A DNA stretch of 64,000 bases from Sulfurimonadaceae bacterium. GTDB taxonomy: Bacteria > Campylobacterota > Campylobacteria > Campylobacterales > Sulfurimonadaceae. The notes under the pieces are model-generated. The model ran no database searches. It was not told the origin of the DNA and saw only the letters and a list, made by a program, of their open reading frames with translations. The stretch is taken from assembly GCA_041548245.1 (NCBI GenBank), contig JBFESZ010000002.1:3502-67501 (forward strand), written 5' to 3'. Both the position numbers and the translations under genes were made by a program. Positions 1 to 64,000 of the stretch are shown here, piece by piece (within the stretch, counting starts at the first letter, position 1; the number at the start of each line of letters is the position of its first letter).

Positions 1-58
1 CTACATAGACCTGCTTTGTAATATAATAAAGAAGAGATAAATTTTTAAAGGCAATTTG

Positions 59-1393
59 ATGAAAATCATCATTATCGGCGGGATTGCTGCGGGAATGAGC
101 GCTGCAGCAAAGGCAAGGCGGATTAATAAAGAGGCAGAGATTATTGTATATGAGATGGGGGATATTATTTCTTTCGGGGCCTGTGGCTTGCCTTATTTTG
201 TTGGGGACTTTTTTCAAAACCCTAACTGGATGATTGCTCGTAAAGTAGAGCGAATGCAAGATGAGGGGGTGGATGTAAAGATACGTCATCAGGTAGTTCG
301 TGTCAATGCTGAAGAAAAAAGGATTGAGGTGAAAAACCTACAATCAAATGAGATATTTGAAACATCCTATGACAAGCTTATGATAGCGACAGGTGCTAAT
401 GTTGTGAAACCTCCTTTTGAAAACATCGGTCTAGGACATATTTTTACCTTAAGCAAGATGGACGATGGCAAACGACTTAAAGAGATTGCTATGTCTGATA
501 GCATTAAAGATGTTACGATTATTGGGGCAGGTTTTATCGGTGTGGAAGTAGTAGAAGCTATGAAAAAACTGGGCAAACATGTACGTGTGATCCAAAGAGG
601 CGATAGGATTTTCAACCGTATTTTTGATGAACGTATTACCGATTTGATGCAGCAGGAGCTGTTGGATCATGGCATCGAACTGGTCTTGAATGAAGGGGTG
701 CAGGGCTTTGATGGTGATGGGAAAGTACAAAGGGTCAAAACGGATAAGGCAGAGTATTCAACAGACTTGGTGGTGATTGCTACCGGTTTTAAACCTAATA
801 CCTCATTTTTGGAAGGCAGTGGTATAGAGATGCTAAAAAACGGTGCAATTGTGGTAAATAAACGGGGTGAAACCAATGTTAAAGATATTTATGCTGCTGG
901 TGACTGTGCTACAGTACCACATATGATAGATAATGTTGATGTCTACATCCCTTTAGCAACAGGAGCGAATAAACTTGGACGTGTCGCAGGAGAAAATATG
1001 GCTGGTGGTAATGCTATGTATCTCGGATCATTAGGCTCGGCTTGTGTAAAAGTAATGGATTATGAGGCAGCAGTAACCGGTTTGAATGAAGAACAGGCTA
1101 AAGTTCGTGGGATAGAGTGTTCGAGTGTCTTTGTCAAGGATAAAAACCAAGCAGGGTATTACCCTAATCAGCAAGACATCTATATCAAATTGGTCTATGA
1201 GACAAAATCTAAAGTGATTATTGGAGGTGAAACTTTAGGTAAAAATGGGGCTGGTCTGCGCATCGATGTTATAGCAATGGCGATTCGTGCGAAAATGACA
1301 ACAGCGGAACTTGGGATGATGGATTTTTGTTACTCCCCACCAATTTCAAAGACTTGGGATGCTTTGAATGTGGCAGGAAATGTCGCCAAGTAA
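59..1393 (+). CDS. FAD-dependent pyridine nucleotide-disulfide oxidoreductase, CoA-disulfide reductase / NADH oxidase family
   Basis: N-terminal dinucleotide fold IIIIGGIAAGMSAA. Redox-Cys motif SFGACGLPY typical of Nox/CoADR enzymes. Second fold TIIGAGFIGVE. About 445 aa as expected. AAAGG SD lies 7 nt before ATG 59; the track ORF starts at TTG 56. Confidence 0.8.
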   Translation: MKIIIIGGIAAGMSAAAKARRINKEAEIIVYEMGDIISFGACGLPYFVGDFFQNPNWMIARKVERMQDEGVDVKIRHQVVRVNAEEKRIEVKNLQSNEIFETSYDKLMIATGANVVKPPFENIGLGHIFTLSKMDDGKRLKEIAMSDSIKDVTIIGAGFIGVEVVEAMKKLGKHVRVIQRGDRIFNRIFDERITDLMQQELLDHGIELVLNEGVQGFDGDGKVQRVKTDKAEYSTDLVVIATGFKPNTSFLEGSGIEMLKNGAIVVNKRGETNVKDIYAAGDCATVPHMIDNVDVYIPLATGANKLGRVAGENMAGGNAMYLGSLGSACVKVMDYEAAVTGLNEEQAKVRGIECSSVFVKDKNQAGYYPNQQDIYIKLVYETKSKVIIGGETLGKNGAGLRIDVIAMAIRAKMTTAELGMMDFCYSPPISKTWDALNVAGNVAK

Positions 1394-1666
1394 TTAGGCA
1401 AAGATATCGTTATCAGGATGTTTCTCTTGATACTTGACGATATATGAGCATTGGGCTACAGCTTTTTTACCGTCTTTTCTAATCTGCTCAAGTACATCTT
1501 CTAAAAGCTCTTTAGCTAGACCTTTACCAGCCAGGGCATCGGGAACGATTGTGTGCGTAAGATGCATATTCCCGTCTTGATCATCATAAGTGATATAAGC
1601 GATGTGTCCATCAATATGGTATTCATATTTACATTCATCTGCATTGTGTATGAGTGTGTTTGCCAT
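1394..1666 (-). CDS. Small GNAT-like N-acetyltransferase (YjdJ / Acetyltransf_CG type)
   Basis: 90-aa ORF with the HT-V-P-GKGLAKELL...CSY core typical of about 90-aa single-domain GNAT proteins. Its stop abuts the stop of the upstream convergent gene (TAATTA). Confidence 0.6.
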   Translation of the reverse strand: MANTLIHNADECKYEYHIDGHIAYITYDDQDGNMHLTHTIVPDALAGKGLAKELLEDVLEQIRKDGKKAVAQCSYIVKYQEKHPDNDIFA

Positions 1667-1716
1667 GGTTAATCCTTATCGGAGAATTTTTAAGTTTTTA
1701 AATAGAACATGTAATT

Positions 1717-2325
1717 CTAGCATTTTTTAAATAGAGCGCGAAACTTTAGCGTTGACAGCTCACTCTCTTCGGCAAAAATGCTAAATTCCAGTTCATCACA
1801 ACCGTGGTTACCAAACAGACGTAGCTCATTGTAAGTCAGAGGCCAAGGGGGTCCATTATAGACCTCTCCCTCTCTTTTACCATTCGCAACGACCAAAGCT
1901 TTGGCATGGGGTGCCATTAAAGAAGTGATAGCCTGAATCGTTTTATCTCTAAAGGCAAGCGGGATAGATTGTATAGTCCGTGATTCAAAGATAAAATCAT
2001 ATTGGCCCAACATCTCTTGTGGCAGGTCAAAGATGTCTTGAACTCTAAAATCCACATTGGTATAATCAAATCTTTGTTTACACCATGTTATAGCTGTTTG
2101 TGAGACATCTATAGCCGTTACGTCAAATCCCGCTTCTTCCAAAGCGACAGCATCATCCCCTAAACCACATCCGATAACGATGGCTTTACCCTCACCGATA
2201 TGTTGTTGCAGGTATTCAGTCAGGTATTCATTAGTCTGCATTCTGGCCCAGGGGATCTTTTTTTCATCTCCCTGGCTCTGCTTGTAGATGCTTTCAAAAA
2301 AGTCATTGTTTTTGTCTATGGACAT
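1717..2325 (-). CDS. Class I SAM-dependent methyltransferase
   Basis: SAM-binding motif I VIGCGLGDDA followed by an acidic motif II (FDVTAIDVS). 202 aa. Confidence 0.75.
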   Translation of the reverse strand: MSIDKNNDFFESIYKQSQGDEKKIPWARMQTNEYLTEYLQQHIGEGKAIVIGCGLGDDAVALEEAGFDVTAIDVSQTAITWCKQRFDYTNVDFRVQDIFDLPQEMLGQYDFIFESRTIQSIPLAFRDKTIQAITSLMAPHAKALVVANGKREGEVYNGPPWPLTYNELRLFGNHGCDELEFSIFAEESELSTLKFRALFKKC

Positions 2326-2364
2326 ATTGGCTCCTATACTAGGCTCTATATATGGAATAATCAG

Positions 2365-3363
2365 TTACTTCTCAGACAGAGGGGGTGTGTTGGATGCAAG
2401 CTGAAGAAGAAAGCAAGCGCCCTGGGGGGTGTTTTTAACAGAGAGGTTTCCTCCAAGTTTTTGTGCGATCTGCATACTCATGTACAGACCGATCCCCGTC
2501 CCTTTACCCTCTTCTTTGGTCGTGACCTCAGGTTTGAAAATGTCAGGCAGTACATCTTCAGGTATCCCGCCGGCATTATCCTCGATTTCCAGGTTGATGC
2601 GATTGTCTCTTTTGTAAAAGCGGATACTAATGTCTCGCTTACCTCTGTTGCGTTCATTGAACGCATCCTTGGCATTATTGATAATATTCAAGACAAGGTG
2701 TTTAAACTCATTTTCGATTCCATATATGAGTATCTCTTGGGTACTTTGGATATGAATATTGATATTGTTCTTTAGAAACTCATCATTGACAAGTAACATA
2801 ACGGACTGGACACAACGTTTGATGCCAAAACTTTTAAACTCTTTGTTTGGCCTGAAGAAGGTCCTGAACTCTTGAAGAGTATTGACCATGTGTTCAATTT
2901 GACCCTGGATACCATCGGTCAGCTCGTCAATATAGGACTGATCGACATCACCTCTGCGGAAGTCATCTTTGAGCATATCACTCATCAGCGAGAGTGCATT
3001 TAAGGGTTGCTTCCATTGATGGGCGACGGCATCCATCATCTCACCCATAGCCGCCATCTTGGCTTGCTGTTCGTATATTTTGTAACTGGCTTCTTTGAGT
3101 GCTATTTCCTCTTCGATACGCTGTTCAAGGTTGTTCTTATGCTCTTCAAGTTCATAACGGCTCTCTTCAAGTTCTTTTTGACGTTTGTCATAACGTTTGA
3201 GAAAGACATCAAGCAGAATGTCCAGATCCGCTCTGTGAGGAGAATGCGCACTTTTTCTGACGGCATCAAGCAGTTCGGTTGTATTTAGATTTGCGTATTC
3301 GCCCTGCGGGTTTTTACGTCGTTTTATCTGAGGAACCGGTTCTATAAAAGGATTTGTCAACAT
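2365..3363 (-). CDS. Cytoplasmic sensor histidine kinase (HisKA + HATPase_c), no cognate response regulator adjacent
   Basis: H-box AVAHQWKQPLNAL, N-box LNIINNAKDA, G-boxes EDNAGGI and GTGIGLYMS. No predicted TM segment. N-terminal charged coiled-coil region. Confidence 0.85.
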   Translation of the reverse strand: MLTNPFIEPVPQIKRRKNPQGEYANLNTTELLDAVRKSAHSPHRADLDILLDVFLKRYDKRQKELEESRYELEEHKNNLEQRIEEEIALKEASYKIYEQQAKMAAMGEMMDAVAHQWKQPLNALSLMSDMLKDDFRRGDVDQSYIDELTDGIQGQIEHMVNTLQEFRTFFRPNKEFKSFGIKRCVQSVMLLVNDEFLKNNINIHIQSTQEILIYGIENEFKHLVLNIINNAKDAFNERNRGKRDISIRFYKRDNRINLEIEDNAGGIPEDVLPDIFKPEVTTKEEGKGTGIGLYMSMQIAQKLGGNLSVKNTPQGACFLLQLASNTPPLSEK

Positions 3364-3423
3364 TAGAAGAGATTATAACAAAAATTAAATAAATGAGAAT
3401 AAAAAAAAGAAGAGGAAACGTGT

Positions 3424-3440
3424 GGCGGGATAATCCCGCC
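3424..3440 (-). terminator. Putative rho-independent terminator after glnA
   Basis: GGCGGGA-TAA-TCCCGCC perfect 7-bp GC stem 5 nt after the glnA stop. On the minus strand a T-rich tract (TTTCCTCTTCTTTTTTTT) follows, though not immediately. Confidence 0.55.
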
Positions 3441-3444
3441 TTTA

Positions 3445-4875
3445 TTAACACTGGTACGTAGTTTTAAACTCGTAAGCCGTTGGACGACCTTCATCTGGCC
3501 AGATTTGGCGCTCGAATTGATAGTGCTGGTAATCATTGATAAAGTCTTTCGTAAATACCGGTTTAAGGAAGTCGTTATCAGCGATAAGCCCTTCAACAGC
3601 TTCACGTAGAGTGTGTGGCATTTGGACAATACCTTTTTCACGGATTTCATCTAGAGAAAGTTCGAAAAGGTCGATATCCATTGGACCAACAGGGATATAT
3701 TTGTTTGCAATACCGTCAAGACCAGCCATCATCATTGCAGCGAATGCAAGGTACGGACAAGCTGAAGAGTCAGGGAAACGCATCTCAACACGAGTAGCTT
3801 TCTCACCTGCACCGTAAGGGATACGGCAAGAAGCTGAACGGTTTTGAGAAGAATAAGTCAAGATACTTGGAGCTTCAAATCCAGGTAGCAAACGTTTGTA
3901 AGAGTTTGTTGACGGGTTTGTAAACGCAGCGATTGCTGCAGCGTGTTTAAAGATACCGCCAACATAGTGAAGTGCCATCTCAGAAAGGTTTCCATATTCG
4001 CCTTCTTTATAGAACAGGTTTTTACCGTCTTTCCATAGTGATTGATGAACGTGCATACCGTTACCATTGTCACCGAAAAGCGGTTTTGGCATGAATGTAG
4101 CAGTTTTGCCGTTTAGGTGTGCTACCATTTTTACAACATATTTATATTTTTGAACGTTGTCAGCCGCACCGATGATATCAGAGAAAACAATACCGATCTC
4201 ACCTTGACCTTGAGCAACTTCGTGGTGACCAAGAACAACTTCAAGACCCACTTGCTCTAGTACAAGCATCATTTCCGCACGTAGATCAACCATAGAGTCT
4301 GTCGGAGCTACTGGGAAATAACCACCTTTGGTACCTGGTCTGTGAGCATGGTTGTATAGGTCGTCATAAGTAGTGTTTGAGTTCCAGTCCCCCTCTTCAG
4401 TGTCAATTTTGTAACCAGCTTCATTCATCGTGTCGATATATTTTACATCGTCAAAAATAAAGAATTCATTTTCAGGTCCAAAATATGCAGCGTCGGCAAT
4501 ACCAAGTGCATCAGCATGTTCTAAAGTTTTTTTAGCGATCGAACGTGGACATTTCTCATAAAGTTGACCTTTATAGATGTCATAAACGTCACAGAAAAGG
4601 ATGATGGTAGGATCAGCAGTAAAAGGGTCCAAGAAGGCTGTTGGAACATCCGGTTTTAGAAGCATATCTGATTTGTTGATTGGCTGCCATGCTTCGATAG
4701 ATGAACCGTCAAACGGAAGACCATTATTCAAAAGATCAGCACTTACAGCACTCATTCTGTAAGTTACGTGGTGCCATGCACCTTTAAGGTCTGTAAATCT
4801 AAAGTCTACGAATTGAACATCATTTTCTTCACAATATTTAAAGAATTCATCTGTACTATTGACAAATTTTCCCAT
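3445..4875 (-). CDS. glnA: Glutamine synthetase, type I
   Basis: 476 aa with GS-I length and motifs ([33 protein letters not shown]). No obvious adenylylation-site context was checked. Confidence 0.95.
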
Positions 4876-5067
4876 GTGTGTTTCTCCTGGAAGTTTTATT
4901 AGTAGAAGTATATCAGAGTTGTTTTGAATTTACAGAGAGGTTTTGATTAAAAATTAATCATTAGACCCGGATGTTTCATATAGTAAGGTCTAAAAAAGAG
5001 TGTTTTGAAAAATATAGTGATAAAAAATAAATCACTTCTATGCTGTTATTTTACACAGACGAATTAT

Positions 5068-5847
5068 TTAAAAACCAACCATATAGCGTTTTCGCTTCTT
5101 AAAATAGGCACACTGGGTATACCCGATTTCTCTTGCGAAGGCTTCGATCTCTTTTCTGTATAGGCCGACTTGCTCGGGTTTGTGCGCATCCGAAGCAAAG
5201 GTAATAGGTATATCCAGCTCAAAGGCACGCTGTAAAAGGGGTTTCGAAGGATAAGGCTCTGCGCAAGGTTTTCTATATCCCGCAACGTTCAACTCTAAGA
5301 CCATATCCGCTTCTTTGATGGCTTGCAAGGCTTCCTCAGCAATAGATACGATGTGCTTTGTCGGCATAAACTTAAATACTTTAATAAGGTCTAAATGACC
5401 TACGATGTCAAAATGTCCTGTCTTGGCCATATCTCGGATAAGATCAAAGTACTCCTGCCATATCTGATCTATATCGGCATGCTCATAATGACCTATGAAC
5501 TCGGGGTTGTCAAAGCCCCACTTGTCAATAAAATGAGCAGACCCTATAAGATAATCGACATCTGCTTCAAGAACGCGTTTATCCATATACCCCGGTAGAT
5601 AGTCGACTTCATAGGCAAAAAGCACATCAATTTTGTCTTCATATTTTTTTTGGACATGTCTGACCATATCTTGATACTCATTCATCTGTTCAAAAGACAT
5701 CCGGTATCCGGGATCAAACTCCATTGGTGCGTGATCGGAAACTCCATATTTATCAATACCGTTAGCGATAGCAGCTTCAATATACTGGGATAGTTCTCCT
5801 TCGGCATGATTGCATAAAACAGTATGGTTGTGAAGATCGACTTTCAT
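5068..5847 (-). CDS. PHP-family histidinol-phosphatase-like hydrolase
   Basis: N-terminal DLHNHT metal motif, internal SDHAP, GSAH and GHLD, and C-terminal ASDAH. This is the typical HisK/PHP pattern. 259 aa. Confidence 0.8.
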   Translation of the reverse strand: MKVDLHNHTVLCNHAEGELSQYIEAAIANGIDKYGVSDHAPMEFDPGYRMSFEQMNEYQDMVRHVQKKYEDKIDVLFAYEVDYLPGYMDKRVLEADVDYLIGSAHFIDKWGFDNPEFIGHYEHADIDQIWQEYFDLIRDMAKTGHFDIVGHLDLIKVFKFMPTKHIVSIAEEALQAIKEADMVLELNVAGYRKPCAEPYPSKPLLQRAFELDIPITFASDAHKPEQVGLYRKEIEAFAREIGYTQCAYFKKRKRYMVGF

Positions 5848-5950
5848 AGCTTTTCCGATTTTAGAAATTATATTTAAAAGGAATTATATATTAACTTGTC
5901 TATAATCCAATAAAGCGATTAATTTAATTGAATATTTGTTGGAGAAGTTC

Positions 5951-6649
5951 ATGACACAAGAAGAACTTGATGCGTTGATGAGTGCGGATATTGATGCATT
6001 AGATGAAGAAGAAACCTCTTCTGAAAAGCCTGTTTCTATTGAAGAAGATGGTGAAGAAGAAGTTCAAAACATAACTGCAAATGCTGATGATTATAAAGTC
6101 TCGGCTTCGCATAATTGGCCACCTCCACCACCGACTGATGATCATAAGATGGTGCATCAGCTTGATGATGTTACGAAAGAGAGCGAGGAGAAAGCTTCTG
6201 AGATCTTTGATCATATTGAAAAGATCAGTAACGAGCTCATGGAAGCAGAAGGGACTCTAGCTGATGTCGCTGAGACTTTTGAGAGTAATATAGCCTTATT
6301 TAAGACACTGAGTGAAAAGTTCCCGGACGTCGAATCGTTTAAGACACAGCTAGAGAAAAACAGGACATCTAAAGAAACGGTAGAAGCTCATATACAATCC
6401 CTGCAGGATCATGGTGACACAATTATGAACGTGATGGATATCATGCAGTATCAAGATATACACCGACAAAAGATCGAGCGTGTCATTAATGTAATGCGTG
6501 CACTTTCGGGTTATATGAATGAACTTTTTTCAGGCAAAATTGACGATGATAAACGTGTTGCCTCTGCGCGGCATCTTCCGGGTGACAAGAGTGATGATGT
6601 CGTTTCGACTGAGGATATTGAAAGTCTATTGGCTTCATTTAGCAAGTAG
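5951..6649 (+). CDS. cheZ: CheZ-like chemotaxis phosphatase (remote, epsilonproteobacterial type)
   Basis: C-terminal segment IMQYQDIHRQKIERV carries the D-x3-Q catalytic spacing of CheZ (E. coli D143/Q147; H. pylori CheZ-HP D189/Q193 as I recall). Acidic, Pro-rich N-terminus (NWPPPPPTDD). GGAG SD lies 6 nt before ATG 5951; the track ORF starts at TTG 5936. Confidence 0.55.
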   Translation: MTQEELDALMSADIDALDEEETSSEKPVSIEEDGEEEVQNITANADDYKVSASHNWPPPPPTDDHKMVHQLDDVTKESEEKASEIFDHIEKISNELMEAEGTLADVAETFESNIALFKTLSEKFPDVESFKTQLEKNRTSKETVEAHIQSLQDHGDTIMNVMDIMQYQDIHRQKIERVINVMRALSGYMNELFSGKIDDDKRVASARHLPGDKSDDVVSTEDIESLLASFSK

Positions 6650-6723
6650 TTGAAATTTTTAATTCTTTGAAGTGGGGAAGTTCGCTAAAATTCACTAAAA
6701 AATATTGCTAAAGAAAAAAAACA

Positions 6724-8016
6724 ATGAATAAAGTAGAACTTCTCGCTCCTGCGGGAAACCTTGAAAAACTAAAGATTGCACTTGATTACGGGGCTGATGC
6801 TGTATATGGTGGTGTCAGCCATTTCTCTTTGCGTATTCGATCCGGTAAAGAGTTTACTATGGAGAGCTTTAAAGAGGGGATAGAGTATGCGCATGCTCGG
6901 GGCAAAAAAGTCTATACCACAATAAACGGTTTTCCTTTCAATTCCCAGATAGAGCTTTTAAAAAAGCATATAGAAGCGATTGCAGACTTAGGCCCAGATG
7001 CGATTATTGTCGCAACGCCTGGAGTTTTAAAACTCGCACGTGAGATTGCTCCGCATATTGACCTTCATCTCTCCACGCAGGCCAATGTCATGAATGTTTT
7101 GGATGCGGCGATCTATTACGAGATGGGTGCAAAACGTATTATCACCGCACGTGAGATCTCTTTGAAAGACCTGAAAGAGATCAAAAAAGAGCTCCCTGAT
7201 CTTGAATTGGAAGTATTCGTCCACGGTTCGATGTGTTTTGCCTACAGTGGACGTTGTTTGATCTCAACACTTCAAAGCGGACGGGTTCCAAACCGCGGTT
7301 CATGCGCGAATGACTGTCGTTTCCCTTATGAGATGTATGCAGCAAATCCTGAGACGGGGACCCTTTTCAGGCTTGAAGAGGATCCGGGTGTCGGAACCTA
7401 CATTATGAATTCAAAAGACCTCAATCTTGCTTCGCATATGAAGGAGATTCTAGACAGCGGGTGCGTTGATTCACTTAAGATCGAAGGGCGAACCAAAACC
7501 TCTTATTACGCAGCAACAACAGCAAAAGCCTATCGTATGGCCATTGATGACTATTATGAAGGAAAATATGAGCCGGAGCGTTATCAAGAGGAGCTCGAGA
7601 GTATGCAAAATCGTGGATTCACGGACGCGTATCTTATTAACAGACCGTTTGAAAAACATGACGGACAGAGCCTTGATTTCACGATGCAGATGGGAACGCA
7701 CCAAGTGACAGGTATGGCAACAGAATCAGGTGAATATTACATGTGCAAGTTTACTACAAAGCCGGGTGACAAGTTAGAGATCATGGCTCCTCTTAATGCC
7801 GGGATTGAAGAGGTGGATAATGAATACGGTTCGATTGTGTTTGAAAACGGAAAACCTTATCTTATCTTCAAAAAACTTGAGGCTGAGAACAAGAAGATAT
7901 GGGACGCAGTACACAGTGGAAATGTAAACCCTATACGATTGCCGGTAAAATTGCCCCAATATACATTTTTTAGAATTCCTGCCGGTGACGAGATTAATCA
8001 GGCACCGCCAAGATAG
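6724..8016 (+). CDS. Peptidase U32 family protein (YegQ/TrhP-like)
   Basis: ELLAPAG start, GADAVY, MNSKDL and DSLKIEGR motifs characteristic of the U32 family. 430 aa. Confidence 0.85.
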   Translation: MNKVELLAPAGNLEKLKIALDYGADAVYGGVSHFSLRIRSGKEFTMESFKEGIEYAHARGKKVYTTINGFPFNSQIELLKKHIEAIADLGPDAIIVATPGVLKLAREIAPHIDLHLSTQANVMNVLDAAIYYEMGAKRIITAREISLKDLKEIKKELPDLELEVFVHGSMCFAYSGRCLISTLQSGRVPNRGSCANDCRFPYEMYAANPETGTLFRLEEDPGVGTYIMNSKDLNLASHMKEILDSGCVDSLKIEGRTKTSYYAATTAKAYRMAIDDYYEGKYEPERYQEELESMQNRGFTDAYLINRPFEKHDGQSLDFTMQMGTHQVTGMATESGEYYMCKFTTKPGDKLEIMAPLNAGIEEVDNEYGSIVFENGKPYLIFKKLEAENKKIWDAVHSGNVNPIRLPVKLPQYTFFRIPAGDEINQAPPR

Positions 8017-8072
8017 CAAAAAAAATTAATGTATAATGGCGATAATAAACGAGAAGAACAAGAAGGATTGGA

Positions 8073-8567
8073 ATGAAATTTGTTTCTATTATCATGGGAA
8101 GTAAAAGTGACTATGATGTAATGAAATCGTGTGCAGATACTTTTGATGCCTTTGGTGTGCATTACGAACTGGTCATCTCTTCAGCTCATAGAAGCCCAGA
8201 ACGTACGAGAGAGTATGTCAAGGCAGCAGAAGCAAAAGGTGCACAGGTTTTTATCGCTGCAGCAGGTATGGCAGCACACCTTGCCGGTGTGTTGGCTTCA
8301 AAGACGATTAAACCTGTTATTGGTGTTCCGATGAGTGCTTCGGCGTTGAGTGGTATTGATGCGCTTCTTTCCACAGTACAGATGCCTGCAGGTATGCCGG
8401 TTGCAACCGTTGCCATCGGAAAAGCGGGCGCGATCAATTCGGCTTATCTGGCCATGCAGATTTTGGCTTTAAATAATGAAGACTTGAGTGTGAAACTAGC
8501 TGAAGACCGTATAGCAAAAGCTAAAAAAGTCGAGATGGATTCTTTAGAAATAGAGACTATACTATAG
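8073..8567 (+). CDS. purE: 5-(carboxyamino)imidazole ribonucleotide mutase
   Basis: IIMGSKSD, SAHR and AAGMAAHLAG(V) signature segments. 164 aa. Confidence 0.95.
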   Translation: MKFVSIIMGSKSDYDVMKSCADTFDAFGVHYELVISSAHRSPERTREYVKAAEAKGAQVFIAAAGMAAHLAGVLASKTIKPVIGVPMSASALSGIDALLSTVQMPAGMPVATVAIGKAGAINSAYLAMQILALNNEDLSVKLAEDRIAKAKKVEMDSLEIETIL

Positions 8568-8624
8568 CAAAAATATCATCCAAAGGACTTTCTAAAGATG
8601 ATATGCTGATGAAGGAGAATGATA

Positions 8625-9137
8625 ATGGAAGGTGATTGGATTACGATTCAAGAATACTCTGAACTTACAGGACTAAGCCCTGATGCCATTGACGACCTGA
8701 TGGAACGGGGCAAGCTGGAATGTAAAAAAGAGAATGGTAAGCTTTACATTGATCCTTCTCGGGGTATGCAGGCAATTGTGCCTACGGAAATGAACGAGAT
8801 CGCTACATTGGGTGCAAGTATCAATGTCGGTCCACAGTTCATTGAGAAGACCATTGGTACTATCATCAATCTTCATGAGAGAGTACTTGATGCCAAAGAC
8901 GAGACCATAGAATCCGTCAAAAGTGAAAACCTTTTTTTAAAAGAGGCACTCTCATCACTGCAAGAACTATATGAAGAAGATAGAAAAACGATTGAGACTT
9001 TGACAACACAACTTAACCATTCGCAAGATGAGGTAGAGTTTATGAAACGCAAATATAAACTTATGTGGGGCAAGGTCGTCGAAGAGTATGCTGGCAATAC
9101 CCCGCATGTTAAAGAAGCACTCAAGGACAAACAGTAG
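8625..9137 (+). CDS. Hypothetical protein with N-terminal HTH-like segment and C-terminal coiled coil (possibly DUF3972-like)
   Basis: WITIQEYSELTGLSPDAIDDLMERGKL resembles an excisionase/MerR-type HTH. The rest is heptad-rich. GGAG lies 7 nt before ATG 8625; the track starts at 8619. The family name is from memory only. Confidence 0.5.
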   Translation: MEGDWITIQEYSELTGLSPDAIDDLMERGKLECKKENGKLYIDPSRGMQAIVPTEMNEIATLGASINVGPQFIEKTIGTIINLHERVLDAKDETIESVKSENLFLKEALSSLQELYEEDRKTIETLTTQLNHSQDEVEFMKRKYKLMWGKVVEEYAGNTPHVKEALKDKQ

Positions 9138-9190
9138 AGAAGATTCGGACTTCTAAGATTTAAGTCCTCTACTGGAAAGATGGATACTTT

Positions 9191-10075
9191 TTGAATATTG
9201 ACCCAGCCTGTGTAGAATGTATTATCAAGCAGAGTAAACGTGTAGCTGATGCCATACATGCGGATGAAAAACTTACTAAAGAGATTGTCCAAGCGGTAGA
9301 AGCAATGGCTCCAGGATTTTCTTTTGAACAGAGCCCACCTGAAGTGGCTGCTGCAGTGTATGAGAAGATGGCACAGATCGCAGGAAAAGTAGACCTTTAT
9401 GATGAGGTCAAGAGACTTTCAACAGACAAAGCTCATAGTTTTATCCCTCATCTAGAAGAGAAGATAGCAGCTTCGTCCAAACCTCTTTTGACGGCAACTA
9501 AGGTGGCAGTTGCAGGAAATGTCATAGATCTGGCAGCGGAGTATGCCTTCGATCTGAATGAAGAACTTGAGAAGATATTTCATACGAATTTCGCCGTCAA
9601 TGATTTTGATAAACTTCAAGCGAGACTCTCCGAAGCTTCCACTCTTTTGTATATCGCTGACAATGCCGGCGAGCATATCTTTGACAAGATATATATCAAA
9701 GCGATCCTTTCGCTATATCCAGAACTTGAGATCTATTACATGACCAGGGGTAATGCGATTATCAATGATGTGACATACGAAGAAGCAAAGGAGGCAGGTT
9801 TTGATACAATCTGCCATCTGGTTAACAGCGGGGTTAACACTCCTGGTTTTGTATATTCAAGAGCCAATAAAGAAGCGCAAAGGCTTTTTGATACGGCAGA
9901 CCTTGTTCTGACTAAAGGCATGGGAAATTATGAATGTCTAAGCGATAAGGGACGAGAAGACCTTTTTTTTCTTTTAAAGGTAAAATGCAATGTCGTAGCC
10001 AACTCTTTAGGTCAAGAAGTCGGAGATATTATCTGTAAACGTTATGAACTCCAAACACCTTCGACAGAACGTTGA
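9191..10075 (+). CDS. DUF89 / ARMT1-like damage-control phosphatase family protein
   Basis: Motifs ADNAGEHIFD and KGMGNYE are typical of DUF89. N-terminal CxxC (CVEC). TTG start as given by the track, so the start is uncertain. Confidence 0.7.
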   Translation: MNIDPACVECIIKQSKRVADAIHADEKLTKEIVQAVEAMAPGFSFEQSPPEVAAAVYEKMAQIAGKVDLYDEVKRLSTDKAHSFIPHLEEKIAASSKPLLTATKVAVAGNVIDLAAEYAFDLNEELEKIFHTNFAVNDFDKLQARLSEASTLLYIADNAGEHIFDKIYIKAILSLYPELEIYYMTRGNAIINDVTYEEAKEAGFDTICHLVNSGVNTPGFVYSRANKEAQRLFDTADLVLTKGMGNYECLSDKGREDLFFLLKVKCNVVANSLGQEVGDIICKRYELQTPSTER

Positions 10076-11058
10076 CAAAAGGGACAAGTTCCATTTTGTA
10101 TATTCTTCTCAAAGATCTCTTCATTACGTCTTTGCATGAGCAGTCTCTGGCAGGAAGGGCAGTATGTCTCATTTAAAAAAGGGACATTACCAAAATAGAC
10201 GTAATGCAGACCTTGTGCAAGGGCTATCTCATAAGCATTCAAAAGGCTCTTTGTTGACGTGGCGGAGTATGAGAGCATCTGATTGTTAGGAAAAAAGGCA
10301 CTCAAATGCCATGGTATATGAGTGCCTAGTTCTTCATCAATAAAACGCGCAATGGAAGTAAGTTCATCGTCTGAATCATTGACACCATCAATAAGAAGTG
10401 TTGTGATTTCAAGCCAAAGGGAGCTTCGTGCTAGAATCTTCAGGTTTTGTTTTATCGCACTGAGATCTGCTCCCAGGATATTTTTATAATAGGCAGCATT
10501 AAAACTTTTTAGATCTACATGTACTCCATCAAGCCATGAAGGCATATCGTAAGCGATCTCTTCCGACATGTATCCGGAGGTCTGCATGACAAGTTTGATA
10601 CCTTTGTCTTTGGCAATACGGCCTATCTCTTTGGCATAAGGGTAATAGATGACAGGTTCATTATAGCCAAAGGATATGATCTTGATATTTTGTTCAAGCG
10701 CGAGCTTGACGATCTCAACAGGAGAAAGATAAAGAGGCTCGACATTATTAAAGTGTTGAGATATTTGATGATTTTGGCAGGATGGACAATGAAGGTTACA
10801 TCCGACAGTCCCGATACATAAGACAAGACTGCCTGGCAAAAAGTGCAAAAAAGGGCGATTTTCAATATAGTCGATACTGATTGCTGATGGCTTGTCTTTT
10901 GTTATGCCTATAAGTTCGTTATTGATGTTCTTTTGATTGGCACAACGACCGACTTCATTTGGCTTGAGTTGACAGTAGTGCTGGCAGATCAGGCAGGTGA
11001 TGTGGGTGTTGTGTCTTTCAAAATAGCGTAGAGGTTTATCGGAGTATAGGTTGGTCAC
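10042..11058 (-). CDS. AmmeMemoRadiSam system radical SAM enzyme
   Basis: CNLHCPSCQN is the CX3CX2C radical-SAM cluster motif. N-terminal Cys-rich ribbon (CLICQHYC...GRC) and C-terminal CPSC...CPFC. Lies directly downstream of an AMMECR1 gene with a 23-nt overlap. Confidence 0.8.
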   Translation of the reverse strand: MTNLYSDKPLRYFERHNTHITCLICQHYCQLKPNEVGRCANQKNINNELIGITKDKPSAISIDYIENRPFLHFLPGSLVLCIGTVGCNLHCPSCQNHQISQHFNNVEPLYLSPVEIVKLALEQNIKIISFGYNEPVIYYPYAKEIGRIAKDKGIKLVMQTSGYMSEEIAYDMPSWLDGVHVDLKSFNAAYYKNILGADLSAIKQNLKILARSSLWLEITTLLIDGVNDSDDELTSIARFIDEELGTHIPWHLSAFFPNNQMLSYSATSTKSLLNAYEIALAQGLHYVYFGNVPFLNETYCPSCQRLLMQRRNEEIFEKNIQNGTCPFCQRSVEGVWSS

Positions 11059-11599
11059 TTTGTTTCTCGACTTGGAATGTAAAGACTTTTGGATGTTTAT
11101 TCATCATCTCAGATGTTAGTCCGGCCTCTTGTAAGAGATGAGAAAAAAAGGCATCAAAACTATCGAGTTGATTCCAGATCTGAGGTAAAAAAGCAGCCTG
11201 TTTATCACCAAGAGTGATAATGAGGCCATCCATACCGCATCTTATCTGTTCTTTGATATCGGAGATACTCTGATAAGCGATCTCCTTCGGCTCTGTGAGT
11301 AAAGAGAGTTCAAGGCTGGCATGCAGATATTCCGAAGTCTTTAAGGGGGTAAACCTTCTGTCCTCAAAGGCCGCTGATTTCGCATTATGTATGATGTCAT
11401 CAAGTAGGGGCCGTGTAGGAATGATGGAACCCATCGAACCACGTAACTCATCATCAAGATAGATGGTGACGAAGGAAGCAATATGCTTTTTCAGAACAGG
11501 GAACTCTTTGTAGAGGTCTTCTTTCTTGATGGTGTTGTGTGCTTCAAAAACTTCCGTAATGGACTCTCGTGCAATTTTTAGAAGTAATGATTTGGACAT
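11036..11599 (-). CDS. AMMECR1 domain protein (AmmeMemoRadiSam system protein A)
   Basis: 187 aa with the AMMECR1 core ...FVTIYLDDELRGSMGSI...EDRRF. The classical LRGCIG motif reads LRGSMG here. Confidence 0.8.
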   Translation of the reverse strand: MSKSLLLKIARESITEVFEAHNTIKKEDLYKEFPVLKKHIASFVTIYLDDELRGSMGSIIPTRPLLDDIIHNAKSAAFEDRRFTPLKTSEYLHASLELSLLTEPKEIAYQSISDIKEQIRCGMDGLIITLGDKQAAFLPQIWNQLDSFDAFFSHLLQEAGLTSEMMNKHPKVFTFQVEKQSDQPILR

Positions 11600-11671
11600 G
11601 ATAAACCACCATCTTGGATTGAAAAATTTGTGTGATAAATCTATTATAGCGTAAAAGTTGAAATGCTTTTT

Positions 11672-12181
11672 TTATTTGAAATCATTCTCTTCCATGCAGG
11701 GGGCAGTCCCCTCGGAGACTCGGCAATACGAAGAGCCCTCATCAAAGATAAGAAGATAGGGACGTCGTTTCATCTTTAGCCCTTTAGCAGTTTTGGCTAT
11801 GTTATGGGTGATTTCGAGTGTCTCTTTTTTAACTTTGAAACTTTCTAGCAGGTCATAATCCTCATAGATCATAATATCTTTAAGTGCCTCTAGACGATCG
11901 GCAGATTGATAGATGTATTGTATATAGGTGTCGGAATGAAACTTTGGCAGTCTATAGAGAAAAATATAGTAGGAGTTCTTTATTTGAAGGTCTTTACGTT
12001 TACTGATGAGGTCGATAAAGAGCTGGGATTTGGAGCATAAAGGATCCACGAAAGTGTAGATTCTAGTTGGTCCTGAACCTATGCGAATCGCATATTTAGA
12101 GATAGAATCGACGAGCTTTTGATACTCATGTACAGCGAAGAGGTTAAGAACTAAGACAAGTAATATGGCGAAAGCTTTCAT
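11672..12181 (-). CDS. Secreted thioredoxin-fold-like hypothetical protein (CxxS)
   Basis: N-terminal signal peptide (MKAFAILLVLVLNLFA). FVDPLCSKSQ sits where DsbA/DsbC-like proteins carry CxxC. Fold assignment is tentative. Confidence 0.45.
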   Translation of the reverse strand: MKAFAILLVLVLNLFAVHEYQKLVDSISKYAIRIGSGPTRIYTFVDPLCSKSQLFIDLISKRKDLQIKNSYYIFLYRLPKFHSDTYIQYIYQSADRLEALKDIMIYEDYDLLESFKVKKETLEITHNIAKTAKGLKMKRRPYLLIFDEGSSYCRVSEGTAPCMEENDFK

Positions 12182-12244
12182 AATACACTTCTCCTAAACT
12201 CAATGATAGGACAAGATCTCTTGAAAAGTCTTCATTTTTTTCGG

Positions 12245-13141
12245 TTAATTCTCTTTTTTAAGACCGTAATATCTGTGCCTTTGGAGGATGACCTTTGCCC
12301 AAGATGTATGGGCAAATTTTTCTCCCATCTGCCCATCTTGAATAATAATGGCATCGGTATTTTTATCTAACATCTTTAAGGCCATAGCATACTCGTTAGG
12401 AGTGACTTTGTATGCTTCATTAATAGGAGCTATCTGATTGGGATGGATAATGGTTTTTCCTATAAGACCTTGACGAAGATCTTCGATGACATTCCGTTTA
12501 TAAAGCTCATGCTTGTCAATACAGTTGAAGACAGTCGCTGAGATATTGAAGCCGAAGGGTTTAAAGGTATTTATCACATCCGCGATAACTCTGGAGGGAG
12601 CGACAAGTTCATAGATACTGTCTTCACATCTGCGTTTGAGACCAAGGTATTGCATCAAATCCTCGCCTCCCAAACGAAGGCTTAAGATATCAAGGTTGGA
12701 GTCTAATAAAAAGGAACGGATTCTTTCAAGCTTTTCTTTACTAAAGATATCAAGGCTTTCAAGTACGGGCATGAGGTAAAATTGATGGCCTGATGTATGA
12801 ATGATTTGTGCGTATTCATACATGACTCCGGTTGAAAACTTAGGCAGAGAAAAACCATCTATTTGCTCAATGTTTTTAATCTTCAATAGACTTCTCAGTA
12901 CATCGGGATTGCGCGGGCGTATAAATACACAAAGTTCATTCGGCTGATAGTTCTTTAACATGTGAGTGATGTTTTCTATAGCAGTTTCGAGCTCTTTTTC
13001 ATCTATAGCATCTTCGGTATCTATAATACATGAACGCAGATCAGGATATTTATTCTCATTGCAGACAGCAGCGACATTTTTGTGGGTTGCGGGTATATAC
13101 AGAGTACCACCGAGTTGAATGGGAGATAAGTTTCGAATCAT
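12245..13141 (-). CDS. HpcH/HpaI aldolase / citrate lyase beta (CitE)-like family protein
   Basis: LYIPA..., IDTEDAI, LGGEDL and IHPNQI motifs in the order seen in CitE-like lyases. 298 aa. Confidence 0.6.
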   Translation of the reverse strand: MIRNLSPIQLGGTLYIPATHKNVAAVCNENKYPDLRSCIIDTEDAIDEKELETAIENITHMLKNYQPNELCVFIRPRNPDVLRSLLKIKNIEQIDGFSLPKFSTGVMYEYAQIIHTSGHQFYLMPVLESLDIFSKEKLERIRSFLLDSNLDILSLRLGGEDLMQYLGLKRRCEDSIYELVAPSRVIADVINTFKPFGFNISATVFNCIDKHELYKRNVIEDLRQGLIGKTIIHPNQIAPINEAYKVTPNEYAMALKMLDKNTDAIIIQDGQMGEKFAHTSWAKVILQRHRYYGLKKEN

Positions 13142-13177
13142 AGGAATATCTTAACAAATGAATGATAAAGTGAAGCT

Positions 13178-13408
13178 ATGAAAAAAATAATTTTAATACA
13201 GATGATACTTCTGTCCTCGTTGATGGCAGAAAAAGGGTTCGAACGGGTTATAGAAGAGTCTAAAGAAAAGGCTTGTGCACAAGCTAGAAAAAAGGCATAT
13301 CAATCGTATCATATCTTTCAGATGAATTCCGGATGCAGCTGTAAACAAACAGAGAGTAAGGAGTGGATGTGTGAGATATATTTTAACTTTAGCGGAAAAA
13401 GAGGTTAA
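13178..13408 (+). CDS. Small secreted Cys-containing hypothetical protein
   Basis: 76-aa ORF with a signal peptide (MKKIILIQMILLSSLMA) and 4 Cys in the mature part. No family recognised. Confidence 0.35.
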   Translation: MKKIILIQMILLSSLMAEKGFERVIEESKEKACAQARKKAYQSYHIFQMNSGCSCKQTESKEWMCEIYFNFSGKRG

Positions 13409-13501
13409 GAATTTTAAGTACAAATAAATAGAAATTAATGAATAATGGGGCGTTTTACAGGTCATTAGAGAATAATGACATTTCACACAGAAGGAATGTA
13501 T

Positions 13502-14692
13502 ATGAAAATTTTAGGGATGAGTATAGCACTTGCAGGAACACTTTTAGCCTCAGATTATAGTTATGAGGTATCACCAATGTTTGGAGGATTCCAGCCAGAA
13601 GACAAACTAAATATAGACAGACAGACAGCCTACGGTGCTCGCTTTCAGATGAATGATTATAATCTTTTCGGATTGGTACCGGAGCTCAGTTTTGATCGTA
13701 CAACTGATACAGACTACGACACACAAGTAGGCGATACCGTAATCAACCGTTATGGCTTTAATGGCTTGCATGACTTCAAAGATTTTAGTGATACTTTGGT
13801 ACCCTATTTCTTGGTCGGTCTTGGTTATGAAGATGTTAAAGATGAACCTCTCGTGAATTATGACAGTTCATTATATGTCAATTATGGAGGTGGTATAAAG
13901 TGGAAGGTTGTTGAAGACATTGCTCTTCGCGCTGAAGTGAAGCATCTTCTTCGTACCAATGACAGTGGGGATGAATTGTATTACGGCATAGGTTTGAGTA
14001 TTCCATTTGGTGAAAAAGCATCTGAGCCAGTAAAAGAAGAAGAACCTGCTCCAGTTGAGGAGGTAGTTGAAACAGCTCCTATGGACAGTGATAAAGATGG
14101 CGTCTCTGATGCCCAGGATAAATGTCCAAACACACCGGCTGGAAGATCGGTAGATGTGAACGGTTGTGAGTTTGATGGTGACAATGATGGTGTTGTTGAT
14201 GCTCAAGACAAATGTTCAAATACACCGGCTGGAAGATCAGTAGATACGAACGGATGTGAGATTGATAGTGATAAAGATGGCGTCGTTGACGGTTTGGATC
14301 AATGTCCGAACACGGTATCCGGGGTTAGTGTAGATGTGAACGGATGTGCAGAAAGCATTATTTTGGCAATCAAGTTTGAATACGCATCATCCAAGATCAA
14401 TGAGAAAGATTCACCGCAATTGAAAGAGTATGCAGACTTTATGAAGCGAAATAGTGCCTACGACGTAACTATAGTGGGTCACACAGATAGTATGGGTTCT
14501 GCTGAGTACAACCAAAAACTTTCTCAGGCAAGAGCAGATTCAGTCAAAGCGAACTTGGTCCGTAATGGCGTGGAAGCTTCTCGTATAAAAACAGCCGGTA
14601 AAGGTGAAGATGAGCCGATGGCGGATAACGGTACGGCAGAGGGAAGAGCAGAGAACCGCCGCATCGAAGCAAAATTGAAACTAAACGATTAA
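13502..14692 (+). CDS. OmpA-family outer membrane protein with thrombospondin type-3 (TSP3) Ca-binding repeats
   Basis: Signal peptide plus N-terminal beta-barrel-like region, three D-x-D-x-DG-x-D-x-x-D-x-CP TSP3 repeats, and a C-terminal OmpA_C domain (GHTDS.GS..YN..LS..RA, NRRIE). AGGA lies 6 nt before ATG 13502; the track starts at 13475. Confidence 0.85.
   Translation: MKILGMSIALAGTLLASDYSYEVSPMFGGFQPEDKLNIDRQTAYGARFQMNDYNLFGLVPELSFDRTTDTDYDTQVGDTVINRYGFNGLHDFKDFSDTLVPYFLVGLGYEDVKDEPLVNYDSSLYVNYGGGIKWKVVEDIALRAEVKHLLRTNDSGDELYYGIGLSIPFGEKASEPVKEEEPAPVEEVVETAPMDSDKDGVSDAQDKCPNTPAGRSVDVNGCEFDGDNDGVVDAQDKCSNTPAGRSVDTNGCEIDSDKDGVVDGLDQCPNTVSGVSVDVNGCAESIILAIKFEYASSKINEKDSPQLKEYADFMKRNSAYDVTIVGHTDSMGSAEYNQKLSQARADSVKANLVRNGVEASRIKTAGKGEDEPMADNGTAEGRAENRRIEAKLKLND
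14084..14347 (+). repeat. Three tandem ~90-nt coding repeats (TSP3 units) inside the OmpA-family gene
   Basis: DSDKDGVSDAQDKCPNTPAGRSVDVNGCEF / DGDNDGVVDAQDKCSNTPAGRSVDTNGCEI / DSDKDGVVDGLDQCPNTVSGVSVDVNGC. Units 1 and 2 are near-identical at the DNA level (acaccggctggaagatc[g/a]gtagat...). Confidence 0.85.
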
Positions 14693-14761
14693 GTGGGTTT
14701 CTTAGGGATGACCTTTAAGGTTTCCCTATAATCAATAATCTAAAGACGTTCATCTGAGATA

Positions 14762-15652
14762 TTAAAAAAGGTTTGCACGCTCTTTGAGATTTTTACAATA
14801 CTGCTTTGCTGCTTTAAGGTTTTCTTTCTTTTCGGCGTCGGCCAATGCATCAGGATTGACATTCTTTAGGTAATACTCTACATATTTGCAAAGATTCAGA
14901 TCACCCATAATGTGGGCATCTTTTTTAAACTTTTGTACCACGGCCGATTTTTCGGAATCGATAAAAAGTTTCTCATTGAATTCGTATCCAAAATAACTTA
15001 AAGACTGGGTGTATTGATAATCGAGTTTCTCTTTTACTGTCTTGAAAAAGTCCAGGAAGGATGCTTTGTGCTCAAGCTCAAAGTTTTGTAAAAGTGTCTG
15101 CACTTCATCAAGCTCATTGCGTCTTTGCCCTAAAAAGTGGACGGTATCAACATGTTCTCGGCGAAGCATCTTAAGGGAGTCTATTTTCTCTTTTGGTATA
15201 TCTTTGACAGCTGTGGTCTCTCGCATCTTCTGCATCTTTGCATTTTCTGCTTGAAGTCTTGTATGAAGGCTCTCCTCACTTGAGATAAGCATCTGGAGCT
15301 CAGCCTTAAGCGCATCATATTTCTTCTGTTGAGTGACATACTCATCTTGGGCATGCAGGAACTCTTTGTTATAGACTTGCATAGCATGTTTACTCTTCGC
15401 TCTAAACTCAGTATAGGCTTGATCAAGGGCTTGGATGATTTTAAATGAGCTGAGTAACTCGGCATTATAGATGGCTTGATCGAGGTCTTTCATCATCCCT
15501 GCAGCAGAAAAAATAAAATCTTTAAATACCGAATATTTAAAACTTTCATCGAAGTCAAATGAGATCATCATGAAATATTTTTTTACAAGTCTTACATCAT
15601 TCTGAAAAAATGAGAGAACGACATCTTTCTGCGGGGTTGTGAGATTTATCAT
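14762..15652 (-). CDS. Hypothetical cytoplasmic coiled-coil protein
   Basis: 296-aa ORF with no TM or signal peptide. Central heptad-rich, charged region (about residues 95-200). No family recognised. Confidence 0.55.
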   Translation of the reverse strand: MINLTTPQKDVVLSFFQNDVRLVKKYFMMISFDFDESFKYSVFKDFIFSAAGMMKDLDQAIYNAELLSSFKIIQALDQAYTEFRAKSKHAMQVYNKEFLHAQDEYVTQQKKYDALKAELQMLISSEESLHTRLQAENAKMQKMRETTAVKDIPKEKIDSLKMLRREHVDTVHFLGQRRNELDEVQTLLQNFELEHKASFLDFFKTVKEKLDYQYTQSLSYFGYEFNEKLFIDSEKSAVVQKFKKDAHIMGDLNLCKYVEYYLKNVNPDALADAEKKENLKAAKQYCKNLKERANLF

Positions 15653-15781
15653 ATCTGCCTCAAGTTAAATATAGGATATTTTAGCACAGAAAAGTTTTGA
15701 CTGAAAGATATTATGATGATTTATTAAAAATAGTTGCTCTTATCATGAGGCGAATATGAATAGAGAGGGTATAATTCCAAT

Positions 15782-16357
15782 ATGTCTCGAATTGATAATG
15801 AAGAATTTTATTCTGCTGCTATAAAAAAATATGGCGACTCCCCTAAGGGTGTGCACTGGAACTCTCTCTACTCTCAGAAAAAACGTTTTGAAGTACTTCT
15901 GTCGTGTATAGATGATCAGGGTTTTTCTATTGTGGATGTAGGTTGCGGGTTTGGTGATCTGTATCAGTATCTTATTGATAAAAAGATTGCCTTTACTCAT
16001 TATACCGGAGTGGATATAAGTCTGAGTATGCTAAAGATAGCAAAAGAGAAAACGGGCTGTGAAGTATTGGCCTGTGATGCTTGCAGAGATACCCTGCCTC
16101 GGGCAGACTACTACATCTGCAGCGGGGCGATGAATATCCTGAGCCGTTTTGAGACATATCTCTTCATACGAAACTGTTATGAAGCCTGTATAAAAGGGTT
16201 TGCTTTCAACCTTTTGATGGGAAAGGATGACTCTTTGGTCTATAACCATTTTTATCCGCAGGAACTGCAAGGACTTTTTGATGAACTAGGTGCAAAAGTT
16301 ATCCTAAAAAAGGGCTATTTAAAACATGACTTTACCATCTTTTTGGAGAAGTCCTAA
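15782..16357 (+). CDS. Class I SAM-dependent methyltransferase
   Basis: Motif I VDVGCGFGDL. 191 aa. Its stop overlaps the start of asnB (TAATG). Confidence 0.75.
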   Translation: MSRIDNEEFYSAAIKKYGDSPKGVHWNSLYSQKKRFEVLLSCIDDQGFSIVDVGCGFGDLYQYLIDKKIAFTHYTGVDISLSMLKIAKEKTGCEVLACDACRDTLPRADYYICSGAMNILSRFETYLFIRNCYEACIKGFAFNLLMGKDDSLVYNHFYPQELQGLFDELGAKVILKKGYLKHDFTIFLEKS

Positions 16358-18156
16358 TGTGCGCTATTTTTGGGATAATAGGCGAATATGATGGCTCCCT
16401 GGCCCGCAAGGCTCTTTTGCTACTTTCTCACAGGGGACCGGATTACTGTGGTATCGTCGAAGAGAAAGACCTCTTTATTGCGCATAACAGACTCAGTATT
16501 GTGGATCTAAGTACAGAAGCTTCTCAGCCTATGCGCAGGGGTGAGACGATACTCAGTTTCAACGGAGAAATATACAATTTCAAAGAACTCAAGAAACAGC
16601 TGAATATTCCATTTAAGACGCAAAGTGATACAGAGGTCATTTTGGCAGCGTATCAACAGTGGGGAATATCTTTTGTCGATCATCTTGAAGGGATGTTCGC
16701 CATCGCCTTATATGACAAAGGAAAACTGTATCTCTTTCGTGACCGTTTAGGGAAAAAACCTCTGTATTACATGCATACTCCGAATCAGTTCATTTTTGCT
16801 TCAGAGATAAAAGGGATTATCCCCTTCTTAAAGAAGAAACATATGAACCAAGATGCACTGCATGCTTATTTGAGTTATCTGGCTCCAACGCCTCCACAGA
16901 CATTCTATGAGAGTATTAAGAAGTTGGAATCTGGTCACTTTGCTTTGTATGAGGGTGGAAAGTTACAAGTCAAGGCCTATTATGATGTATTGCCATGTGA
17001 GATTACTATTGACACGGAAGAAGAGGCTTTAGCGACAATTGAGTCTATATTGAAAGAGAGTATTCAAAAGCGTCTGATGGGAGATGTCGAAGTCGCGTCT
17101 TTACTTTCAGGGGGCGTAGATTCCTCTTTGATAGCGGCGATGACATCTTTAATGGGAACGAAACTAAAAACTTTTTCTTTGGGATATGAAGGGTATAAAC
17201 AGTATGACGAGCGCAGATATGCAAAAGAGGTCGCAGAGCATATTGGTGTTGAGAATATTGACATTGAACTCTCCAAAGAAGACTTTTTTGAGAATATTGA
17301 TGCCGTTACCTATGCCTTGGATGAGCCGATAAACGATCCGGCTGCCATTCCGCTGTATATGCTTTTTAAAAGAATTAAAGCAGAAGGAATTAAGGTTGTA
17401 CTCAGTGGTGAAGGAGCCGATGAGCTCTTTTTAGGATATCGACAATATTTTGAATACTTGGATATAGAAAAAGCAGCAGAGCTGCATCACAAGAACTGGC
17501 TCAAAAAGTATTTTCGTTCAAACTTTTCTATGAACAGAGAGTGGGAGTGGTATAAACGTGTCTTTGAGTCACAGGTTCTGTTTAGAACAAGTGGTGAGAA
17601 GTTTACGGATATGCAAAAAAATATACTCATGCGTCAAAATGTCAAAGACGGTTTCTCTATGAAGTATCTGCAAAAGTACCGCGAAAGATATGAAGCCTAT
17701 GGAAATTCGGATGAGAGCCAATGGTACTCCTATGTTGATCTCAAGCAGTTTCAGGCTGAGCATTTTCTAAGTAAGCTTGATCGTGTTTCTATGGCGCATG
17801 GGATTGAAGGAAGAACACCATTTTTAGATCATAAACTGGTTGAAAAAGTATTTTCTATTGAACCAAGCCTGCGCTATCGTTCCGGTGTCACAAAAGGGCT
17901 GTTAAAAAAGGTGGCCAGTTCCTATTTGCCTGAGAGTATCATCAATAGAAAGAAAAAAGGATTTTCGTCTCCTTATCTGGAATGGCTTATTGAGGCAGAT
18001 GAGCTAGAGCGCATTTTAAAAGTTAATGAGCAGACAGGTCTCTTTCATGAAGAGGTCTTACAAGAGTATATAAATAGAGGAAAACAGGGGCGTTTTAAAC
18101 AGCATTTATGGGGACTGTACCTTTTTTCAAGGTGGTATGAGAAAGAGTTCTTATAA
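16357..18156 (+). CDS. asnB: Asparagine synthase (glutamine-hydrolysing) family protein
   Basis: Ntn amidotransferase start MCAIFG, and PP-loop SLLSGGVDSS in the synthetase domain. 599 aa. Confidence 0.88.
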   Translation: MCAIFGIIGEYDGSLARKALLLLSHRGPDYCGIVEEKDLFIAHNRLSIVDLSTEASQPMRRGETILSFNGEIYNFKELKKQLNIPFKTQSDTEVILAAYQQWGISFVDHLEGMFAIALYDKGKLYLFRDRLGKKPLYYMHTPNQFIFASEIKGIIPFLKKKHMNQDALHAYLSYLAPTPPQTFYESIKKLESGHFALYEGGKLQVKAYYDVLPCEITIDTEEEALATIESILKESIQKRLMGDVEVASLLSGGVDSSLIAAMTSLMGTKLKTFSLGYEGYKQYDERRYAKEVAEHIGVENIDIELSKEDFFENIDAVTYALDEPINDPAAIPLYMLFKRIKAEGIKVVLSGEGADELFLGYRQYFEYLDIEKAAELHHKNWLKKYFRSNFSMNREWEWYKRVFESQVLFRTSGEKFTDMQKNILMRQNVKDGFSMKYLQKYRERYEAYGNSDESQWYSYVDLKQFQAEHFLSKLDRVSMAHGIEGRTPFLDHKLVEKVFSIEPSLRYRSGVTKGLLKKVASSYLPESIINRKKKGFSSPYLEWLIEADELERILKVNEQTGLFHEEVLQEYINRGKQGRFKQHLWGLYLFSRWYEKEFL

Positions 18157-18167
18157 AAAGAGCCGTG

Positions 18168-18668
18168 TTATTCATCTTTTATCAGAAATGACAGCTCCAA
18201 AGTCCCGGAGATATAGTTGGCGAAGAAAGTGAGGACCTTTAGATCCTCGTCGCTAAAGTCTCCCTCTTCTTTGTTAAGTAGTTGTAAAAGTCCGATGACG
18301 GTTCGTTGTGAGTCAAAGATAGGCACCGTGATCATATTGACAGTCTCAAACCCGCTTTTCTTATCGATCCCGGCTAGAAAACGCTTGTCTTTGTAAGGTT
18401 CGTTTACGATCTGGGCCTCGCCTTTTGTGTAGGTGTCTCCGGCGATTCCCGAAGTTGTACTTATCGCTATTTTACCGATACCGTCGGCAAGTTTTGTCCA
18501 GAGCATATCGGCTTCTTTATCATACATGAAGATAGAACAACGTTTTGCATGGATGAGGTCTTTTGCCTGATCGGCTATGAGTATGAGTGCGTTGTCTAAT
18601 GAGGTATCCTGAAGCAGCTGTTTTCCGAATTCTGCTATTTTTTTATAAGAGTCTGCTTTTGCTGCCAT
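18168..18668 (-). CDS. Stand-alone GAF domain protein (paralogue 1)
   Basis: 166 aa, a single GAF-like domain. Clear paralogue of 21053-21559, with shared blocks KIAEFG, RCS(I/V)F(M/I)Y, LWT.LADG(I/V)G.I, GIAG, P(I/L).D, IG(L/V)LQLLNK..G.F..ED...LTFF..YISG..EL. Confidence 0.8.
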   Translation of the reverse strand: MAAKADSYKKIAEFGKQLLQDTSLDNALILIADQAKDLIHAKRCSIFMYDKEADMLWTKLADGIGKIAISTTSGIAGDTYTKGEAQIVNEPYKDKRFLAGIDKKSGFETVNMITVPIFDSQRTVIGLLQLLNKEEGDFSDEDLKVLTFFANYISGTLELSFLIKDE

Positions 18669-18757
18669 GCTTTTCCTTGATAATATATATGCTTATTAAA
18701 GTCATTGATTATATCGTAAAACGGTTACTTCTTTCTAGCCTTTGATACTCTTCAGTT

Positions 18758-19165
18758 TCATATTTCTTGAGAAAAACGCATTAGCACAGCCACAATGTCA
18801 TTCATTGAAAGCAGTCCTAAGAGTTCTCCATCGCTCGTGACAAGAAGACGGTTGACACCATGATGGGTCATCATCTGTGCAGCGTATTTAATATTAAGAT
18901 TAGCGGAGACTTGAATGATCGGTTTGGTGGCAATGTCGTAGACATTCAAAAGATCCATATCACCGTCTTGTGAAAATATGGCATTTAAAATATTGGTATA
19001 GGTAACAATGCCAAAAGCATCATGCGGGTTGTCCTTTTCGACAATAATAGATTTGACTTTTTTTTCCTGCATAATCTGAAGGCAGTTTCGGACACTTTCA
19101 ATCGAAGGGATGGTAATGATCTCTTCTCTTGGAATCATTATCTCTTGTACAGTGACGAGTTTCAT
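18758..19165 (-). CDS. CBS-pair domain protein (no other domain)
   Basis: 135 aa containing two CBS motifs (…VKSIIVEK…GIVTYTNIL and …VNRLLVTS.GELLGLLSMNDIV). AAGGAG SD lies 7 nt upstream. Confidence 0.85.
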   Translation of the reverse strand: MKLVTVQEIMIPREEIITIPSIESVRNCLQIMQEKKVKSIIVEKDNPHDAFGIVTYTNILNAIFSQDGDMDLLNVYDIATKPIIQVSANLNIKYAAQMMTHHGVNRLLVTSDGELLGLLSMNDIVAVLMRFSQEI

Positions 19166-19186
19166 AGCTACTCCTTTGTAGTTTCT

Positions 19187-19531
19187 TTAGAATGACTTCA
19201 TATTTTCCTGAAATTTACGCAATTGTTTGGCTGGAATACCTGAAAGATGTTCGATTGGCAGGGAAAAGACAAGACCATTACCGGACTGGTCAAGTTCCAG
19301 CTCTTGTGTAATGGCTTTGATGACCCTCAGGGCACTGCGCTTTTCCATGACAAATATCAGTACTGAATCAGCACGTTCATAAGTCAGACCAAAAAATGTT
19401 GTCTTGTCTCCTAGCCCTAAACCTCGACCTTTTAAAATAGTTACTCCACCGGCACCATTGGCTTTGGCAATATCAATTGCAGTATCTTCGTGTTCTTCAT
19501 CGACGATAGCGACGACAGTTGAAAACTTCAT
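19187..19531 (-). CDS. PII-like signal transduction protein (non-canonical T-loop)
   Basis: 114 aa with a beta-alpha-beta layout like GlnB: [10 protein letters not shown]..., [15 protein letters not shown]-terminal [12 protein letters not shown] (compare GDGKIFV..VE). It lacks the YRGAEY T-loop. Its ATG overlaps the TGA of the upstream membrane protein gene. Confidence 0.72.
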
Positions 19532-21048
19532 TGTTCATCTCCTTGTTCAGATTGTAATTTTTCTTTGTCAAGTTTTGCCAGATATTGGGTAATAACACCG
19601 TATCCCATGACAGTGATCATGGGAAAGAGCGAGGCAAAGGCGATAAGACCAAAGCCATCAATCAAAGGGCTTCGTCCTTCTATCTGAGTAGCCAGACCAA
19701 GTCCCAAAGCAGCGACCAGTGGTACGGTAACGGTTGAAGTCGTCACCCCGCCAGAGTCATAGGCAATGGGAATGATGTATTTCGGGGCCATAAATGTAAG
19801 GATAATAACGATGATATAACCTATGATGATGTAATAGTGTATAGGGTCTCCTTCCACTATTCTGTAGGCCCCCAAAGCAATACCGATGGCAACACCAAAG
19901 GCTACAGATATGCGTAGTACCATCTGGCGAATACGCTTTTGTGATATCTCTTCGACTTTCATTGCAATGGCTAAAAGTGCAGGTTCAGCCATTGTCGTTG
20001 AAAATCCGATGAGAAATCCAAAGAGATAAATATAAAAGAGATTCTCTTGGGATGTTAATTGCAAGGCCATCGTCTCTCCAATCGGAAAGAGTCCCATCTC
20101 AAGGCCAATGATAAAAGCATAAAGACCTATAATAACATAGAGGATTCCTGTGGAAATTTTTATCAGATTCTTCAACTCTTTTCGGATAATCATATATTGA
20201 AATAAGAAGATGACTACCAGAATAGGAATAACATCTTTAACAACATTGACAAATTCATAAAAAAGCTTTAATACCGAGAACTTTTCAACATTGACTTCAG
20301 CGGTTGATATTACTTCATGAGTGAGCAGAGCCGTTTCAAGATCAAGGTTGTAGACGACAACTCCATAGCCTTGAACAAAGATCATCGGTGTCAGTGAGGC
20401 AAAGGCAATAAGGCCAAAGCCATCTACGACAGGGTTACGACCACGTATGCTCGAAGCAAGACCGACACCTAGCGCCGCTACAAGAGGGACTGTTACCGTT
20501 GAAGTCGTTACTCCGCCAGAGTCATAGGCAAGGCCTACAATCTCTGCCGGAACGAAAAAAGTAAAGAGAACAACAAGGATATAGCCAGTGATAATATACA
20601 TATGAATAGGATGGCCGGTAATAATTCGCCAAGAGCCCAATGCTATGGCAAACCCTACGGAAAAGGCGACCGTAAGACGCAAGGCATCTGCATTGATACG
20701 CCCAAGAGATATCAATTGCGCTTTTTTGGCAATGGCGATGAGAGCGGGTTCGGCTACTGTGGTTGAAAACCCGATAGCAAAGGCAAAGATCAATAGCCAG
20801 ATCACAGAACCCTTTGCGGCAAACTCATGTGCCAGGTTCTCACCGATAGGAAAGATTCCGATCTCAAGCCCCTGAATAAAAATGGTCAGCCCGATCGCTA
20901 CAATGAGAAGTCCCAAAAGGATAGAGCTGAGGTCTTTGGGAACTTGTTGCAAGATAAAGATCTGAAAAAAAGCAATCACCAATACAATGGGCAAGAGGTC
21001 TTTAAACGAGTCACTTAAAAGTCTGGCAACAAGTCTGAGACTTTTCAT
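19528..21048 (-). CDS. Polytopic membrane protein, tandem internal duplication of a DUF1538-like unit
   Basis: 506 aa and highly hydrophobic. Two homologous halves each carry GFSTT(V/M)AEPAL(I/L)AIA and [20 protein letters not shown](V/L)GLA...[19 protein letters not shown]. The DUF1538 assignment is from memory of the YDSGGVT-type signature. Confidence 0.7.
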
Positions 21049-21052
21049 CGGA

Positions 21053-21559
21053 TTATGCTTTTTCCTCGTTAAAGTAGTTTGCGAGCTCTACATATCCACT
21101 GATATAGTGATTGAAAAATGTCAGTAAGCGTTTGTCTTCTTCATTGAACTCGCCATCTGTTTTATTTAACAGCTGTAGGACACCGATAGGCTTATCAAAG
21201 GCATCAAGTATCGGAGTAGCAATGATGTTTTGTGTGATATAACCGGTCCCATGGTCTATTTTTGATGAGAAACGATTATCAGAGTAGGGGTTGTTGACAA
21301 TCAACGTCCTTTTCTCTTGAAAAGCAGCCCCTGCGATACCTTCATCTGCAGCAATGTGAATCTCGCCAACACCATCAGCAAGTACGGTCCATAAACAATC
21401 TTTTTTTCTGTTGTAGATAAAGACGGAACAGCGATCCGCTTCCAATAGCTCTTTGGCATACGATGAGATGAGAGGAATAGCCAGTTCCAAAGATGGACGC
21501 GCTAACAGTTTTCTTCCAAACTCGGCAATTTTGGTAAATGATTTGATATTTTTGTACAT
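21053..21559 (-). CDS. Stand-alone GAF domain protein (paralogue 2)
   Basis: 168 aa. Paralogue of 18168-18668 (see that entry). Its stop is 4 nt upstream of the membrane protein start. Confidence 0.8.
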
Positions 21560-21673
21560 ATTTAATCTTACACTATATAACTAAAAATAATGTTATAAGC
21601 TGTGAATTTTATGAAATTCTTTTTTGAGGTTATAATATGCCAATAATTTTACAAAATATAGCATGGAGAGAAT

Positions 21674-22021
21674 ATGAGCTCGTATACAATTTGGCATAAC
21701 CCACGTTGTTCAAAATCACGTCAGACACTGGGGATATTAGAAGAAAAAGGTGCACAGACCGATGTCGTGAAGTATTTAGAAGATACTCCGTCGGTAGAAG
21801 AGATCAAAGAGGTCTTGAAAAAGTTGAATATTTCAGCACGTGAGCTGATGCGGACAAAAGAGGATGAGTATAAAGCACTTGGACTTAAGGATGAGATGGA
21901 TGAACAGAAGCTTATTGAAGCCATGGCATCGCATCCAAAACTTATTGAACGTCCTGTCGTGATCAGGGGGGACAAGGCGGTTCTTGGAAGACCGCCTGAA
22001 AAGGTTCTTGAACTCTTATAA
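21674..22021 (+). CDS. ArsC-family (glutaredoxin-type arsenate reductase / YfgD-like) protein
   Basis: IWHNPRCSKSRQTL N-terminal catalytic-Cys motif, and C-terminal LIERPVV. 115 aa. TATAAT at 21631-21636 is a plausible -10. Confidence 0.8.
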   Translation: MSSYTIWHNPRCSKSRQTLGILEEKGAQTDVVKYLEDTPSVEEIKEVLKKLNISARELMRTKEDEYKALGLKDEMDEQKLIEAMASHPKLIERPVVIRGDKAVLGRPPEKVLELL

Positions 22022-22023
22022 GG

Positions 22024-22422
22024 CTATTTTTTCAGGAACTCTTTGGAACTGATCCAATAGAAGAGGGCAATCGTAATGAGATAGAAGCTTCCCCAGACCA
22101 GATTGGAAAGCCATGAGTATGACAGCAAGGAGATATAAAAGAGCATACTTATAGCACTGAAGCCAAGATTACTGTAGGTAAAAAGAGCTTTTTTGTCTTC
22201 TACATCAAACTCTTTGACAACATATCCGACAGAGAGTTTTATGCCAAAATAGTAGAATAATAAAAGCCAAGCAAAACTTGCTATGGTCAAGGCAACAGGG
22301 TGAAGTTCGCTAAAAAGGGTTCGAAGCAGCCTATCGGTCACACTGAAGATAATAGGGAAAAGCACACCGGCAAAGATGACCAAAAGAATAGTCAATGCAA
22401 GGGTGGATATCCTGTATCTCAT
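22024..22422 (-). CDS. Hypothetical integral membrane protein
   Basis: 132 aa with about four hydrophobic helices. No family recognised. Confidence 0.5.
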   Translation of the reverse strand: MRYRISTLALTILLVIFAGVLFPIIFSVTDRLLRTLFSELHPVALTIASFAWLLLFYYFGIKLSVGYVVKEFDVEDKKALFTYSNLGFSAISMLFYISLLSYSWLSNLVWGSFYLITIALFYWISSKEFLKK

Positions 22423-22427
22423 CGGAT

Positions 22428-22994
22428 TTAGTGCTTGTCGAGAATACGAGGCAGCGTAATACCCTCTTGTCCTTGGTATTTTCCGCTTTTATCACGGTAT
22501 GAGGTCTCACACACTTCATCGCCTTGAAGGAAAAGAACTTGTGCAATACCTTCATTCGCATAGATTTTTGCCGGTAGAGGTGTCGTATTGGAAATCTCAA
22601 TAGTGATATGACCTTCAAATTCTGGTTCAAATGGTGTCACATTGACAATGATTCCACAGCGGGCATAGGTTGATTTTCCAAGACAGATGGCCAAAACGTC
22701 ACGCGGGATTTTGAAGTATTCGACCGTTCTGGCCAAGGCAAATGAGTTTGGGGGAACAATACAGACATCACCGGTATAGTCAACGACATTGGCATCATCA
22801 AAATGTTTAGGATCGACAACAGTGGAGTTCAGATTGGTAAAGATTTTAAATTCATTACTGACACGGATATCATAGCCGTATGAGCTTAGACCGTAACTGA
22901 CAACCCCTTTGCCTACCTGATCTTCACAAAAAGGTGAAATCATTCCGTTTTTGATTGCCTCTTCACGTATCCAAGTATCCGCTTTTAAACCCAT
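22428..22994 (-). CDS. dcd: dCTP deaminase
   Basis: 188 aa with SYGYD, the GKST(Y)AR segment, and ITIEISN/PLP typical of Dcd. Confidence 0.9.
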
Positions 22995-23093
22995 TTATAA
23001 ACCCTTTTTTAATAGTATTACTTAATCTTAATTTTAATTTCGATATTATATCACACTATTTTTTACATAATTTGCTTTAGGAGACATAATCCA

Positions 23094-23543
23094 ATGGATA
23101 TGAAACAGATAAAATCACTAATGAAAGAGTTCGATGACAGCACTCTTAGTTCACTTAAAATCAACAAAGAGGGTTTTTCTATTGAGCTTGAAAAAGCAAC
23201 GATCGCAACAGCAGTGACAGCAGCACCAGTTGCAGTGGCGGCACCTGCTCCAGCAGCAGCTGCACCTGTTTCAACGACAGCTCCGGCAGTAGAAGAGATT
23301 GCGGGCGATAAGATCCTTTCTCCTATGGTAGGAACATTTTATGCCTCTCCATCTCCAGACTCTCCTGCTTTTGTGAAAGAGGGTGATGTTATTAAAAAAG
23401 GACAGCCATTGGCAATCCTTGAAGCAATGAAGATCATGAATGAACTTGAAGCAGAGTTTGATTGTAAAATCCTTAAAATTCTAGTTGAAGATGGCAAGCC
23501 GGTTGAGTATGATATGCCATTATTCATAGTAGAGAAAATGTAA
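23094..23543 (+). CDS. accB: Acetyl-CoA carboxylase biotin carboxyl carrier protein
   Basis: Ala/Pro-rich linker and biotinylation motif EAMKIMNE. 149 aa. AGGAG lies 10 nt upstream. Confidence 0.93.
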   Translation: MDMKQIKSLMKEFDDSTLSSLKINKEGFSIELEKATIATAVTAAPVAVAAPAPAAAAPVSTTAPAVEEIAGDKILSPMVGTFYASPSPDSPAFVKEGDVIKKGQPLAILEAMKIMNELEAEFDCKILKILVEDGKPVEYDMPLFIVEKM

Positions 23544-23544
23544 T

Positions 23545-24885
23545 ATGGCTGAGATCAAAAGAGTCTTAGTTGCCAACCGTGGTGAGATTGCTCTTCGTGC
23601 AATTCGTACGATCAAAGAGATGGGAAAAGAAGCGGTTGCAATTTATTCCAAAGCAGATAAAGGTGCTCACTATCTTGAACTTGCAGATGCAGCTATCTGT
23701 ATTGGTGATGGACCAAGTTCTGAGTCATACCTAAATATTCCTGCGGTTATTGCTGCAGCAGAAGTTACCCATTGTGATGCTATTTTTCCGGGGTATGGGT
23801 TTTTGTCCGAGAATCAGCATTTTGTAGAGATCTGTACGCACCACAAGATCAAGTTCATAGGTCCGACAGTTGAAGTTATGCAACTTATGTCTGACAAGTC
23901 AAAAGCAAAAGATGTCATGATAAAAGCTGATGTCCCTGTTGTTCCTGGTTCGGATGGTGCTATTACCGATATTGAAGATGCCAAAAAGCGTGCAAAAGCC
24001 GTAGGCTATCCAGTGATTTTAAAAGCTGCCCAAGGTGGTGGCGGACGCGGAATGCGTGTTGTCGAAGATGAGTCTTATCTAGAAAATGCGTTTTTGGCAG
24101 CAGAATCAGAAGCGATCACTGCCTTTGGTGACGGTACTATTTATATGGAGAAATTCATTAAAAACCCTCGCCACATTGAAGTCCAGATTATGGCAGACTC
24201 GCATGGCAATGTCCTTCATATCGGTGAACGTGATTGTTCTATGCAGAGACGTCATCAAAAGCTTATCGAAGAGTCTCCAGCGGTTGTATTGACTCAAGAG
24301 GTAAGAGAACGTCTATGGGCTGCAGCGGTTCGTGCGACACAATATATCAAGTATGAGGGTGCAGGAACTTTTGAGTTTTTGCTTGATTCCAACCTTGATT
24401 TTTATTTTATGGAAATGAACACCCGTCTTCAGGTAGAGCATACCGTTTCGGAAATGGTTTCTGGTGTGGACCTTATCGAGATGATGATCCGTGTAGCTGA
24501 AGGTGAAACACTTCCGTCTCAAGACTCTATCGAGCTAAAAGGCCATGCCATCGAGTGCCGTATTACAGCAGAAGATCCTGTTAAGTTCCTTCCATGTCCG
24601 GGTAAAATTGGTGATTGGATGACACCTGGTGGTAAAGATATACGTATTGATACGCATGTTCATGCCGGATATATCGTGCCTACAATTTATGATTCTATGA
24701 TTGGTAAACTTATTGTTTATGCTGAAAATCGTGAGAAAGCTATTGCCAAGATGCATCGTGCACTTTCAGAGTTTAAGATTACAGGTATTAAAACAACAGT
24801 CGCTTTTCATCAGAAGATGATGAAAAATGAAGATTTCATCTCTAACAACTTCGATACCAAGTATCTAGAACGTTATAATGGATAA
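23545..24885 (+). CDS. accC: Acetyl-CoA carboxylase biotin carboxylase subunit
   Basis: VANRGEIA, ATP-grasp GGGGRGMR, and EMNTRLQVEH. 446 aa. Starts 1 nt after accB. Confidence 0.95.
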   Translation: MAEIKRVLVANRGEIALRAIRTIKEMGKEAVAIYSKADKGAHYLELADAAICIGDGPSSESYLNIPAVIAAAEVTHCDAIFPGYGFLSENQHFVEICTHHKIKFIGPTVEVMQLMSDKSKAKDVMIKADVPVVPGSDGAITDIEDAKKRAKAVGYPVILKAAQGGGGRGMRVVEDESYLENAFLAAESEAITAFGDGTIYMEKFIKNPRHIEVQIMADSHGNVLHIGERDCSMQRRHQKLIEESPAVVLTQEVRERLWAAAVRATQYIKYEGAGTFEFLLDSNLDFYFMEMNTRLQVEHTVSEMVSGVDLIEMMIRVAEGETLPSQDSIELKGHAIECRITAEDPVKFLPCPGKIGDWMTPGGKDIRIDTHVHAGYIVPTIYDSMIGKLIVYAENREKAIAKMHRALSEFKITGIKTTVAFHQKMMKNEDFISNNFDTKYLERYNG

Positions 24886-24936
24886 AGAGTACGACGCATC
24901 GTACTCTTTACCACTCTTCTATTTATTTCATAGCTC

Positions 24937-25779
24937 TTATTCTTCAGGTAATCTCAAGATTTTAATATCAGCATTCACACGCATACGTTGAAAGTGTTCA
25001 CTGAGTATCTGTTCACGTTTTTCATCCATGATCTTTGCTTGAAGCTGGTCCCGGATGAGTTCAAGTGCAGGTGTGTTAAGTTCATTCTTTTTCATAAGAT
25101 AAAATGCCATATATCCGTTTTCACCTATCTGTGGTAAAACGGGAGTGAAATTTCCCTCTTGTGTAGCGATCAAGAGTTGAGCTAACCTTGGGTTGAGTTT
25201 GGCAGTCTCAAGGGTTTGTGCCTGTGTCTGGACATTTGGAAGGTTTATCATAGGGTTTGATATTTTTTGTTCAAGGGCATCTTTGCTCGGACTGGCGTAT
25301 ACCATAGTGTCGATTGACTTCGGTGTCGTGTATTCGTCAAGGTGAAGCTTGTAATACTCTTCAAGTTCTGCTTCGGTCGGCTCTTCCATCTGGGACATGG
25401 CGATAGTGTTAAAGAGTTTTTGTTTGAGCAGTTTCTCTTTTGTTTTTTTCTTTGTTTGCGATTCACTGAGATGACGTACTGAACTCATTGCCTCATAGAG
25501 CTGGGAGAGTGTCATATTGTTTTGTTCAGCCATTTTATTAAGATCATCAAGCACTTCTCGAGTACTTACGCTTATATTGCGTTTTTTGGCTTCCATCTGT
25601 TCAAGTCTTGATCGGATGAGAAGATCGACAGTCTGTTTGACGCTGAGTTGAGAGATGGCCTGCTCCTGCTGTATCTCATACAGTGTGATGATTTCATCAT
25701 CAACCGTCACGGCAATACCACCGATGATTTCGGCAAAAAGTATAGGGCTAAGCAGTAAAGAAAGAATAAGTTTTTTCAT
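24937..25779 (-). CDS. Periplasmic SurA-like chaperone (SurA N-terminal domain family)
   Basis: Signal peptide and a helical SurA_N-like organisation. No obvious parvulin PPIase domain. Its position between accC and gltX matches the C. jejuni SurA-like protein as I recall. Confidence 0.6.
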   Translation of the reverse strand: MKKLILSLLLSPILFAEIIGGIAVTVDDEIITLYEIQQEQAISQLSVKQTVDLLIRSRLEQMEAKKRNISVSTREVLDDLNKMAEQNNMTLSQLYEAMSSVRHLSESQTKKKTKEKLLKQKLFNTIAMSQMEEPTEAELEEYYKLHLDEYTTPKSIDTMVYASPSKDALEQKISNPMINLPNVQTQAQTLETAKLNPRLAQLLIATQEGNFTPVLPQIGENGYMAFYLMKKNELNTPALELIRDQLQAKIMDEKREQILSEHFQRMRVNADIKILRLPEE

Positions 25780-25867
25780 AAAAATCCGTCATTGTAAAGT
25801 GAAGAACTTTACCATCTTTTAACCAAGGATTAACTAAAATAGCAGCACTATAAAGTAGGGAAATATA

Positions 25868-27259
25868 ATGATTGTAACACGTTTCGCACCAAGTCCGACA
25901 GGCTATCTTCATATCGGTGGTCTTAGAACGGCTCTGTTTAGTTATCTATGGGCTAAGAAAAATAACGGAAAGTTTGTACTACGCATTGAAGATACAGATA
26001 TGAGCCGCAATAATGAAGAAGCAGCGAAGGCAATCGTGGATGCTTTTGAATGGGTGGGCCTCAAACATGACGGTGTCATTACTTACCAGTCACAGCGTAT
26101 GAGCATCTATAAAAAATATATTGATCAGCTTTTAGACGAAGGCAAGGCTTATAAATGCTATATGTCAAAAGATGAGCTTAATGCACTTCGTGAGGCACAG
26201 ACCGCACGAAAGGAACGTCCTCGGTATGACAATTCGTACAGAGACTTTACCGGTACGCCTCCGGAAGGGGTAGAGCCGGTTATCCGCATCAAAGCGCCTG
26301 AAACAGGTGCCATTATCATAAATGACGGTATCAAGGGAGATATCACGTTTCAGGCGGAAGATATCTTGGATGATTTTATCATCGCTCGCTCTGATATGAG
26401 CCCAACCTATAACTTTGTTGTAGCCGTTGATGATGCTTTGATGGGTATTACGGAGGTTATACGTGGTGATGATCATCTTTCAAACACGCCCAAACAGATG
26501 GTTGTCTACGAAGCGTTGGGATTTGATATTCCCAAGTTTTACCATGTTCCGATGATTCATAACTCCAATGGTAAAAAACTATCAAAACGTGATGGTGCGA
26601 CAGATGTGATGATGTATCAGGAGATGGGTTATACTCCTGAGGCATTATTGAACTTTTTGGTTCGCCTTGGTTGGTCTCATGGTGATCAAGAGATCTTCTC
26701 TATGGATGAGATGCTTGCAATGTTCGATCCAAAAGATATTAACAAATCCGCTTCGATCTATAATCCCGAAAAACTGGACTGGTTGAATGCGCATTATATT
26801 AAAAACATGGAGAATACAAAACTGGCGGAAGCTTTAGAAGCTTATGATATTGTTTTAACAAGCCATGATAAAAAAGAGATCCTTCTTGACGCTCTAAAAG
26901 AACGAGTGAAAACTTTAAAAGAGATGGCTGGGATGGTCAAAGAAGTATTGACAGCACCGAGTGTATATGATGAAAAAGGGATGCAAAAAGCTTTTAAAGG
27001 AAATGCAGATGAAGTCTTGAAACATTTTGTTCAAAAGCTTAGTCTTGCGGAAGAGCTGCATTTGCCAGTCGATTACCATAAGGTCATGGAGGAGACGATT
27101 ACAGAACTTGAAGTCGGGTTTGGAAAAATCGGGCAGCCTTTACGTATAGCACTTTTGGGTAAACTTTCCGGCCCTGGACTGGATGAAGTGATGGCCGTTA
27201 TTGGCAAGGATGAGACGCTTAAACGTATTGAGATGGTTCTAGAAAAACTGGGGGCTTAA
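25868..27259 (+). CDS. gltX: Glutamate--tRNA ligase
   Basis: Class I signatures: HIGG (PSPTGYLHIGG) and KLSKR. 463 aa. Confidence 0.95.
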   Translation: MIVTRFAPSPTGYLHIGGLRTALFSYLWAKKNNGKFVLRIEDTDMSRNNEEAAKAIVDAFEWVGLKHDGVITYQSQRMSIYKKYIDQLLDEGKAYKCYMSKDELNALREAQTARKERPRYDNSYRDFTGTPPEGVEPVIRIKAPETGAIIINDGIKGDITFQAEDILDDFIIARSDMSPTYNFVVAVDDALMGITEVIRGDDHLSNTPKQMVVYEALGFDIPKFYHVPMIHNSNGKKLSKRDGATDVMMYQEMGYTPEALLNFLVRLGWSHGDQEIFSMDEMLAMFDPKDINKSASIYNPEKLDWLNAHYIKNMENTKLAEALEAYDIVLTSHDKKEILLDALKERVKTLKEMAGMVKEVLTAPSVYDEKGMQKAFKGNADEVLKHFVQKLSLAEELHLPVDYHKVMEETITELEVGFGKIGQPLRIALLGKLSGPGLDEVMAVIGKDETLKRIEMVLEKLGA

Positions 27260-27381
27260 AAAACTGTTACGACTAGGTTTAAATAAAATATAATTATATG
27301 AACCGTTCTTTAAATTAATATCCCTTTAATCACTTGGCTGTTAATCTATTTAAGAGTAAGTCTGCATATTAAGGGTGTTGA

Positions 27382-29097
27382 ATGAGTGATTTGTTTCAGT
27401 TTGCCGAAGATAGGGAAGTGGTACAAGAGGCTTCAGGCAAGGCATGGAAGATCCTGGTTGTAGATGATGAGCCATCCGTTCATGATATTACGCGAAGTGC
27501 CTTAAAGCATGTCACCGTCGAAGGTCAAGCACTGGAATTGATTTATGCACTCAGTGGCGAAGAAGCGAAAAAGAAGCTTGAAGAGCATAAGAATATTGCT
27601 TTGGCCCTGATCGATGTCATTATGGAGACACCTTCTGCAGGATTGGATCTTGTCAATCATATCCGCAATGACCTCAAAAATGATTTTATCCGTCTTATTA
27701 TTCGCACGGGACAACCCCATGAAGTACCTGAACGCGACGTTATTGACCGTTATGACATCAACGATTATAAAGAGAAGACAGAACTGACAGTAGATAAGCT
27801 GTATACAGTCATACGCTCCGGCATCAAACAGTATATCCAACTCATTGAACTTTCCAATAAATACCAAGATGTCTATAAACAGATGACAACACATCCACTG
27901 ACCAAACTTCCAAACCGACAAAAACTCAATGAAGACTTAGATACGGACGGAGCAAAAGATCTTGTTCTGATTAACATTGATAATTTCAGTCTTATCAACG
28001 ATACGCAAGGTTTTGAAGTGGGTGATGAGCTTCTAAAACAGATGGGCGCTTTTTTGGTGAGTATGTATGCTGATGAAATGATGGTTTATCATCTTGAAGG
28101 AGATACCTTTGGTATCTTGTGTATGGATGAGCATATCAGTGAAGAGAGATTGGTCTGCATTAAAACAGATATTAATAAAATGACCTTTTTACTCGCTGGC
28201 GTTGAAAGTCGTTTGAGTGTGACGATGGGATTGGTCATGCGAGAAGAGGGAAACATCATACAAAAAGCACAGTTTGCTCTCAAAGAAGCACGTTCACATG
28301 GTAAGAACCGTATCAGCAAATATACGAAAGACATTAAAATCATACAGACCATACATCATAACTCAAAATGGACGAAACGTATTCAAGAAGCTTTGGCGAG
28401 CAGGAGTTTGAGAAGTTATTACCAACCTATTTTTGATATTAAAACAGGCAATCTTGTCAAGTATGAGTGTCTGGTACGTATGTTATATGATGATGAAATC
28501 ATTGGACCGAACGAATTTCTTGAGTGCGCAAAGATCAGTGGCCAATCGTACGCGATCTTTAAGTTTATGTTTGAAAATGCCTGTCAAAAAAGTAAAGGGT
28601 TTGATGGTCAGTTGACGATCAATATGACGGATTCGGACCTTCAAGAAGATGATCTGCTCTCATATGTGGAAGAGAGTTTTGAGAAGTATGATGTTGATCC
28701 TAAGCAGATAGGTATTGAGATACTAGAGCAAAAAAGTATCATGAAAAATGATCTGATAAGAAAGAATATCATTGCTTTGGCAGATAAAGGCATGGCTATC
28801 ATTATCGATGATTTTGGGATTGAATGTTCTAATTTTGGTCAGCTTGCCGATCTGCCTATCTCCATGCTGAAAATAGATGGAAGTTTCATAAAAGATTTGG
28901 ATATAAATGTCAAGCATAGGGTGATTGTAGAGTCGATTATCGAATTTGCGAAAAAGATGAATATTCCTATTGTAGCTGAGTTTGTGCATTCGCAAAAAAT
29001 TATGGATATAGTTAGAGATATGGGAGTACACTATGCCCAAGGCTATCATCTTGGAGAACCGCTTCCTGATCTTGTGGATTTGTCATACAGATATTAA
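27382..29097 (+). CDS. Response regulator with degenerate GGDEF and EAL domains (likely c-di-GMP phosphodiesterase)
   Basis: REC domain (LVVDDEP ... LIDVIM ... K). GGDEF-domain start HPLTKLPNRQ, but the signature reads LEGDTF. EAL-domain motifs ECLVR, N (TINM), EILE, DDFG, KIDG and QGY are present. Confidence 0.85.
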   Translation: MSDLFQFAEDREVVQEASGKAWKILVVDDEPSVHDITRSALKHVTVEGQALELIYALSGEEAKKKLEEHKNIALALIDVIMETPSAGLDLVNHIRNDLKNDFIRLIIRTGQPHEVPERDVIDRYDINDYKEKTELTVDKLYTVIRSGIKQYIQLIELSNKYQDVYKQMTTHPLTKLPNRQKLNEDLDTDGAKDLVLINIDNFSLINDTQGFEVGDELLKQMGAFLVSMYADEMMVYHLEGDTFGILCMDEHISEERLVCIKTDINKMTFLLAGVESRLSVTMGLVMREEGNIIQKAQFALKEARSHGKNRISKYTKDIKIIQTIHHNSKWTKRIQEALASRSLRSYYQPIFDIKTGNLVKYECLVRMLYDDEIIGPNEFLECAKISGQSYAIFKFMFENACQKSKGFDGQLTINMTDSDLQEDDLLSYVEESFEKYDVDPKQIGIEILEQKSIMKNDLIRKNIIALADKGMAIIIDDFGIECSNFGQLADLPISMLKIDGSFIKDLDINVKHRVIVESIIEFAKKMNIPIVAEFVHSQKIMDIVRDMGVHYAQGYHLGEPLPDLVDLSYRY

Positions 29098-29125
29098 AAG
29101 TTAATTACATGAAGGAATAGTTAGA

Positions 29126-30583
29126 ATGAGTCAAAAACATTATGAGGTTTTGATTATCGGTGCTGGTATTTCAGGTGCGGCTTTGGCCTATGAACTGGCA
29201 CGATATACCAATATCAAATCAATCGGTGTGATAGAAAAGTATGAAGATGTGGCTACTCTAAACAGTGCGGGTACTTCAAACTCGCAAACTATTCATGTTG
29301 GTGATATTGAGACGAACTATACGCTGGAAAAAGCGGCGATCACCAAAAGAACGGCAAAGATGGTGGAAAAGTATTGTCTGCAGTACCACTATCAGAATGA
29401 GATAATTTTTTCGCATCAGAAGATGGCACTTGGTGTAGGTGAGAAAGAAGTAGAGTTCTTATTGCACAGGTTTGAAGAGTTCTCGAAACTTTTTCCTTAT
29501 CTTGAAGTGTGGGATAAGGAAAAGCTCAAAGAGTTGGAACCTCGTGTTGTCTTTGATGAAAATGGGCAAGAGAGAGAAGAGCCAATCGTCGGGATAGGTG
29601 CAAAAGACCAATGGACCACTGTTGATTATGGAAAGATGGCAAAATCATTCCTGGAAAATGCCAAGGCACAAGAGGGCAAAAGCGTAGAGACATTTTTCAA
29701 CTCCGAAGTAACGAAAATTGAGAAAATGGATGACGGCAGTTATGTAGTGCATTGTTCAGACAGGATCTACAGCGCCGATTTTATTGTTGTCAATGCCGGG
29801 GCACATAGTTTGTTCTTAGCACATCAGATGGGCTATGGGCATAATTTGGGCTGTCTTCCGATAGCTGGAAGTTTTTATATGACTAATGAAAAAATGTTAA
29901 GGGGTAAGGTCTACATGATTCAAAACCCAAAACTCCCCTTTGCAGCTTTACATGGCGATCCGGATGTTCTTGCCGGTGAAAATACGCGTTTTGGACCAAC
30001 GGCTCTGGTTCTTCCTAAATTGGAACGTTATAAAAGCGGTACCTATATGGACTTTTGGAAGACGCTTCGTTTTGACAAAAATATTGCTATTGCTTTGTGG
30101 AAACTTCTCAAAGAGACTGATATCCGCTCTTATATCTTTAGAAACTTTCTGTTTGAGGTACCGATTTTGAACAAGTATCTTTTTTTGAAAGATGCACGCA
30201 AGATCGTACCCTCACTCAAACTGGATGAGTTTAGATATGCAAAAGGATTCGGCGGTGTGCGACCACAGGTTCTGAACAAGGATGAGCAGAAATTAATGCT
30301 GGGTGAGGCCTCGATTAATCCGGGTGAAGGGATTATCTTCAATATGACACCTTCTCCAGGGGCGACTTCATGCCTTGGTAATGCAGAAAGAGACGTAAGG
30401 TATATTGTCAACTATCTTGAGAAGAGTTTTGATGAAAAACTCTTTAATGATGAATTGACTGAAGGAGAGTATTGTGTCTTGCCAGAACCTTTGGCGTCAC
30501 AAAAAGCCCGTGTCAATCTAATCCGTGCGGAGATTGCCAGAACGCATGAGAAGTTCCATACGGACTATTCTCAACAGCGCTAG
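29126..30583 (+). CDS. mqo: Malate:quinone oxidoreductase
   Basis: FAD fold VLIIGAGISGAA. Length (485 aa) and overall pattern fit Mqo-family flavoproteins. Family call made by eye. Confidence 0.78.
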   Translation: MSQKHYEVLIIGAGISGAALAYELARYTNIKSIGVIEKYEDVATLNSAGTSNSQTIHVGDIETNYTLEKAAITKRTAKMVEKYCLQYHYQNEIIFSHQKMALGVGEKEVEFLLHRFEEFSKLFPYLEVWDKEKLKELEPRVVFDENGQEREEPIVGIGAKDQWTTVDYGKMAKSFLENAKAQEGKSVETFFNSEVTKIEKMDDGSYVVHCSDRIYSADFIVVNAGAHSLFLAHQMGYGHNLGCLPIAGSFYMTNEKMLRGKVYMIQNPKLPFAALHGDPDVLAGENTRFGPTALVLPKLERYKSGTYMDFWKTLRFDKNIAIALWKLLKETDIRSYIFRNFLFEVPILNKYLFLKDARKIVPSLKLDEFRYAKGFGGVRPQVLNKDEQKLMLGEASINPGEGIIFNMTPSPGATSCLGNAERDVRYIVNYLEKSFDEKLFNDELTEGEYCVLPEPLASQKARVNLIRAEIARTHEKFHTDYSQQR

Positions 30584-33500
30584 ATTGCTGAAGCCATCAA
30601 TTGGTTAATGGTCACGGTAATCTCTTTGAGACCTTTTGTCTCATAGTTTTCAAACACTTCAAGTTGTTCACGTGCTCCTGTGAATGCCTCATTTTCATTG
30701 GAGACGAAAGATGCAAAGGCATCTTCCGGGCTTTCGTCCACACGTTGAAAACTCAAAATCTTATGGGTGTAATGCACAACAAGAAAATCGATAAACTGCA
30801 GCATTTGACGTTTTAAGACACGTTCACTCTCCTGATTGACGGGAACATCATCCAAGGCCGTAAGCAATTCGATGATTTTAAACTCACTAACAATCATATA
30901 AAAGAGGGTCGCGACATCATCGAAACTGTGTTGTGTACTCTCTTTGATACTGATAGCGGCCACGGCAAAACGAAGGTATTCAATATGGGAGAAGAAACTG
31001 TTGAAATCATCTTTTCCAGGAATGAGTTCAACGGATTTGACATTGTTGATCTTGTCAAGCATTCTGAAAAGGTTGTCTCTGTTTCCCAGGATATGCGAAG
31101 CATCAATCTGATTTTTATTAAGATATTTGATCATCCATTTGACACTGAAGACCAGTGTCTTTTCCATCTCTGAAAGCAGGTGGTATTGTTGTTCACTTGG
31201 CATAATAAAGTCTTGTCTGAAGATTTCATGACGGATGTCATTCGTCCCAAACAGTTGAGAACAGATAAGATAAGATTTGATCTTGTTAATAAACTTCTCT
31301 TCACCGATACGCTCAAAATCACTGACAAAACTCACACCTTGAAAATTGATGACCTTATCGGCGATAATCGTAGCAATAAGTTCACGTTTTAACGGATGTT
31401 GCGAAATCTCATGTTCATAGATCCCGACAAAAGATTTTGGAAAATATTTGTATAGATAGTTCAAAGAGAAATTATCATCAACCAAGCTGGAGTTCAACAG
31501 AAGGTTTTTGACAAATATCTTGGCATAAGAGAGCATGGAGGCGAGAATAGGACGAACGATAGCCCCTTCCTTGTCGAGCATGGCATTGACGTTTTCATCC
31601 TTGGGGATATAAAAATCTTTACGCTTGAAAGCAGGAATATAGGTGTCAAGAATTTTGATGGCTTCAAGAAAATATTTGATATAGCTTTTAGAAAGTCTTT
31701 CGTCCCGCGATATGGCCAGACTTTGATTGTAGTTGTCCCATAAGACAAGGTTAACTACCTGTTCTGTCAGGCTTGTGAGGGTTTTGTTACGCTCTTCTTC
31801 ACTCAGCAGTCCCTTAGCCTGAATCGTATTCAGCAAGATTTTCAGGTTGACTTCATGGTCTGAGATGTTAACACCGGCAGAGTTGTCAATCCCGTCAAGG
31901 TTTATACGCCCACCTGCAAGAGCATACTCTATACGTGCACGTTGTGTGAACCCAAGGTTTCCCCCTTCACAGACAGAGTAGGCTTTGAGTTCATTGGCAT
32001 CGATACGGACACTTTCATTCTGTTTATCTCCGATATCAAGGCTGCTTTCATCAGAACTTTTGACATAGGTTCCAACCCCTCCATTGAAAAGCATGTCGAC
32101 TTTCATGCAAAGCAGTTTTTTGGACAGCTCCTCTCCGCTCAAGGTATTGCGGGTTGTACCGACCATCTTCTTGATCTCATCAGAAAGTTCTATAGATTTA
32201 TCCGAACGAAGAAAGACGCCACCTCCTTTGGAGATAAGTCCTCTGTTGTAAGCACTCCATGAACCGTCTTTGGATATAAAGAGTCGCTGTCTCTCTTCGT
32301 AAGCAGTTATGGGAATAGGGTCTGGATCGATAAATATCTCTTTATGGCTGATCGCAGCAAGAAGTTTAAAGGCTTTTGACTCGAGCATACCGTTGCCAAA
32401 GACGTCTCCATTCATCGATCCTAATCCGACAACAGTGATTGAGTCTTTATAAAAGTCAACTCCTTTTTCAATGAAAAAACGCTGTGTAGAGATAATAGCA
32501 CCTTTTGCTGTTATTCCCAGATCTTTGTGACCAAATCCGTTGGACCCTCCACTTGCAAAGGCATCCTTTAACCAAAAATTTCGCTCAACTGAGATGTTAT
32601 TGGCTACATCACTCATCTGGGCAGTGCCTTTGTCAGCCGCAACAACAAAGTAGGTGTCGTCATCATCGTAGGCAATGACATGTTCATGTCTGACAACTTC
32701 ATTATTGACTACATTGTCTACCATATCCAAGAGGTTATGGATAAACTCTGTATAGATCTTTTGAAAATACTCTTTTGTGATCTCCGATCTGTCCTTTCGA
32801 ATGATAAAACCGCCCTTTGCTCCATCGGGAACGATAATCGAGTTTTTACCCTCCTGGGTGATCATTAATGATTTTATTTCTGTACGATAATCTTCATGCC
32901 GCTCGCTCCATCTGAGCCCGCCACGGCTAATTTTGCTCATGCGAAGGTGGAGTCCGCTGAACTCTTTATGATAGACAAATATCTCAAATTTTGGCTGAAT
33001 GCCTTTAAGGTGTTCACTGAAAAGTTCTGTATGGATTTTTAAAGAAATTGCTTCTTTATCACAAAAATAGTTTGTACGTAGAAGTGACTGCAATAGTGTA
33101 TAGGTCAGTTTTAAAATTTTATCTTCAAGAATATTGGGGACAGCTTTAATATTCTCTTCGATCTCTTCGCTGATACATTTGAGAGAAGCGACTCTCTGTT
33201 TCGCATGTGGATCAAATTTACAGATGAAATAATCGACAAAGAGTTTGGTGATATGATGATGATGGTTGAGCGTTTGGATGATTCCGCTGGCACTGAGGCT
33301 TAAAACAGCTTGATCCAGGTACTCAATAATGGCCCGCATAAGAGTGACCTGGCGAAGGGAAAGGTTTTCTTTGTATACAAGGGAATATAGGCGGCATTTA
33401 TCAAAACTTTTCCCTAAAAGAGCCAGAGAAATAATATGTTCAATGTTCTCTTTGGATGATTTTAGTTTATCAAGTTCATCAATATCAAGGTTAAAGCGGT

Positions 33501-33768
33501 TGACAAAAACAGTGATGTTGTTTTTTGCAATGGAGTAGGTGATCTCATCGATAATGCTAAAACCAAAGTCATGTAAAACAGGTGTCATACTAGAGAGGTA
33601 AAGCCTCTCTGTAGAGTATATTTTAATGGATACATTGTCTTTGTCAAGAAAGATCTTGCTTACAATGGTCTCTATTTTTATCTGATTAAAAAGTTTGGAC
33701 GAGATTTTAAGATCATCAGATCGTAAAAGCTGTGAACAGACCGCATCGATATCAGAAATTTCAGCCAT
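30580..33768 (-). CDS. NAD-specific glutamate dehydrogenase, 'large' bacterial family (short ~1060-aa form)
   Basis: Catalytic core ISRGGLRWS ... PDGAKGGF, and dinucleotide fold VVGLGSMNGDVFGNG, embedded in a 1062-aa protein with long helical C-terminal extensions as in Bac_GDH enzymes. Confidence 0.8.
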   Translation of the reverse strand: MAEISDIDAVCSQLLRSDDLKISSKLFNQIKIETIVSKIFLDKDNVSIKIYSTERLYLSSMTPVLHDFGFSIIDEITYSIAKNNITVFVNRFNLDIDELDKLKSSKENIEHIISLALLGKSFDKCRLYSLVYKENLSLRQVTLMRAIIEYLDQAVLSLSASGIIQTLNHHHHITKLFVDYFICKFDPHAKQRVASLKCISEEIEENIKAVPNILEDKILKLTYTLLQSLLRTNYFCDKEAISLKIHTELFSEHLKGIQPKFEIFVYHKEFSGLHLRMSKISRGGLRWSERHEDYRTEIKSLMITQEGKNSIIVPDGAKGGFIIRKDRSEITKEYFQKIYTEFIHNLLDMVDNVVNNEVVRHEHVIAYDDDDTYFVVAADKGTAQMSDVANNISVERNFWLKDAFASGGSNGFGHKDLGITAKGAIISTQRFFIEKGVDFYKDSITVVGLGSMNGDVFGNGMLESKAFKLLAAISHKEIFIDPDPIPITAYEERQRLFISKDGSWSAYNRGLISKGGGVFLRSDKSIELSDEIKKMVGTTRNTLSGEELSKKLLCMKVDMLFNGGVGTYVKSSDESSLDIGDKQNESVRIDANELKAYSVCEGGNLGFTQRARIEYALAGGRINLDGIDNSAGVNISDHEVNLKILLNTIQAKGLLSEEERNKTLTSLTEQVVNLVLWDNYNQSLAISRDERLSKSYIKYFLEAIKILDTYIPAFKRKDFYIPKDENVNAMLDKEGAIVRPILASMLSYAKIFVKNLLLNSSLVDDNFSLNYLYKYFPKSFVGIYEHEISQHPLKRELIATIIADKVINFQGVSFVSDFERIGEEKFINKIKSYLICSQLFGTNDIRHEIFRQDFIMPSEQQYHLLSEMEKTLVFSVKWMIKYLNKNQIDASHILGNRDNLFRMLDKINNVKSVELIPGKDDFNSFFSHIEYLRFAVAAISIKESTQHSFDDVATLFYMIVSEFKIIELLTALDDVPVNQESERVLKRQMLQFIDFLVVHYTHKILSFQRVDESPEDAFASFVSNENEAFTGAREQLEVFENYETKGLKEITVTINQLMASAI

Positions 33769-33833
33769 GCATTGCTCCGGTATAGTTAATGTTCTATTCT
33801 AGAGCAGATTGTCTTAGTGAAATGTTAAAAGGT

Positions 33834-34493
33834 CTATTTCCTTGGTAGGCTTTTAGCCAATCTCAGAAAGCGTTTTAAAGAGAGTTTTGCGTGGCGGTCT
33901 ATCTTGTACTCGATCAGGTTCAGATAGTCCAAGATGTTATCAGGTTTTATCCCTGTTTTCTGGGATGACCTTGTAAGAATATAATAGGGGATCTTATGAG
34001 ATGAAGAGAGGAATTTTTCAGTGAGCTTTTGATATTTTTTACTTTTTCCGTGATAACACAAACGGGCAAAAACAAAAGGGAGTTTTTGACGTTCGTACCA
34101 TACTTTTGCCAGGTCGATCGCATCATCCCTATGGTTAAGAAAGTGTTTCAGCGCTTTGTCACCTATGATGACTTCGCCTTCAAGGCCCAATACCTGTGCA
34201 AGGACGTTTGAAGTGGCTGATGCTTTGTCCTTTATGCTTTTGCCCGGAAGCAGCAGAACACTGTGTACCTCTTTGCGTGCCAAAATACCGAGATCAGTGC
34301 ATTTGCATTTTTCGGACGCTATGCTGGAAATGAAAGCAGCATCGATTCTACGTGCTTTAAATGCTTCATTGATCTGCGAAGGAACACCGCGCTTATATTG
34401 TAAAATTTGATGTTGTTGAGAGCCTTTGAGATACCTTTTCATAAAAACATGAAAAGGCAAGAGGTTCAAGTACTCGATCTTTCCAAAAATCAT
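33834..34493 (-). CDS. mqnA: MqnA-family protein (chorismate dehydratase, futalosine menaquinone pathway)
   Basis: N-terminal GKIEYLNLLPF and SQINE...IDAAFISS match the MqnA/VitK2_biosynth pattern. 219 aa. Confidence 0.7.
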   Translation of the reverse strand: MIFGKIEYLNLLPFHVFMKRYLKGSQQHQILQYKRGVPSQINEAFKARRIDAAFISSIASEKCKCTDLGILARKEVHSVLLLPGKSIKDKASATSNVLAQVLGLEGEVIIGDKALKHFLNHRDDAIDLAKVWYERQKLPFVFARLCYHGKSKKYQKLTEKFLSSSHKIPYYILTRSSQKTGIKPDNILDYLNLIEYKIDRHAKLSLKRFLRLAKSLPRK

Positions 34494-34686
34494 GTCGGAA
34501 TTATAGCTGAAATAAAGCAGATATAGTGCGTTAAAGTGTCATCTGCCAACTTGAGTAGCTGTAAGATATAGCATGTGTCTGTTTGATATAAGGATTAATG
34601 ATTTTATCTAGATAAGGGCTCTAATATTGATTTAGCTATAATTACATCATTATTAATAAGGTGATTGACAAATCAGGCCTTAGAAA

Positions 34687-34920
34687 ATGGAGTATTGTGT
34701 GGTAACAATAGAATTTTTAGGACCAATACAAAAAGAAAATATATCTCTAAAAGCCGCATCCTTAAAGGATGTTGCACTGCGTTTGAGTGAAGATGAGGAA
34801 TTGAAGGCTTGGCTGGATACCTGTGCGGTCGCTGTGAATGATACCATGGTCATGGATCTTGATACCGAACTCAAAAGCGGAGACCGTGTATCTTTACTTC
34901 CTCCGGTGTGCGGTGGCTGA
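34687..34920 (+). CDS. moaD: Molybdopterin synthase sulfur carrier subunit
   Basis: 77 aa with a ubiquitin-like fold pattern, ending in PPVCGG (C-terminal Gly-Gly). Confidence 0.8.
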   Translation: MEYCVVTIEFLGPIQKENISLKAASLKDVALRLSEDEELKAWLDTCAVAVNDTMVMDLDTELKSGDRVSLLPPVCGG

Positions 34921-35366
34921 TGCTAGAGTTGTTTGATGGACCGGTTCCAGTCGAGCAGACACTTGCACGCTGGTATCAGGAAGAAGCAAATAGTAATTAT
35001 GGAGCATTTATCCCTTTTATAGGGACTATCCGTGATGAGGATGGCATATCGGGACTGAGTTTTGATATTTATGAGCCTATACTTGAGTCTTGGTATGATG
35101 CCTGGGTTTTAAAAGCCAAGCAATCAGGTGCTATTTTAAAGATGGCACACTCACGCGGTGATGTGCCGCTTCATCAATCTTCATATATTGCTGCGGTATT
35201 TTCACCTAAACGTCGTGTAGCTTTAGAAATGATTAATGAGTTTGTCGAAGATTTCAAAGCGAGTGCCCCGATATGGAAGTATGACTTGATTGATGGAAAA
35301 CGAATTTATGCAAAAGAGCGTTCGACTGCGATCGCAGGCAGTGGGCTTTTAAAGGTTGCTAAATGA
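34920..35366 (+). CDS. moaE: Molybdopterin synthase catalytic subunit
   Basis: GAF(I)PFIGT(I)RD and APIWK motifs. ATG 34920 overlaps the moaD TGA (TGATG); the track ORF starts at GTG 34908. Confidence 0.85.
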   Translation: MLELFDGPVPVEQTLARWYQEEANSNYGAFIPFIGTIRDEDGISGLSFDIYEPILESWYDAWVLKAKQSGAILKMAHSRGDVPLHQSSYIAAVFSPKRRVALEMINEFVEDFKASAPIWKYDLIDGKRIYAKERSTAIAGSGLLKVAK

Positions 35367-36568
35367 TCTCATATGAAGAATCAATGACTCAACTCTCAGC
35401 GGTTGAGATAGAAACAACGGCAACAGAAAGAGTTTTTTTATCAGATGCGCTTGGCCGAATTTTGGCTGAAGACATTGTTGCCCAGGAGAACTCACCTTTA
35501 TACCCGACATCGGCTATGGATGGTTATGCGATTTTGGCTGAAGATCAGCAGGTTGGAAAGATTCAGGTTCTTGGTGATAATCCTGCTGGTGCAGAGCAGA
35601 TCGCTGAAGTGACCCCTGGTTTCTGTATTAAAACATTTACGGGTTCATTAATGCCTTCTGGAGCGGACACGCTCATACCTATTGAAAATGTGACATTTCA
35701 AGAAGACTCTATCATCATCAATGAAGAGGTGCCTCAGGGTTTTAGTGTAAGACCTGTAGGAGAGAATTTTAAAGAGGGGGATATCCTTGTCAAGAAGGGA
35801 ACAAAACTTGGGTATGCAGAGATAGGTGTATTGGCCAGTTTAAATGTCGTGATGGCACCTGTCTTTATAAAACCGCGTGTTGCTGTCCTTTCTACAGGTT
35901 CCGAGATACTTGATCTTGGTGAAACAGCGGTGTATGCTTCACAGATTCGCTCATCCAACAACTATACGCTGGCAGCTTTGGCACAGCAGTGTGGTGCTTC
36001 AGCAGTTCAGTTGGGAATCGTTAAAGATGATGAAGCTTCTATTACACAGGCTTTCGATAATGCTCTAAACTCTGCAGATATTATCGTGACAACCGGTGGT
36101 GTGAGTGTGGGTGATTATGACTTCGTCAAAGATATTATTCCGCGTCTTGGGGCGGAAGTTATCTATAAAGGGGTGAGAATAAAGCCCGGACAGCATATCA
36201 TGCTGGCAAAAAAAGGCAATAAGTTTATTATCGGTCTACCTGGCTTTGCTTTCTCTTCGACAGTGACCTTTATGCTTTATGTCATCCCTATTATCCGCCG
36301 AATGCTTTCACAAGAAGCCGGGCTTGAAGAGGTTGAGGCAGTGTTAATGCAGGACTTTAACAAGCGGGCTAAGAAGACAGAATTTACACCATGTAATCTT
36401 GTCTATGCCAATGGAAGATATGAGGTCGATTTTATAGGCAAGAAAATCGGCTCATCCGCTATTTTGACCAATATGCTCGGTCCGTGTGCGCTTGCCGTAA
36501 CAGGGGAAGATGCCTCTTCACTTAAAAAGGGTGATAAGATTGATGTTATCAATCTCTTAAACCTGTAG
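35363..36568 (+). CDS. moeA: Molybdopterin molybdotransferase
   Basis: SP.YP.SAMDGYA, TGGVSVGDYD and GLPG(F) motifs. 401 aa. ATGA overlap with moaE. Confidence 0.9.
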   Translation: MISYEESMTQLSAVEIETTATERVFLSDALGRILAEDIVAQENSPLYPTSAMDGYAILAEDQQVGKIQVLGDNPAGAEQIAEVTPGFCIKTFTGSLMPSGADTLIPIENVTFQEDSIIINEEVPQGFSVRPVGENFKEGDILVKKGTKLGYAEIGVLASLNVVMAPVFIKPRVAVLSTGSEILDLGETAVYASQIRSSNNYTLAALAQQCGASAVQLGIVKDDEASITQAFDNALNSADIIVTTGGVSVGDYDFVKDIIPRLGAEVIYKGVRIKPGQHIMLAKKGNKFIIGLPGFAFSSTVTFMLYVIPIIRRMLSQEAGLEEVEAVLMQDFNKRAKKTEFTPCNLVYANGRYEVDFIGKKIGSSAILTNMLGPCALAVTGEDASSLKKGDKIDVINLLNL

Positions 36569-36675
36569 TTTCCATCTCTTTTGCCCTTTCATAGGGAAAA
36601 ATCATAAAGTGCTTCATTATTGTCAATCATTATGAGTGGATTTGTAATATTGTGTGGTACTTAAAAAAGTGTAGA

Positions 36676-36700
36676 TTTATCAAAGCAGTGCTTTGATAAA
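36676..36700. terminator. Palindromic hairpin between convergent moeA and MFS genes (putative bidirectional terminator)
   Basis: TTTATCAAAGCA-G-TGCTTTGATAAA, perfect 12-nt arms. On the minus strand it is followed after 8 nt by TTTTTT. Confidence 0.5.
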
Positions 36701-36712
36701 GTGTGGTGATCT

Positions 36713-38044
36713 TTAGATGCAGATTTTAGATTTTAAGGCTTCTTCATCTATCTCATCTTTACGGTATTTGATGACGACAAGATCTTCTGTCTCATTGATA
36801 TACCATTCAGCAATAGCATCATGCTCTAATGCCTCAAGTTTTTCCATGTTTACACTTGGCGTCGATGTATAGAAGTGTGCATGTTTGATAGGGTTTGAAA
36901 GCTTCAAGGCTGTCCATACTAGCCAAAGTACGCCAACTCCGGCAAGACTCAGGCCAAGCATACTTCTATCTGTGTAGTCCAACATCAGACCTGCAAATGT
37001 TCCTCCGATGAATGTCATGAGGTAAGCAGCTGTATTGGAAATACCAAGGGCAGCACCTTTTTGATGTACCTTCGCATATTTGGAGATAATAGACTGTACC
37101 AGTGGTTCCATCATATTAAAACCGATAAAGAAACTGACGACACCGACAATAAATAGTGTAGAGGATGTTGTTAGACCCATCAGTAAAAAGGAGACGATAA
37201 AAAGGACAATAGAGACCAGAAAGATCTGCTTTGCTTTGTTATGTTTCTCACCAAAGACAGCTGCCGGTCCCATGGCTACAAGTCCCAATACCATGGCCGG
37301 AAGGTAGACCATCCACAGTTCGGATTTCTGCCATGCAAAGCCACCCTTTTCAACTGAACCTGTCATAATAAGTGGAATAAGGACAAAAGCAATAGTCATT
37401 AAACCTTTTTGCATTCCATTAAGAATAAACATACCCAAAAGGTTATTGTCTTTGAAAATGTCTTTTGTTTTGATCTTGTTATGATAGATATGATGAATAC
37501 GTGGTGGAGTCGGTACTTTTACAAAGACCAGTACAATAGCCAATACGGCCATAGCTGCGGTGATCCAAAACAGAGAGGCAACACCGTATGAAGCACCGAT
37601 AACTGGACCGAGTCCCATCGCGAGTGCAAAGCTTAGCGCGATAGAACCACCCATCATCGCCATCGCTTTACCACGTGACTCTTCCGGGACAAGGTCTGAT
37701 ATCATTGCCGGGATTACAGAACCGATAGCACCGGCACCCTGTAAGAAACGTCCAAGCATCAATACCCAGATATCATTACTGATCGCACATAGAACAGAAC
37801 CGGCTAAAAAGACAAGAAGGCCGAATACGAGAGTCGGTTTACGCCCTATCTTGTCACTGATACTTCCAAAGGGGACTTGAAAAACGGCCTGAGTCAGTGC
37901 ATACCCACCGACAATAATACCGACTAAAAGTGCTGTTGCTCCTTCCATACCCATTGCATATACGGATAAGATTGGCAGAACGAGAAAAAGACCCAAGAAA
38001 CGCAATGCAAGGATTGCAGAGAGTGGCCATATTGTTTTAAACAT
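36713..38044 (-). CDS. MFS transporter with ~60-aa soluble C-terminal extension
   Basis: 12 predicted helices and the MFS loop motif GSISDKIGRKP between TM2 and TM3. 443 aa. Confidence 0.85.
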   Translation of the reverse strand: MFKTIWPLSAILALRFLGLFLVLPILSVYAMGMEGATALLVGIIVGGYALTQAVFQVPFGSISDKIGRKPTLVFGLLVFLAGSVLCAISNDIWVLMLGRFLQGAGAIGSVIPAMISDLVPEESRGKAMAMMGGSIALSFALAMGLGPVIGASYGVASLFWITAAMAVLAIVLVFVKVPTPPRIHHIYHNKIKTKDIFKDNNLLGMFILNGMQKGLMTIAFVLIPLIMTGSVEKGGFAWQKSELWMVYLPAMVLGLVAMGPAAVFGEKHNKAKQIFLVSIVLFIVSFLLMGLTTSSTLFIVGVVSFFIGFNMMEPLVQSIISKYAKVHQKGAALGISNTAAYLMTFIGGTFAGLMLDYTDRSMLGLSLAGVGVLWLVWTALKLSNPIKHAHFYTSTPSVNMEKLEALEHDAIAEWYINETEDLVVIKYRKDEIDEEALKSKICI

Positions 38045-38104
38045 ATAAATAACCTACCTTTGTTAAAATACGGCATTATAATAGAAAGATTTTAAGGTAA
38101 CTTA

Positions 38105-38710
38105 ATGAAATTAGTTTTAGCGACATCGAATAAGGGGAAGGTAAGAGAGATTACTGCCATGTACAGTGACTTTGAAGTTGTCCCTTACAGTGACTTGATA
38201 GAGCCTTTTGAGATCATTGAAGATCAGCCGGACTTTAAGGGAAACGCTTTGATTAAAGCACGAGCTGTCTATCAGGCCTTGGGCGATGAGGAAGCTATTG
38301 TCTTCTCGGATGATAGCGGGATAAATGTTGAAGCCCTAGACGGAGAGCCTGGTGTTCTTTCTGCACGTTACGGGGGGCCGGATGCTACGGATAAGGATAA
38401 TCTTTACAAGCTTATGGATGCCGTTAAGGCAAAAGGGCTGGAAAGTTCACCAGCCTTTTACACAGCCGCTATAGCGATCGTATCGAAAGAGGGTGAGTAT
38501 ACGACACATGGATGGCTGCATGGAGATGTGATAACAGAACCACGAGGTGAAAAAGGGTTCGGATATGACCCGTGCTTTATCCCCAAAGGATATGATAAGA
38601 CCTTGGGTGAACTGGATGATTCGATTAAATCTAAACTTTCACACCGTTCGCAAGCTCTGGCCAATGCCAAACCTGTTTTAGAGTTGATCAAGATGATGAG
38701 AGAGAAGTAA
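38105..38710 (+). CDS. rdgB: Non-canonical purine NTP pyrophosphatase (RdgB/HAM1 family)
   Basis: ATSNKGKVRE, DDSG, GFGYDP(C)F and SHR motifs. 201 aa. Confidence 0.9.
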   Translation: MKLVLATSNKGKVREITAMYSDFEVVPYSDLIEPFEIIEDQPDFKGNALIKARAVYQALGDEEAIVFSDDSGINVEALDGEPGVLSARYGGPDATDKDNLYKLMDAVKAKGLESSPAFYTAAIAIVSKEGEYTTHGWLHGDVITEPRGEKGFGYDPCFIPKGYDKTLGELDDSIKSKLSHRSQALANAKPVLELIKMMREK

Positions 38711-39024
38711 GAGGATATATAGCGATACAAAGAAGTTTGCATGCGCGCTGAGTGTAAAGGGCAAGCCCCTTACACATAGTTTATAATATTTTTTTACTGA
38801 ACGCGTAAAAATAGGATTCAAGTGATTGAGAAATGCGCTCTAGTGTATTAAGTGCTTTTAATGGCATCTTTAATCCTTTTTTTGGGCTTTGTCTAAAGAT
38901 AGTCGCAAAGCGATCATCCCAGCTCACTAAGAGCTACCCATAGAAAATAAAAAGCAAAAAATATTCCAAAGCTAGGGATACTTCCTTCTAAGGGAAGAGA
39001 GTCTATTAGGGAAAGTTGTTTGAA

Positions 39025-39795
39025 TCAGAGTTCTACACCAAACAACCCAAACAGTATACCCGAAGCGATCAGATAGATTCCAAAGGGGGTGAAGTTGTAT
39101 TTGGATACCAACGCTAAAAAACTCTTTACAGCTGCCCAGCCTACTACAAACGATACGATAAAGCCAAGCAGGATGAAAGCAAGATTGTCAAATGAAAGGG
39201 CGTTATACTCTTTTAACAGTGTATAGCCAGAAGCTGCTGTCATCGTAGGAATGGCTAATAGAAATGAGAAACTCATAGCCGTTTCGCGTTTCATCCCCAA
39301 GAGCATTCCTCCAAGTATGGTACTCCCGGAGCGTGAGACACCTGGGATTAAAGAGAGGGCTTGAATAAAACCGACACAGACAGCCTGTTTATAGGTGACA
39401 TCTTCGAGACTTTCTGTCGTATGACCCTTCTTGGTATATAAAAACTCAACGATCAAGAAGAAGATACCGGTAGCGATCATCCACAAGATGATACTGTTTG
39501 ATGAGAACATCTCTTCTATCTGCTTATGAAATAAAAGACCTATAGCTCCGGTAGGTATAAATGAAGCGATCAGTTTTTTCCAAATATCAAGACTCTGCAA
39601 AAGCGTATGGGAATAGATAAACATGACGGAAAAGATGGGAGCGATCTGAATAATGATATTAAACGAATAGATAAAGTCATTTTGGGGCATTCCCATCATC
39701 TGAGAGGCAAGTGCTATATGCGCTGTCGATGAGACAGGCAAAAATTCGGTTACACCTTCGACAATTCCTAAAATAGTGGCTTCATACAGTGTCAT
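39025..39795 (-). CDS. uppP: Undecaprenyl-diphosphate phosphatase
   Basis: EGVTEFLPVSST(A)H and PGVSRSG(S)T signatures of BacA/UppP. 256 aa. Confidence 0.9.
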   Translation of the reverse strand: MTLYEATILGIVEGVTEFLPVSSTAHIALASQMMGMPQNDFIYSFNIIIQIAPIFSVMFIYSHTLLQSLDIWKKLIASFIPTGAIGLLFHKQIEEMFSSNSIILWMIATGIFFLIVEFLYTKKGHTTESLEDVTYKQAVCVGFIQALSLIPGVSRSGSTILGGMLLGMKRETAMSFSFLLAIPTMTAASGYTLLKEYNALSFDNLAFILLGFIVSFVVGWAAVKSFLALVSKYNFTPFGIYLIASGILFGLFGVEL

Positions 39796-39883
39796 ACTTA
39801 TCCTTGAAACGGTTTAAAGTGCAAGCATAACAAATTAAGAGTTATACTTTGGTGATGCGCTTTGCGATCTTAAAGAACAGATG

Positions 39884-40513
39884 CTATTGTTTTTTTGCTG
39901 TGACAAGAAAAATTGGAAATTCGGCATCGTCTTTTTTAACGGTATAGGCTGTGATGAACTCTATTGATCCGAAGCCGGCATTGGTGAGCAGTTGTGTAAA
40001 ACTTTCCCTATTAAAACCCAAGTGGTATACGCCCTCCGTCCCTTCCGGGTGAAAACTTCCGTTCTCCGCGTCTAAATCGGCCAAGGCAATAGAAGCACCA
40101 GGTTTTAAATGTCGGGCAAAACTTTTCAATAATGCCAAGGTGTCTTCTACATGATGCATGGCCATAGCACTGATTATAAGATCAAACTCTTTCTCAAGAG
40201 GTTGATGCAAGATGTCCTGACAAAAAGTGGTAACCTTGTTTTTCAATTCGGCCTTAGCTACTAGTCTCTCAAGCATCGCTTCGGATATGTCTACAGCCGT
40301 GATATTTTTGACCAGCGGAACGACATGTGCGCTCAGCAGGCCTGTCCCTGCTCCAAAATCCAAGACTTCCATCTGCGAATGAAGCTTGACACGGCTGATA
40401 AGAGCTGGCCCGATATTTTGGCTTAATTGCTGTGGAATAGTCTGTATATCCCAATCTTGTGCCTTTTTTTGAAAGAGGTCATCCATATCGTTACCTGTAA
40501 TTGATTTTTGCAT
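39884..40513 (-). CDS. Class I SAM-dependent methyltransferase
   Basis: Motif I VLDFGAGTGLL, and the post-I acidic residue in AVDISE. 209 aa. Confidence 0.75.
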   Translation of the reverse strand: MQKSITGNDMDDLFQKKAQDWDIQTIPQQLSQNIGPALISRVKLHSQMEVLDFGAGTGLLSAHVVPLVKNITAVDISEAMLERLVAKAELKNKVTTFCQDILHQPLEKEFDLIISAMAMHHVEDTLALLKSFARHLKPGASIALADLDAENGSFHPEGTEGVYHLGFNRESFTQLLTNAGFGSIEFITAYTVKKDDAEFPIFLVTAKKQ

Positions 40514-40697
40514 TATTATACTTGAACAGAGTGCTGTGTTTCAATGGGTTGTTACGTTAATCATCAAATTTTAAAAAGTAATAGGTGTGATTTATCATCT
40601 TCTAACAAAGCTTCCGCTATAATTGCGCCCGTATGTTTAAAAAATGGGTTGAGTGACCCCTCTTTTAAATTTACACAGACCTATATGAAGGAAGCAC

Positions 40698-41813
40698 ATG
40701 CTACTTTTTACACCGGGGCCAACCCCAGTTCCAGAATCCATCCGTTTAGCAATGGCAGAACCTACACTTCACCACCGTACACCGGAGTTTGAAGCAATCT
40801 TTGAAGAGACGCGAAAAGAGTTGTTTAAGCTTTTTAAGACAGATGAGGTCGTAATGCTTGCGACAAGTGGTACGGGTGCTATGGAGGCAGCTGTAATCAA
40901 TCTTTGTCACGATACACTGTTAAATGTCAATGCCGGGAAGTTCGGTGAGCGTTTTGGTAAGATCGCGCAGGCAAACGGGTTGAAAAACGTAGAACTCAAA
41001 TATGAGTGGAACACGCCGACAAGCGTAGAAGACGTACTAGAAGCATTAGAGAAAAACCCTTCTATCGATGCGATTGCTGTTCAGATCTCTGAATCTGCCG
41101 GCGTGCTCCGTCATCCGGTTGAAGAAATAGCCCAAGCTGTTAAGAAGGTCCGTCCCGAAGTGATGATCATCGCAGATGGTATTACGGCGATCGGTGTAGA
41201 GAAGATAGATGTGACGAATATTGATGCTGTACTTGCCGGAAGTCAAAAAGCCTTGATGCTCCCTCCGGGTCTTGCTATTCTTGGTCTAAGTAATGCAGCG
41301 ATTGAAAAGACCGGTGCAGGCAAAGGGTATTATCTCAATCTTGCGACTGAAATCAAAAAGCAGAGAGAAAACACAACAGCATGGACAGCGGCGACTACGC
41401 TTACCATTGGATTAAACGCCGTCCTAAAAGAGATCGATGCTCAAGGTGGTTTAGACAAGCTCTATAAAGAAACGGCTGCACGCGCTGTCGCAACACAAGG
41501 AGCTTTAAGTGCGCTGGGTCTTCATATCTATCCGACTACTCCTGCAAAATCGATGACAACGATTGATGATGAGCATGCTTCAGAGATCAGAAATATATTG
41601 AAAAAAGATTATGAAGTCAACGTTGCCGGCGGCCAGGATGGCTTAAAAGGTAAAATTTTCCGTATTAACCAGATGGGGCTTATCAAGCCGTATGAGTCCG
41701 CATGGGTCGTCAATGCGGTAGAACTTGCATTGGCCAAACTTAACCGACGTGCTTATGATGGTACAGCGAACAAAGTGTTTAACGAACTTTATTTCAAAGC
41801 ATTGGAAGACTAA
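40698..41813 (+). CDS. Class V pyridoxal-phosphate aminotransferase (serine-pyruvate / alanine-glyoxylate / SerC-like)
   Basis: MLLFTPGPTPVP start, SGTGAMEA, and SQKALM(L)PPG (PLP-Lys region). 371 aa. Confidence 0.82.
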   Translation: MLLFTPGPTPVPESIRLAMAEPTLHHRTPEFEAIFEETRKELFKLFKTDEVVMLATSGTGAMEAAVINLCHDTLLNVNAGKFGERFGKIAQANGLKNVELKYEWNTPTSVEDVLEALEKNPSIDAIAVQISESAGVLRHPVEEIAQAVKKVRPEVMIIADGITAIGVEKIDVTNIDAVLAGSQKALMLPPGLAILGLSNAAIEKTGAGKGYYLNLATEIKKQRENTTAWTAATTLTIGLNAVLKEIDAQGGLDKLYKETAARAVATQGALSALGLHIYPTTPAKSMTTIDDEHASEIRNILKKDYEVNVAGGQDGLKGKIFRINQMGLIKPYESAWVVNAVELALAKLNRRAYDGTANKVFNELYFKALED

Positions 41814-41815
41814 CG

Positions 41816-42676
41816 ATGATGTTAGAACACGAGATTCCTTCGGGAACAAAGTTGTATTTTGGCAATAGTGCCAAGATCAAACGTGAGATCGAAGCGACTG
41901 CAAGTGATGTACTTTATTCAGCAGGTTATGAAGAATTAATTACACCACTTTTCTCGTACCATCAACATCTCAGTATTGCTGATGAAAAAGAATTGATCCG
42001 TGTCAATGATACACAAAATTATCAATTGACGCTCAGAGCTGATTCGACTATCGATGTGGTCCGTCTTCTTGACAAACGCCTGGGACGTAATACGACACAC
42101 CAGAAATGGTTTTATATTCAGCCTATCTATATGTATCCTTCCAAGGAGATCTATCAGATCGGAGCCGAATACATAGGTGAGAAAAATCTCTCGACTGTGC
42201 TGCAGTCGACGATCGATATCGTTAATGCTTTAGAGATTAAACCGCTTTTGCAGATCTCGAATATTCGTATTCCTCAGCTGATATCAAAAGAGCTGGGGAT
42301 AGATTTGGATGATTTTAAACATATCAATATCCAAAAGCTTCTGGATCACAAAGTCTCTTGGTTGAAAGATGTTATCTACCTTGAAAAACTTGAAGAGATC
42401 GATGCGGTAATAGAAGCTGTTCCTGAAGTGATCAAGCATGAACTTAGACGTATGAAGGAACTGGCGAATAATATCGAATATGACAATTTTGTTCTTGCTC
42501 CGCTTTATTATGCGAAGATGCTTTATTATGATGAGCTTTATTTCCGTATGATTGATAAGAATGATGTCTTTGCTAGGGGCGGACGTTATGTAAATGATGA
42601 TGTGACTTCGGTAGGATTCGCACTTTACACAGATAAAATAATAGAAAAAATAGAAGAGACAAAAGGTAATAAGTAA
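41816..42676 (+). CDS. hisZ: ATP phosphoribosyltransferase regulatory subunit-like (HisZ, short form)
   Basis: The class-II aaRS-like N-terminus (PSGTKLYFG..A..KREIE......AGYEELITP.F) resembles HisZ. Position immediately upstream of purA, with a 0-nt gap. Confidence 0.55.
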   Translation: MMLEHEIPSGTKLYFGNSAKIKREIEATASDVLYSAGYEELITPLFSYHQHLSIADEKELIRVNDTQNYQLTLRADSTIDVVRLLDKRLGRNTTHQKWFYIQPIYMYPSKEIYQIGAEYIGEKNLSTVLQSTIDIVNALEIKPLLQISNIRIPQLISKELGIDLDDFKHINIQKLLDHKVSWLKDVIYLEKLEEIDAVIEAVPEVIKHELRRMKELANNIEYDNFVLAPLYYAKMLYYDELYFRMIDKNDVFARGGRYVNDDVTSVGFALYTDKIIEKIEETKGNK

Positions 42677-43924
<1,248 letters not shown>

Positions 43925-44006
43925 TCTCAAAAAGGAAAGATATGTACTGCAAGGTGATACTCTTTCCTTCTTCCAAAAGGCAAAGCCGTATAGAAAGGCT
44001 AAAACC

Positions 44007-44423
44007 TTGAAAACACAATATACTGCTCTTGTTAAAATCAAAAAAGACCGTTTGGACATGATGGAAAAATCTGTTCAGTCCTGTCATCAGACGATTAAGA
44101 TCATAAAAGAGAAGATAGAAGCCTCTTATGATGAATTGCGCACGATGGATATACCGACAAACGGGAATTTTTCTCTCTTTAGACAGATGCAGCTGCTGAA
44201 ACATAGAGTCCAAGATGAAATACAATTCAATAAGCATAACCTTGTAGTGGCTGAAAATGCATTGATAAAAGCAATGCAACAGCTCAAAACTGCTAACATA
44301 GAACATGAAAAGTTCAAATACCTTGAAACGAATGAAATAGAAAAAACTCTCAAAGTACAAAGACGCAAAGAAGCAAAAGAGCTTGATGAGGTCGCGTTGA
44401 TGGCTTTTAATAGGAAAGATTGA
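44007..44423 (+). CDS. fliJ: FliJ-like flagellar export chaperone
   Basis: About 138-aa all-helical protein, MKTQYTALVKIKKDRL..., with the FliJ-like heptad pattern. Start proposed at TTG 44007 (AAAGG SD 8 nt upstream). The track ORF (from 43875) overlaps purA by 50 nt, which is implausible. An ATG alternative lies further downstream (MMEKS). Confidence 0.5.
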   Translation: MKTQYTALVKIKKDRLDMMEKSVQSCHQTIKIIKEKIEASYDELRTMDIPTNGNFSLFRQMQLLKHRVQDEIQFNKHNLVVAENALIKAMQQLKTANIEHEKFKYLETNEIEKTLKVQRRKEAKELDEVALMAFNRKD

Positions 44424-44944
44424 TGCCAAAACTTTTAGCAGCATTGACGTGTATGTTCTTTTTGAGTATCAGCCTGCAGGCAAAAAGTGAACTCTATGAT
44501 TGTACAAAAGTTTTTGAAGAGCGCAAGCAGGAATTGATTCTTGAATTGGAGCGTATCGATGAGCAAGAACAGGCCCTTAATGCACTAAAAGAAGCAACTG
44601 AAGAATTGCTTAAGAAGAAAGAAGCCAAGCTGGAAGAAAAAGAGCAGAAGCTCAATGCACAGGAGGCCGATCTTAAGAATCGGGAAGAAGAAGTCGCTAA
44701 AAAACTCAAGAAAAACGAAGAGGTACTGAAGGCGCTCAAAGAGCAGAAGATGGATAAAGTGGCACAGACCTATGCAAAGATGAAAGCTGCATCTGCAGCT
44801 GATATCTTAAGCAAGTTGAAGCCCGAAGAGGCCAGTGAAATCTTAACGACATTAAAGCCCAAGACCATGGCCAAGATACTAGGAAAGATGGATGCGGCAA
44901 AAGCCTCAGAGATGACTACCTTGATGAATAAAATAGAGCAGTAG
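44420..44944 (+). CDS. Periplasmic coiled-coil protein with MgtE_N/FliG-like C-terminal repeat (MotE / Cj1496c-like, motility-associated)
   Basis: Signal peptide, a Lys/Glu-rich coiled coil, and a C-terminal KMKAASAADILSKLKPEEASEILTTLKPKTMAKILGKMD repeat typical of MgtE_N-type domains. ATGA overlap with the fliJ-like gene. Confidence 0.6.
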   Translation: MMPKLLAALTCMFFLSISLQAKSELYDCTKVFEERKQELILELERIDEQEQALNALKEATEELLKKKEAKLEEKEQKLNAQEADLKNREEEVAKKLKKNEEVLKALKEQKMDKVAQTYAKMKAASAADILSKLKPEEASEILTTLKPKTMAKILGKMDAAKASEMTTLMNKIEQ

Positions 44945-45134
44945 AATTAAATTTTAGATACGTAAGAGAGATGTAGCTGTCTTTTTTTTTAAAAGACATT
45001 TATCACGAGTGAATATCTATGAGGAGAATATGATCAAAGAGTGAATGTATAGACTTTCACTTTGCTCTTATCTAATGAAATATTTACCTTAAATAGGATA
45101 GAATCACAAAATTTATAACACAAAAGGCGCTTCG

Positions 45135-45686
45135 ATGAAGATAAAACTGCAGCATACACCTCTGATTGCACAACGGGTAGCGATTGAACTGAACAAAAGT
45201 GGTCTTGTCAAGATGACCAGAGGTCTGGAACCTGTTGCAGAAGAAGCACGTAAAGTACTGGTTGAGAGTATCAAAAAAGAAGCAGCGCTTGAAGAGAAAG
45301 TGAATGAGATTCTAGAAGCAAACGAAGATGCGATGGATGAGCAGAATGTCGATGACAGACAGCTTTTCTTTATGATCAAAAAGAAACTTGCTCCTGAATA
45401 TGGTGTCATTCTCTCTTATGATGATAGATTCTCAGACCTTGCACATAAGATCCTTGATGAGCTTTATGAGGAAGACCTTATCCATTTTGATATCGAAGAG
45501 ATTCGAATCAAAAATATTATTTTTGCTGCAATGACAAACTTTATTGCAGACAACGACGCTATCGAAGATGCAGTATATGAGAAGATTAAATCATACAAAC
45601 GAAAGATCATTCCAGGAACGGATGACTACGAGATACTGTTTGAAAAACTTTATCGTGAAGAGTTGACAAGAAGAGGCTTGGCGTAA
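45135..45686 (+). CDS. DUF507-like hypothetical protein
   Basis: 183-aa acidic, helical protein. Its position directly upstream of carA (stop/start overlap) is as I recall for DUF507 genes in Campylobacter. Family name is from memory. Confidence 0.5.
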   Translation: MKIKLQHTPLIAQRVAIELNKSGLVKMTRGLEPVAEEARKVLVESIKKEAALEEKVNEILEANEDAMDEQNVDDRQLFFMIKKKLAPEYGVILSYDDRFSDLAHKILDELYEEDLIHFDIEEIRIKNIIFAAMTNFIADNDAIEDAVYEKIKSYKRKIIPGTDDYEILFEKLYREELTRRGLA

Positions 45687-46813
45687 TGACAAAGGTATAT
45701 ATCTATCTTGAAAATGGGACGTATCTAGAAGCAGACAGTTTCGGTGCAGAGAAAACAGCAGTCGGTGAGATAGTTTTCAATACCTCCCTGACAGGTTATC
45801 AGGAGATCACGTCGGATCCTTCATATGCCGGTCAGTTCGTTACTTTTACAATGCCAGAGATCGGAAACGTTGGTGTTAATGATGAAGATATGGAATCCAA
45901 AGGTGCCTTTACTAAAGGTATAATCGTCCGTACCTACCAGGAACGTTATTCTAATTTTCGTGCGACAGACTCCTTAGAAAAATTCTTAAAAGAGCAGGGT
46001 GTCATGGGCATTTGCAATATTGACACACGTTACCTGACTAAGATGTTGCGTTCAGAAGGCGCGATGATGATGATCGCTTCAACGGATATATCGGATAAGG
46101 AAGAACTGAAAAAAGTCCTTGAAAGCTCACCTCGCATCGAAGATGTGAACTACATTGAAGAAGTCAGTACAAAAGTGGCTTACAAACATACACATGGGAC
46201 TTATGATGCCGTCAACTTTAAGTACAACGAGGCTCCGCAAGCCAAAGCTAAAATCGTGGCCATTGACTTTGGTGTCAAGCGTAATATTCTAAACGAGCTG
46301 ACACAAGCCGGTATGGATGTAGAGGTTATACCGAATAATTTCAATGCTGACGAACTCATTCAGCGTGTCTCCGATGGTGAACTTGATGGAGTCTTCCTGT
46401 CAAACGGTCCGGGAGATCCTCTTGTACTGAAAAAAGAGCAAGAACAGATCAAAAAGCTGATCGCAGCCAAAGTCCCTATGTTCGGTATTTGTCTGGGTCA
46501 TCAATTACTCTCTATTTCACATGGCTATGATACGTATAAATTGAAGTTCGGCCATCATGGCGGAAACCATCCGGTAAAGAATGAGAAGACGGGGATGGTC
46601 GAGATCACGGCACAAAACCATAACTACAATGTCCCGGATAATATCACTGAGATAGCGGATGTAACACATACCAACCTTTTTGACAATACCATTGAAGGCC
46701 TAAAGTACAAAAGCGGTCATGTCTTCTCTGTTCAGCATCATCCGGAATCGAGCCCAGGGCCAAAAGAGAGTGCCTATATATTTTCGCAGTTTATTGATTT
46801 GATGGGAAAATAG
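45686..46813 (+). CDS. carA: Carbamoyl-phosphate synthase small (glutaminase) subunit
   Basis: GYQE..TDPSY.GQ N-domain. GATase triad context GICLGHQ and HHPE. 375 aa. Confidence 0.95.
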   Translation: MTKVYIYLENGTYLEADSFGAEKTAVGEIVFNTSLTGYQEITSDPSYAGQFVTFTMPEIGNVGVNDEDMESKGAFTKGIIVRTYQERYSNFRATDSLEKFLKEQGVMGICNIDTRYLTKMLRSEGAMMMIASTDISDKEELKKVLESSPRIEDVNYIEEVSTKVAYKHTHGTYDAVNFKYNEAPQAKAKIVAIDFGVKRNILNELTQAGMDVEVIPNNFNADELIQRVSDGELDGVFLSNGPGDPLVLKKEQEQIKKLIAAKVPMFGICLGHQLLSISHGYDTYKLKFGHHGGNHPVKNEKTGMVEITAQNHNYNVPDNITEIADVTHTNLFDNTIEGLKYKSGHVFSVQHHPESSPGPKESAYIFSQFIDLMGK

Positions 46814-46930
46814 ACGAAGTGTATTGCTTACGCAGAGATTTCTTTTAACATAAGAATTTTATGGATGTTAACACTTTTGTAACACTATATTGCTAGACTT
46901 ACATTTCAAAGCCAAATTATAAAGCTCCCT

Positions 46931-46959
46931 AAGCCCATATCTCTCCTTTGGGCTTTTTT
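46931..46959 (+). terminator. Rho-independent terminator ~120 nt downstream of carA
   Basis: AAGCCCA-(11 nt)-TGGGCTT, a 7-bp stem running directly into TTTTTT. Confidence 0.6.
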
Positions 46960-46988
46960 CTTAACAAGTTTCAACACAAGGAATAAGA

Positions 46989-47741
46989 GTGAATTTTTAC
47001 GAGTATGGATCCTTGGAACTTTTAGCGATATTGGCCTTTGGTTTTTTTGGAAGCTTGGGGCATTGTGTCGGGATGTGCGGTGGTTTCATCGTCTCATATA
47101 CTGCAGCCAAGATGGACGCATCTACTTCAAAAATATCACAGGCAAGCGGACATGCCTTCTACAATATGGGACGAATTGGTTCGTATACGTTTTTAGGAGC
47201 TCTCTTTGGTTTCTTCGGGTCATTATGGGATGCAACCCCAATGATGCGTATGATTATGTTCGCTGTTGCTGGCTTCATGATGATCATTATGGGATTGTCG
47301 CTTTCTGGCCGATTGAAACTGTTGTCATATATCGAGTATCCGATTACACGGACACAATGGTTCAAAAAACTGTTTTTTTCCCAATTAAATTCCCGCTCTA
47401 AGTTTAGCTTTTTTACTCTGGGCATTTTAAATGGTTTTTTCCCTTGCGGATTGGTCTATACAATGCTGATCACAGCTGTTGCAACAAAATCAGCATTATT
47501 GGGTGCTACAGTGATGTTACTTTTTGGAATGGCTACAATTCCTACACTTTTTAGTTTAGGCTTTCTTGTCGGTTTTATTTCACAAAACCGATTTCGCCAT
47601 ATTATGATTGAGATATCAGCTTTAATTATAGTACTTTATGGAGGTCTGACACTCTACAAAGCTTATCTAAATTATAATAATTATTTGTCCGTAACCGAAA
47701 ACAAAGCGCATGAGTGTGCTATTGGAAAATGCGGAGTATAA
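46989..47741 (+). CDS. DsbD_2 / TauE-SafE-like integral membrane protein
   Basis: 250 aa with about 6-7 TM helices. HCVGMCGGF motif in TM1 and FPCG in a later helix, as in DsbD_2-type proteins that accompany cbb3 assembly genes. GTG start with AAGGA SD. Confidence 0.6.
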   Translation: MNFYEYGSLELLAILAFGFFGSLGHCVGMCGGFIVSYTAAKMDASTSKISQASGHAFYNMGRIGSYTFLGALFGFFGSLWDATPMMRMIMFAVAGFMMIIMGLSLSGRLKLLSYIEYPITRTQWFKKLFFSQLNSRSKFSFFTLGILNGFFPCGLVYTMLITAVATKSALLGATVMLLFGMATIPTLFSLGFLVGFISQNRFRHIMIEISALIIVLYGGLTLYKAYLNYNNYLSVTENKAHECAIGKCGV

Positions 47742-47970
47742 TCTATCTTTATTTTAAAACAAACTACACATTAACTAAAAAAAGTGTTTCCTTCTGCTTA
47801 AAATCCCTCTTAACTCCCTTATACAGGGTGTTATAAAGCATAAGTAATACTTATCTTAATTAAATATAAATATTTTTTACTAGATATCACATTTTTATCT
47901 CATATTAAACTTTTAAGAAAACTTGATATTTTTTATGTTACTATACTTTGTGATTTAGGTAACTTTTATG

Positions 47971-48007
47971 CTTTGTCGTCTATCTTGTTATGTGAAAGAT
48001 GACAAAG
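47971..48007 (+). promoter_or_regulatory. 10-bp inverted repeat (one G-U) with 17-nt spacer, 43 nt upstream of the ccoN start
   Basis: CTTTGTCGTC ... GATGACAAAG lies inside a 309-nt AT-rich intergenic region. A TATACT -10-like hexamer sits at 47942-47947. Confidence 0.4.
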
Positions 48008-48050
48008 TATAAGAGTGCTTAGGCTTTGAATTTCGAAAAAGGGAGCTTAT

Positions 48051-49526
48051 ATGGAGAATCGTCCATTAGAATACGATTATACAGTAGCTAAGATGTTTAT
48101 GATGTCTGCACTGTTATTCGGATTTATCGGTATGTTATTAGGTGTAGTTCTTGCCTTACAAATGGCATGGCCAGAGTTTAATTATATTCTAGGTGACACA
48201 CTGGCTGAGTATATCAACTTCAGTCGTATCAGACCAATCCACACATCAGGTGTAATCTTTGGATTTACATTAAGTGGTATTTTTGCAGGTTGGTATTATA
48301 TAGGGCAACGTGTTCTAAAAGTCTCTATGGCTGAGTCTAAGTTCTTGATGACAGTTGGAAAACTCCACTTCTGGACTTATTTTTTAGCTATCTTACTTGC
48401 TGTCGTTACTCTGTTTTTAGGTATCGGTCAATCCAATGAATATTCTGAATTGGAATGGCCTTTAGATATCGTCATCGTTATCTTTTGGGTATTCTGGGGA
48501 CTGGGTATTGCCGGATTGGTCGGTATTCGTAGAGAGAAGGTGCTATATGTATCTATGTGGTACTTCATGGCATCATTCCTCGCGGTTGCAATGCTGTTTA
48601 TCATGAACAACATGGTTATCCCGACCTATTTTGTTGCAGGCGCAGGTGATATTATGAATGGTGTGTCTGTTTACTCAGGTACATCAGGTGCAATGGTACA
48701 ATGGTGGTTTGGTCACAATGCAGTTGGTTTCGTTTTAACGGTTCCTCTTGTCGGTATGATCTACTACTTCCTTCCAAAAGAGTCGGGTCAAGCAGTTTAT
48801 TCGTATAAACTCTCTTTGCTTGGATTCTGGTCATTGATGTTTGTATATGTATGGGCAGGTGGTCACCACCTTATCTACTCTACTGTTCCAGACTGGATGC
48901 AGACAATGGGTTCAATTTTCTCTGTAATCTTGATCCTGCCTTCTTGGGGTTCTGCTATCAACTTACTTCTTACCATGAAGGGTGAGTGGAGACAAGTCGC
49001 TGAGAATCCAATTATCAAATTCTTGATTCTTTCATCAACGTTCTATATGTTCTCAACGATTGAAGGACCAATTCAGTCAATCAAATCGGTAAATGCTATC
49101 GCACACTTTACCGAATGGATCGTTGGTCATGTACATGATGGTGCTCTTGGTTGGGTAGGGTTCATTGTTATGGCTTCACTTTACCATATGGCACCACGTG
49201 TCTTTAAGCGTGAGATCTACTCTAAGGCATTGATGAACACTCAGTTCTGGCTTCAGACTCTTGGTGTTATCCTTTATTTCACATCTATGTGGATCGCAGG
49301 TATCACTCAAGGTATGATGTGGCGTGCGGTCGATGAGTTTGGTAATCTTGCTTACTCATTTATCGATTCAGTTGATGCACTTCATGTTTACTATATTATC
49401 CGTGCTGTGGGTGGTATCCTTTACCTTGCTGGTTTTGTGATCTTTATCTATAACATCATCAAGACTATGTCGGCTCGTCCTGTTGAGGAACGTGAGCTTC
49501 AAAATGCTTCGCCTATGGCAGCGTAG
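48051..49526 (+). CDS. ccoN: Cytochrome c oxidase cbb3-type subunit I
   Basis: Heme-copper His ligands (WWFGHNAVGF, GGHHL, HFTEWIVGHVH). 12+ TM helices. 491 aa. Confidence 0.96.
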   Translation: MENRPLEYDYTVAKMFMMSALLFGFIGMLLGVVLALQMAWPEFNYILGDTLAEYINFSRIRPIHTSGVIFGFTLSGIFAGWYYIGQRVLKVSMAESKFLMTVGKLHFWTYFLAILLAVVTLFLGIGQSNEYSELEWPLDIVIVIFWVFWGLGIAGLVGIRREKVLYVSMWYFMASFLAVAMLFIMNNMVIPTYFVAGAGDIMNGVSVYSGTSGAMVQWWFGHNAVGFVLTVPLVGMIYYFLPKESGQAVYSYKLSLLGFWSLMFVYVWAGGHHLIYSTVPDWMQTMGSIFSVILILPSWGSAINLLLTMKGEWRQVAENPIIKFLILSSTFYMFSTIEGPIQSIKSVNAIAHFTEWIVGHVHDGALGWVGFIVMASLYHMAPRVFKREIYSKALMNTQFWLQTLGVILYFTSMWIAGITQGMMWRAVDEFGNLAYSFIDSVDALHVYYIIRAVGGILYLAGFVIFIYNIIKTMSARPVEERELQNASPMAA

Positions 49527-49541
49527 GAAAAGGGAGAAAAT

Positions 49542-50234
49542 ATGTTTCATTGGTTAGAAGAACGTCCATTCTTTTTCGGCGTTGGTATATTCGTAGTTAT
49601 CGCATTTGCTGGTTTGGTTATGATCATTCCCCATTTCATTCAGCAATCACGTCCTCTTATCGGGACAAAGCCATACACGACACTTGAATTGGCAGGCCGT
49701 CATGTATATATTAAAGAGAGCTGTAACGCATGTCATTCTCAGCTGATTCGTCCATTTAAGAGTGAGACAGATCGTTATGGTACTTATTCATTAAGCGGTG
49801 AGTATGCATATGATCGTCCTTTCCTTTGGGGTTCTAAGCGTACTGGTCCGGACCTTATGCGTGTGGGTAACTATCGTACGACTGACTGGCATGAGAATCA
49901 CATGATGGACCCTGCCGCGGTTGTACCGGGTTCTATCATGCCAAAATATCCGTGGACATTTACGAATGAGGCAGATGTAGATACGGCATGGGCTGAAGCG
50001 GTAACCGTAAATAAAGTATTTAATGTACCGTATAACAAAGATATCCCAATGTTAGACGGTTCGACAACTCAGGTTTCTTTGGCTGCAACAGTTGAAGAGG
50101 CTCGCGCTGAAGCTTTAGCTGATGCTAAACTGGTCGCTGCTGAGATGAAAAACCAAGATGTAAAAGATATGGTTGCGGCAGGAAAGATTCCTGAAATCGT
50201 AGCTTTGATTGCATATCTGAATTCACTGAAGTAA
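49542..50234 (+). CDS. ccoO: Cytochrome c oxidase cbb3-type subunit II (monoheme)
   Basis: N-terminal TM anchor, CNACHSQ heme c site, GPDL and MP.Y motifs. 230 aa. Confidence 0.95.
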   Translation: MFHWLEERPFFFGVGIFVVIAFAGLVMIIPHFIQQSRPLIGTKPYTTLELAGRHVYIKESCNACHSQLIRPFKSETDRYGTYSLSGEYAYDRPFLWGSKRTGPDLMRVGNYRTTDWHENHMMDPAAVVPGSIMPKYPWTFTNEADVDTAWAEAVTVNKVFNVPYNKDIPMLDGSTTQVSLAATVEEARAEALADAKLVAAEMKNQDVKDMVAAGKIPEIVALIAYLNSLK

Positions 50235-50244
50235 GAAGCATAGT

Positions 50245-50475
50245 ATGACTCTGGGTGAATTTTCGCATTACGGATATTTTGTATTGACAATCTTTTTGAC
50301 TGTTATGTTATGGGGGTATATTTTTCACCTGTACCGTGCAGAGAGAAAAGGGACGAGAAATTACGAGCAATATGGAAAGATAGCTGTTGATGATGAGATT
50401 TCAGACGAGTTAGTTGAAAAAAAAGAAGAGGACTCTGAAAAAGAGGACTCCAACGAGATAGGGAGAGATAAATGA
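50245..50475 (+). CDS. ccoQ: cbb3-type oxidase small subunit CcoQ-like
   Basis: 76 aa with a single TM helix then an acidic tail. Located between ccoO and ccoP, with an ATGA overlap with ccoP. Confidence 0.7.
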   Translation: MTLGEFSHYGYFVLTIFLTVMLWGYIFHLYRAERKGTRNYEQYGKIAVDDEISDELVEKKEEDSEKEDSNEIGRDK

Positions 50476-51515
50476 AAAATTTATGGATTTTCGGTATCGT
50501 ACTGATCGTCGTTCTAATTGCAGGTACATATGCTGTTGTCGGCGATATGATGGGTGATGATATTGTCAATTTACTGGCTTTGCTAGGTGCAGCAGCTATT
50601 GTAATTATTGCTGTCGTAGTAATCATGTCATATGTTAAGCAGATGAAGGATGCTACAGCAACGGGAGAACTAGTAGACGAGAATTGGGACGGTATTGGTG
50701 AATACAATAACCTTGCACCTGTTGGATGGGCGCTTTCTATTATTGCTCTGATGATCTGGGGTATGTGGTATATGACTATTGGGTATCCTCTAAACGAATA
50801 TTCTCAATTGGGAGAATACAACGAGGACTCTGCTAAAGCAAATGCAAAAATGAAAGAGCAGTTTGACAAGATGACAGATACGCAAAAGCTCAAGATGGGT
50901 GAGGGTATCTTTGCTGTTCAGTGTTCCCCTTGTCATGGGCCTCAAGGGCAAGGACAAGAAAACTACTCAACAGGCCAGTTGACGGCTGAGAACCTTACTC
51001 AGCGCAATATGAGCAAGACATATGTTGAGAAAGTGATCCGTGAGGGTTCTATGCAGCTTGGTTATGATGGTGGAATGCCACCGTTCCTGTTGCAAGACGA
51101 TGCAGAGATCGATACCGTATCGACTTATGTAGCGAACGGATTTAAAGATGAAGAGGGTTCAACTGCAGGTAGAGATATCTTCAGTGCAGCATGTGCATCA
51201 TGTCATGGTGGTGCTCTGGCTGAGGGCATCAAAGGGTACAAGAGCTGGGGTAACAAGCCTGATGAAGACACAGCAGGTGTGGAAGGTTATTCTAACCCGT
51301 GTGAAGGTGAAGAGTGTATTGGTCAAGGTCAATCAGGTGTTGCACCAAGTCTTAAAAACTACAATTCTTGTCTTGTGGACAACCTTTTAAGAAAAGGGAT
51401 GAAAAAAGGCGAGATTGGTGTTATGCCGGCATTTGGTGAAATGTTGACTATACCTCAGATCGAAGCTGTGTCTGCCTATGTCGCACACGGTACAGACAAA
51501 GAAATTGAAGAGTAG
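50472..51515 (+). CDS. ccoP: Cytochrome c oxidase cbb3-type subunit III (diheme)
   Basis: FixP_N-like segment (WDGIGEYNN.AP.GW). Two heme c sites, CSPCHG and CASCHG, each followed by MPPF/MPAF. 347 aa. Confidence 0.9.
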   Translation: MKNLWIFGIVLIVVLIAGTYAVVGDMMGDDIVNLLALLGAAAIVIIAVVVIMSYVKQMKDATATGELVDENWDGIGEYNNLAPVGWALSIIALMIWGMWYMTIGYPLNEYSQLGEYNEDSAKANAKMKEQFDKMTDTQKLKMGEGIFAVQCSPCHGPQGQGQENYSTGQLTAENLTQRNMSKTYVEKVIREGSMQLGYDGGMPPFLLQDDAEIDTVSTYVANGFKDEEGSTAGRDIFSAACASCHGGALAEGIKGYKSWGNKPDEDTAGVEGYSNPCEGEECIGQGQSGVAPSLKNYNSCLVDNLLRKGMKKGEIGVMPAFGEMLTIPQIEAVSAYVAHGTDKEIEE

Positions 51516-51524
51516 GGGTGAGAT

Positions 51525-51758
51525 ATGGAACGTAGAAGTATTTTTGCACTACACGGGATAACAGGGATGCTAGTAGCAACAGTATTGTTGCTTGTGGTCG
51601 AGGGAACATTAGTTTTCTTGGCAGTTGGTGTTCAACAAGATGTTGCACAAGATTATTATTATATTGAAGATGCGAAAAGTATCAAGATGTTTGCTGCTGA
51701 AAACGCTGAGCATGTTGTGCTTCATAAAGATAAGCCATACGCACAAAAGGATAAATAA
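51525..51758 (+). CDS. Small membrane protein following ccoP (DUF4006-like)
   Basis: 77 aa. LHGITGMLVATVLLLVV is a single TM helix. The family name is recalled from Campylobacter/Helicobacter cco operons. Confidence 0.55.
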   Translation: MERRSIFALHGITGMLVATVLLLVVEGTLVFLAVGVQQDVAQDYYYIEDAKSIKMFAAENAEHVVLHKDKPYAQKDK

Positions 51759-51853
51759 TGAGATTAGATGTAATTGTCGGTTTTGGTCTGTTTGCTATGG
51801 CAATGTTTACGATTTATGCGGTAGTCGTGGCTGATCACCTTTATGTTGGTTAA
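51758..51853 (+). CDS. 31-aa hydrophobic micro-ORF, translationally coupled (TAATG) to the preceding gene
   Basis: Not in the ORF track because it is under 60 aa. Read directly: ATG 51758 ... TAA 51851-51853 = MRLDVIVGFGLFAMAMFTIYAVVVADHLYVG, one TM helix. Confidence 0.4.
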   Translation: MRLDVIVGFGLFAMAMFTIYAVVVADHLYVG

Positions 51854-51863
51854 GGATTAATCT

Positions 51864-52499
51864 TTGAAGATTTATCGAGGGCTTATTGCCCTCATCACAA
51901 TGCTTTCTTTTATACAACCTCTACAGGCAAAGTTTGTTGTTGTTGATGAAGTTGTGAAAAATAAAGCATTCAATGAACAAGTCGAACCCATGGGTGAAGA
52001 GCTCTCAGCAAAGACCGGAATCAATGTCTATATGAGTCTTGTGAAAGAGCTTGATGATAATCAAACGATTATTGATTATCAAAAAGAGTTGATCCAAACA
52101 TTAAAAGAACCTGCTGTACTTTTCTCTTTTGTTGAGAATAACAAGCAGGTTCAGATCTATGCAGAGGATAAGTCACTTTACAAGACTTTTAATAGAGATC
52201 AAATTATGGATCCCTTGGCTATTTGGCCTTTTTTTAACGGAAGAGTCATTCCCGTTATTTCAGCTAAAGCGCCGCCAGAAGTCGAAGAAAAAGACAAATA
52301 TGCGGTGGCCATGTTTAACGGTTATGCCGAGATCGTAGAACAGATTGCTGAAAGCAAAGGTGTCATCTTAGAAACGGCAATTGGCGACACGAATAAAAAT
52401 GTATATAAAGTGCTTATCACTTTGCTTTTTACAGTGTCATTTATTACTGTGATAAAACTCGCTCGTGATGCGTACAAAAGAAGGAAGAACAATGCGTAA
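51864..52499 (+). CDS. Hypothetical exported protein with C-terminal membrane anchor
   Basis: Signal peptide (ALITMLSFIQPLQA) and a C-terminal TM helix plus basic tail. TTG start with AAGGA 7 nt upstream. No family recognised with confidence. Confidence 0.5.
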   Translation: MKIYRGLIALITMLSFIQPLQAKFVVVDEVVKNKAFNEQVEPMGEELSAKTGINVYMSLVKELDDNQTIIDYQKELIQTLKEPAVLFSFVENNKQVQIYAEDKSLYKTFNRDQIMDPLAIWPFFNGRVIPVISAKAPPEVEEKDKYAVAMFNGYAEIVEQIAESKGVILETAIGDTNKNVYKVLITLLFTVSFITVIKLARDAYKRRKNNA

Positions 52500-53046
52500 C
52501 GGAATGCAGTGGCCGGTAGGTATCATCAGTTCGATTATTTTGATCGTTATTGCTTGTGCAGTGACAGTCTACCTCGCACTTTTACAACCGGTTAAAGAAG
52601 ACAAGGATATGATGCTGGGCTATCATGCACTCGATAGTAATGCCAACGAGCTTATAGCTGCTACAATTTTATTCAATAAAAAATACAGACTGACCTATAC
52701 GGGAGAAGGTGTATCGACGGATGGATCGACACTCTCATACAGAGTAGAAGACAGTGATGGAAACCCTGTTAACGATGCGCTTATAGAAGTGGTAGTTACA
52801 CGTCCGGTTGTCACAGAAGAAAACCTTGTATTGAAAAATCCGGATGTTGAAAACGGAAACTATGTCTTCAAAAATGTCAAAGTGGCAGAAAAAGGCCGTT
52901 GGAATATCTTGGCAAAAGTCACGGTAGGAAATGATTTCCGTCACATGAATCTTAAGTCGGATACCCTGCAAAAAAATGTTTTTGAATACGGTCTGGATAA
53001 ACCGATGCGAAACTTTTCGGCAAATGGCGGCCGAAGAGTTTTATAA
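52492..53046 (+). CDS. FixH-like membrane-anchored protein
   Basis: N-terminal WPVGIISSIILIVIACAVTVYLA anchor, then a beta-rich ~150-aa domain (NGNYVF... GRWNI...), as in FixH/CcoH-type proteins. ATG 52492 has AAGGAAG 5 nt upstream and overlaps the preceding stop; the track starts at 52465. Confidence 0.45.
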   Translation: MRNGMQWPVGIISSIILIVIACAVTVYLALLQPVKEDKDMMLGYHALDSNANELIAATILFNKKYRLTYTGEGVSTDGSTLSYRVEDSDGNPVNDALIEVVVTRPVVTEENLVLKNPDVENGNYVFKNVKVAEKGRWNILAKVTVGNDFRHMNLKSDTLQKNVFEYGLDKPMRNFSANGGRRVL

Positions 53047-53141
53047 GAGTCATTTGTCATCATTTTCGTGATCGGGAATTTTCTATTGTATAATTGGCTC
53101 TAAACGATTAGTAGATAACTAGAAAATTTTCAGGGCTGTCA

Positions 53142-55472
53142 ATGACCATACTTCCAAGCTCACGTGCTATCCGTGCTGCTATTTTAAAAGACAAAGAGCG
53201 TAACACCTTTCTTCCTTCCTATATTACGATGTCGGATTTCTTACAACGTGCTTTAGTCGTTGAAGGCTATGCCCGTGTTGACGATGATACTCGTACTCTT
53301 TTATTGCTTGAAGCTTCTGATTTTAAATCTTTCTCTGCACTCAATATTGAGAGAAACTTTTTTACTTTTACACAAAATTCTAGTTATATTTTCCGGTTCT
53401 TTGAAGAGCTTGGCGGAGAACTTGTCGACATAGATTCATTGTCGATGGCTGACACGTATGGGGATTATGAAGAGCATATTGAGATACTCAAAGAGCTGTA
53501 TTTGCGATATGAAAAGCTGTGTGAAGAGAAAAAAGTCCTAGAGCCGATTTTTTTAGGAAAAAACTATACGCTTAATCGCTCTTACATAGAATCACAGCAG
53601 GAGATACTGCTGGTTGTTGAAGGGTATTTGACCAATTTCGAGTTGAAGATCTTGCAAGAGTGTGCACAGATCATTCCTGTCAGATTGCGTTTTTATGCCA
53701 ACGCCTTTAATATGAAGATGCAAGATAAGCTGAAGGCACTTGGTATCGACGTTATACAGGAAAAAAACCAGATTATAAACCTGAGGACTAAACTCATAGA
53801 GGGGAGTTCTTCTGTACACTCTCAAGCGGTCGTGACATGTGAGAGCTTTTCGCAGCGGCTGTTGCAGGTTGCCTTTGTGAAACAAAAGGTCAAAGAGTTT
53901 ATAGACAAGGGAATGGATCCTGAGAAGATAGTCGTTGTCCTGCCCAATGAGAACTTTTCAGAACATTTGAAACGTTTTGATACAAAGTGTAATTTCAACT
54001 TTGCGATGGGTGAAACTCTAAAATCATCAGCTTTTATACAGGCTCTTGAAGGGGTTATACAATATCTTGATAATAAAACAGTACAAAATAGAAGCCGCTT
54101 AAACCGTATAGGGGTTGAACTTGTAGAAAATCTTCAGGGTAAGTACAAATCAGAACTTAGTGCGCTGGACTTTAATGCATTACTACAGCCATTTGTCCTG
54201 CTTGAAAAGAGCAAGAGTGTGCTTAAAATAATCAAAGAAGAGCTTTTTTATTTTGAGAAATTACTTCCTATTTTGCAAAAGAGCAGTGTTAAATCCGCTT
54301 TGCATCTTTTTATTAATAGACTCAAAAACAGAAGTACGGATGATGTGCGGGGTGGAAAGATAACAGTGATGGGCGTTCTTGAGACACGTGCGGTTACTTA
54401 TGACGGGGTCATTGTCGTTGACTTTAACGAGGGGACAGTTCCGAGAAAAAGCGAAAAAGATCTTTTCCTGAACTCATCTACACGAATTAAAGCAGGTCTA
54501 CCTGGTGCGCAAGACAGGGAATCTTTGCAAAAGCTCTATTATAATAACCTCTTTTTAAGGGCACGTGAGGTGGCTATATCATATGTCTCATCAGTGGATT
54601 CCGTTCCGTCGCGTTTCTTGAAACAGCTGGGTATAGAAACTCGGCAGAGCCATGATGAGTCACAATGGGCAGGTGTTCTGTTTAAAACACATACAAAACA
54701 GGAACAGCCGGAGCAAAAGATTGAGCAGGCTTATGATTTTACACAGCATAATCTTTCAGCGACAGGGCTTAAGAGCTTTCTCTCATGTAAGCGCCGTTTC
54801 TACCATCGTTATGTCGAAGGAGTCATGGAACATCAAATCGAAGCGGATCTACCTCAAGAGCATGAGATAGGAACAGCCTTGCATGCCGCCTTGCAGCATG
54901 TGTATGAACAGAAGAGCCGTTTTAGTGATAAAGAAGCATTAAAAAAAGCCATTTCCGAAGCTCTTAAGCTTCATTCGGCGCAGACGGTCTTGGACAAGTA
55001 TCTGCAGAAGATGTGGCTGAAGCGTTTGGATGCATTTATAGGCAATGAGATAGAGCGTTTTAAAGAGGCTGAGGTGATCGCTTGTGAAAAGTCGCTCTCG
55101 ACCGAAGTATGCGGGATTCGCCTGCATGGAAATATTGACCGTATAGACAGAACTCCTGATGGACTCGAAGTTCTCGATTATAAAAGTGGCGCTTACCCGA
55201 CATATACAGCTAGAACTGTAGAGAACGCAAAAGATTTCCAACTGGAATTTTATTACCTCTTGGCAAAAAATGAAGGAGAAGTAAAGTCGTGCGGGTATTA
55301 TGATCTTAAAAGCGGCAGGATTATCCGTGAGGATCTGCTTGAAAGCAAACTGGAATTGCTTTATAAACATCTGCATGAACTTAAAGAGACAAAGATCATC
55401 GATTTTGAAAAGACAGACGAACTTAAAGAGTGTAGCTACTGCCCTTATACACAACTGTGTGGGAGAAGCTGA
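53142..55472 (+). CDS. addB: AddB-like PD-(D/E)XK nuclease subunit of AddAB helicase-nuclease
   Basis: C-terminal nuclease motif GNIDRIDR...LEVLDYKSG, flanked by Cys (FLSCKRRF ... CSYCPYTQLC), the iron-staple pattern. 776 aa. Lies directly upstream of addA. Confidence 0.78.
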   Translation: MTILPSSRAIRAAILKDKERNTFLPSYITMSDFLQRALVVEGYARVDDDTRTLLLLEASDFKSFSALNIERNFFTFTQNSSYIFRFFEELGGELVDIDSLSMADTYGDYEEHIEILKELYLRYEKLCEEKKVLEPIFLGKNYTLNRSYIESQQEILLVVEGYLTNFELKILQECAQIIPVRLRFYANAFNMKMQDKLKALGIDVIQEKNQIINLRTKLIEGSSSVHSQAVVTCESFSQRLLQVAFVKQKVKEFIDKGMDPEKIVVVLPNENFSEHLKRFDTKCNFNFAMGETLKSSAFIQALEGVIQYLDNKTVQNRSRLNRIGVELVENLQGKYKSELSALDFNALLQPFVLLEKSKSVLKIIKEELFYFEKLLPILQKSSVKSALHLFINRLKNRSTDDVRGGKITVMGVLETRAVTYDGVIVVDFNEGTVPRKSEKDLFLNSSTRIKAGLPGAQDRESLQKLYYNNLFLRAREVAISYVSSVDSVPSRFLKQLGIETRQSHDESQWAGVLFKTHTKQEQPEQKIEQAYDFTQHNLSATGLKSFLSCKRRFYHRYVEGVMEHQIEADLPQEHEIGTALHAALQHVYEQKSRFSDKEALKKAISEALKLHSAQTVLDKYLQKMWLKRLDAFIGNEIERFKEAEVIACEKSLSTEVCGIRLHGNIDRIDRTPDGLEVLDYKSGAYPTYTARTVENAKDFQLEFYYLLAKNEGEVKSCGYYDLKSGRIIREDLLESKLELLYKHLHELKETKIIDFEKTDELKECSYCPYTQLCGRS

Positions 55473-58192
55473 TGTTTATAGATCTACATGCCTATGAAGC
55501 GAGCGCAGGATCGGGTAAGACGTTCTCCTTGGTCGTGCGATACCTGAGTCTGCTTTTCTCAGGAGAACAGGCCGAGAAGATATTGGCCCTTACCTTTACT
55601 AATAAAGCAGCAAACGAGATGCAAGAGCGCATCGTCAATACACTGATCGATTTAGAAAACAAAGGTGAGCTACATGAAATTGCCAAAGTGCTTGAGTGTT
55701 CGCCTGAGAATTTGCTTGCCAAGCGTCCCGAAGTATTAAAGGCCCTTCTTAATGCCGATACAAAAGTGATGACCCTGGACAAGTTTTTTGCCAAGATCTT
55801 AAGAAAGTTCTCCCTTCATGCAGGTCTGATGCCAAACTTTTCGACTTATGAGTCCCAACATGAGCTAAAAGTAATGGCACGATTTTTGACTCTGGTCAAT
55901 ACCCAGGGAAAAGATGACGCGCTTATTAAACTTTCCTTGTTGGCTTCAAAACGCTTAGCTGATATTTTTTCACTGTTAAACGAGCTTTATGCGAAAAAGA
56001 ATGAGATGCAAAAGATCCGTTTTAAACCCGAGCCCTATCTTCCATATGAAGAGATTGTAATGAAAAGCTTTCATGAACTACAGTCGATGATCTTTGCTAC
56101 AGAGATTGGAAAGCGTGGGCGTACAGCCATGGAAGCGGAAAGTATTGATGAGCTGATCGGCAAGACATGGATAGAGAAAGAGAGTCTGGAGTATTGGGAC
56201 TTTAAAAAGTACTTTCATCCAAGAATGGACGAACTTTTACATGAAATACAAGATGGGCTTTATCATTATATGAAAGCGAAAGAGTCACATTTTCTTTTTG
56301 AACTTCTATCACTTTTGGATCTCTATATCGAAGCAAAGATGCTGGTTGCGAAAGAGGATGAGGAGCTCTCTTTTGATGATATCACCTATCTCGTCTTCTA
56401 TCTTTTAAAAGATGAAAGCAATAAAGGACGCATCAACAGCGATTTTTTGTATTTTAGACTTGATGCCAATATCAATCATATATTATTGGATGAGTTTCAA
56501 GATACTTCGACTATACAGTTTGAGATACTTCGACCCCTGATTGAAGAGATGGCTTCAGGTCAAGGTTCCAAAGAGAGGTCGTCTTTGTTCCTGGTCGGTG
56601 ATGTAAAACAGTCCATCTACAGGTTCCGCGGTGGTAAAAAGGAGCTTTTTTACGCAGTAACGGATCACTTTAATGTTAAAGTAGACCAGTTACGTACCAA
56701 CTATAGAAGTGAAAAAGAGGTGGTCGAATTTGTCAATGAAGTATTCATCGACAAGATCAATGGTTATGTCCCGCAGTTAGTCAAGGATGGAGCGAGTAAA
56801 GGATATGTTGAGGTAATTTTCAATGATGAGGTACTTGAGAATATGACAGCTATACTCAAAACACTGATTCAAAAAGGGGCAGACCTTAACGAAATAGCAA
56901 TACTCACAGCAACCAATGCAGATGGTGCCAGGGTCGAAGAGTTGTTAAAAGCAGAAAAAATTGATGTCGTGACAGAGACAACTTCAAAGCTTATTAATCA
57001 AAAAAACATCAAGGCTCTTATAGAGTATCTGAAATACTCCTATTTTAAGCAAGAGATCTATGCACGAAACTTCTTTGCGCTTATCGGACAGGGAGAGGGA
57101 AAACTATATCCTTGTAACGTTAACTCCCCTGAACTGAGTACTGAACTTAAAAAAGTTATTGAAAAGTACAGGCTCTTTGATGGTGACATGAACATCCTTA
57201 GTTTTCTGGAAAAGCTCTCAAGTTATAAAGATATTGAAGCATTCTTATTTGAGTATGAACGTATGGACACGAGTGCTGCACAAAAAGAGCTTAATGGAGT
57301 AAGAGTCCTTACCGTACATAAGTCGAAAGGACTCGAGTATGAACATGTCATCGTTTTAGACAGACTTGGACGCAGTTCATCGGACAAGAGTCCTATCATC
57401 TATGAATATGAGGGCATCCATCTTGAAAACATCTATCTCCGTATGAGCAAACGCGCGAGTCTTGATGAGAGCTATTCAAGGGCGCTGGATAAGGAAAAGA
57501 AACTCTCAAAAGAGGATGAGCTCAATGCTCTTTATGTCGCGTTCACCCGTGCTAAGGAGAGTCTGTTTATCATCCACAAGTCAAAAGATTCTAAGTTTGA
57601 GGAGCTATGCCTAAGTCAAGAAGTACGTGGAGAACTTGAATTGGCGACAAAAGAGAAGGTTTATCAGCCACAACTGCCTGACATTTCTTTTAAAGAGCTT
57701 TACTACGGAACTCAGATGGAGCTTTTGTCTGAAGAAAAAAATGAGGAAGAGGACCATAAAGCTATTGAGTTTGGGTTGGCGATGCATTATGCGCTTGAGA
57801 TGATCTGCTCATTTGCTAAAGAGAGTGTCCATGCAGCCGTGTCGATAACAAGAAACAAGTTTGGATCGATTTTAAGTGAAGAGGAATTTATCTCTATTGA
57901 AAGACGCCTTAAGCAGCTAGTAGAAGATAAGGCATTTTTGGAACTTATCCAAGGACGCTTATACAAAGAAAAAGCCATCTCATACGACAAAGAACTCCGC
58001 TATATTGACCTGCTTATTGAACATGCAGACGAATGGATAGTCATAGACTATAAGTCGGCCATTAGCCATACCCAGTCGCATCTTAAACAGGTAAACTTTT
58101 ATAAGAAGGCGGTCAGAGATATCACAGCCAAAAGAGTCAGAGGCTATATCTGTTATGTTTTGGAAGAGGGCATAAAGTTGGTTGAGGTATAA
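55472..58192 (+). CDS. addA: AddA/RecB-like UvrD-family helicase-nuclease
   Basis: Helicase motif I ASAGSGKTF, DEFQDTS, VGDVKQSIYRFRGG, and TVHKSKGLEY. C-terminal nuclease IDLLIE...WIVIDYKS. ATG 55472 overlaps the addB TGA (TGATG); the track starts at 55457. Confidence 0.85.
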   Translation: MFIDLHAYEASAGSGKTFSLVVRYLSLLFSGEQAEKILALTFTNKAANEMQERIVNTLIDLENKGELHEIAKVLECSPENLLAKRPEVLKALLNADTKVMTLDKFFAKILRKFSLHAGLMPNFSTYESQHELKVMARFLTLVNTQGKDDALIKLSLLASKRLADIFSLLNELYAKKNEMQKIRFKPEPYLPYEEIVMKSFHELQSMIFATEIGKRGRTAMEAESIDELIGKTWIEKESLEYWDFKKYFHPRMDELLHEIQDGLYHYMKAKESHFLFELLSLLDLYIEAKMLVAKEDEELSFDDITYLVFYLLKDESNKGRINSDFLYFRLDANINHILLDEFQDTSTIQFEILRPLIEEMASGQGSKERSSLFLVGDVKQSIYRFRGGKKELFYAVTDHFNVKVDQLRTNYRSEKEVVEFVNEVFIDKINGYVPQLVKDGASKGYVEVIFNDEVLENMTAILKTLIQKGADLNEIAILTATNADGARVEELLKAEKIDVVTETTSKLINQKNIKALIEYLKYSYFKQEIYARNFFALIGQGEGKLYPCNVNSPELSTELKKVIEKYRLFDGDMNILSFLEKLSSYKDIEAFLFEYERMDTSAAQKELNGVRVLTVHKSKGLEYEHVIVLDRLGRSSSDKSPIIYEYEGIHLENIYLRMSKRASLDESYSRALDKEKKLSKEDELNALYVAFTRAKESLFIIHKSKDSKFEELCLSQEVRGELELATKEKVYQPQLPDISFKELYYGTQMELLSEEKNEEEDHKAIEFGLAMHYALEMICSFAKESVHAAVSITRNKFGSILSEEEFISIERRLKQLVEDKAFLELIQGRLYKEKAISYDKELRYIDLLIEHADEWIVIDYKSAISHTQSHLKQVNFYKKAVRDITAKRVRGYICYVLEEGIKLVEV

Positions 58193-58278
58193 CAGATTGC
58201 TGAATTAAATGTTCAATAAATTATATATGGTGTTTGCGCAGAGGTTCGATAAACTATATTTTAACAAAGGAGAATCAG

Positions 58279-58848
58279 ATGAAAAGATCATTGTTTTTAT
58301 GTTTAGTCACAGCAGTACTATCAGTGAACATCCATGCTCAAGAGAGTCATCATTCTGAATTGGCAACGCATACAGGAACTTATTTCGAGCCTAAGGTCAT
58401 TGTCACAGCGGGTGAGACTATTTCACATGGGGACTCTACCCTCGATGGAGATACGGGGTACGGTATCGGTTTTGACTTGGGATACTCATTTAGCGAAAAT
58501 TTTGCACTTGAACTTGATGGGACATATTCTGAGGCAGATGTGAAAGAAACATTGGCAAATGGCGACAGTGAGACTGACAAGGCATCATTTTACACTTATG
58601 GCGTGAATGCAGTGCTGACTTATCCGCTTCATAATCATTTTATCCTTCTTGGAAAACTTGGTTACGGTTATGAACATGAGGATCTTGGAGCACTTGGAAT
58701 TAAAGGTTCAGAACATGGCGCCAATTGGGCTGCAGGCGTTGAGTATTCATTTACACCGCATGTTGAAGTCTCTTTTGAATATGAAGGTGCAGATATCAGA
58801 AGTGCACGCGGGGACAGTTTTCAAGTCGGTTTGATCTATAAATTCTAA
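58279..58848 (+). CDS. Small outer-membrane beta-barrel protein (OmpA-like/opacity-type barrel)
   Basis: Signal peptide, alternating hydrophobic beta-strand pattern, and a terminal aromatic residue (…GLIYKF). GGAG SD precedes ATG 58279; the track starts at 58234. Confidence 0.7.
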   Translation: MKRSLFLCLVTAVLSVNIHAQESHHSELATHTGTYFEPKVIVTAGETISHGDSTLDGDTGYGIGFDLGYSFSENFALELDGTYSEADVKETLANGDSETDKASFYTYGVNAVLTYPLHNHFILLGKLGYGYEHEDLGALGIKGSEHGANWAAGVEYSFTPHVEVSFEYEGADIRSARGDSFQVGLIYKF

Positions 58849-58918
58849 GCATCAATGAGATTGCTTTTTTAGAATATGCATGGAGCTATAGATGCATTGG
58901 TTGATCCATGCGTGCAAA

Positions 58919-58957
58919 ATTCTTATATTTTACTTAATTTAAGTAAAATATAAGAAT
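58919..58957. repeat. Perfect 39-nt palindrome (19-nt arms, 1-nt centre) upstream of rplM
   Basis: ATTCTTATATTTTACTTAA-T-TTAAGTAAAATATAAGAAT, verified base by base. A TATACT -10-like hexamer follows at 58965-58970. Confidence 0.9.
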
Positions 58958-59032
58958 ATGTCAGTATACTTTCGCCACTAAATAGAAGAGTTGTCTCTCT
59001 TCTCTTTCTTATACATTCATAAAGGAAAATAG

Positions 59033-59455
59033 ATGAAATTTACTAAAATTGCATCTCCTGAGCAGATTGAACGCAAGTGGATTCTTGTTGATGCTGAGGG
59101 AAAAACATTTGGTCGTATCATCACTGAAGTAGCAACAAGTCTTCGTGGTAAGAACAAGCCGTACTATACTCCTAACGTTGATTGTGGTGACTATGTTGTT
59201 ATCATTAATGCTTCTAAAGCTGTTTTCAACGGTGCTGGAAAACTTGCAAACAAAGAGTACTTCTCTCACTCAGGTTACTTCGGTTCTACTAAGAGTGTTA
59301 AAATGACAGAGCTACTTGAAAACAATCCGGAAAAACTGTTTAAACTTGCAACTCGCGGTATGTTACCAAAAACTAAACTTGGTGCAGCAATGCTAAAAAA
59401 ACTTAAAGTGTACAAGGGTGCTGAGCATCCTCATTCTGCACAATTAGCTAAGTAA
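59033..59455 (+). CDS. rplM: 50S ribosomal protein L13
   Basis: WILVDAEGK.FGR.ITEVA..LRGK.KP.YTP is the conserved L13 N-terminus. 140 aa. Confidence 0.97.
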   Translation: MKFTKIASPEQIERKWILVDAEGKTFGRIITEVATSLRGKNKPYYTPNVDCGDYVVIINASKAVFNGAGKLANKEYFSHSGYFGSTKSVKMTELLENNPEKLFKLATRGMLPKTKLGAAMLKKLKVYKGAEHPHSAQLAK

Positions 59456-59467
59456 GGATAGATTATT

Positions 59468-59857
59468 ATGGCAAAAACTTACGCAACTGGTAGAAGAAAG
59501 TCTTCTGTCGCAAAAGTATGGTTAACTCCAGGTACTGGAAAAATTACTATCAATGGTCTGTCTATTGATGCATGGCTTGGTGGTCTTGAAGCGAAAAAAC
59601 TTCGTGTAATGCAACCACTTAACTTGACTAAACAAGCAGAGTCTGTAGACATCGTTGCAACAACTCTTGGCGGTGGTTTCTCTGGCCAAGCGGATGCACT
59701 TCGTCACGGTATCTCTCGTGCACTAGTTAAATATGATGACAGCTTCCGTGCTGTGCTTAAACCTGAAGGTATGATGACTCGTGATTCACGTGTTGTTGAA
59801 CGTAAGAAACCAGGTAAGCGTAAAGCACGTCGTTCTCGCCAGTTCTCTAAGCGTTAA
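59468..59857 (+). CDS. rpsI: 30S ribosomal protein S9
   Basis: GRRK.S.A.V, GGG.SGQA.A.RHGI.RAL, and C-terminal RD.R.VERKK.G..KARR..QFSKR. 129 aa. Confidence 0.97.
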
Positions 59858-59872
59858 GAAACTTCTTTCGCT

Positions 59873-59896
59873 TGTCTCCTTCGGGAGGCATTTTTT
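59873..59896 (+). terminator. Rho-independent terminator of rplM-rpsI
   Basis: TGTCTCC-TTCG-GGAGGCA, a 7-bp stem (one G-U) with a UUCG tetraloop, followed directly by TTTTTT. It lies 15 nt after the rpsI stop. Confidence 0.85.
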
Positions 59897-60011
59897 ATAT
59901 ATATTCTTCTTTATTTTTTTAATATTTTCATCAATTTTATTTATTTGCAGTCTCTTCTTTAATAGGAGTATAATGTCTCGTTATTAACAAGATCATAGTG
60001 TAAAGGCGCAC

Positions 60012-61355
60012 ATGAAATATTTTTATTTTGTATTTTCTATGTTGGCTGTTTCAGCTCAAGGAGCAGAGTCAGTTCAATCATGGTTTGAAGAGGGAAAAGT
60101 CAAGGGTAATGTTAAATATTACTACATCGAGACACAAAAAGATACAAGTGCTGGTTCGCATACATCGGCGCATGCCAATGCAATCGGTGGACAGTTGAAC
60201 TATAGCACAGGAAGCTGGAATGGGCTGCAAACAGGTGTGACTTTCATGACGACAAACGGTTTTGCTTTGCCAAATGCAGTAGACACCTCTATTTTAGGTA
60301 GAGACAACGGAGCACGAACCGGTAATGCTGAAGCGGCAAAAGATGCTTTTGCCGTCTTAGGCGAAGCGTTTATCAAATACAGTTATAAAGACTTGAGTCT
60401 ACTTTATGGACGACAAGTCATCAAGACACCATTGGTCCATGCTAAAGAGGTGCGCATGCTGCCTTCGGCAGTGCAGGGGGCGTTTGCTGAATATGCTTTA
60501 GAGTGCGGTACGACACTGGGTGTCTCATACCTGACTCATTTCAAGCAACGTACTTCAGATACTTTCACTAACATTGTAAGCCATGCTTTAGGCGGCGCGA
60601 CGAAAACAAAAGAAATCACGGGAAGTGATGAAGGTGAAGTTGTCACGCTTGATGCTGTTTACAAGGATGATAAAACAGAGCTGAAAGCCTATGATTATTA
60701 TGCACAGGACTTTATGAACGCATTTTATCTTGAGGCTGGCTTTAAAAACAAGCTGGATTCAGGCTGGTCGTACAGTGCAGCTGCGCAATATATCCATCAG
60801 ATGAGTGTAGGCAATGCAGATGACAATCTTGCTCAAATCGGTTCGGTAACTGGTGGAAAACGAATCAGTGTCAATGCAGCAGGGCTTAAGACAGATATGG
60901 CTTATCAGGAGTCAACATTAGGGCTGGCATTGACAAAAGTTCTGGGTGACAGTGACCGTCACGACTCTCTGGTACTTCCATGGGACGGTACACCTCTGTA
61001 CACGAACATGATCACGTCAAACGATCTGTTTCAATCTAATTATGGCAATGCACTTAAGGCCGACAGCATCTATATCGGCGGTTCAGCCGGTGTAAAACTG
61101 GCATATACGCAAGGCTATGACTTTAGCGGGATGAAGGGATTTAAAACAACCCTTTCTTATCTCAATGTTGACAATGACAGGTTTGCTCATAATCAGCGTG
61201 ATGTCAATGCAGTCGTCTCGTACGTAACAGGAGACTTCAGCCTGGCACTAAAAGGAATGTGGGTACGTTATAATACATCAGCTTCGGCAACGGGGACGAT
61301 TACTCAAGATGACAAGTTGACACAATACCGTGTCATCGCAAATTACAAATTCTAA
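60012..61355 (+). CDS. OprD-family-like outer membrane porin
   Basis: Signal peptide, the N-terminal KGNVKYYYIE pattern common in epsilonproteobacterial OprD-like porins, a beta-strand periodicity, and a terminal ...NYKF. 447 aa. Confidence 0.72.
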   Translation: MKYFYFVFSMLAVSAQGAESVQSWFEEGKVKGNVKYYYIETQKDTSAGSHTSAHANAIGGQLNYSTGSWNGLQTGVTFMTTNGFALPNAVDTSILGRDNGARTGNAEAAKDAFAVLGEAFIKYSYKDLSLLYGRQVIKTPLVHAKEVRMLPSAVQGAFAEYALECGTTLGVSYLTHFKQRTSDTFTNIVSHALGGATKTKEITGSDEGEVVTLDAVYKDDKTELKAYDYYAQDFMNAFYLEAGFKNKLDSGWSYSAAAQYIHQMSVGNADDNLAQIGSVTGGKRISVNAAGLKTDMAYQESTLGLALTKVLGDSDRHDSLVLPWDGTPLYTNMITSNDLFQSNYGNALKADSIYIGGSAGVKLAYTQGYDFSGMKGFKTTLSYLNVDNDRFAHNQRDVNAVVSYVTGDFSLALKGMWVRYNTSASATGTITQDDKLTQYRVIANYKF

Positions 61356-61369
61356 TCCAAGGAACAAAG

Positions 61370-62095
61370 ATGAAAAAAACAGTATTGGGATGGGGTGCAG
61401 CGGCACTTCTATCGGTAGCAGCAACGGCTTCAGATCATGGCGAAAAACACTGGGACTATGCACATAACGGTCCTACACACTGGACAGAGTTCTCCAAGAC
61501 TTGTGGTGAGGGCCATCATCAATCGCCGATCAATATCGTCCCGGGCAAGACAGTATCTATGAATCACCAATATGACCTTCATATGGATGAAGATGTGCAT
61601 ACTACGGCTAAAGTTATCGATAATGGACACTCAATTAAAGTTACTCCTCAGATTGGAGGGAAGATTGAACTTCATGGCGAGACTTTCCACCTTCTTCAGT
61701 TCCACTTTCACGGAAAGAGCGAACATACAGTTGATGGAAAACGCTATGACATGGTAGCCCACCTTGTACATCAGAATCCAGAAACAAAACAACTTGCAGT
61801 TGTAGCTGTATTCTTTGAAGAAGGGAAAAACAATCCGATATTAGACAATATCCTTAGTGGTATTGGAAAAAATATCAGAATTGACCCACAAGACATACTT
61901 CCGGCTGACACAGCGCACTATTATCATTATATCGGTTCATTGACAACACCGCCGTGCTCTGAAAATGTACAATGGTACTTGCTTAAGGAGCCGGCAACAG
62001 CTTCTAAAGATCAGATCGATGCATTTAGAAAGTATTATGTCGATAACGAACGTCCTGTACAAGAACTTTATGATCGTGAGATCGAATCTAACTAA
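61370..62095 (+). CDS. Periplasmic alpha-class carbonic anhydrase
   Basis: Signal peptide. HWDY..GP..W, QSPINI, Zn ligands in QFHFHGKSEH and HLVH, and GSLTTPPCSE. 241 aa. Confidence 0.92.
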   Translation: MKKTVLGWGAAALLSVAATASDHGEKHWDYAHNGPTHWTEFSKTCGEGHHQSPINIVPGKTVSMNHQYDLHMDEDVHTTAKVIDNGHSIKVTPQIGGKIELHGETFHLLQFHFHGKSEHTVDGKRYDMVAHLVHQNPETKQLAVVAVFFEEGKNNPILDNILSGIGKNIRIDPQDILPADTAHYYHYIGSLTTPPCSENVQWYLLKEPATASKDQIDAFRKYYVDNERPVQELYDREIESN

Positions 62096-62105
62096 AAAAA
62101 ATATT

Positions 62106-62135
62106 AAAGATCAAGATGAACGCATCTTGATCTTT
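62106..62135 (+). terminator. Strong hairpin after the carbonic anhydrase gene
   Basis: AAAGATCAAGATG-AACG-CATCTTGATCTTT, a 13-bp perfect stem 10 nt after the stop. The U-tail is short (TTT), so it is not a textbook terminator. Confidence 0.6.
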
Positions 62136-62247
62136 ACTAGCTTCTACATCCTCCAAATTTCTTTAATTCTCTTCTTATAAATATGTGCTATTTAACTCTT
62201 ATTTATGTTAGAATAGTCCTTATTGAGCGAATAACGGGAGATTTCGT

Positions 62248-64000
62248 ATGAATTTTAAGAGTATAAAATTTAGACTGATTGCATTGATGGCAGTCTCTTT
62301 ACTGGTCATCGCAGTGAGTATTGTCACCATTTCACTTTCAAAAGCTTCGGAGGCTTTGGTACAAAGTAATATGGCACTGTTGGATGCTGTCAAAGAATCT
62401 AAAACAGATCATATCGTAGACTTTTTGACAACGATCAAGTTGTTGATAGTTTCTAAATCGAGCGACATGGCTACAGCTGAGACCATCTGGTCTTTAGAAG
62501 AGAGTTTCGAAGAACTTGAGAATATTGAAGGTTTATCACTCGACAAGGTAGAGAGTTCACTGCTTGAGCATTATGAAAACGAGTATCTGAACCGTGTGAA
62601 CTATAAGATGAAGAATTCACCTCAAAGGCGTGCGACTTCTAAGTATCTCCCGAAAAATAAAAATGCTCAAGTCGCGCAATATCTCTATATCGTCGACAAC
62701 CCACATAAGTTGGGTGAAAAACATAAGTTCCAAATGAACAAGAACTATGTAAGCGAATATTCCAAAAATCATATTGAAATTCATAGAGCATATGTTGAAC
62801 TGCTGAAAAACTTTGGATTATATGATATTTTTCTGGTAAACAAAAACGGGGACGTAGTCTATTCTGTCTTCAAGGAGAAAGATTTCGGGACAAATCTTGA
62901 GACAGGTGTCTACAGTCAAACAGGGTTGGGCGAAGCTTTCAAAAAAGCCAAGAAGCTTTCTAAAGGCGGAACGATTGCCTTTGCTGACTTTAATCCGTAT
63001 GAACCATCCTATAATGAGCCGGCAATGTTCCTTGCATCTCCTGTCGTATATATGGGTGATTTTGAAGGTGCGATTATTTTTCAACTTCCAAAAGCAAAGA
63101 TCAATGAGGTCATGAACTTTGATGGTCATTATGAAAAGGCGGGGCTAGGAAAGACAGGTAAGGCGACGCTGGTCTGCGAAGATGGGTGCATGAAGAATGA
63201 TAGCCGATTTATTGCAGATATGGATAATGCTGAAGTACAGGCTTCGGGTACGACAATCGGTGTACTCAATGTGAAGTCGGCTTCAACGGAGGCGATTAGA
63301 AGAGGTGAAAGCGGATCGTGGATTATCAAAGATTACCGCGGTATAAATGTGCTTAGTTCATACAGACCGGTTGAAATATTTGGACAAAAATGGGGAATGG
63401 TTGTTGAGATAGATGAAGATGAAGTACTCGAAAGTGTCCATGGTATCCGTAATGTGATCCTGGGTATATCGATTGTCATCTTTGTTGTCCTTCTGCTCAT
63501 CAGTATTTTCCTTGTACAGCAGTTGATCGTTGCCAAACTGGCGACCCTTCAGAGTGCTGCTTATGACCTTGCAAAAGGTGAAGGTGATCTGACGCAGCGT
63601 ATCAACGTTCCTGTAGGTGACGAGATCTACGAAGTAGCAGAGAACATCAATGCATTTATTGAAAAAGTAAATACTACTGTTTCAGAAGCAAAACGCTCTT
63701 CGTATGAAAATACGGGGATAGCAAAAAAAGTTTCAGAGACCTCCCTGGTGATTCGTGGGAAAACGGAAGAAGAAGCCCGCATCGTTACGGATGTGGCAGA
63801 AGAGGGGACAGAACTGCAAAATGTACTTAGAGCCTCTATTGAGCAGGCGAAGATCACCAAGGCTGATATTGATTCTGCAGGTAGTATTCTTAAAGGTGCG
63901 AATGATCAGATCATCCACTTGGCCAACGAGGTCCAGGTGAGAGCACGTGAAGAAGTTGAGCTTGCTCAGAGGCTAGAGCAGTTAAGTTCAGATGTGACAC
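62248..64000 (+). CDS. Methyl-accepting chemotaxis protein with periplasmic dCache-like sensor, 3'-truncated by window end
   Basis: The open frame from ATG 62248 to the window edge is absent from the track because it has no stop. TM1 (LIALMAVSLLVIAVSIV), a ~270-aa periplasmic domain (…YDIFLVNKNGDVVYSVFKE…), TM2, a HAMP-like segment (LAKGEGDLTQRI), and the beginning of the MCP signalling coiled coil. Confidence 0.85.
   Translation, partial: MNFKSIKFRLIALMAVSLLVIAVSIVTISLSKASEALVQSNMALLDAVKESKTDHIVDFLTTIKLLIVSKSSDMATAETIWSLEESFEELENIEGLSLDKVESSLLEHYENEYLNRVNYKMKNSPQRRATSKYLPKNKNAQVAQYLYIVDNPHKLGEKHKFQMNKNYVSEYSKNHIEIHRAYVELLKNFGLYDIFLVNKNGDVVYSVFKEKDFGTNLETGVYSQTGLGEAFKKAKKLSKGGTIAFADFNPYEPSYNEPAMFLASPVVYMGDFEGAIIFQLPKAKINEVMNFDGHYEKAGLGKTGKATLVCEDGCMKNDSRFIADMDNAEVQASGTTIGVLNVKSASTEAIRRGESGSWIIKDYRGINVLSSYRPVEIFGQKWGMVVEIDEDEVLESVHGIRNVILGISIVIFVVLLLISIFLVQQLIVAKLATLQSAAYDLAKGEGDLTQRINVPVGDEIYEVAENINAFIEKVNTTVSEAKRSSYENTGIAKKVSETSLVIRGKTEEEARIVTDVAEEGTELQNVLRASIEQAKITKADIDSAGSILKGANDQIIHLANEVQVRAREEVELAQRLEQLSSDVT

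Follow-up and report, generated by a model that had tools for sequence, protein, structure and literature searches.

What does a membrane protein do when it is surrounded by small soluble sensors? In the window, a 64,000-nt stretch of a Sulfurimonadaceae contig (JBFESZ010000002.1), five minus-strand genes at 18168-21559 encode a GAF protein (GAF-A), a double-DUF1538 membrane protein, a PII-like protein, a CBS pair and a second GAF protein (GAF-B). Pfam recognized them at 54 bits (GAF), 472.8 bits over two stretches (DUF1538, PF07556; cut-off 22.6), 30.3 bits (P-II, PF00543; cut-off 25), 74.4 bits over two stretches (CBS) and 56.4 bits (GAF). Together with the open reading frames and direct reading of the sequence, these searches reproduced every structural statement of an initial annotation of the locus, gene junctions included. 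That annotation had also noted the lack of kinase, DNA-binding and catalytic domains, and Pfam and NCBIfam indeed found none in any of the five proteins; as the cluster is devoid of a classical output domain, the soluble sensors most plausibly act, as had been proposed, on the membrane protein. We consider it probable that the latter is a cation/proton transporter of the DUF1538/UmpAB type and that a dedicated PII-like protein, sensing nucleotides, gates it, with the CBS and GAF proteins as added inputs.

The layout of the minus strand is compact. GAF-A (21053..21559; a 168-aa ORF with one GAF domain) comes first, and its stop codon lies 4 nt from the ATG of the polytopic membrane protein gene (19528..21048; 506 aa, two DUF1538 repeats). 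The latter overlaps the gene for the PII-like protein (19187..19531; 114 aa) in an ATGA stop/start at 19528..19531, a configuration of translational coupling. The CBS-pair (Bateman module) gene (18758..19165; 135 aa) follows behind a 21-nt spacer with an AAGGAG Shine-Dalgarno sequence at 19171..19176, and the GAF-only GAF-B (18168..18668; 166 aa) lies beyond an 89-nt gap (18669..18757). This gap holds a promoter-like site, TAGAAA-N18-TATAAT at 18737-18708, with 10/12 consensus matches in a consensus scan. GAF-B may thus have its own promoter, for which the site is weak evidence, since the regional number of such sites does not exceed the expectation from shuffled sequence. Upstream of the cluster, the intergenic region at 21560..21673, which is common to a divergent ArsC-family gene and contains a promoter-like site at 21643-21616, is likely the promoter region of the cluster. 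A riboswitch or another RNA element steering the operon was rejected, as an Rfam scan of 17900-22100 gave no RNA family match. The five-gene arrangement is not a product of chance, because one relative (locus L089), with a membrane protein 84% identical to that of the window, shares all five genes and their chromosomal setting, and because the three core genes recur across phyla.

What might the membrane protein transport? Its two DUF1538 repeats align without gaps at ~50% identity. The initial annotation held that this family has no assigned function, which is outdated: UmpAB of Halomonas zhaodongensis, a member of the DUF1538 family, is a two-component Na+(Li+,K+)/H+ antiporter in everted vesicles (PMC5484666), and the NCBIfam UmpA and UmpB models both match the window protein over their full length. 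A full-length match to a characterized transporter family, which had been named beforehand as speaking against the proposal, is hence present, at the level of the family. When the two halves were scanned separately, the N-terminal half gave 299 bits with UmpA against 209 with UmpB, and the C-terminal half 268 bits with UmpB against 231 with UmpA. Judged by these profile matches, the protein is a fusion in UmpA-then-UmpB order, as in UmpAB, and a family-level homologue rather than an equivalog. Unlike two-subunit UmpAB, it forms one fused chain of 506 aa, and its halves remain far under the equivalog cut-offs of 490 bits for UmpA (NF041627) and 500 bits for UmpB (NF041628), reaching 299/490 and 268/500; the transport role of the fused type is putative. 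A pass as UmpA equivalog at full length (517 bits) was rejected because it sums two repeats on one model. Given that the per-subunit cut-offs failed, the substrate of the window protein may differ from that of UmpAB. None of the best 80 loci of our genome scan scores at the UmpA/UmpB equivalog level.

Both repeats carry the same invariant acidic and polar motifs—E62/E317, the glutamate of AEPA (E100/E355) and the aspartate of YDSGGVTT (D176/D431)—and such conserved intramembrane Glu/Asp motifs, which are shared with UmpAB, would fit cation or proton binding. An AlphaFold2 (AF2) model of the protein reached a pLDDT of 81.6 and a pTM of 0.80. Foldseek found no structural relative of this model in the PDB (best E 0.02, TM <= 0.21) and phmmer found no match among PDB sequences, on which grounds an SbtA-, AmtB- or NhaA-like fold was rejected. 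Hydropathy and positive-inside counting left the topology ambiguous, with short broken helices; a cytoplasmic C-terminus is suggested by the nucleotide-binding domains that are fused to this end of the transporter in related proteins.

How general is the association with sensors? Among the best 80 species-level loci from one genome scan, the transporter is followed on its 3′ side by a PII-like gene or domain in 73 of the 77 that could be assessed. The same 4-nt ATGA overlap is present at 34 of 52 junctions, and 45 of the 52 fall within a few bases. In 20 species of this set, Pfam confirmed a single ORF in which P-II is fused to the C-terminus of the double-DUF1538 transporter, a form abundant in Sulfurimonas, and tandem proteins with two or three PII-like domains were found directly behind DUF1538 genes in 4/4 sampled cases. 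Such linkage was seen in Campylobacterota, Gamma- and Betaproteobacteria, Desulfobacterota, Nitrospirota, Planctomycetota and Aquificota, and also on an actinobacterial-like contig. A CBS gene follows the PII-like gene in 48 of the 50 assessable loci of this set with a stand-alone PII. The simplest widespread unit is the transporter plus the PII-like protein alone. Many lineages have no other partner, and in further lineages nucleotide-binding modules have been added or swapped: an NMP-kinase-like C-terminal domain, a KtrA-like RCK protein, or an MgtE_N+CBS protein. A search for a conserved third partner upstream or downstream came up empty across phyla, the flanking genes being heterogeneous. 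The conserved unit is therefore transporter plus PII-like protein, usually with CBS, and not the five-gene set: of the neighbourhood proposed initially, the transporter/PII-like(/CBS) core recurs across phyla, and the GAF genes are confined to close Sulfurimonadaceae relatives.

These counts bear on the possibility that the small proteins are independent ligand-binding proteins which happen to sit beside a membrane protein and do not interact with it functionally. The gap with its promoter-like site ahead of GAF-B would be compatible with this, as would GAF and CBS partners that come and go between lineages. Adjacency across phyla, the conserved stop/start overlap and repeated independent fusion architectures (C-terminal fusions as well as double and triple tandems next to DUF1538), however, argue against it, to the extent that we give this account hardly any credence for the cluster and hold it to be very unlikely for the PII-like gene. 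Rather, adjacency, overlap, fusions, tandem forms and phylum range support the PII-like protein as the regulator of the transporter.

The identity of the carriers and of their neighbouring genes speaks to the cargo. In the best 80 loci, carriers are mostly marine, halophilic or alkaliphilic (Marinobacter, Halomonas, Thioalkalivibrio, Ectothiorhodospira, Idiomarina, Shewanella, Sulfurimonas, Arcobacter), and recurrent neighbours encode RCK proteins, Na_H_Exchanger/TrkA and Castor/Pollux-like channels, not carbon- or nitrogen-assimilation functions. Along with the PF07556 repeats, UmpAB antiport and the invariant acidic motifs, the salt- and alkali-adapted carriers support a cation/proton reading, and the UmpA-UmpB fusion most likely works as an antiporter that exchanges monovalent cations (Na+/K+/Li+) for H+. 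Alternatively, the regulatory logic may be the same and the cargo another one, either a different ion or a carbon- or nitrogen-related solute, with UmpAB antiport as a side activity or a clade-specific trait. Complementation screens in the KNabc strain can, in our judgement, pick up side activities, and only one DUF1538 member is known to have been assayed. The distance of both halves from the equivalog cut-offs, the many sulfur-oxidizing autotrophs among cassette carriers, the ammonium and bicarbonate carriers gated by known PII-type partners, and a fold without a solved relative to constrain the substrate all leave room for another cargo. Yet the acidic motifs of both repeats, the ion-transport neighbours and a host range dominated by salt- and alkali-adapted genera point the other way, and we regard a different cargo as unlikely, though worth bearing in mind.

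What kind of regulator would the PII-like protein be? A profile of its family aligned over residues 4-100 with PDB entries, led by the NifI-type 9p1x (1.4e-8) and followed by many GlnB/GlnK structures at ~1e-4; 9p1x itself, a nitrogenase-NifI complex, was unrelated as a literature lead on the cassette. These alignments indicate that the protein is a member of the PII superfamily over its whole ~110-aa domain. Its T-loop (an 18-residue segment) is short and conserved, and glycine-rich cleft positions (G26, G29, T31, G37, G86, G98) are conserved across the subfamily. Canonical GlnB/GlnK proteins have a full-length T-loop with a modifiable Tyr51 or Ser49. In the alignments, the T-loop of the PII-like protein is ~5 residues shorter, an aromatic FFG stands in place of YRG, and the aligned Tyr is unconserved in split-type members. 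Equivalents of K90, R101 and R103 are likewise absent from the alignments (B-loop K90 is L, V or I, and there is no C-terminal Arg); these basic residues hold the ATP phosphates in GlnB, so an adenine-type nucleotide is a candidate ligand only. Nucleotide sensing is nevertheless supported by the conserved cleft glycines, by the CBS protein discussed below and by the nucleotide-binding modules that are swapped in elsewhere. Single-chain triple-PII relatives fit a trimer. When the natural fusion P0295 was modelled with AF2 (mean pLDDT 67), the linker (492-536) and the PII domain scored mostly below 50; the PII domain showed a beta-alpha-beta/beta-alpha pattern at pLDDT < 60, and the model was too weak to be informative on a docking site.

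The CBS protein has its closest solved relative in the CBS module of CBS-CP12 (5nmu; 2e-16) and contains the ribose-binding element G-h-h-S/T-x-x-D as G117-L-L-S-M-N-D123, in which G117 is conserved in 98% and D123 in 94% of 49 cassette CBS proteins. It thus appears to be a CBS-pair sensor with a ribose-binding element and putative nucleotide binding. GAF-A and GAF-B are paralogues (48% identity). Their best solved relatives in a PDB search were the GAF domain of the HD-GYP protein 4mcw (1.4e-29 for GAF-A), followed by CyaB2 and PDE2A GAFs, and NCBIfam returned weak NifA/PtsP GAF matches only. Both carry an NK-x4-F-x3-D motif (at residue 132 in GAF-A), reminiscent of the NKFDE-type GAFs of cyclic-nucleotide phosphodiesterases and cyclases; unlike these and the GAF of HD-GYP PmGH (4mcw), the window proteins are GAF-only, without a catalytic partner domain, and the final Glu of the motif is Lys in GAF-A and Leu in GAF-B. 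A role as methionine-sulfoxide reductases was rejected: the GAF-type free methionine-(R)-sulfoxide reductase has three conserved catalytic cysteines, GAF-A has two cysteines and GAF-B one, and NCBIfam gave no msrC-type match. GAF-only genes occur in 3/80 species loci (L009-L011 of the best 80) plus L089 and L090, and the pair is kept together in the closest relatives even where CBS has been lost (L010, L090). The two are, by their distribution, probably lineage-specific accessory sensors of a narrow Sulfurimonadaceae subclade. Some lineages manage without a CBS partner and some without GAF partners, and gating by up to three sensors, as originally envisaged, does not generalize.

From these features we infer a mechanism; that the PII-like protein binds the transporter, that it is trimeric, which ligands are sensed, which way regulation runs and what is transported in this organism are all part of the inference. 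The ATGA overlap would let the PII-like protein be made in step with the transporter. The protein would assemble into a trimer that binds an adenine-type nucleotide in the clefts between its subunits, and its short conserved T-loop would engage the transporter from the cytoplasmic side and turn transport on or off in the manner of GlnK–AmtB or SbtB–SbtA. The CBS-pair protein may act as a second, usually co-inherited, adenosine-nucleotide-type sensor on the same complex, and the two GAF-only paralogues would be a recent Sulfurimonadaceae addition through which another small molecule, perhaps a cyclic nucleotide, signals to it.

Could the signal run in reverse? The membrane protein might be a 'transceptor', a sensor or docking platform, and either sequester the PII-like, CBS and GAF proteins or let them go to act on unlinked cytoplasmic targets, a reading with precedent in AmtB-bound GlnK acting on DraG. 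Consistent with it are the lack of an output domain in the cluster, a GAF-GGDEF-EAL enzyme behind the CBS gene in Thioalkalivibrio, the comparatively common occurrence of histidine-kinase, PAS and GGDEF genes downstream, and c-di-GMP enzymes encoded in the window genome. Covalent tethering of PII to the transporter in so many species, however, fits poorly with release to distant targets, heterogeneous neighbours on both sides offer no recurrent soluble target, and the simplest widespread unit comprises nothing beyond transporter and PII-like protein. We consider such reverse signalling improbable and continue with a transporter gated by its PII-like partner.

The nearest precedents are well studied. 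The PII-family protein GlnK plugs and gates the ammonium transporter AmtB, and SbtB acts on the bicarbonate transporter SbtA; in these systems, as in the cassette, a small PII-superfamily gene directly follows the transporter gene. The analogy, drawn already in the initial annotation, is apt for the PII-like protein in view of near-universal adjacency, conserved translational coupling and natural gene fusions; with its conserved T-loop and nucleotide-cleft glycines, the protein would share the mode of action of GlnK and SbtB. The architecture, considered at the time to be without a described mechanism, is a variant of the known PII-transporter principle rather than unprecedented. In contrast to both precedents, the transporter is unrelated to Amt and SbtA (Pfam finds DUF1538 only) and presumably carries a cation, the cassette usually includes a CBS subunit, and covalent fusions and tandem PII chains exist; GlnK furthermore differs in its longer T-loop and in its K90, R101 and R103. 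CBS domains also regulate MgtE, CNNM/CorC, CLC and OpuA, and RCK domains KtrAB, TrkAH and Kef. As proposed for the cassette, cytoplasmic adenosine-nucleotide-binding modules there control ion flux, and MgtE_N+CBS and KtrA-like RCK genes adjoin some DUF1538 genes. Unlike in the CBS-regulated transporters, the cassette CBS pair is a free-standing protein alongside a PII-like subunit.

We found no paper on the pairing of DUF1538 transporters with PII-like proteins, which appears to be undescribed in the literature; a 'valve plug' PII preprint, an rTCA genome survey and a methanogen RB-TnSeq preprint proved unrelated to the cassette. The UmpAB study makes no mention of PII-like, CBS or GAF partners, and as its clone ended at umpB and was active in E. 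coli, regulators are not needed for UmpAB activity (PMC5484666). The sole functional study of the family thus assayed the transporter without its likely regulators. The PII-like subfamily comprises ~758 clusters at 50% identity (E <= 1e-10), and we see roughly even chances that it is an unrecognized subfamily whose only role is to regulate DUF1538/UmpAB transporters as their subunit, in single, double- or triple-tandem and C-terminally fused forms.

Few signalling proteins are as widespread as those of the PII family, yet, to our knowledge, only two PII-transporter partnerships are understood mechanistically, those for ammonium (AmtB) and bicarbonate (SbtA). If true, the pairing described here would be a third, independent one, and the first to involve a cation/proton exchanger and a fold without a solved relative, for which natural transporter–PII fusions represent a ready cryo-EM sample. 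It would explain the role of hundreds of proteins annotated as 'P-II family nitrogen regulator' or 'transcriptional regulator'. A single ion transporter would then be adjusted to the energy status or second messengers of the cell by additional, exchangeable sensors (CBS, GAF, RCK, NMP-kinase-like), and a dedicated PII-like partner would extend the 'PII plug' principle from carbon and nitrogen supply to ion and pH homeostasis.

The five minus-strand open reading frames of the initial annotation were all reproduced, with Pfam agreeing on every label: GAF-A (21053-21559, 168 aa; GAF, 54 bits), a membrane protein (19528-21048, 506 aa; DUF1538 in two stretches, 472.8 bits), a PII-like protein (19187-19531, 114 aa; P-II, 30.3 bits at a cut-off of 25), a CBS pair (18758-19165, 135 aa; CBS in two stretches, 74.4 bits) and GAF-B (18168-18668, 166 aa; GAF, 56.4 bits). 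So were the junctions, namely a 4-nt spacer after GAF-A, the ATGA overlap of membrane protein and PII-like genes (19528-19531), a 21-nt spacer with AAGGAG at 19171-19176 ahead of the CBS gene and an 89-nt gap before GAF-B. Neither Pfam nor NCBIfam detected further domains in the five proteins, and no RNA element was found at the cluster, which is flanked by an asparagine-synthase-like gene, an ArsC-family gene, dcd and accBC. Elsewhere in the window lie genes for a 132-aa predicted membrane protein (22024-22422, minus strand) and a 296-aa protein (14762-15652, minus strand; syntenic in the related loci L089 and L090), both without a Pfam match, and for a bacterial NAD-specific glutamate dehydrogenase with ACT-like regulatory domains (30580-33768, minus strand, 1062 aa).

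What is the membrane protein? The initial view that DUF1538 lacks an assigned function has to be revised, as NCBIfam matches the protein to both UmpA and UmpB, which as subunits make up a Na+(Li+,K+)/H+ antiporter in Halomonas zhaodongensis (PMC5484666). Because its N-terminal half reaches 299 bits against UmpA (cut-off 490) and its C-terminal half 268 bits against UmpB (cut-off 500) when the halves are scanned apart, the protein is, judged by its sequence, a fusion in UmpA-UmpB order and a family-level homologue of UmpAB. Equivalog status is ruled out, both halves being under the cut-off, and a full-length equivalog pass at 517 bits was rejected as the sum of two repeats. The two DUF1538 repeats are ~50% identical in a gapless alignment and have invariant motifs in common (E-x-G-x-F-P-x-G, G-F-S-T-T-x-A-E-P-A-L, [16 protein letters not shown]). 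Searched with a good AF2 model of the protein (pLDDT 81.6, pTM 0.80), the PDB yielded no significant structural match (best E 0.02, TM <= 0.21), and a sequence search likewise gave none. In this model, the two strongest motifs are located at the breaks between the short-helix pairs 82-98/101-113 and 168-180/186-199 and their repeat-2 equivalents, and we infer that these breaks may be ion-binding discontinuous helices or hairpins. Separately, a 759-aa protein on a 2.5-kb ENA contig (P0001) carries three DUF1538 repeats in a single chain (three Pfam stretches), which is either real or an assembly or frameshift artefact of the short contig.

A genome scan yielded 575 relatives, whose best 80 species-level loci were analysed with custom HMMs; among these, the nearest named relatives are Sulfurimonadaceae MAGs (89% identity in locus L009). 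Of the 77 loci in which the 3′ side could be assessed, 73 have a PII-like gene or domain behind the transporter, as a separate gene in 53 and within the transporter's own reading frame (~640-678 aa) in 20. This DUF1538x2 + P-II fusion was independently verified by Pfam; it is abundant in Sulfurimonas, where S. aquatica and Ca. S. baltica are among its carriers. Three of the four loci without a 3′ PII-like partner instead encode ~750-aa double-DUF1538 proteins with a C-terminal cytidylate-kinase-like/AAA_18 P-loop domain (L055:1143-3395, L059:6052-8304 [Woeseiaceae], L072:5881-8157 [Halieaceae]); no PII-like gene follows, and the P-loop domain occupies the position that PII holds elsewhere. Where the PII-like gene stands alone, a CBS-pair gene comes next in 48 of the 50 loci of the same set that could be assessed. 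In 34 of 52 loci, the end of the membrane gene and the beginning of the PII-like gene share 4 nt, and in 45 the two are no more than a few bases apart; the distance from PII-like to CBS gene varies between -4 and +49 nt. The trio accompanies fused and split (UmpA/UmpB-like) transporters alike, and within the best 80 loci all split subunits closest to the UmpA model (324-385 bits) have PII and CBS genes downstream. It ranges over Campylobacterota, Gamma- and Betaproteobacteria, Desulfobacterota, Nitrospirales, Ca. Scalindua and Aquificota. A contig labelled Candidatus Peribacteria (CPR; L037) has a double-DUF1538 gene 61% identical to that of the window, with no PII-like gene behind it; this may be a mis-binned Campylobacterota contig.

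Gene-neighbourhood comparison shows the PII-like and CBS members of the proposed sensor module to be conserved, but not the GAF-only genes, which among the loci analysed occur only at the closest Sulfurimonadaceae loci (L009-L011, L089, L090). L089 reproduces the entire five-gene layout and its flanks, and L010 and L090 retain both GAFs and have lost CBS. As paralogues, GAF-A and GAF-B share 48% identity; both are closest to the GAF of an HD-GYP phosphodiesterase and to cyclic-nucleotide-binding GAFs, and both have an incomplete NKFDE motif. A REC-GGDEF-EAL gene in the window (27382-29097, plus strand, 571 aa) implies that the organism has c-di-GMP signalling, which could bear on the ligand of these proteins. 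Other lineages carry different additional partners. In Thioalkalivibrio denitrificans, a 720-aa GAF-GGDEF-EAL protein is encoded directly behind the CBS gene (L002:8847-11009) and links that cassette to c-di-GMP turnover, in contrast to the GAF-only proteins of the window. Cassette CBS proteins retain the ribose-binding Asp D123 in 94% of cases; among solved structures, they come closest to the CBS module of cyanobacterial CBS-CP12. In Arcobacter-type Campylobacterota, genes for KtrA-like RCK proteins (TrkA_N + TrkA_C, ~233 aa) lie directly upstream of, and on the same strand as, fused DUF1538x2-PII genes (L020:5201-5905, L028:2383-3084, L029:5216-5917, L036:5302-5997); the remaining cassette neighbours are heterogeneous.

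By its matches to solved structures, the PII-like family is clearly PII, with E-values of 1.4e-8 to a NifI-type protein in 9p1x, ~1e-4 to many GlnB/GlnK proteins and 0.08 to SbtB. The window's protein seems to belong to a dedicated subfamily. The T-loop of the family falls short by ~5 residues and has K-T-F-F-G-L-T-Y-E as its conserved motif, and nothing equivalent to K90, R101 and R103 is present in the alignment to solved PII proteins. Positions conserved over 283 domains, listed as cleft glycines (G26, G29, T31, G37, G48, G86, G98), would fit with retained nucleotide binding. With E <= 1e-10 as the threshold, a profile search returned 758 clusters at 50% identity, in which the best matches other than single-domain proteins mostly comprise two tandem PII-like domains (205-260 aa) and in a few cases three (345-357 aa). 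Such double or triple chains include P0417-P0558, L092:5001-6074, L093:1554-2291 and L095:5001-5777. All four tandem proteins that were placed genomically sit directly behind DUF1538 genes; in L092, the gene for a triple-PII chain shares 4 nt with the transporter stop, and an MgtE_N+CBS gene comes next. A chain with three such domains may amount to a covalent pseudo-trimer. Near the cassette in Thioalkalivibrio, Ectothiorhodospira and some further loci there is a second, more divergent PII-like paralogue of 108-122 aa (L002:6100-6468, L003:986-1354, L086:5590-5958, L063:7146-7472, L068:340-696 and the divergent L004:5889-6242).

The data are best read as a cation/proton transporter that has its own dedicated PII-like subunit as a regulator, which would be produced in a fixed ratio to the transporter. 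The CBS protein and, in the window's lineage, the two GAF proteins would supply additional signals. That covalent fusions and triple-tandem chains exist argues for a direct physical association and a trimeric PII unit, and the recurrent swap-in of other nucleotide-binding modules argues for energy charge or a nucleotide messenger as the sensed signal. In E. coli, a clone without any downstream genes sufficed for UmpAB activity (PMC5484666), which fits with partners that are gating or inhibitory rather than obligatory. Transporter binding, the ligands, the direction of regulation and what the transporter of this organism carries are all our inference. In the openly searchable full-text literature, no paper mentioning DUF1538 deals with PII, CBS or GAF partners. 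Control of an adjoining transporter by a PII-family protein is a known principle. What is new, as far as can be told, is the family of transporter involved, a PII-like subfamily that also comes in fused and tandem forms, and the CBS/GAF layer on top.
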